Assembly (NCBI GenBank): GCA_048938445.1
Contig: JBHLME010000092.1
Location: forward strand, 1 to 10,126
Direction of reading: 5' to 3'
Length of the DNA stretch: 10,126 bases
Source: Promethearchaeota archaeon
Lineage (GTDB): Archaea; Asgardarchaeota; Lokiarchaeia; Sigyniarchaeales; SOKP01
In this document: positions 1-10,126 of the stretch, piece by piece
How the letters are laid out: every line of letters starts with the position of its first letter
Position numbering within the stretch: the stretch's first letter is position 1
Made by a program: the position numbers and the translations under genes
Notes under the pieces: generated by a model
Databases searched by the model: none
Seen by the model: the letters and a program-made list of their open reading frames with translations, nothing else
Told to the model about the DNA's origin: nothing

Positions 1-7
1 AAAATAT

Positions 8-80
8 AGCCCCGGGCGGGATTTGAACCCGCGACCTTTGCCTTACCAAGGCAATGCTATACCGGCTAAGCCACCGAGGC
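8..80 (-). tRNA. tRNA-Thr (anticodon GGT), intronless, CCA not encoded
   Basis: The reverse complement folds as a cloverleaf: acceptor GCCTCGG/CCGGGGC, anticodon arm TTGCC-TT GGT AA-GGCAA (anticodon at 45-47), T arm GCGGG-TTCAAAT-CCCGC, discriminator T. The TTCAAAT loop, U73 and missing CCA fit archaeal tRNA-Thr. Confidence 0.97.
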
Positions 81-194
81 CTACATGAAAATATTTCCAA
101 TAAACTTAATAATTATTTTTGAATTAAAAATTTTTGTACTTGATAATTTTGGAGTAGTATTATAGAGTTCAAATAAATTATTGAACCTATAGCA

Positions 195-209
195 CGAAAT
201 GTTTAAATA
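195..209 (+). promoter_or_regulatory. Probable archaeal BRE + TATA box for the 248..1642 gene
   Basis: CGAAAT (195-200) is followed by TTTAAATA (202-209), about 40 nt upstream of ATG 248. The AT-rich context lowers specificity. Confidence 0.55.
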
Positions 210-247
210 TTATGAGGTTGATAAATATATAGCTTAAAAGACCAAAT

Positions 248-1642
248 ATGATAAAAATGAATAATAAAAAATATTATATTTTATTGATTTTAGGCATTCT
301 TGTAACCCCTTTTTACATGAATTTTAATAACAGTAAATATAATGAGATTCAACCTTCAAAATTGACTAAATTATCGAATTCTTCTTCAGTACAATGGAAT
401 ACCACGTGGGGTGGAGCCGAAAATGATTGGGCAAGCGGATTAGTCTTAGATTCGTTGGGGAATGCCTATGTTGCGGGAAGTACGGCGAGTTTTGGTGGAA
501 CAGGATTTAACATGTCATTGGTAAAATTTAATATTACTGGTGGCGTTGAGTGGTATAAAATATGGGGTGGGAAACGTGTTGTTTTTGGTCGAGCAATGGC
601 CTCAGATATGCTTGGTAATATTTACGTTAGTGGAGAAATTAGTGGTTATGGTGCTGGTAGTTATGATATTTGCTTAGTGAAGTTCAATTCTACAGGTGAT
701 GTTGAATGGAATAGTACATGGGGAGGTATTAATGAAGATTTTGGAAGTGCGATTACTTTAGATTCATCAGGAAATATTTACGTTGCTGGAGCGACACTAA
801 ATTTTGGAGCAGTAAGTTCTGATATGTGTGTGGTTAAATTCAACTCCACAGGTGGTGTTGAGTGGAATAATACCTGGGGTGGAAATGATTGGGATACTGG
901 TAATGCAATCACCGTGGATTCTTTGGGAAATTCTTATGTTACAGGATACACAACTAATATCTTAACAGGAGATAAAGACATGAGTTTGGTTAAATTTAAT
1001 TCTACAGGCGGCGTTGAGTGGAACTACACGTGGGGGGGAAGTAATAATGATGGAGGATTTGGTATCATTTTAGATGTATCTGGCAACATTTACATTTCTG
1101 GTAGTACGGAGGATAATATTGTGGGAGACGCTGATATATGCTTGGTAAAGTTCAATTCTACAGGCGGCGTTGAGTGGAATAGTACTTGGGGAGGAGTTAA
1201 CAATGATTTTGGAAGTGGGATTATACAAGATCCTTTAGGAAATTTTTATGTTACTGGAACAACAGATAATTTTGGAGCGGTAAATACTGATATGTGTGTG
1301 ATCAAGTTCAATCCTATAGGTGTTGTTGAATGGAATTGTACATGGGGTGGAAATGCCTATGATGTGGGATATGCAATTAACTTAGATTCATTAGGAGATG
1401 TTTATGTTGCGGGAAATACAGAAAGTTTTGGTGTAGTTAATACTGATATTTTTTTGGTGAAGTTCAAGTTATCCTCAGGAGGAGAAGTAATCCCTGATAT
1501 CCCAAATCCAGATCCTATAATTAATGGAGGAGAAAAAATACCTGGATATGATTTCTTTATGCTTCTAGGTATAACCTTTGTGATTTCCACATTGATTTTA
1601 TGGAGACAGTGGAGATTAGGAAAAAAATCTCTCATTAATTAA
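248..1642 (+). CDS. Cell-surface 7-bladed beta-propeller (SBBP-type repeat) protein with Loki-CTERM-like sorting signal
   Basis: Signal peptide (KKYYILLILGILVTP), seven 52-aa repeats of the form VEWNxTWGG...D..GNxYVxG...D..LVKFNSTGG, a Pro-rich linker, then IPGY + hydrophobic helix + basic tail. The start could be ATG 257 instead. Confidence 0.92.
   Translation: MIKMNNKKYYILLILGILVTPFYMNFNNSKYNEIQPSKLTKLSNSSSVQWNTTWGGAENDWASGLVLDSLGNAYVAGSTASFGGTGFNMSLVKFNITGGVEWYKIWGGKRVVFGRAMASDMLGNIYVSGEISGYGAGSYDICLVKFNSTGDVEWNSTWGGINEDFGSAITLDSSGNIYVAGATLNFGAVSSDMCVVKFNSTGGVEWNNTWGGNDWDTGNAITVDSLGNSYVTGYTTNILTGDKDMSLVKFNSTGGVEWNYTWGGSNNDGGFGIILDVSGNIYISGSTEDNIVGDADICLVKFNSTGGVEWNSTWGGVNNDFGSGIIQDPLGNFYVTGTTDNFGAVNTDMCVIKFNPIGVVEWNCTWGGNAYDVGYAINLDSLGDVYVAGNTESFGVVNTDIFLVKFKLSSGGEVIPDIPNPDPIINGGEKIPGYDFFMLLGITFVISTLILWRQWRLGKKSLIN
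389..1480 (+). repeat. Seven tandem 156-bp (52-aa) coding repeats (propeller blades)
   Basis: The repeats align without gaps at protein level. Some nucleotide blocks recur 156 bp apart, e.g. AATTCTACAGGCGGCGTTGAGTGGAA near 998 and 1154. Confidence 0.92.
1538..1642 (+). other. Loki-CTERM-like C-terminal sorting/anchor signal
   Basis: IPGYDFFMLLGITFVISTLILWRQWRLGKK has the motif, TM helix and basic cluster layout of PGF-CTERM-related signals described for Lokiarchaeota. Confidence 0.8.
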
Positions 1643-1691
1643 TCGATAACATGTTTTAAATTGATTCTTCAGAGATTAAAATATAAAAAAA

Positions 1692-1709
1692 TTATTTTTT
1701 TCTTTTCTT
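1692..1709 (+). terminator. Possible oligo-T archaeal terminator
   Basis: TTATTTTTTTCTTTTCTT lies about 50 nt after the stop at 1642. Confidence 0.35.
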
Positions 1710-1828
1710 AATGCTTAATAATATAAAATTAAATTATTAAGCAAAAATATTGATTTCTCATGTACTCTATATGATATTTTTAAAAGAAAAAATACTATAA
1801 TAAAAAAGAATAATTATTAAAATTAAAA

Positions 1829-2407
1829 ATGCCATTTACCCCTTTTCATTATCCTGTCGCATGGGGGCTTTCGAAAATAGATAAAAGACTTAGTTTACCA
1901 GGTTTAATTGTAGGGTCTTTCATTCCTGATATTGAAGTGCCTATTCTAATATTTTTTTTTAATGGAATTCTTCCAGATCATTTCATAATGCATAGTTTGA
2001 TTGGTGCGCTGACTATAGGAACCCTCATTTCAACAATCCTTACCATTACTCTGTATCCTATAATTGCCTCTTTAATCTTTGGCATTGATAAAGGAAAAAT
2101 AAAAGAAACATATAAATTTAGTCCATTATTAGTGCTTTCATGCTTGCTAGGAAATCTATTCCATATTTTATTAGATCTCCTAATACACCCTTATAATCCC
2201 ATATTTTGGCCATTTGTAGATCCTTACCAAATTGTTGGTATATTAGTCCTTGTTTTTTCGTTAGGGGGTGATTTAACCTTTGGATTCTTGCTTGCCAGGT
2301 TTCTAGTATATATTATAATGAGTGTATTAGGAATCGCAATTTTAATAAAAAGTAGAAAAAATTTTTGGGAGTTGCTTTTAGTAGGAAAAATTGATTTTGA
2401 AAGTTAA
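1829..2407 (+). CDS. DUF4184-like / YdjM-like membrane-bound metal-dependent hydrolase
   Basis: N-terminal MPFTPFH, plus GSFIPDIE, HFIMHS and HILLD...H..P..WP motifs and several hydrophobic helices. Confidence 0.82.
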   Translation: MPFTPFHYPVAWGLSKIDKRLSLPGLIVGSFIPDIEVPILIFFFNGILPDHFIMHSLIGALTIGTLISTILTITLYPIIASLIFGIDKGKIKETYKFSPLLVLSCLLGNLFHILLDLLIHPYNPIFWPFVDPYQIVGILVLVFSLGGDLTFGFLLARFLVYIIMSVLGIAILIKSRKNFWELLLVGKIDFES

Positions 2408-2414
2408 AATTCTA

Positions 2415-2519
2415 TTAAAAAATTAAATTTATTATAAAAAGAAAGAGAAATCCCATGGTGAATAAACTTGCTATTCCTATGATAGCAATTATAATTTCAT
2501 ACCATAATTTAACATTCAT
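2415..2519 (-). CDS. 34-aa hydrophobic membrane micro-protein, copy A (not in ORF track): MNVKLWYEIIIAIIGIASLFTMGFLFLFIINLIF
   Basis: ATG at 2519, TAA at 2417-2415, purine-rich leader GAGGGCAAGGGAAA-ATG. It is 27/34 aa identical to copy B, with 13 synonymous codon differences. Confidence 0.85.
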   Translation of the reverse strand: MNVKLWYEIIIAIIGIASLFTMGFLFLFIINLIF

Positions 2520-2572
2520 TTTCCCTTGCCCTCCAATATAATAAAAGTAATTCAACATGTAATAAAAAAATT

Positions 2573-2641
2573 TCATTTTCGAGTTTTCTTTTTAACATTA
2601 AGGTAGGCATATGGCTATTTATTCTTGAATCATAAATATTA
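2573..2641 (-). pseudogene. Possible decayed remnant of the carbonic anhydrase 3' end
   Basis: Reads ...KKKTRK-TGA against ...KKKSQK-TGA in the intact gene, with the stop the same 53 nt upstream of the micro-protein ATG. Further upstream there is a net 2-nt indel and an in-frame stop. Confidence 0.45.
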
Positions 2642-2878
2642 TTAATTATACCCTAGAAAGTAATCTATTTAGAGTAAAAAAGAAACAATAATATTTTTTA
2701 TTTTTAACGTATACCTTTTGGTAATTATATAAATATTTCAATTATTTACCACATGAATTTAAATACCAAAGGATGTATTTTAATTCTTGCCAATAGAAGA
2801 CTAGTATCTATAATCTTATATATAGATAAAATAATAATTTAATTTATATAAAAAAACAATTTATTGAGGATTATTTTC

Positions 2879-4558
2879 ATGCGGCTAAGGACAATTTTAA
2901 TGATTATTTTAGTATTAATAAGTGTAATTATTCAGCTTTTTGGAATACCCTTTATAGGTTTTTTTCAATCAAGTCATGATCTGGAATTTAATTATATTTA
3001 TAATTGGAATTTAGTTGGAACTGGGGGTTATTACGATGGTTATTCTGAGACCTTTAAAGCAGAAGGAAACTACAAGATAGATTTTAATGGGAATATAGGT
3101 AATGTTTCTGGTACTGTATCATGGACTTGGACTGAAAATGATTATGGCAACGTAATATCTTCAATTGATAATTATATCTTCTCATATTCATTACTCAATG
3201 GATCCTACATTTGGGGTACAGATCAAGATGAGATTGACACATCGGGATTAAATGTCTGGTTTCACATTCCACAAGGATTATCCGCACAAAACAGAGGAAT
3301 TTTAGATGCGAATTATACTCTTAGTGGACCTTCAACCTTTTGGGCTGGGAAACTAGTACCATTTTTGAGTGTAAAATTGTATTCAATAGGAACTTTTGAG
3401 AGAGATGATGAATATGGACAGTTTACTGCTAATTATATTTCTGAATATCATTTTACTCCATGTGGTTACTTATTAGGAGAACTCTGGACAGAAACAGATC
3501 GTGGATTTGACAAGGATACTGGAAGGTGGTCAGAATTTAACATAAATTCTTATGTGTGCGTAACATCGGCTAATTACATTCGACCATTTGATTTTTTGAT
3601 ATATTTTCTTACTTATTGGTCATGGATATTCATTATTGGTGTTCTATTATTCATAGTATATGAAAAATATAGATGGAGAACTCGCTATGTTTCTGGAGAA
3701 CTTAAAGCATCAAAGGATATTGTTATTGAGAGAAATCTGCCAAAAAATGCACAATTATCTATTTCATCAAAATATGTGGAATGTATACCTGCTTACTTAA
3801 CTAATGCGAATTTACAAGATAAACTAATTATTTCAGCCTATTCTCAAGACAAAATCTTTGGAATTGGTTTTATAGAACAAAAGCGAAGAGTAGGAACTTT
3901 TTTTGGAACATATATAAATGAAATGGTCAAGTTTAGTAAAGTGAAATATGCTTTTTGTGAATATGAGAACGTTGGTAAATTAAAAATAATTGAAGAATAT
4001 AACATTTTTCAGATTAATGATATACAAAATCAAGAATATAACTATGATGCCACCCTCATTAGATCCGGGACAGATTTTTATTTACCAGCAATAATGAAAT
4101 TAATTGCTAATGAAGATTATGGTCGTAAACGTATAAAAAGGACAAAATGGGTCAAAGAAGCAGCAAAAAATGATATTATCGTAGTAGCAACTGCAAAAAG
4201 AGATGACGAGTGGATTAAAGATATATTATATGAGGTACATTCAAGAAATTACCCAAAACCAGAAGGACATCTTGATGAAATTCTTCTTGGCGTAGGATTT
4301 GCCACACCTGGAGATATAACCGGATGGCTTTATGGGTTATACGTTCATCCTGCATTTAGAAATTTTGGAATTGGGAGAAATTTAATGATGGCACGGTTAT
4401 CAATGTTAAAGGAAATTGGAGTTAATAACGTTATAACAGAAATTGCTGATTGGAATGGTCCTGCAAAAAGTATATACAAGCATATCAACGCAGAAATCAT
4501 TGGAAAAATGAAACTTTTTGGAAGAAAAATGCCTAAAGTAAAGGTGAGAAGATATTGA
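2879..4558 (+). CDS. Membrane-spanning protein: signal/TM, beta-rich ectodomain, TM, cytoplasmic GNAT acetyltransferase (probably tandem, first copy degenerate)
   Basis: Hydrophobic N-terminus; second TM FLIYFLTYWSWIFIIGVLLFIVY followed by EKYRWR; GNAT motif A LYVHPAFRNFGIGRNLM and motif B VITEIADWNGPAKSIYK. I prefer ATG 2879 over TTG 2864 because GAGGA (2866-2870) sits 8 nt upstream. Confidence 0.85.
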   Translation: MRLRTILMIILVLISVIIQLFGIPFIGFFQSSHDLEFNYIYNWNLVGTGGYYDGYSETFKAEGNYKIDFNGNIGNVSGTVSWTWTENDYGNVISSIDNYIFSYSLLNGSYIWGTDQDEIDTSGLNVWFHIPQGLSAQNRGILDANYTLSGPSTFWAGKLVPFLSVKLYSIGTFERDDEYGQFTANYISEYHFTPCGYLLGELWTETDRGFDKDTGRWSEFNINSYVCVTSANYIRPFDFLIYFLTYWSWIFIIGVLLFIVYEKYRWRTRYVSGELKASKDIVIERNLPKNAQLSISSKYVECIPAYLTNANLQDKLIISAYSQDKIFGIGFIEQKRRVGTFFGTYINEMVKFSKVKYAFCEYENVGKLKIIEEYNIFQINDIQNQEYNYDATLIRSGTDFYLPAIMKLIANEDYGRKRIKRTKWVKEAAKNDIIVVATAKRDDEWIKDILYEVHSRNYPKPEGHLDEILLGVGFATPGDITGWLYGLYVHPAFRNFGIGRNLMMARLSMLKEIGVNNVITEIADWNGPAKSIYKHINAEIIGKMKLFGRKMPKVKVRRY

Positions 4559-5751
4559 CTTCCGTTTCTTTAAATAAAAAGGATATATATACAGAGTATT
4601 TAATGAATTCGAGAAATATAGAATTATATGAATGTTTTTCCCAAGATATTCAAATTAATCCTCAATTTAAATCACTTAAACAATGGATAAAAGTATATTT
4701 AGGACCCGCAACAGCAGATCTACATGGTATTCATAATAATAAAGTAAATGCGATTAGAGACGAAAATCGAAATGCCATTATTCCAGATCGACAATATATC
4801 ATAAATAATAGAAATTTTTACCTATCTGTTAAAGGATGTGGTGCTTATGAAGACATGTTTAACGGCGGAGAATTAAATCCAGATAAAATTAAAAAAGCTT
4901 GTAGAGATCCTTTATTGATTCAAAAAATTAACAATTTATCTACTGGATTGGGCTTTATCATGGCAGAATCATGGTTAGGAGAAAGTCCGTATGGTGCTCA
5001 AGGATTCATGAATGGTTTTGATGAATTGAAGTTTTCAATGGTTGCTGAAAAAAATTCTATAAATGGTGCTTATATTTGTCCAGTTATTGGAATAGTAAAA
5101 CTCCCAAAAAAAATAGAAGAGGTCGCTAGAAAATTTTTTTATTTTAGAACATATCAAGAACATTTTTATCAAGTCATTCGACTTGTTCCTTCAAGAGCAA
5201 GATTATATTTTGAATCATCTCATACTATAGCTGATCCAATTAATTTATTTTCAATTTTTGGAATTAAAACTCCAGAAGAGGTAGAACTCTTTGAACTCAA
5301 TTTTATAAAAAGCGGAATAGCTTTATTATCCCTATTTTCGCGATCCGCTAAAATTATAGGTAATAAAATATCGGGAATTGTATATCAAGATGTATGGATG
5401 GATAAGGATTGTATTGTGGCTCCGGATGGAATTATTCACTTTGCTGATTTAGAAGGTTTAATTTGGAAAAAAACTACCTATGATAACTTTCCAAAAATCC
5501 AGAAGATCGAGTGGGAAAAATTAGTTTTTGAGTTTTTATTTGCTCTAGTTAAAATTGATGATTACAGGCATTATTTATTAGAAGATAAAATAGAATGGGA
5601 AAAACAACGTAAGGAACTCGCACTTTATGTTCAGCTTTCATTAGATAAAGATCTATATGCATATCCAAAAGAAAAAAATGGGGATTTAAAAATTATAATT
5701 GAAGGACCCGAACTTCCTTCTGTTGAAGTCATGTTCTTAGAAAAGGTGTGA
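4555..5751 (+). CDS. Atypical protein-kinase-fold protein, remote SelO/YdiU-like (putative AMPylase or kinase)
   Basis: TTG start overlaps the previous TGA, with SD GGTGA at 4543-4547. Motifs in order: LSVKGCG, DELKFS, IRLVPSRARLYFE, QDVWMDKD...ADLEG. These compare with SelO LKGAG, RE, RVAPSHLRFGHFE and HGVMNTDN...DYG. The ORF is secure but the family is inferred. Confidence 0.65.
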   Translation: MTSVSLNKKDIYTEYLMNSRNIELYECFSQDIQINPQFKSLKQWIKVYLGPATADLHGIHNNKVNAIRDENRNAIIPDRQYIINNRNFYLSVKGCGAYEDMFNGGELNPDKIKKACRDPLLIQKINNLSTGLGFIMAESWLGESPYGAQGFMNGFDELKFSMVAEKNSINGAYICPVIGIVKLPKKIEEVARKFFYFRTYQEHFYQVIRLVPSRARLYFESSHTIADPINLFSIFGIKTPEEVELFELNFIKSGIALLSLFSRSAKIIGNKISGIVYQDVWMDKDCIVAPDGIIHFADLEGLIWKKTTYDNFPKIQKIEWEKLVFEFLFALVKIDDYRHYLLEDKIEWEKQRKELALYVQLSLDKDLYAYPKEKNGDLKIIIEGPELPSVEVMFLEKV

Positions 5752-5757
5752 AATTAA

Positions 5758-7209
5758 ATGAAATGTGAAAGAGCGCTAAAAATCTTATTAAATGTGAAAA
5801 GTGGTTTTGATATTAAATTAAATCAGGAAGAAATTGAAGAATTAATTCAACTCGGATTTGTTTCTTTATTTGAATTGCCTGTTGGTAATATTGATTTAGA
5901 TGAGGAATTGAGTAATCTTAAAAATAAGTATGTTCAAACGTCTGCTGAATTGAGAAAGCTTAGTAAAGAGATCATAGGAATTAAAGGGGATTATAACCAA
6001 CTCTTTAAATACAAGAAATTATTTGGGTTGCTTTCACTAAGAAAAATAATAAAATTAAAATTCCATTTAAAAGAATTAAAAGGAAAATCATTAGAAAAAG
6101 AAGATCAATTATATTTCTTTAAAAATCGCATATTAAACTTAAATGCAGAAAAAAAAGCTTTTAAAAATGCCATAAAGGTAAATGGAAAGCGAATTTCTCT
6201 TACTCCCTTGGGGGATACCTATATTGATGAAATTAAGGCAAGGAAGCGATTTTTTTCAAAAGATTTGATTGAAATAGTAAATCTTATCGAAAAACTTGAT
6301 GATCAATATTCAAGACTTTTAAATCAATTGGAAAATTTAATGAAAAGGAATTATTTTACACCAATATGGGGTTTATTTTTCATGAATATGGGAATGGTGA
6401 AACTGGGGAGTATCATGAATAGTATTACAAATAAATATTATTGGCCTAAAGCTCAAAAAAAAATGATGAAATTATCCATCAGTCAGTTAATAGATCCAAC
6501 TACAATTAATACAAGGTCTGCTACCATAACTTTAAATGAATATTCAAGCCACAATCCTTCAGAAAAATTAAATAGAATGTTTTATAAGAATAATCTTAAT
6601 ACTTATCTTAAACCTTTCAATGAAATAATCGAATTCATGGGGAATTTATTTGTAGCTTCATTTCTTGATTTCGATCCAGCAGAAAATGAAACTAATAAAT
6701 TTCTTGAACAACTAGATAATCATTTAAAAAATCAAATAATTAAAACTAAGAATAAAAAATATACAACAGCATCGCTATTAATCTTAGCTTTATCTCCAAA
6801 TCCCGAGAAATATCAATATTTTAATACTTTATTTACTGAAGCTCCAAATGGAAAAGAAATTTTTTCAACAATCGCCACGTTATTTCCATGGGATGTAGAG
6901 GAAACTTGGATGGTTTTATTACGAGCGGAATCTGTCATATTAAGAGCTCAAAGTGCAAAATTTATTCCTGAACTACTCGTATATGCATTATTATTAACTA
7001 TGAACCCAAGTATCCTTAATATAGAAGAGAATCTTGAAATGGAGGACTTAAAAAGATGGAGGTATTTAATCATACCCACAATCCATTTATTGAATTATGG
7101 TTTAATGGAAGAAGGTCTTGAAACTTATGTTAAAAGCAGACCATTAGCTTATATCATTTCTCCAAGATATCGAGTATATTCTTCACTACATTATCACAGA
7201 ATTGGGTGA
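5758..7209 (+). CDS. Hypothetical protein: N-terminal winged-helix-like unit interrupted by a long coiled coil, then a helical C-terminal domain of unknown function
   Basis: 483-aa ORF starting 6 nt after the previous stop, SD GGTG at 5745-5748. EELIQLGFV (aa 27-35) and ISLTPLG (aa 146-152) bracket a heptad-rich K/E/L segment. Confidence 0.7.
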   Translation: MKCERALKILLNVKSGFDIKLNQEEIEELIQLGFVSLFELPVGNIDLDEELSNLKNKYVQTSAELRKLSKEIIGIKGDYNQLFKYKKLFGLLSLRKIIKLKFHLKELKGKSLEKEDQLYFFKNRILNLNAEKKAFKNAIKVNGKRISLTPLGDTYIDEIKARKRFFSKDLIEIVNLIEKLDDQYSRLLNQLENLMKRNYFTPIWGLFFMNMGMVKLGSIMNSITNKYYWPKAQKKMMKLSISQLIDPTTINTRSATITLNEYSSHNPSEKLNRMFYKNNLNTYLKPFNEIIEFMGNLFVASFLDFDPAENETNKFLEQLDNHLKNQIIKTKNKKYTTASLLILALSPNPEKYQYFNTLFTEAPNGKEIFSTIATLFPWDVEETWMVLLRAESVILRAQSAKFIPELLVYALLLTMNPSILNIEENLEMEDLKRWRYLIIPTIHLLNYGLMEEGLETYVKSRPLAYIISPRYRVYSSLHYHRIG

Positions 7210-7261
7210 ATTATTCTATAGAATAATATATTATCTGATGTAGAACATTATTTTAAATCAA

Positions 7262-7372
7262 TTAGATCAAGAATATAATGTTTATGATAAATAGAAAAAG
7301 AAAACCCATGGTAAACAATCCTGCCATTCCAATTATAGCCATTATGATTTCATACAATTGTTTAGCGTTCAT
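7262..7372 (-). CDS. 36-aa hydrophobic membrane micro-protein, copy B (not in ORF track): MNAKQLYEIIMAIIGMAGLFTMGFLFLFIINIIFLI
   Basis: ATG at 7372, TAA at 7264-7262, same GAGGGCAAGGGAAA leader as copy A, and 53 nt downstream of the carbonic anhydrase stop. Confidence 0.85.
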   Translation of the reverse strand: MNAKQLYEIIMAIIGMAGLFTMGFLFLFIINIIFLI

Positions 7373-7492
7373 TTTCCCTTGCCCTCTAATTTTATAAAAT
7401 CAACAAAGTTATGGATTAAAAAAAATCATTTTTGAGATTTCTTTTTTATTAACATGGGAACACGGATATTTATTTTTGGTATATAAATTTTA
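7268..7492. repeat. Diverged direct repeat, right copy (partner 2415..2641)
   Basis: Colinear similarity to the left copy across the peptide gene, its leader and the last codons of the carbonic anhydrase gene. Confidence 0.75.
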
Positions 7493-8292
7493 GGCATTTT
7501 TATTTTTGGTATTTCAATCTGAAAAAGATGAGCTGGAGCATAAATAGATTGATCAGGTAACCCCTTATAATTAAAATCTTCAGAAATGACAAGTTCTTTA
7601 GGTTCTTGTGTTAAATTATTATTTTTCAGTTCTATCGGTTGATCTTCATGTTGGTTTTTTATAGTATTTTCTATTTTAGATTCTATAAGATCATTAAATT
7701 CGATACTTTTTTTCTGTTCAATTAATCGAGGATATTGCTTATTGAAATCCTCTATGAAATCAAATCTTTCAATTATTCTACTTTCAAAAACATATCCGGT
7801 ATTAACATCATATAACATCCCCGCAATTTGAATTTTTGAAGAAATTTTTCTATTATTTCTTAATGAACGAACCTGATTCGAGATATTCACTAATTCATCT
7901 ATAAATGGTTTAAAAAAATCTCGTAATTCATGAGTAGTTAAATTCATTTCTAATTTTGTTTTAAGCTCAAGTAACTTTATTTTAGTCATTCCGCAGTCCA
8001 AGTGTCCTAATACAATGAGATTTTTAACATTAAATTCACTAATTGCAATAAAAATAGATCTTAACATATCTCGCGCTATTACATTTCCAGCATTTCTTAA
8101 AATGAAGACATCACCGGGTTCTAATTGAAATATTCTGTGAACATCAATTCGTGGATCCATGCATGTTAGAATTAGTAGTGGATATTTAAGGATTATTTTT
8201 TCATTTTTAAGAGTTTCCAATCCATGCTGTAATTTCCGTTGAAATTTCTTATTTCCCTCCAATAATATCTTTTCAATTTCTTCTATCTGCAT
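7426..8292 (-). CDS. Beta-class carbonic anhydrase family protein with C-terminal extension
   Basis: Zn-binding motifs LTCMDPR and GHLDCG, plus RNAGN and GMLYDVNTG. About 110 extra C-terminal residues end in PKI repeats. Confidence 0.92.
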   Translation of the reverse strand: MQIEEIEKILLEGNKKFQRKLQHGLETLKNEKIILKYPLLILTCMDPRIDVHRIFQLEPGDVFILRNAGNVIARDMLRSIFIAISEFNVKNLIVLGHLDCGMTKIKLLELKTKLEMNLTTHELRDFFKPFIDELVNISNQVRSLRNNRKISSKIQIAGMLYDVNTGYVFESRIIERFDFIEDFNKQYPRLIEQKKSIEFNDLIESKIENTIKNQHEDQPIELKNNNLTQEPKELVISEDFNYKGLPDQSIYAPAHLFQIEIPKIKMPKIYIPKINIRVPMLIKKKSQK

Positions 8293-8373
8293 TTTCCTTG
8301 CTATTTTCCATTTTTATAAGAGTTTATTATCTAATATTTATAAAAAAATAATGTTAAAAAAAAATAGATCTTA

Positions 8374-9552
8374 TCATTTTACTTTATTAATTAGTTCCTT
8401 CAATTTTTTAGGATTTCCATTTCCGAAGAAGTTTTTTATCTGATCAGAATATTCAGGTAATAATTGTAGGAATGGCAATATTGCTTTTGATAGTGAATTA
8501 AATGCATTTTCACCATCTCCCATAATGAACATCTTTTCTGGCTTCATATTTTTGAATATTTCTGGTAAGATATTAGTTAATTGAACCGCTAAAAATCTTT
8601 CATCAGCAGCACTCATGGATTCAACTTGGTTTAAAAAACCTTCAGCTTGAGCTACCATTTGTTGCCTAATACTTTCCGCTTCTCCTTCAGCTTGAGCTAC
8701 TAAAGTCTTTTTGATCTTTTGAGCTTCAGCTTCAGCTTCAATAACTTTCTTTTGTCGCTCACCATCAGCCTCAATTTTCTTACGTTCACGTTCTAAATCA
8801 GCAACAGCAATTTCTTTTTGTACTCTTTGAGTCTCGATTTGCCTGAAAACGTTCTGTTCTTCAATTCCAACTTCATTCTGTACTTCTAATTCTCGTAACC
8901 GTGATTCTCTCTCCGCAGTAGCCATCGAAATTCGCGCCTTTCTGGCTTCCTCCGCTTTTTTAGTAGCTTCCATGTTTTCTTTTAATTTAGGCTCTAAAAT
9001 GATTACTTCTCTGATTTCAATTGATTCTATAACTATACCCCAATCAGATGTTAATTCATGTAATTCCTTGCTAATACCCTTGATAATATCCCTGCGTTCT
9101 CGAATGATTTTTTCGAGCTCCATGTTAGCACAGGTGGTCCTAATAATTGCTTCTGCAGCATTTTTTAATATTTTTTCTACATAATTGTCATTATTTGTAC
9201 TCCAAGATACAGCACTAAATGCTTTCTCAGGATCAATTACTTTCCAGATTAACATGCCTGTAATGGAGATATTCTGATATTCTTTAGAAACCACTTGTTC
9301 ATGAGCTTCGAGTATTGTCTGGATACTGGTTGTCGGTATCACGAGATATTCATCTATTAAGGGTAATAACCAGAGGCTACCTCCAAGACCCGCATGTTTA
9401 ACCTTTCCATTACGCAAATGTATTACAAATTGGTTTGTTTTGAACTTTCTATATCGCGTAGCCATAAAAATGATAAATAGTAATACTACAATGACTATCG
9501 CTACTACGGCACTAACTATTAATATCTGGATATCTGGAACCATTTGGAACAT
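8374..9552 (-). CDS. SPFH (band 7)/flotillin-like membrane protein
   Basis: N-terminal TM, SPFH core (IRTTCANMELEKII..R, WGIVIESIEIREV), then an Ala/Glu-rich coiled coil (IEAEAEA, AQAEGEAE). It lies downstream of an NfeD-like gene, and a purine-rich GAGG leader occupies 9553-9584. Confidence 0.92.
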   Translation of the reverse strand: MFQMVPDIQILIVSAVVAIVIVVLLFIIFMATRYRKFKTNQFVIHLRNGKVKHAGLGGSLWLLPLIDEYLVIPTTSIQTILEAHEQVVSKEYQNISITGMLIWKVIDPEKAFSAVSWSTNNDNYVEKILKNAAEAIIRTTCANMELEKIIRERRDIIKGISKELHELTSDWGIVIESIEIREVIILEPKLKENMEATKKAEEARKARISMATAERESRLRELEVQNEVGIEEQNVFRQIETQRVQKEIAVADLERERKKIEADGERQKKVIEAEAEAQKIKKTLVAQAEGEAESIRQQMVAQAEGFLNQVESMSAADERFLAVQLTNILPEIFKNMKPEKMFIMGDGENAFNSLSKAILPFLQLLPEYSDQIKNFFGNGNPKKLKELINKVK

Positions 9553-9584
9553 TTTTTTCTCTTTCCTCTTTTTTTTTAAATTTT

Positions 9585-10126
9585 TTATCTTCTAATTAAT
9601 TTTTTATTATTATCTACTAATAGATAACCTTGACGGACATCACAAATGTAAACTCTCGTTCCTTCATCAAATTTCGATTCTGGATTTAAAGGTTTTACAT
9701 GTAATTTTTCAAATTTTAATGGAGTATCAGAACTCACTTTTATTACGCCTCCTCTTTCATCTACATCTAAAATCACTTCTGCTTCCTTCCCTATAAGATT
9801 TTTTGTTGAGGATATTTGATAAAATCTTGATTTCGCCATTTTTCGCCATCCTATAGAGATCAACTTTGTAATTAAGAAAGTTATTCCGGGTGTAATAGGG
9901 AATGCTAAAAATCTTATGGATTCAAAAGTGATGTAACTTGAAATCATTCCTGTTATACCGAAAACTAAGAGAGAAGTAGAAAATAATAACATAAAGGGAG
10001 CAGGAGTTGAATAATCTAAGACATTTGAATCTCCCATTTGACTTTGGCTGTCTATGTGATCGATATGTCCAAAATCTTTATCTAGGTGATCGACATGTCC
10101 AAAATCTTTATCTAGGTGATCGACAT
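9585..10126 (-). CDS. NfeD-like (YqiJ-type) SPFH partner protein, 5'-truncated by the window edge
   Basis: Two TM helices, then an OB-fold-like C-terminus (LIGKEAEV...GGVIKV...GTRVYICDV.QGYLLV). The frame stays open upstream of ATG 10037 to the window end, reading VDHLDKDFGHVDHLDKDFGHIDHIDSQSQ-M. Confidence 0.85.
   Translation of the reverse strand, partial: VDHLDKDFGHVDHLDKDFGHIDHIDSQSQMGDSNVLDYSTPAPFMLLFSTSLLVFGITGMISSYITFESIRFLAFPITPGITFLITKLISIGWRKMAKSRFYQISSTKNLIGKEAEVILDVDERGGVIKVSSDTPLKFEKLHVKPLNPESKFDEGTRVYICDVRQGYLLVDNNKKLIRR
10056..10126. repeat. 30-bp coding tandem repeat (about 2.4 copies visible) encoding HVDHLDKDFG
   Basis: GTGATCGA(T/C)ATGTCCAAAATCTTTATCTAG at 10056-10085 and 10086-10115 (1 mismatch), with a partial third copy at 10116-10126. 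Confidence 0.93.

Follow-up and report, generated by a model that had tools for sequence, protein, structure and literature searches.

A duplicated pair of single-helix membrane micro-protein genes and their lineage-restricted family in an Asgard-type archaeal group

Results

Here we describe two short genes on the minus strand of a 10,126-nt contig from a Promethearchaeota archaeon (JBHLME010000092.1, the whole of which we refer to as the window) that, judged from their sequences and those of their relatives, are almost certainly functional protein-coding genes under purifying selection. Copy B (7262..7372) would encode a 36-aa single-helix membrane micro-protein and lies downstream of a carbonic-anhydrase gene; copy A (2415..2519), recovered both as an open reading frame and by the family profile, would encode a 34-aa paralog, with an upstream in-frame ATG offering a second start and a 53-aa form. 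A third paralog, copy C, is located at G000:C176:42795-42896, so that the source genome (G000) holds exactly three copies of a micro-protein family restricted to three genera within a single Asgard-type archaeal family. Taken together, an account in which these are real, lineage-restricted genes, in which A is a duplicate and in which the product acts as a membrane-embedded accessory subunit or modulator seems to us somewhat likelier to be right than wrong.

The two open reading frames align without gaps over 34 codons, with 27 of 34 residues identical and codons differing at 13 synonymous and 7 non-synonymous positions, reproducing the counts of the original prediction. At the DNA level 79 of 102 bases are identical, and this 77% lies far above chance, given a random ungapped 53-nt identity within the window of 0.29 +/- 0.07; the 23 differences fall 3, 3 and 17 at codon positions 1, 2 and 3. 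A formal dN/dS comparison, which had been proposed as a check, points the same way: by the Nei-Gojobori method pS is 0.76 and pN is 0.10, with changes at 15.0 of 19.7 synonymous and 8.0 of 82.3 non-synonymous sites (Fisher p = 1.4e-8), and omega is 0.09-0.43 for ortholog pairs. The core that had been called invariant comprises 13 residues (positions 19-31), identical in A and B, and the description of several replacements as conservative holds for five of seven (V/A, I/M twice, S/G and L/I) and not for L/Q and W/L.

A family profile (A4), for which copy B is the best match (E 1.3e-17) and copy A follows at 3.4e-16, returned 83 matches from GTDB family f1, spread over 74 of the 135 genomes searched. 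The matched genomes belong to 3 of the 13 genera of f1, g1 (4/5 genomes), g11 (41/54) and g2 (28/42), and the profile found no match in the other ten. Most g11 and g2 genomes carry a single copy, and g1 genomes carry several. Outside f1 but in the same class, 1 of 26 genomes was matched, and then only partially, within a 384-aa frame. Among 1.84 billion representative proteins there were 13 matches at E <= 1e-3, all of 34-67 aa and all matched in their C-terminal part, arguing that fused forms do not occur; gene callers elsewhere have thus already predicted family members. Since the profile search detected no member in 13 of 54 g11 and 14 of 42 g2 genomes, among them G015, which is 99% complete, the family is either not indispensable or has diverged past detection.

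Coding-signature measures were taken on 36 of the 83 matched loci, representing 35 unique sequences. The ATG occupies the same column in 36 of 36 loci, and protein length is nearly fixed at 34 aa (27 loci), 35 aa (8) or 36 aa (1). Entropy at codon positions 1, 2 and 3 is 1.08, 0.44 and 1.33 bits, the second position being the most conserved; of the five alternative frames, four are closed throughout the 35 unique sequences and the fifth in 20. Furthermore, of 595 mutually non-independent pairs, 589 have pN below pS, and the median omega is 0.36. The original prediction had named stops in homologous loci and a conserved RNA structure as signs against protein genes; none of the 83 matches contains an internal stop, and RNAalifold predicts 0 base pairs on 12 of the 36 homologous sequences. 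Its central claim, that both frames are real genes, is thereby borne out by the third paralog, the intact matches across 74 genomes, the fixed start and length, the three-periodic variability and the lack of a conserved RNA structure among the homologs folded. A conserved non-coding RNA or DNA element with no protein product would account for bare sequence conservation alone; given the three-periodicity, the fixed start, stop and length and the 0 predicted pairs, and with Rfam reporting only the tRNA in the window, we reject it as far as computation goes and regard it as barely credible.

The protein is predicted to be a single transmembrane helix. An AlphaFold2 model of copy B, built on a 15-row alignment, forms one helix over residues 3-35 (pLDDT 94.9). 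Positions 9-34 are hydrophobic, and the protein ends within this stretch: most members terminate in hydrophobic residues, a few 35-aa forms in R or Q, and a charge anywhere after position 9 occurs in only 2 of 35 unique 34-aa cores. M1, G15, L19 and L27 are invariant, and Y7 (31/35), E8 (33/35) and I9 (31/35) nearly so. Small residues make up at least 91% at positions 12, 15, 17, 18, 21 and 23, and these are not gathered on one face of the helix (helical moment of 0.018 at 100 degrees).

Judging by the upstream sequence, each copy would be translated from its own ATG behind a G-rich Shine-Dalgarno-like block, located at 7373..7387 for B, where GAGGG ends 9 nt before the ATG, and at 2520..2534 for A, where GGAGG and GAGGG end 10 and 9 nt before it and 14 of 15 bases equal those of B (both minus strand). 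In all three copies of this genome GGAGG, GAGGG or GGTGA ends 9-13 nt upstream of the start. Genome-wide, such 5-mers peak 5-13 nt before the first ATG of long open reading frames, 382 of 2650 of which (14%) carry one anywhere in the 40 nt upstream. Across the family, strict Shine-Dalgarno 5-mers at 5-13 nt spacing are present at only 10 of 36 loci; g11 and g2 have imperfect G-rich motifs in their place, and expression from a leaderless mRNA is conceivable.

Searches for known relatives place the family in no curated collection (Pfam-A, NCBIfam, PADLOC or PHROGs), with thresholds reached in none. For the three paralogs of this genome, neither Pfam nor NCBIfam yielded a family at E <= 0.01; at E <= 10, three Pfam families were each matched by 1 of 15 members, single-member noise with nothing consistent. 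PADLOC returned 0 matches, and a PDB profile search 0 chains at E <= 10. The best PHROGs match was phrog_33949, of unknown function, hit by 3 of 15 members (best E 0.004) and below the family threshold.

The similarity between the copies, a feature absent from the original prediction, continues for ~130 nt upstream of the start codons and ends at the stop codon, making A and B ~235-bp direct repeats offset by 4853 bp. Identity in the spacer is 35/53 without gaps and falls to 15/40, the background level, after the stop. Beyond the Shine-Dalgarno-like block, the remainder of the duplicated spacer upstream of A (2535..2572, minus strand) matches 7388..7425, between the carbonic-anhydrase stop and B, and includes a T-run/TATA-like stretch; this spacer is likewise alignable with its orthologs in G002 and G004. 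Further upstream still, at 2573..2650 (minus strand), lies a non-coding relic of the carbonic-anhydrase gene 3' end, whose final ~75 nt share ~70% identity with 7426..7500, allowing for one 2-nt indel, before similarity fades to background. Copy A is a G000-specific duplicate of the B-type gene and arose within a ~235-bp segment comprising the carbonic-anhydrase gene tail, the spacer and the open reading frame, which is now found across an accessory three-gene cassette from B.

Polarised changes number 12 on the A branch (6 synonymous, 6 non-synonymous) against 5 on the B branch (2 synonymous, 3 non-synonymous), and one metagenome contig from run X3 has a 2-nt deletion at 2425, near the 3' end of A; together these suggest relaxed constraint on copy A. 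With its upstream gene also lost, A might be a decaying by-product of the duplication whose frame is open by chance, leaving only B (and C) functional. We consider this improbable: A keeps an intact frame, an ATG, 14 of 15 Shine-Dalgarno-like bases and the family-typical 34 aa, retains every invariant and near-invariant residue (M1, Y7, E8, I9, G15, L19 and L27), and its non-synonymous changes, 6 of 12, are under-represented relative to the neutral expectation of 81% (p = 0.016).

Gene neighbourhoods differ among members. Upstream of copy B, the minus-strand gene row contains the beta-carbonic-anhydrase-like gene (7426..8292; Pfam Pro_CA, E 1.5e-22), an SPFH/Band 7 (flotillin-like) gene (8374..9552; Pfam Band_7, E 1.1e-29) and a gene for a putative NfeD-like membrane protein that is truncated at the edge of the contig (9585..10126; Pfam NfeD at E 0.15 and 12.7 bits, below the cut-off), whose orthologs have a longer N-terminus than the gene in the window. 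Genus g1 holds two old paralog lines, a B-type line after the SPFH and carbonic-anhydrase genes and a C-type line near a RagA-like GTPase gene (4 of 4 loci). The B-type gene stands ~50 nt past the carbonic-anhydrase stop, on the same strand, in G000, G002 and G004; in G005 two genes are inserted between them. Elsewhere, 6 of 18 g11 loci have an EamA gene upstream and 10 of 18 a 125-aa gene with four transmembrane helices downstream, and 4 of 7 g2 loci have a CdhD gene upstream. The 125-aa neighbour, present in 12 of 13 genera, has a distribution that does not follow that of the micro-protein.

Between the two copies lies a plus-strand cassette of three genes (2864..7209) encoding a 564-aa transmembrane protein with a C-terminal GNAT domain, followed by 398-aa and 483-aa proteins that belong to no known family. 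The three genes are conserved together in G018, G006, G044 and G037; the cassette was not found in the 5 other g1 genomes examined and is patchy elsewhere.

Discussion

The micro-protein would insert as a single helix with no soluble domain, its short K-x-x-Y-E head probably on the cytoplasmic side. Given that architecture, it would most likely act inside the bilayer, where the small-residue-rich middle (positions 12, 15, 17, 18, 21 and 23) could pack against other transmembrane helices. By analogy with KdpF, CydX and AcrZ, we propose that it serves some larger membrane protein, probably not encoded next door, as a small accessory subunit or modulator; we hold this mechanism to be plausible, at slightly less than even chances.

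The known bacterial systems of this kind include KdpF (29 aa), CydX (37 aa), CioY (34 aa) and AcrZ (49 aa), which PMC12648545 describes as small membrane proteins packing against a large complex. They resemble the present family in size, in the single transmembrane helix with hardly any soluble part and in the position of a small open reading frame at the tail of larger genes; they differ in that no sequence relationship was found in Pfam, NCBIfam or the PDB, and this family is archaeal, limited to three genera and not beside kdp, cyd or RND-pump genes. An oxidase subunit of the CydX/CioY type, which would be encoded immediately behind cytochrome bd (cydAB/cioAB) genes, was considered and rejected, as the neighbours are carbonic-anhydrase, RagA-like GTPase, EamA and CdhD genes rather than oxidase genes and Pfam showed no similarity at E <= 10 beyond single-member noise. 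The eukaryotic micro-proteins sarcolipin/phospholamban and OST4, likewise ~30-50 aa with one transmembrane helix, act only via intramembrane contacts with a pump or enzyme complex; the present family has no similarity to them detectable by PDB profile search, which covers chains of this sort, and no link to P-type ATPases or the oligosaccharyltransferase.

The main rival to an accessory subunit, and still an unlikely one, is a type I-toxin-like or membrane-perturbing peptide that would normally be kept at low expression, perhaps through an antisense RNA, and would depolarise or permeabilise the membrane by self-association once produced. Membrane type I toxins are, according to the feature list in PMC8309996, under 60 residues, hydrophobic, with a single alpha-helical transmembrane domain and generally with C-terminal cationic residues, IbsC, ShoB and DinQ being listed as exceptions to the last. 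The original proposal of such a peptide stands as to size (34-36 aa at 36 loci) and the modelled hydrophobic helix, and fails as to the usual cationic tail. Like Hok, Ldr, TisB, Fst and Ibs, as far as that list characterises them, the family has a narrow taxonomic range and is multi-copy in places, namely g1; its members also sit at variable positions at the ends of unrelated genes, one bordering an accessory cassette, and the small-residue-rich helix could allow oligomerisation. Against this, it is archaeal and single-copy in most genomes, g1 has a strong Shine-Dalgarno-like signal at a suitable distance from the start, 20 of 35 unique sequences have a closed antisense frame, folding of the 12 sequences revealed no conserved structure sequestering the start, and the PADLOC search was empty. 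In archaea, spRNA/asRNA pairs of Methanosarcina mazei are the subject of one preprint. Less probable again is that the B-type paralogs, B together with the duplicate A, serve as dedicated membrane partners for the NfeD-like/SPFH/carbonic-anhydrase gene set, as the shared gene order in G000, G002 and G004 and the conservation of the carbonic-anhydrase-to-B spacer between genomes might suggest. The original prediction had named an SPFH/NfeD regulator; the linkage is limited to one paralog line in one genus: in all five g11 and g2 genomes checked (G030, G036, G079, G018 and G025) the SPFH ortholog, 75-78% identical, lies apart from the micro-protein gene, on another contig or, in G079, 1.3 Mb away and in an SPFH-carbonic-anhydrase pair with no family member after it, and the family as a whole does not behave as a component of that operon. 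In addition, copy A persists intact with only the relic of the carbonic-anhydrase tail for an operon, and the T-run directly after the carbonic-anhydrase stop could end the operon transcript.

A role as ligand, substrate or immunity factor of the GNAT cassette, or a reading of the repeats as attachment sites of a mobile cassette rather than genes, draws on the direct repeats that bracket the cassette, on its accessory nature and on one contig from run X8 that joins 7400 back to 2548. With a shorter side of only 47 letters and a location inside the 80%-identical repeat, this joint may be an alignment artefact. Furthermore, the four other genomes with the intact cassette have no family member in the flanking sequence examined (best E 0.14) and no flanking direct repeats, genus g14 has the cassette and just one partial family match, 73 other genomes have the family without any such bracket, and domain searches and PADLOC revealed no integrase-like domain in the cassette. 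The ligand or substrate role put forward in the original prediction is therefore largely refuted, and we give this group of explanations very little credence. We retain an intramembrane accessory subunit or modulator as our working account.

The family is new, yet ordinary in kind. Annotation of archaeal genomes routinely overlooks very small membrane proteins, and to our knowledge hardly any of those from Asgard archaea have been investigated. The gain here is modest, micro-proteins with a single helix, a narrow lineage range and no assigned function being common. The exact gene models, the 15-sequence seed alignment, the three-genus range and the selection signature can be used in annotation pipelines, and the duplication bracketing the accessory cassette provides a small, datable example of cassette entry into these genomes. 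Interest would rise if a partner were found. One more ambitious scenario, to which we assign a low probability, is that some conserved membrane machine of Asgard archaea has this family as its lineage-specific intramembrane subunit or regulator, with the duplicated g1 line recruited to the SPFH/NfeD-like/carbonic-anhydrase module and the ~235-bp segment perhaps also providing the stretch of homology by which the GNAT cassette reached the chromosome; if true, that recruitment would represent the first micro-protein partner of an archaeal membrane-microdomain scaffold.

Two paralogous ORFs represent a conserved micro-protein family

ORF A (2415..2519, minus strand, 34 aa) and ORF B (7262..7372, minus strand, 36 aa), in a window of 30% G+C, align without gaps at 27/34 identical residues, with 13 synonymous and 7 non-synonymous codon differences and no difference across a 13-residue core (positions 19-31); the alignment reproduces the values of the original prediction on all three counts. 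The 23 base differences are distributed 3/3/17 over codon positions 1/2/3, with a pS of 0.76 and a pN of 0.10 (Nei-Gojobori; Fisher p = 1.4e-8). Synonymous sites are near saturation, and the duplication is therefore not recent.

A third copy, C (G000:C176:42795-42896, 34 aa, 50% identical to B), was found in the genome holding the window (G000), and a six-frame HMM scan of that whole genome gave exactly three copies. A profile of three sequences yielded 12 more intact copies among 60 related genomes, all with a homologous ATG start, and a 15-sequence profile (A4) gave 83 matches in 74 of the 135 genomes of the GTDB family. With A4, matches occur in the genus of G000 (g1, 4/5 genomes) and in two further genera (g11, 41/54; g2, 28/42), with none in the 33 genomes of the other ten genera; the remainder of the class has a match in 1/26 genomes, which is partial and lies within a 384-aa frame. 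Among 1.84 billion representative proteins, HMMER returned 13 matches at E <= 1e-3, all of 34-67 aa and with the family part always C-terminal, the longer proteins reflecting upstream start calls; no fused or longer family form was seen in this set. Judging from these matches, A and B are members of a gene family and not a chance pair.

A PDB profile search with the family gave no match, the best ESM Atlas score was 0.85 (under the 0.9 lead level, with clusters unnamed), tblastn against phage and plasmid collections returned no family match, and the sequencing runs searched for this DNA included no RNA run. No account of the family was found in the accessible portions of the literature on small proteins in Asgard archaea and Hodarchaeales or on small membrane proteins in NfeD/SPFH operons. 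The family is new and the kind of gene well known; we found no curated family, solved structure or publication that covers it.

The copies are under coding constraint

Coding measures were taken on the DNA of 36 of the 83 places, representing 35 unique sequences. All 36 start with ATG and encode 34 (27 loci), 35 (8) or 36 aa (1). Mean entropy over codon positions 1/2/3 is 1.08/0.44/1.33 bits, the low second-position value being expected of hydrophobic codons; of the other five frames, four are closed in 35/35 sequences and the fifth in 20/35. pN is below pS in 589 of 595 pairs, which are not independent of each other, and the median omega over 411 unsaturated pairs is 0.36, with ortholog pairs at 0.09-0.43. 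The inference that both ORFs are real genes under purifying selection is thus upheld by the family, frame and pN/pS data. The two observations named in advance as counting against it, broken homologs and an RNA structure behind the conservation, were both looked for: the 83 matches hold no internal stop, and RNAalifold, given 12 of these 36 loci with the ORF and its 40 nt of leading sequence, predicted no base pair. Rfam reported only a tRNA-Thr at 7-81 in the window.

A/B changes were polarised by parsimony with the orthologs in two related genomes, G002 and G004. The numbers are small: the A branch receives 6 synonymous and 6 non-synonymous changes and the B branch 2 and 3, respectively, with 6 further changes, all synonymous, left ambiguous. 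Copy A thus evolves faster than B (12 vs 5 polarised changes), and it is still constrained, since 6/12 non-synonymous changes compare with ~81% under neutrality (one-sided binomial p = 0.016).

Four metagenomic DNA contig sets were also aligned to the window. Contigs of the same strain, taken from a second study, span copy B (6696-7472 and 7215-7573) and the part of copy A between ORF base 50 and its stop codon (2176-2470), each with 0-1 differences. Variants of sequencing run X8 within copy B, at 7313 and 7316, are both third-position and synonymous by codon reading; a 2-nt deletion at 2425 occurs in one contig only. Contig depth reaches 40-75 over the tRNA-Thr gene (GGT; 7..81, minus strand) against 1-10 elsewhere in the window, a pile-up expected of a conserved gene.

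A predicted single helix with a probable start signal of its own

AlphaFold2, run with the 15-row alignment, returned a single unbroken helix over residues 3-35 (pLDDT 94.9). The protein begins with a short polar head of eight residues (K at position 4 in 26/35 sequences, Y at 7 in 31/35, E at 8 in 33/35), and as a rule its one Lys or Arg lies close to the N-terminus; positions 9-34 are hydrophobic, with a charged residue in just 2/35 sequences, and there is no C-terminal tail. By the positive-inside rule, the N-terminus would be cytoplasmic. M1, G15, L19 and L27 are invariant, and small residues occupy positions 12, 15, 17, 18, 21 and 23 in at least 91% of sequences, spread around the whole helix and not confined to one face. 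A middle section so rich in small residues, together with the invariant G15, L19 and L27, suggests tight helix packing.

Over 2650 long ORFs of G000, SD-like 5-mers peak 5-13 nt before the first ATG, and just 14% of these ORFs have such a 5-mer at any point within their upstream 40 nt. In each of the three G000 copies, a GGAGG, GAGGG or GGTGA motif stops 9-13 nt short of the ATG. A strict SD criterion identifies a motif at 10/36 loci; the related motifs of g11 and g2 (AGGCGAAAA and AGGGGGAAA) are G-rich but imperfect and have a comparable spacing. We infer that the G-rich block is probably a ribosome-binding signal; AT-rich, TATA-like stretches near the start would also be consistent with translation from a leaderless mRNA, which is possible in place of SD-led initiation.

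A ~235-bp repeat brackets an accessory cassette

DNA similarity between A and B extends upstream past the start codons in constant register (offset 4853), through a 53-nt spacer (35/53 identical) in which the 15 nt preceding the ATG match at 14/15. Beyond the spacer lie ~75 nt that in copy B are the 3' end of a carbonic-anhydrase-like (CA) gene (7426..8292) and upstream of A are a non-coding CA relic, ~70% identical with one 2-nt indel. Identity directly after the stop codons is 15/40, at the window background (0.29 +/- 0.07), with the same drop farther upstream of the CA tail; these boundaries therefore define a duplicated unit of ~235 bp comprising CA tail, spacer and ORF.

Between the copies lie three plus-strand genes, encoding a 564-aa TM protein with a C-terminal GNAT domain (2864..4558, Pfam), a 398-aa protein (4555..5751) and a 483-aa protein (5758..7209), the latter two having no Pfam family, PADLOC hit or meaningful PDB relative. 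The 398-aa protein shows no relationship (E 7.4) to the ~400-aa product of the gene next to copy C. The gene order is kept in two g2 genomes (G018 and G006, 41-65% identity) and in two of genus g14 (G044 and G037, 25-51%), identities being those of BLASTP segments of differing coverage. With the 398-aa query, the cassette was found in 0/5 other g1 genomes (68-94% complete), and no member of the micro-protein family lies near it in the four genomes that keep it (best E 0.14). The cassette is therefore an accessory element in G000 and does without the peptide elsewhere, and a role as ligand or substrate of the GNAT cassette, as originally proposed, is largely contradicted by these four loci. No direct repeats flank the cassette in the three of these loci that were examined for them, and the A/B repeat is, on these comparisons, a feature of the G000 insertion alone.

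The duplication may have arisen by integration through a homologous patch or by segmental duplication followed by divergence. An X8 contig of a diverged relative joins 7400 to 2548, going back 4853; this joint, in a single contig with a shorter side of 47 letters, could be an artefact of alignment inside the repeat, could come from a relative with only one copy, or could reflect the 4853-bp unit in tandem or circular form.

Gene neighbourhoods differ between lineages

Before copy A, in window order, lie genes for an SBBP beta-propeller protein (248..1642, plus strand, Pfam) and a DUF4184/YdjM-like membrane protein (1829..2407, Pfam). The SBBP protein has 156-nt internal DNA repeats in 5 copies and a C-terminal TM segment, and a paralog (L047:6532-7914) adjoins copy C on contig C176. 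On the other side of copy B follow, all on the minus strand, the beta-CA-like gene (7426..8292, Pfam), an SPFH/Band 7 gene (8374..9552, Pfam) and a weakly NfeD-like gene (9585..10126; Pfam E 0.15, under the cut-off) that runs off the contig. Orthologs of this last gene (L037:2562-3422, L038:5503-6231) encode an N-terminal TM segment, then a long Asp/His-rich repeat (VDHVDH-type) and a C-terminal part with TM and beta-rich character. The CA-like protein keeps the CxDxR and HxxC motifs, as read from the translation, and has a ~140-aa C-terminal extension ending in repeated PKI-type motifs, conserved in G079, a genome outside g1; the closest titled records, at 43-44% identity, belong to MAGs under the names Promethearchaeota and Candidatus Hodarchaeota. 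A CA-like gene stands within the SPFH gene row in both g1 and g11 (also L095:351-1076).

At 13 homologous loci, 63 of the 105 neighbouring ORFs were compared with Pfam, and neighbours were clustered in 25 more loci (1.5-kb flanks); no neighbour is common to all lineages across these 13 + 25 loci. B-type genes, the paralogs that come after SPFH-CA, hold that place in G000, G002 and G004, and in G005 two genes intervene between CA and the micro-protein gene (L038, G005:C103, 871..4174; 280 and 235 aa, without Pfam family). Counting the G000 case, insertion into the region after CA has therefore happened at least twice in g1. In G000, G002, G003 and G005, the C-type genes have a Gtr1/RagA-like GTPase gene and a ~400-aa gene in their vicinity, with Gtr1/RagA- and Arf-family GTPase genes adjoining copy C itself. 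These GTPase genes and the labels of the CA records support the original Asgard assignment, at no finer rank. A 106-aa TM neighbour of C, absent from the C-type loci of G003 and G005, was dropped as a candidate partner. In g2 a CdhD gene is upstream in 4/7 loci; in g11 an EamA gene is upstream in 6/18 loci, and a 125-aa 4-TM gene is downstream in 10/18 (L042:6616-6993 and nine other loci; 122-138 aa, without Pfam family). The 4-TM protein is unlike the 106-aa neighbour of C (E 0.079); it is widespread (95/135 genomes, 12/13 genera) and situated elsewhere in G000 and g2, and was dropped as a candidate partner. A rough FastTree of 31/36 peptides (near-duplicates L011, L061, L065, L066 and L067 left out) groups B-type with g2 and C-type with g11, which from 34 columns is a hint at most.

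Possible roles of the micro-protein

While the observed pair and the call of real, selected genes stood, most of the suggested functions did not. A regulator of the adjacent SPFH/NfeD complex was one of them; linkage to SPFH holds in one genus, and in five g11/g2 genomes the SPFH orthologs (75-78% identical) and the micro-protein gene occupy separate places. In G079 the two are 1.3 Mb apart, and SPFH there precedes a CA ortholog (38% identical and sharing the C-terminal tail) with no small gene after it. Structure prediction of copy B with the NfeD-like protein and SPFH residues 1-230 gave no usable answer (0.00 in two runs, controls not folded) and is neutral on binding. That the B-type line alone is a specific SPFH/NfeD partner would fit its position after SPFH-CA in g1, finds no support outside that genus, and seems to us distinctly improbable. 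The main rival, a type I-toxin-like peptide, is somewhat less remote and still unlikely: the micro-protein has the size and helix described for such toxins in the consulted part of a review (PMC8309996), but lacks the cationic C-terminus given there as usual.

Our tentative preference, at slightly less than an even chance, is a role comparable to that of KdpF, CydX, CioY and AcrZ as covered in passages of PMC12648545: the micro-protein would be an accessory subunit or modulator of some larger membrane protein. Lacking a soluble domain, the micro-protein must, we infer, act within the membrane, where its helix may pack against such a protein. What the genes themselves indicate is a conserved, selected family of putative single-helix membrane micro-proteins with its own start signal.

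Follow-up and report, generated by a model that had tools for sequence, protein, structure and literature searches.

The window, the whole 10,126-nucleotide stretch of DNA analysed here, carries three adjoining genes on the forward strand, g3, g4 and g5 (Table 1). The TTG start of g4 and the stop codon of the gene before it share a 4-nt overlap; residue 17, encoded by an in-frame ATG, offers an alternative start, and the product ends in ...FLEKV at residue 398. The order of a membrane GNAT (g3), a kinase-fold protein (g4) and a helical protein of ~500 residues (g5) was kept in 15/15 related genomes, with g3 directly upstream and g5 downstream of g4 at all 15 loci; only these two genes recurred around g4 there, and no other biosynthetic or transport genes were conserved. 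A locus search of one-per-species genomes, using a 19-sequence alignment as the query, yielded 292 confirmed g4 loci. Among distant loci, 76 of 80 had a g3-like gene, and the cassette partners recurred in Thermoplasmata, Bathyarchaeia, Methanoperedens and Sandaracinaceae.

Table 1 Features of the g3-g4-g5 cassette and their positions in the window. Conservation counts refer to an alignment of 64 diverse g4 homologues with identity down to 15%.
Feature	Residues	Nucleotides	Strand	Remarks
g3, membrane protein with cytoplasmic GNAT domain	564 aa	2864..4558	+	Pfam Acetyltransf_1 (PF00583), E 9.3e-08, residues 477-539
g4, SelO-like kinase-fold enzyme (predicted)	398 aa	4555..5751	+	ORF; TTG start
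D69-E-N-R72-N turn	69-73	4759..4773	+	R72 64/64; proposed phosphate-binding Arg (YdiU Arg87 position)
ENRNAII	70-76	4762-4782	+	motif in g4
LSVKGCG	90-96	4822..4842 (K93 at 4831)	+	K93 63/64, G94 64/64, G96 61/64; K93 proposed strand-3 Lys (YdiU Lys107 position)
DELKFS	156-161		+	motif in g4; not conserved
RLVPSRARLYFE	209-220	from 5179	+	motif in g4
R209-L-V-P-S-x-x-R216	209-216	5179..5202	+	R209 62/64, P212 64/64, S213 60/64, R216 61/64; proposed Arg pair for beta/gamma-phosphates (YdiU Arg170/Arg177)
QDVWMDKD	278-285		+	motif in g4
D283-K284-D285, catalytic-loop end	283-285	5401..5409	+	D285 59/64, Asn in 2/64; proposed metal ligand (SelO Asn position)
ADLEG	297-301	D298 at 5446	+	motif in g4
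D298-L-E300	298-300	5446..5454	+	D298 64/64; E300 59/64, Asp in other 5; proposed DFG-type metal-binding Asp and always-acidic extra residue
g5, helical partner, proposed substrate	483 aa	5758..7209	+	starts 7 nt past g4 stop
g5 tail S-S-L-H-Y-H-R-I-G, then stop		7180..7206	+	conserved ending; proposed modification site

All 95 g4 homologues were unnamed or labelled 'hypothetical', and searches of Pfam, NCBIfam, PADLOC and PDB sequences gave no usable match for g4, the sole Pfam line being DUF7632 at E 0.026, below the family cut-off. Identity as a known defence system was rejected, PADLOC giving no match. Fused forms of g4 were not found at E <= 1e-5 among proteins of 757-2160 residues, which is weak evidence.

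For g3, hydropathy placed transmembrane helices at residues 10-28 and 246-264, with a predicted outside domain of ~215 residues in between. NCBIfam rated the protein weakly RimI-like. Judged by Pfam and NCBIfam, g3 is an ordinary GNAT of the acetyl-CoA type, and its role may be to acetylate something and not to resolve an adenylate.

The glycine-ending tail of g5

The g5 model was all-helical (pLDDT 74.5), with residues 453-483 below pLDDT 50, leaving the tail disordered in the model. Foldseek returned no informative fold match for g5 (best E 0.15), and VIA-align matched only the hairpin formed by residues 43-138, a generic coiled coil, whose Z of up to 12.2 lies within the range that the tool warns of for helical models.

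The end of g5 was strongly constrained, and all 16 orthologues finish in S-[SM]-L-H-[YH]-H-x-[IV]-G. At distant loci a terminal glycine closed 63 of 76 downstream ORFs, compared with 82/1021 other ORFs (8% background), and a His-x-His followed by a glycine end was present in 49/76 downstream ORFs versus seven of the 1021 others, all seven being the true downstream gene. Because the distance from His-x-His to the end varied from 2 to ~12 residues yet the last residue stayed glycine, the terminus itself appears to matter. Tails from Sandaracinaceae (...RSxGWG) likewise kept the terminal glycine and often had no strict His-x-His near the end. The tail protein was not found at five distant loci (L051, on a 2.2-kb contig, L082, L088, L106 and L112). 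The earlier note had overlooked this context of g4, decisive for its reading, in which the conserved cassette supplies a partner with a glycine tail.

Predicted fold and active-site residues of g4

The g4 model (pLDDT 93.5, pTM 0.91) adopted a protein-kinase-like fold. SelO/YdiU (PF02696; PDB 6EAC, 6K20, 6LNA, 6III, 9JYM) emerged as its best structural match and closest solved relative both in two structure searches independent of each other and on re-alignment, in line with the kinase-like fold and SelO/YdiU resemblance that the earlier note had proposed. In VIA-align against 48,161 chains the top rank went to SelO of P. syringae (Z 14.1, rmsd 4.0, 262 aligned), and on re-alignment all seven SelO/YdiU entries filled ranks 1-7 (Z 12.2-15.2, 251-262 residues aligned), with model residues 13-387 aligning to residues 6-332 of a 477-residue YdiU chain. 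Each of the seven Foldseek matches at E <= 0.001 was an E. coli YdiU chain or entry, and P. syringae SelO (6eac) followed at ranks 8-9 (E 1.3e-3 and 1.7e-3); the Foldseek TM-scores were low, 0.30-0.36, with rmsd 13-14 Å over long global alignments. In an Atlas structure search the UPF0061/SelO cluster was the first named row (TM 0.56/0.64). SidJ was absent among the top structural matches listed for g4 by Foldseek, VIA-align and re-alignment.

Second after SelO came the NIS synthetases SbnC, AcsD, IucA, AsbB, DesD and AlcC (Z 9.3-12.1 over 267-295 residues), the best of which (Z 12.0-12.1) lay close to the weakest SelO entries (12.2-12.4). These matches raise the alternative of a small-molecule carboxylate ligase, in which g4 would activate a metabolite acid by adenylation for condensation with an amine, g5 not being its substrate. 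Aerobactin-type pathways also use an acetyltransferase. We consider this reading improbable, however, considering that SelO scored higher (Z up to 15.2), that the IucA/IucC family of Pfam did not match g4 at E <= 1, that g4 has 398 residues against 548-595 in NIS enzymes, that only g3 and g5 recur beside it, and that the invariant g5 tail would be left unexplained. A siderophore pathway was rejected, no such genes being conserved around the cassette.

Ordinary kinases reached Z of at most 10.1, with hundreds of them at Z 8-10. These matches, together with a fold in which a Lys on strand 3 is joined by an Asp in the loop and one of DFG type, would suit a conventional phosphotransferase, with ATP held in the orientation usual for kinases and with g5, a different protein or some small molecule as the phosphate acceptor. 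The residue at the HRD-Asp position, assigned by register, is V280 (Val in 44/64), and the neighbouring D279 (Asp in 44/64) could be counted in favour of such a kinase; even so, neither position supplies an invariant catalytic Asp. The closest structures, SelO and then the NIS synthetases, all carry out alpha-phosphate chemistry, no Pfam kinase family, including Pkinase, matched g4 or the alignment members at E <= 1, and the best-conserved additional residues, R72, R209 and R216, match the SelO-specific phosphate grip. This type of Arg grip is not known to have a counterpart in ordinary kinases. Conventional phosphorylation thus seems unlikely.

The earlier note had read the frame of g4 as a remote, catalytically rewired SelO family member on the strength of five motifs. 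The frame and all of these motifs were recovered in place (Table 1), and four of the five were conserved far above chance across the 64 homologues. The exception was DELKFS, whose proposed pairing with the SelO 'RE' fails, E157 being Glu in just 20/64; indeed no helix-C Glu is conserved in the family (E157 as above, E138 45/64, E143 36/64). The order of the remaining residues agrees with that of SelO, the series Arg, Lys, Arg-Arg, Asp and Asp being colinear with the flipped-nucleotide residues of YdiU. According to 10.1101/692707, YdiU Arg87, Lys107, Arg170, Arg177, Asn247 and Asp256 orient the beta/gamma-phosphates of the flipped nucleotide and the metals, and this active site is also reviewed in PMC8097203. 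All g4-YdiU equivalences are by motif order and strand register, not superposition.

On that footing, g4 and SelO share, in order, a loop Arg, a strand-3 Lys-Gly-x-Gly, R-x-x-P-S-x-x-R, a loop metal ligand and a DFG-type Asp, as well as, by register, a Val at the HRD-Asp position (H-G-V in SelO). R72, K93, R209 and R216 follow the order of the YdiU basic grip residues, with an Arg-to-Arg spacing of 7 in both, and Q206 is kept in 63/64 homologues. In the model the R72 turn sits between strands 63-68 and 73-83, and strand 86-93 ends at K93; R72 also pairs with the Arg of SelO GDGR in the sole local hhalign alignment, itself not significant. D285 stands immediately before strand 286-288, and D298-L-E300 begins two residues past strand 294-296, which agrees with the earlier placement of these residues at the SelO Asn and D-Y/F-G, respectively. 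The two families differ in that g4 has the loop Asp in place of YdiU Asn247, D-L-E in place of D-Y/F-G, and Lys (K284, Lys in 50/64) at the position of YdiU Asp246, the proposed general base.

Absence of both the HRD Asp and a conserved helix-C Glu could also mean that g4 is a catalytically dead scaffold that, like many pseudokinases, merely binds nucleotide or g5. Against this, lineages as far apart as Myxococcota and Asgard archaea retain D298 (64/64), D285 (59/64), K93 (63/64) and three Arg that are invariant or nearly so, the pattern of a working active site. We therefore regard a dead scaffold as highly improbable.

Kinship with SelO could be traced no further than shape and motif order. 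Pfam SelO (PF02696) did not match g4 or any of 30 alignment members at E <= 1, nor any of 29 distant g4 relatives at E <= 0.01, a result to be read with the caveat that E. coli MchC, an accepted distant SelO branch, likewise has no match. Run without secondary-structure scoring, hhalign of the g4 family against an 11-sequence SelO alignment gave probabilities of 0.28% (30-sequence profile) and 5.2% (64-sequence profile), whereas the positive control, SelO against MchC, reached 96.1% (E 3.5e-9, 316 columns). The values were 0.10% for g4 against E. coli MchC alone and 0.26% and 1.6% for the family against an 8-sequence MchC alignment. Of the remote membership proposed earlier, the shape and motif order thus held and the profile-profile link did not; since that link was not significant, we read g4 as a new SelO-like family rather than a demonstrable SelO member. 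Canonical SelO itself was found in 0/301 searched genomes of the source phylum. The predicted structure and its conserved residues are best explained if g4 is catalytically active and represents a new protein-kinase-like family, nearest in shape to the SelO/YdiU nucleotidyl-transferases.

Proposed chemistry of the cassette

In the mechanism that we propose, g4 would bind its nucleotide, ATP or a different NTP, flipped as in SelO, with R72, K93, R209 and R216 gripping the beta/gamma-phosphates and D285 and D298/E300 holding the metal ion(s). Such a grip, together with the metal sites, would leave the alpha-phosphate exposed, and a nucleoside monophosphate would be transferred. It would pass onto the g5 tail with release of pyrophosphate. 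To this main reading, nucleotide transfer by g4 onto the tail of g5, we assign a probability of roughly 0.55. A complex prediction of g4, ATP, Mg and g5 residues 428-483 scored 0.02 against a mark of 0.32, which bears neither way on binding.

For the acceptor, we tentatively favour the terminal glycine, Gly483, and specifically its free carboxylate, whose adenylation would yield an acyl-adenylate; this would then pass to an amine or hydroxyl acceptor, aided or controlled by the GNAT g3. The tail also offers His, Tyr and Ser side chains in S-S-L-H-Y-H, onto which g4 could place AMP or UMP as SelO/YdiU does, the glycine then serving only for recognition. This reading draws on the same fold and active-site evidence, on the His-x-His of 49/76 distant and 16/16 close tails, and on UMPylation of Tyr and His by YdiU, as reported in 10.1101/692707. 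It does not explain the exact glycine ending despite the variable His-x-His spacing, nor the Sandaracinaceae tails that keep the glycine and often lack the strict His-x-His, and it gives the acyltransferase partner no role; we hold side-chain modification to be possible and somewhat doubtful.

Extending carboxylate activation of Gly483 further, the cassette could be a ubiquitin- or Atg8-like conjugation device made of unrelated parts, in which g4 rather than an E1 adenylates the g5 glycine and g3 couples that glycine to an amine. The amine target of g3 would belong to a lipid head group, to a component of the cell envelope or to a lysine in a protein, and the coupling may be gated by the outside domain of g3 (~215 residues). 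This fuller scheme is speculative and, in our estimate, unlikely to hold as a whole. If it did, it would constitute a third, independent way to activate a protein C-terminus, found in Asgard, several other archaeal lineages and some Myxococcota.

These cumulative results point to g3-g4-g5 as an undescribed protein-modification system; no paper describing such a cassette system was found in the literature available without subscription. The g4 family is a compact, strongly conserved fold-level relative of SelO without any annotation, and it brings its own candidate substrate, with a flexible glycine tail, and its own acyltransferase. The cassette bears on the range of the flipped-ATP kinase fold beyond AMPylation of Ser, Thr and Tyr. 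Should the terminal glycine be activated, the archaeal lineage nearest to eukaryotes would have a new route for conjugating proteins through their C-termini.

Comparison with known systems

SelO, formerly labelled a pseudokinase (PMC8097203), is the precedent for a 'dead' kinase that flips ATP and moves AMP. Beyond the residue differences given above, g4 differs from it in the base-fixing loop after the Lys, in being part of a dedicated three-gene cassette, and in having neither the ~130-residue C-terminal domain nor the Cys/Sec redox tail of SelO. SidJ is the precedent for the same fold acting on a carboxylate of a protein, which it adenylates with its nucleotide oriented much as in SelO, as described in 10.1101/2021.04.13.439722. 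The acyl-adenylate chemistry of SidJ/SdjA is that proposed for Gly483 of g5. SidJ departs from the proposal for g4 in acting on the side chain of a Glu and in depending on calmodulin; the adenylate is then resolved in a second pocket within SidJ itself.

NIS synthetases also activate carboxylates with ATP; unlike g4, these enzymes of the IucA/IucC family are larger (548-595 aa), act on small-molecule substrates and belong to siderophore clusters.

A parallel for the gene arrangement is offered by the MchC/MceJ branch of SelO. The activity of MceIJ is ATP-dependent. According to PMC3281104 and PMC6071977, MchC/MceJ modifies the C-terminal residue of a microcin in complex with an acyltransferase, and PMC7472721 states that the exact chemistry of MceIJ is not known. 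MchC-like genes adjoined an acyltransferase gene at 6/6 plasmid loci with visible neighbours. This branch hints that SelO relatives pair with acyltransferases at protein C-termini. Like MchC/MceJ with MchD/MceI, g4 is encoded beside an acyltransferase-fold protein and a dedicated product with a distinct C-terminus, and microcin H47 likewise has a fixed Gly/Ser-rich end. The two arrangements differ in that MchC is tied to SelO by hhalign (the 96.1% control) and g4 to neither, and in that the partner of g4 is a membrane Acetyltransf_1 GNAT, whereas MchD belongs to the HlyC family (PF02794, E 2.4e-11). Furthermore, g5 is a cytoplasmic protein of ~500 residues ending in Gly, whereas the MchC/MceJ substrate is an exported peptide ending in Ser, and the cassette lacks the glycosyltransferase, esterase and exporter genes of the microcin systems.

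Activation of a C-terminal glycine by E1-type enzymes is familiar from ubiquitin, SAMP, Atg8 and ThiS/MoaD. The g4 cassette departs from these systems in its enzyme, which is kinase-like rather than of the Rossmann-like E1/MoeB fold, in g5, which is a ~500-residue helical protein rather than a beta-grasp, and in having no E2/E3 or sulfur-transfer genes. What it would share with them, by analogy, is a dedicated protein with a flexible, invariant-glycine tail encoded beside an ATP-using enzyme.

Predicted fold of g4 and its relation to SelO

The SelO-like kinase-fold protein g4 is encoded between a membrane GNAT protein (g3) and a helical protein (g5). The TTG start of g4 shares four bases with the TGA stop of g3, and g5 begins seven bases past the g4 stop; translation of g4 might instead begin at an in-frame ATG at its residue 17.

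Coordinates of the features in the window
Feature	Position	Strand	Description
SBBP protein	248-1642	+	464 aa; seven SBBP beta-propeller repeats, Pfam E 4.5e-30
Gene-free stretch	2408-2863		456 bp
g3	2864-4558	+	564 aa; predicted TM helices 10-28, 246-264
g4	4555-5751	+	398 aa, TTG start
g5	5758-7209	+	483 aa, without family match
Carbonic anhydrase	7426-8292	-	beta class, Pro_CA E 1.5e-22
SPFH/Band-7 and NfeD-like pair	8374-10037	-	SPFH/Band-7 E 1.1e-29
Repeat-encoding frame	10040-10124	-	upstream of the NfeD-like ATG; runs past the window edge

Searching Pfam with g4 returned DUF7632 as the sole line (E 0.026, under its cut-off), searches of NCBIfam, PADLOC and PDB sequences gave no match, and none of the 30 members of the g4 alignment or of 29 distant relatives matched a Pfam family at the cut-offs applied. 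A word-indexed search recovered 95 homologues, all unnamed or "hypothetical", whose names, where existing, were Asgard labels; an exhaustive profile search of 1.84 billion representatives recovered 121 sequences at E <= 0.001, of which 83 reached E <= 1e-10.

The AlphaFold2 model of g4, built on a 30-sequence alignment, had a mean pLDDT of 93.5 and a pTM of 0.91 and was uncertain only at residues 1-9. Foldseek against PDB gave seven matches at E <= 0.001, every one an entry or chain of YdiU, the SelO of E. coli, followed by P. syringae SelO (E 1.3e-3) and then WaaP, haspin, receptor kinases and NIS synthetases; the TM-scores were low (0.30-0.36), with rmsd of 13-14 Å across long global alignments, which counts against the match. 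VIA-align, an independent all-against-all structure search of the model against 48,161 chains, gave Z 14.1 for SelO 6eac_A (rmsd 4.0, 262 residues, 12% identity, model residues 13-387), 12.0, 11.4 and 10.4 for the NIS synthetases SbnC, AcsD and AsbB, and about 9 for many entries of ordinary kinases. When the Foldseek top 1000 were re-aligned, all seven SelO/YdiU entries occupied ranks 1-7 (Z 15.2, 14.5, 13.9, 13.7, 13.5, 12.4 and 12.2), with NIS synthetases at <= 12.1 and the top ordinary kinase at 10.1. In the ESM Atlas, the first named row of the structure search was a UPF0061/SelO cluster (TM 0.56/0.64), and the feature neighbours of g4 included an "MchC protein" cluster at 0.94, of which 35% of members carry Pfam SelO. 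Foldseek, VIA-align, the re-alignment and the ESM Atlas agree, and a kinase-like fold of the g4 model with special closeness to SelO is therefore well supported.

The earlier note had regarded g4 as a remote SelO member, and this held insofar as SelO is the nearest known neighbour by fold, but no significant profile-profile link accompanied it. Comparison by hhalign of the g4 family with 11 SelO sequences (nine sources, 33-100% identity) gave a probability of 0.28%, and the wider 64-sequence g4 profile (Neff 6.5) reached 5.2%. The comparison was calibrated with E. coli MchC plus seven relatives, MchC being a distant SELO subfamily according to the 2012 paper predicting the SelO kinase fold (PMC3281104). 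SelO matched MchC at 96.1% (E 3.5e-9, 316 columns), so hhalign detects a distant SelO branch, yet not the g4 family, which scored 0.1-1.6% against MchC. The Pfam SelO model likewise fails to match E. coli MchC at E <= 1, so the missing match of g4 alone says little. The RefSeq annotation of mchC in the microcin H47 cluster of E. coli CFT073 (L040:37322-38872) reads only "hypothetical protein". We read g4 as belonging to a new family within the kinase-like superfamily, SelO being the nearest known neighbour of that family, and membership in PF02696 as unsupported by sequence. No description of the family or cassette was found in the non-subscription literature searched, nor in passages from a review of pseudokinases in bacteria published in 2025.

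Candidate active-site residues of g4

According to the preprint 10.1101/692707, Arg87, Lys107, Arg170 and Arg177 of YdiU position the beta/gamma-phosphates, Asn247 and Asp256 hold the nucleotide via two metal ions, the base is held in place by Asp119/Gly120, and Asp246 has been proposed as general base. The counterparts in P. syringae SelO, which binds ATP flipped, are K113, E136, R176, R183, N253 and D262 (review PMC8097203).

Conservation of g4 residues in the 64-sequence alignment and proposed YdiU counterparts, paired by motif order and strand register rather than superposition
g4 residue	Conservation	Proposed YdiU counterpart
R72	64/64	Arg87
K93	63/64	Lys107
R209	62/64	Arg170
R216	61/64	Arg177
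D285	59/64, Asn in 2	Asn247
D298	64/64	Asp256
E300	59/64, plus 5 Asp	none; SelO has Gly

Every g4 motif quoted in the earlier note is present where it had been placed, including K93 (nt 4831), RLVPSRARLYFE (from nt 5179) and D298 (nt 5446). One of these motifs, DELKFS, is poorly conserved, with E157 in only 20 of 64 homologues. The single local alignment to recur in both SelO comparisons, of g4 residues 64-98 with YdiU 79-112, matches R72 to the Arg of GDGR and K93 to the Lys of LKGAG, in line with the earlier note, but was not significant. G94, P145, G147, P176, Q206 and P212 are also near-invariant in the 64-sequence alignment.

In the g4 model, R72 lies in the turn joining the first two long strands, K93 closes the strand after that pair, strand 286-288 directly follows D285, and D298 stands two residues past strand 294-296. 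We take these four places to be the Gly-rich loop, strand-3 Lys, loop Asn and DFG Asp of kinases, respectively. By this assumed register the HRD-Asp position would be V280 (Val in 44/64), like the H-G-V of SelO.

Conservation and distribution of the g3-g4-g5 cassette

Acetyltransf_1 matched the C-terminal GNAT domain of g3 (E 9.3e-08), which also drew weak NCBIfam lines of RimI type and contains an R-x-x-G-x-G motif, and the segment between the TM helices of g3 is aromatic- and Gly/Asn-rich. Gene order and strand of the cassette were kept at all 15 loci compared from further genomes of the window's taxonomic order, across which the other window genes were not kept, an SBBP homologue occurring near the cassette at only one locus. 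The distribution of g4 was patchy, with 21 of 301 genomes of the phylum positive: 18 of 68 in the family to which the window belongs, 2 of 7 in a sister family and 0 in 28 others sampled. Neither of the two further genomes of the genus had g4, and canonical SelO was found in 0/301 genomes of the phylum.

A one-genome-per-species scan yielded 292 confirmed g4 loci, 80 of which were kept for the wider-family analyses. These came from archaea (Thermoplasmata, Methanomassiliicoccaceae, Bathyarchaeia, Methanoperedens, Nitrososphaerales and Promethearchaeota) and bacteria (Sandaracinaceae, other Myxococcota, a few "Proteobacteria" MAGs and one Acidobacteriota MAG). An HMM of g3 from the window's own order (Loki-type) matched a gene in 76 of the 80, two of the four misses being cut off upstream; the matching gene lay either immediately upstream of g4 or just past the g5-like gene. 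In a quick g4 tree, whose search was unfinished, the 15 Loki-type sequences grouped together as a single long-stemmed clade, and Thermoplasmata fell in at least three clades, which suggests that some lateral movement of g4 may have occurred.

Several loci depart from the common arrangement. The g4 proteins of a MAG labelled Acidobacteriota and of one from Bathyarchaeota (loci L082 and L088) are sisters on very short branches (0.07-0.08), and both loci carry a 243-268-aa downstream ORF instead of a tail protein, a pattern that may reflect mis-binning, a recent transfer or a variant of the cassette. One Promethearchaeota MAG (L049) has a second cassette type, in which g4 groups with Methanoperedens, not with the Loki-type clade, and the downstream protein ends ...YYRRYGGFG. 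At six Thermoplasmata loci (L079, L081, L092, L106, L107 and L116) a g3-like protein of ~760-870 aa follows the g5-like gene (in L092 a 1195-aa stop-to-stop frame) and ends in a zinc-ribbon-like C-P-x-C-G-A-P motif, an architecture unlike the Loki-type membrane GNAT.

Within the window, the gene-free stretch before the cassette includes the lowest G+C (0.21 in the 2501-3000 bin) and is likely the promoter region for g3-g4-g5. The SBBP protein has a hydrophobic N-terminal segment and a C-terminal TM anchor and is probably a surface protein. The carbonic anhydrase bears a ~140-residue C-terminal extension ending in a repetitive IPKIKMPKIYIPKINI-like segment. Immediately before the SPFH/Band-7 gene stands one for a small membrane protein whose C-terminal domain is weakly NfeD-like, the two being a classical NfeD-stomatin operon pair. 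The open frame ahead of the NfeD-like ATG codes for tandem VDHLDKDFGH / VDHLDKDFGH / IDHIDSQSQ, reflecting either a gene start further upstream or a short coding-like DNA repeat.

The g5 tail as a candidate acceptor

All 16 g5 orthologues of the window's order end in S-[SM]-L-H-[YH]-H-x-[IV]-G-stop, two of them being only about 26% identical to the window's g5. Of the 76 complete ORFs chosen downstream of g4 across the 80 distant loci, 63 were Gly-terminal, with typical ends GGxHPAHVHGVGGFMG, FHPVHSHYVYG, THPMHMHTVPYFG and ...RSxGWG, against a background of 82/1021 (8%) among other ORFs of >= 200 aa at the same loci. His-x-His followed by 1-12 residues and a final Gly occurred in 49/76 downstream ORFs and in 7/1021 others; all seven were the true downstream gene, the automatic pick having chosen a longer overlapping frame. 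Tail fragments were present at two further distant loci, and no tail was found at five of the 80 (L051, a 2.2-kb contig, L082, L088, L106 and L112). Modelling predicts a helical g5 (pLDDT 74.5), and fold searches with this model returned only a generic coiled-coil hairpin; residues 453-483 fell below pLDDT 50, so the tail is predicted to be flexible.

We propose, with a probability of about 0.55, that g4 would transfer a nucleotide monophosphate to the g5 tail, because by sequence and model g4 appears to keep the SelO-type phosphate grip and metal ligands without a kinase base, because both its nearest structural families perform alpha-phosphate chemistry, and because g4 is genetically tied to a protein whose sole universal feature is a flexible Gly-ending tail. 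Within this proposal the acceptor would, tentatively, be the carboxylate of the terminal Gly (Gly483), favoured over a side chain because the spacing from His-x-His to the end varies and the last residue does not, and because of the precedents of NIS synthetases, SidJ and MchC/MceJ. NIS synthetases, the second structural neighbours of g4, activate carboxylates. SidJ, whose kinase-like site orients the nucleotide as in SelO, is able to adenylate a carboxylate on a protein (10.1101/2021.04.13.439722), and the MchC/MceJ-acyltransferase pair modifies the C-terminal residue of microcins (PMC6071977; PMC7472721). Against a carboxylate acceptor, however, g3 resembles an ordinary acetyl-CoA GNAT. Modification of a His, Tyr or Ser side chain of the tail, which we consider less likely, would accord with the His and Tyr modification by YdiU reported in 10.1101/692707.

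The putative transferase site of g4 would differ from that of SelO. The family has no conserved helix-C Glu in the 64-sequence alignment (E138 in 45/64, E143 in 36/64). By register, g4 has Asp where SelO has the loop Asn, K284 (50/64) stands at the position of YdiU Asp246, and D-L-E replaces the D-Y/F-G of SelO.

Follow-up and report, generated by a model that had tools for sequence, protein, structure and literature searches.

Genes A, B and C of this locus are the local form of a conserved, mainly archaeal cassette of four modules, referred to here as M, N, B and C. The system is described as having four modules because gene A fuses a membrane protein (M) and a GNAT (N) that are separate genes elsewhere. 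The genes lie in a window of 10,126 nucleotides from a Promethearchaeota archaeon (contig JBHLME010000092.1), and the coordinates of all features are collected in Table 1. The ORF list gives two possible starts for gene A, 2864 or 2879, the ATG at 2879 being preceded by GAGGA 8 nt ahead of it. At the A/B junction, TTGA, the TGA stop of A (4556-4558) shares letters with the TTG start of B, which has AGGTGA ~11 nt upstream. The stop of B (5749-5751) is followed by 6 nt (AATTAA) and then the ATG of C, with AAGGTG upstream. The initial annotation had described three co-oriented genes that overlap by TTGA at one junction and lie 6 nt apart at the other, each having an SD-like site, and all of these were present when the junctions were read directly. 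Judged from sequence comparison, A, B and C are more than chance ORFs, because each has dozens of homologues in the same cassette elsewhere.

Table 1 Features of the cassette locus and its flanks (positions in the window)
Feature	Coordinates	Strand	Description	Basis
Left direct-repeat copy	2419..2640	.	holds pepL and a remnant of the carbonic anhydrase gene 3′ end	
pepL	2415-2519	minus	small hydrophobic ORF in left repeat	
Gene A	2879-4558	+	559 aa, fusion of module M and module N	ORF list, Pfam, hydropathy, conserved residues
GNAT core of A	4292..4480	+	contains R494-x-x-G497 CoA-binding-type motif	PF00583, conservation
Gene B	4555-5751	+	398 aa, SelO-like protein-kinase-fold family	fold match, conserved residues
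Gene C	5758-7209	+	483 aa, coiled-coil/helical protein with tail	model, alignment
C-terminal tail of C	7144..7206	+	aa 463-483, ends ...SPRYRVYSSLHYHRIG	disordered in model
pepR	7262-7372	minus	small hydrophobic ORF in right repeat	
Right direct-repeat copy	7272..7490	.	holds pepR and the true 3′ end of the carbonic anhydrase gene	

Homologues of the three genes are co-located in other genomes, the point on which the earlier proposal of a gene system depended. Among 400 genomes of the host phylum (Asgard), B was matched in 37 and C in 38, with a near-full-length match to A in 35 of these, and A, B and C were adjacent and in the same order at 21/21 fetched Asgard loci. A further 80 loci were compared from Thermoplasmatota, Bathyarchaeia, Asgard, Nitrososphaerales and some bacteria-labelled MAGs; C was present in 79, N in 77, M in 73 and all four modules in 72, and six of the eight incomplete loci were cut by contig ends. 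The gene orders found were MNBC (36), BCM with N on the opposite strand (31) and CMBN (3), with B adjoining C in 75/80 loci. The B family comprises 87 clusters at 50% identity, and a search of species-representative genome contigs with an 11-sequence alignment returned at least 255 relatives. Cassette neighbours in other genomes were housekeeping metabolic genes.

Gene A had been called a transmembrane GNAT, and this assignment held. Pfam PF00583 matched aa 472-534 (E 9.2e-8, 32.8 bits versus a cut-off of 20.7), and hydropathy placed two TM segments in module M (TM1, aa 5-23; TM2, aa 241-259) around an extracytoplasmic domain (~aa 24-240) with the conserved aromatic and acidic residues Y39, Y52, W82, W127, D115, D177, E201 and E205. 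Module N is a cytoplasmic double GNAT (~aa 278-559), in which R494 and G497, forming a CoA motif of the R/Q-x-x-G-x-G/A type, were conserved in 37/37 sequences, and this motif together with E521 and N526 in 36-37 of 37. The closest Atlas structures to aa 278-559 were double GNATs of 250-295 aa (TM 0.65-0.81, normalised by hit), one cluster of which carries the automatic name putative mycothiol acetyltransferase, and no NCBIfam equivalog reached its cut-off for A. A single ORF spans M and N in 37 loci and other loci encode them separately; this pattern of fusion and splitting suggests that the two work together.

The assignment of B as a SelO/kinase-fold enzyme was upheld at the level of fold. 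The AF2 model of B (pLDDT 95.3, pTM 0.92) retrieved YdiU/SelO as all of its top nine Foldseek matches (E 8e-6 to 4e-4), making SelO the closest match to its protein-kinase-like fold; NIS synthetases were the second-best fold match and covered more of its length (residues 9-398). R72, K93, G94, Q206, R209, R216, K284, D285 and D298 are conserved in B, and across 42 sequences K93 in SVKGxG, R209 and R216 in RLVPSxxR, K284-D285, and D298 in FADLE were invariant or near-invariant. The E. coli SelO motifs are HLKGAG (K107), RVAPSHLR (R170, R177), NTDN (N247) and LDYG (D256), and the correspondence between the two proteins was drawn by eye from motif and order, without residue-level superposition. 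The Arg pair lies 7 residues apart in both, and the next catalytic-loop residue follows the second Arg by 69 residues in B and by 70 in SelO. According to the account of P. syringae SelO in PMC8097203, ATP is bound flipped, with its gamma-phosphate held by the equivalents Lys113, Arg176 and Arg183, and the Mg ligands are Asn253 and Asp262. By motif, D298 of B fits the Mg-binding Asp, and the invariant D285 is apparently at the position of the Asn. No conserved alpha-C Glu was evident in the B alignment.

Sequence searches gave no link from B to SelO. PF02696 had no match to B at E <= 0.1 and none in 42 B-family members, and it matched 0/201 Asgard genomes, B carriers among them, against 4/14 control genomes. 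In hhalign, the B profile reached 3% probability against E. coli SelO and 1.5% against a narrow 12-sequence enterobacterial SelO profile; the best 120 matches to E. coli SelO comprised only relatives of at least 79% identity, leaving no deep SelO profile. With filters off, hmmsearch of B against SelO aligned an unrelated stretch and gave no significant match. Searching the PDB by sequence, whether with B and C themselves or with their profiles, returned nothing meaningful, and no fused forms of B (698-2000 aa) were found, which is weak evidence. On its modelled fold, B is a new SelO-like protein-kinase-fold family.

Gene C had been described as a wHTH/coiled-coil protein. The coiled-coil part is borne out by a long hairpin (aa 47-137); a wHTH-like N-terminus is seen in the model split by this hairpin, and was not confirmed by fold search. 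Two short helices with a strand (aa 3-38) make up its first part and a beta-hairpin with a helix (aa 139-161) its second, in which T149 is near-invariant and G152 invariant. The hairpin filled the fold-search lists for C, and the wHTH-like part was thus barely probed. Foldseek gave no match at E <= 0.001, VIA matched a generic coiled-coil hairpin and nothing else, and among 36 C homologues Pfam picked up coiled-coil noise only. For the all-alpha domain that follows (aa 170-460), Atlas gave weak HEAT/ARM-like matches (TM 0.28-0.45) from a poor Atlas model, which is no ground for calling the fold new. E405 is invariant and E382 near-invariant. The protein ends in a tail with pLDDT < 50, in which H478 was invariant in 36/36 cross-phylum sequences and H480 is near-invariant. 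Among 76 distinct full-length C proteins, 73 end in Gly and 68 have HxH within the last 22 residues; tail motifs include HPAHVHGVGGFMG, HPVHSHYVYG and SSLHYHVIG. In the three exceptions to the terminal Gly, the tail is on a separate Zn-ribbon protein of ~125 aa that is itself Gly-terminal. Zn-ribbon modules occur in some lineages, joined either to M or to the split tail protein. In some lineages the stretch preceding the tail has a borderline TM-helix score. A predicted complex of B and C scored 0.00 in both runs, which has no bearing on binding.

The cassette is bounded, as the initial annotation had it, by opposite-strand genes in direct repeats, which are ~80% identical and contain one small minus-strand ORF each. 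The repeats align in two segments, 2419-2546 with 7272-7399 (128 nt, 80% identity) and 2562-2593 with 7415-7446 (84%), both with a spacing of 4853 nt. The cassette sits between duplicated ~220-nt segments, and the same site occurs without the cassette in a genome of the same genus. Distribution within the family is patchy, 0/5 other genomes of the genus having the cassette. No repeat-to-repeat joint, the form expected without the cassette, was seen in contigs from 4 sequencing runs, although contigs cannot show absence, and no integrase or transposase was found in the window by ORF list or Pfam.

Our tentative proposal, to which we give appreciably less than an even chance, is that the cassette acts as a dual protein-modification module tethered to the membrane, with B nucleotidylating the tail of C; we infer its catalytic steps, the part of C as substrate and the signalling output. 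B, predicted to be a catalytically competent SelO-like kinase-fold enzyme, would bind ATP (or another NTP) in the manner of SelO and move a nucleotide monophosphate onto a Tyr, Ser or His of the tail. N would put an acyl group from acyl-CoA onto C or B, and the extracytoplasmic domain of M would link modification to something outside the cell. Counting against this proposal are the failure to find a sequence-level link from B to SelO, the Asp that B has for the metal-binding Asn, the want of an evident conserved alpha-C Glu and the missing C-terminal extension. The borderline TM helix before the tail could, in the lineages that have it, put the tail outside the cell and beyond B. The fold match to NIS synthetases also makes other chemistry possible for the modelled enzyme. 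B could instead be a small-molecule kinase, nucleotidyltransferase or ligase that works at the membrane alongside an N-acetyltransferase (N), their substrate being a metabolite such as a lipid head group or amino sugar, with M binding an extracellular product or polymer and C serving as a scaffold. We consider such small-molecule or envelope chemistry unlikely. The protein-kinase-like fold takes in many small-molecule kinases as well as NIS ligases, the Atlas relatives of N include the putative mycothiol acetyltransferase cluster, the neighbours are metabolic, and the M exodomain has many conserved aromatic and acidic residues, which are common in glycan-binding domains. It leaves unexplained, however, the conserved tail and the tight adjacency of B and C, the top fold match of B is clearly SelO and not a small-molecule kinase, and no glycosyltransferase, flippase or lipid-synthesis gene is conserved beside the cassette in the loci compared.

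The nearly constant terminal Gly of C and of the split tail proteins raises a different chemistry, in which B would adenylate (or phosphorylate) the Gly carboxylate and the GNAT, held at the membrane via M, would pass it to an amine on a lipid head group or protein lysine. By analogy, its logic would be that of ubiquitin-like, Pup or Atg8 conjugation with unrelated enzymes. A kinase fold is capable of such a step, SidJ performing adenylation-dependent glutamylation as described in PMC6858067. We nevertheless regard ligation as rather improbable, given that the usual donors of GNATs are acyl-CoA or aminoacyl-tRNA and not acyl-adenylates, that the most conserved residue of the tail is His and not only Gly, that the cassette encodes no candidate acceptor, and that B has no IucA/IucC match in Pfam. 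The His (and Met) motif of the tail could instead bind a metal ion together with E382 and E405 of the helical domain, the enzymes regulating, or being regulated by, the metal state. The His-bearing motifs, the conserved H478 and H480 and the Zn-ribbon modules are consistent with this, yet it is a distinctly improbable account, as one His only is strictly invariant, the cassette shows no conserved metal transporter or known metallochaperone in the loci compared, and the two transferases are left without a role. Among the three roles suggested at the outset (signalling, stress or defence), defence is the least likely, with housekeeping neighbours elsewhere and 0/3 proteins matching PADLOC-DB 2.0 at E <= 0.1. 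A defence or toxin-antitoxin module on a mobile island would fit the patchy distribution, the duplicated flanks and the empty site, and GNAT toxins and kinase toxins exist as precedent. It is very improbable indeed considering the lack of an integrase or transposase in the window, the retention of one architecture across several phyla and the size of C, which at ~490 aa is not antitoxin-like.

A broader reading, which we hold to be possible rather than probable, is that of a widespread and undescribed archaeal transmembrane protein-modification system. In it, a GNAT with an extracellular domain and a new SelO-like nucleotidyltransferase would act on a coiled-coil/wHTH-like protein, marking its His-motif tail or ligating this tail via the terminal Gly, with a logic unrelated to two-component, Hanks kinase and ubiquitin-like pathways. 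Neither Pfam nor NCBIfam has a model for B or C, each of which is an entire protein family, and the two are kept in one cassette across Asgard, Thermoplasmatota, Bathyarchaeia and Nitrososphaerales, a wide retention that probably reflects a so far unnamed function in the cell biology of archaea. B would constitute a new SelO-like family, in a phylum where none of the 201 sampled genomes matched the canonical SelO profile. As a conserved operon partner, C is a directly testable candidate substrate for B, and to our knowledge SelO research has generally lacked one. Modification or ligation of the tail, if it takes place, would bring new signalling or conjugation chemistry to archaea, including the closest prokaryotic relatives of eukaryotes.

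The earlier view that the gene set is not a named system agrees with our searches, there being no match to it in PADLOC, Pfam, NCBIfam or the literature. No published description of the cassette was found; supplements and databases of kinase-like families (e.g. KINtaro), which lay outside the scope of the search, could hold B. By motif and order, B resembles SelO/YdiU in the KGxG lysine, the RxxPSxxR Arg pair with identical spacing and an Asp at the putative DFG-equivalent position. Unlike SelO/YdiU, it has no detectable sequence homology to SelO, is ~80 residues shorter than the E. coli protein, is without the SelO C-terminal extension, apparently has Asp in place of the metal-binding Asn and contains a ~50-residue insertion after the lysine strand. 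In addition, the B gene shares its conserved cassette with genes for a GNAT, a membrane protein and a tail protein, partners that SelO is not known to have. B differs from the NIS siderophore synthetases (IucA/IucC, AcsD, SbnC, AsbB) in being ~200 residues shorter and lacking their ~550-600-aa three-domain architecture, in having no IucA_IucC Pfam match, B-family members included, and in having no siderophore genes nearby. Module N shares with two-domain GNAT acyltransferases the PF00583 match, the R-x-x-G motif and the structural alignment, whereas in A, unlike in them, the GNAT is fused to a two-TM protein whose extracytoplasmic domain is conserved. The cassette resembles two-component and Ser/Thr-kinase transmembrane signalling in encoding together an external domain, a membrane-spanning part, a transferase in the cytoplasm and a partner that may bind DNA. 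HisKA, HATPase, receiver and Pkinase domains were absent from A, B and C in Pfam searches, and the transferases of the cassette are, unlike those of such signalling, a GNAT and a SelO-like enzyme. The novelty concerns the system as a gene set, while its enzymes belong to known fold superfamilies.

The three co-oriented genes of the cassette, A, B and C, lie on a contig that is covered in its entirety by the window and belongs to an Asgard genome with a G+C content of about 30%. Direct reading of the sequence bore out the gene junctions of the initial annotation, which had described a TTGA overlap, a 6-nt gap and upstream SD-like sites. The TGA stop of A shares TTGA with the TTG start of B (AGGTGA upstream), 6 nt separate the stop of B from the ATG of C (AAGGTG upstream), and GAGGA lies ahead of the ATG of A. 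Upstream of the cassette, the hydrophobic C-terminal end of the SBBP protein gave a sub-threshold match to the Loki-CTERM sorting domain (15.6 bits vs a 19.9 cut-off).

Coordinates of genes, repeats and protein segments (nt, or aa for segments of C; L numbers are loci from other genomes)
Feature	Position	Strand	Remarks
Gene A	2879-4558	+	ORF; alternative TTG start at 2864
Gene B	4555-5751	+	ORF
Gene C	5758-7209	+	ORF
Direct repeat, first match	2419-2546 vs 7272-7399		spacing 4853 nt
Direct repeat, second match	2562-2593 vs 7415-7446		spacing 4853 nt
Hydrophobic 34-36-aa peptide ORFs	2415-2519 and 7262-7372	-	one per repeat copy
SBBP beta-propeller repeat protein	248-1642		5 copies of a 156-nt periodic repeat (65-77% identity)
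SPFH/Band 7 gene, short in-frame repeats	8639-8739		CCTTCAGCTTGAGCTAC twice and one variant; repeated AQAEGEAE-type coiled-coil segment
Tandem 30-nt copies	10051-10110		two, 93% identical, upstream of ATG of NfeD-like ORF; encode repeated VDHLDKDFGH if the 5'-open frame is translated
C, two short helices and strand	aa 3-38		AF2 model
C, antiparallel coiled-coil hairpin	aa 47-137		90 residues; AF2 model
C, beta-hairpin and helix	aa 139-161		T149 near-invariant, G152 invariant; AF2 model and conservation
C, all-alpha domain	aa 170-460		AF2 model
C, disordered tail	aa 463-483		AF2 model
Separate ~125-aa tail protein, C-M-B-N loci	L114 5519-5887; L124 5514-5900; L085 6162-6542
C genes with low-complexity insert	L043 9013-10785; L044 8769-10505; L045 6038-7780

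Of 400 genomes of the phylum, 37 had a match to B, 38 had one to C and 35 had a near full-length match to A; a further 75 matches to A covered the GNAT motif only. The full-length cases had A, B and C adjacent and on one strand in all 21 fetched loci, including that of a high-G+C genome in which C is divergent and was identified only when the clustering was widened, and none of the three genes was found in five other genomes of the window's genus (0/5 for each). Scanning 185,579 species-representative genomes by pattern recovered 255 stretches encoding relatives of B. By record titles, the best 80 of these were assigned to Thermoplasmatota, including Methanomassiliicoccales (32), Bathyarchaeia (21), Asgard (10), bacteria-labelled MAGs (8), other archaea (7) and Nitrososphaerales (2). 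Because similarity to B governed the choice of these loci and many of them are mutually related, counts over them do not represent independent samples. HMMs built in this analysis for B, C and the two modules fused in A, the two-TM protein with an extracytoplasmic domain (M) and the cytoplasmic double GNAT (N), detected C in 79/80, N in 77/80, M in 73/80 and all four in 72/80, with six of the eight incomplete loci truncated by contig ends. Within the same best 80, the order was M-N-B-C in 36 loci and C-M-B-N in 3, and a further 31 had B-C-M and an oppositely oriented N; B and C were adjacent in 75, and M and N formed one ORF in 37. The bacteria-labelled loci (L060, L062, L063, L072, L073, L079, L083 and L085, labelled as Sandaracinaceae, Proteobacteria and Acidiferrales) may have arisen by horizontal transfer, or their contigs may have been mis-binned. 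The architecture of L085 is identical to that of two Bathyarchaeia loci.

The A-B-C block of the window lies between direct repeats of about 220 nt and roughly 80% identity, and adjoins an operon encoding NfeD, SPFH, carbonic anhydrase and a small peptide, the peptide gene being located downstream of the carbonic anhydrase gene and duplicated, with one copy on each side of the cassette. A same-genus genome keeps this operon, including the peptide gene (L137, 2311-2412, 71-79% identity, after the other three genes), and no matches to A, B or C were found on its 7.6-kb contig. The window's flanking genes were also sought beside other Asgard cassettes and none were present, which together indicates that the cassette was most likely inserted at this site, with ~220 nt duplicated in the process. 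No cassette-less joint running from repeat to repeat was seen in public contigs. The peptide may be a genuine small membrane protein of the operon. At about 2347 and 2687, contigs of a second sediment study agree with the window rightward and differ leftward, with loose ends in two runs each, which is suggestive of a variant in the population whose left flank differs. Elsewhere, cassette neighbours are housekeeping genes that vary by lineage, such as Fwd-like amidohydrolase and molybdopterin subunits, succinyl-CoA ligase, DNA ligase, deoxyhypusine synthase, F420 ligase and acyl-CoA synthetase.

Protein A (559 aa) has two TM segments by hydropathy, aa 5-23 and 241-259, both with basic residues on the cytoplasmic side, and its residues 472-534 match the Pfam GNAT family PF00583 (E 9.2e-8, 32.8 bits vs a 20.7 cut-off). 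In the Atlas's own model, residues 278-559 align to GNAT proteins of 250-295 aa (TM 0.65-0.81, normalised by hit) and residues 24-249 to hypothetical archaeal proteins. Across 37 full-length homologues, R494-x-x-G497, E521 and N526 of the GNAT are kept, as are many aromatic and acidic residues of the exodomain. In other phyla, M and N are separate genes, encoding a TM-exodomain-TM protein of ~345 aa, which in Bathyarchaeia ends in a zinc ribbon, and a soluble GNAT of ~255 aa.

No Pfam domain was detected in 95 homologues of C. Those with a name all come from Asgard MAGs and are called hypothetical protein or coiled-coil protein, or bear a generic annotation. Structural matches to the AF2 model (pLDDT 83.7) were all generic and covered only the coiled-coil hairpin; the all-alpha domain received no fold assignment. 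The last ~12 residues have the consensus [H/S][P/S]xHxH...G across phyla, with H478 invariant in 36/36 aligned sequences; of 76 distinct full-length proteins, 73 end in Gly and 68 have HxH within the last 22 residues. The three that do not end in Gly are those of the C-M-B-N loci, which end in ...IRMIYGQ, and there the tail is found on a separate protein with an N-terminal CPxCG...CxxCG zinc ribbon, a hydrophobic stretch ahead of the tail and a Gly end. The tail has the appearance of a site for recognition or modification, as judged from a motif that is invariant though predicted to be disordered, and that is movable between polypeptides. In a second Asgard family, C has a long low-complexity insert, rich in Tyr, Arg, Gly and His, directly ahead of the conserved SSLHHH-IG tail.

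We tentatively interpret the cassette as a membrane-tethered dual modification module, at somewhat less than even confidence. B, whose phosphate- and metal-binding residues appear to be complete and arranged as in SelO, would probably transfer a nucleotide monophosphate, and the candidate acceptor is the Tyr/Ser/His-rich conserved tail of C, its constant neighbour. YdiU has been reported to UMPylate Tyr and His. N, with an apparently intact acyl-CoA site, would act as the second enzyme, and M would contribute its conserved outside domain. Small-molecule or envelope chemistry is an unlikely alternative reading of these genes. We consider it quite improbable that the terminal Gly carboxylate of C is activated and then transferred, and a role in metal handling is slightly more doubtful still, while defence or toxin-antitoxin function seems very improbable. 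The enzymes of the cassette fall within known fold superfamilies, and B and C are families without existing models. The gene set was not found in PADLOC, Pfam and NCBIfam, nor in a literature search that did not extend to supplements or to databases dedicated to kinase folds.

B itself had no sequence matches in Pfam, NCBIfam, PADLOC or the PDB, and an exhaustive HMMER scan placed its relatives in 87 representative clusters, 63 at E <= 1e-10, with no credible Pfam family among 42 aligned members. An AlphaFold2 model from this 42-member alignment (pLDDT 95.3, pTM 0.92) retrieved nine Foldseek matches at E <= 0.001, all YdiU or SelO entries, so the SelO assignment first proposed for B was right at the level of fold, but did not extend to sequence-family membership, as there was no match to PF02696. 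A SelO profile search matched neither B nor anything in any B-bearing genome, and found no canonical SelO among the 201 Asgard genomes sampled. When profiles were compared, the probability was 1.5-3%, and unfiltered hmmsearch aligned an unrelated stretch; we therefore class B as a new SelO-like family outside PF02696. According to a review (PMC8097203), the gamma-phosphate of flipped ATP in P. syringae SelO is held by Lys113, Arg176 and Arg183, and Mg is bound by Asn253 and Asp262, the putative counterparts of the residues compared next. The invariant or near-invariant residues of B fall in motifs also seen in E. coli SelO: SVKGxG (K93) compared to HLKGAG (K107), the arginine pair RLVPSxxR (R209, R216) to RVAPSHLR (R170, R177), and the DFG-equivalent aspartate of FADLE (D298) to that of LDYG (D256). 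The catalytic-loop residue is an aspartate in B (MDKD, D285), whereas E. coli SelO has an asparagine (NTDN, N247), and the distance to it from the second arginine is 69 residues in B and 70 in E. coli SelO.
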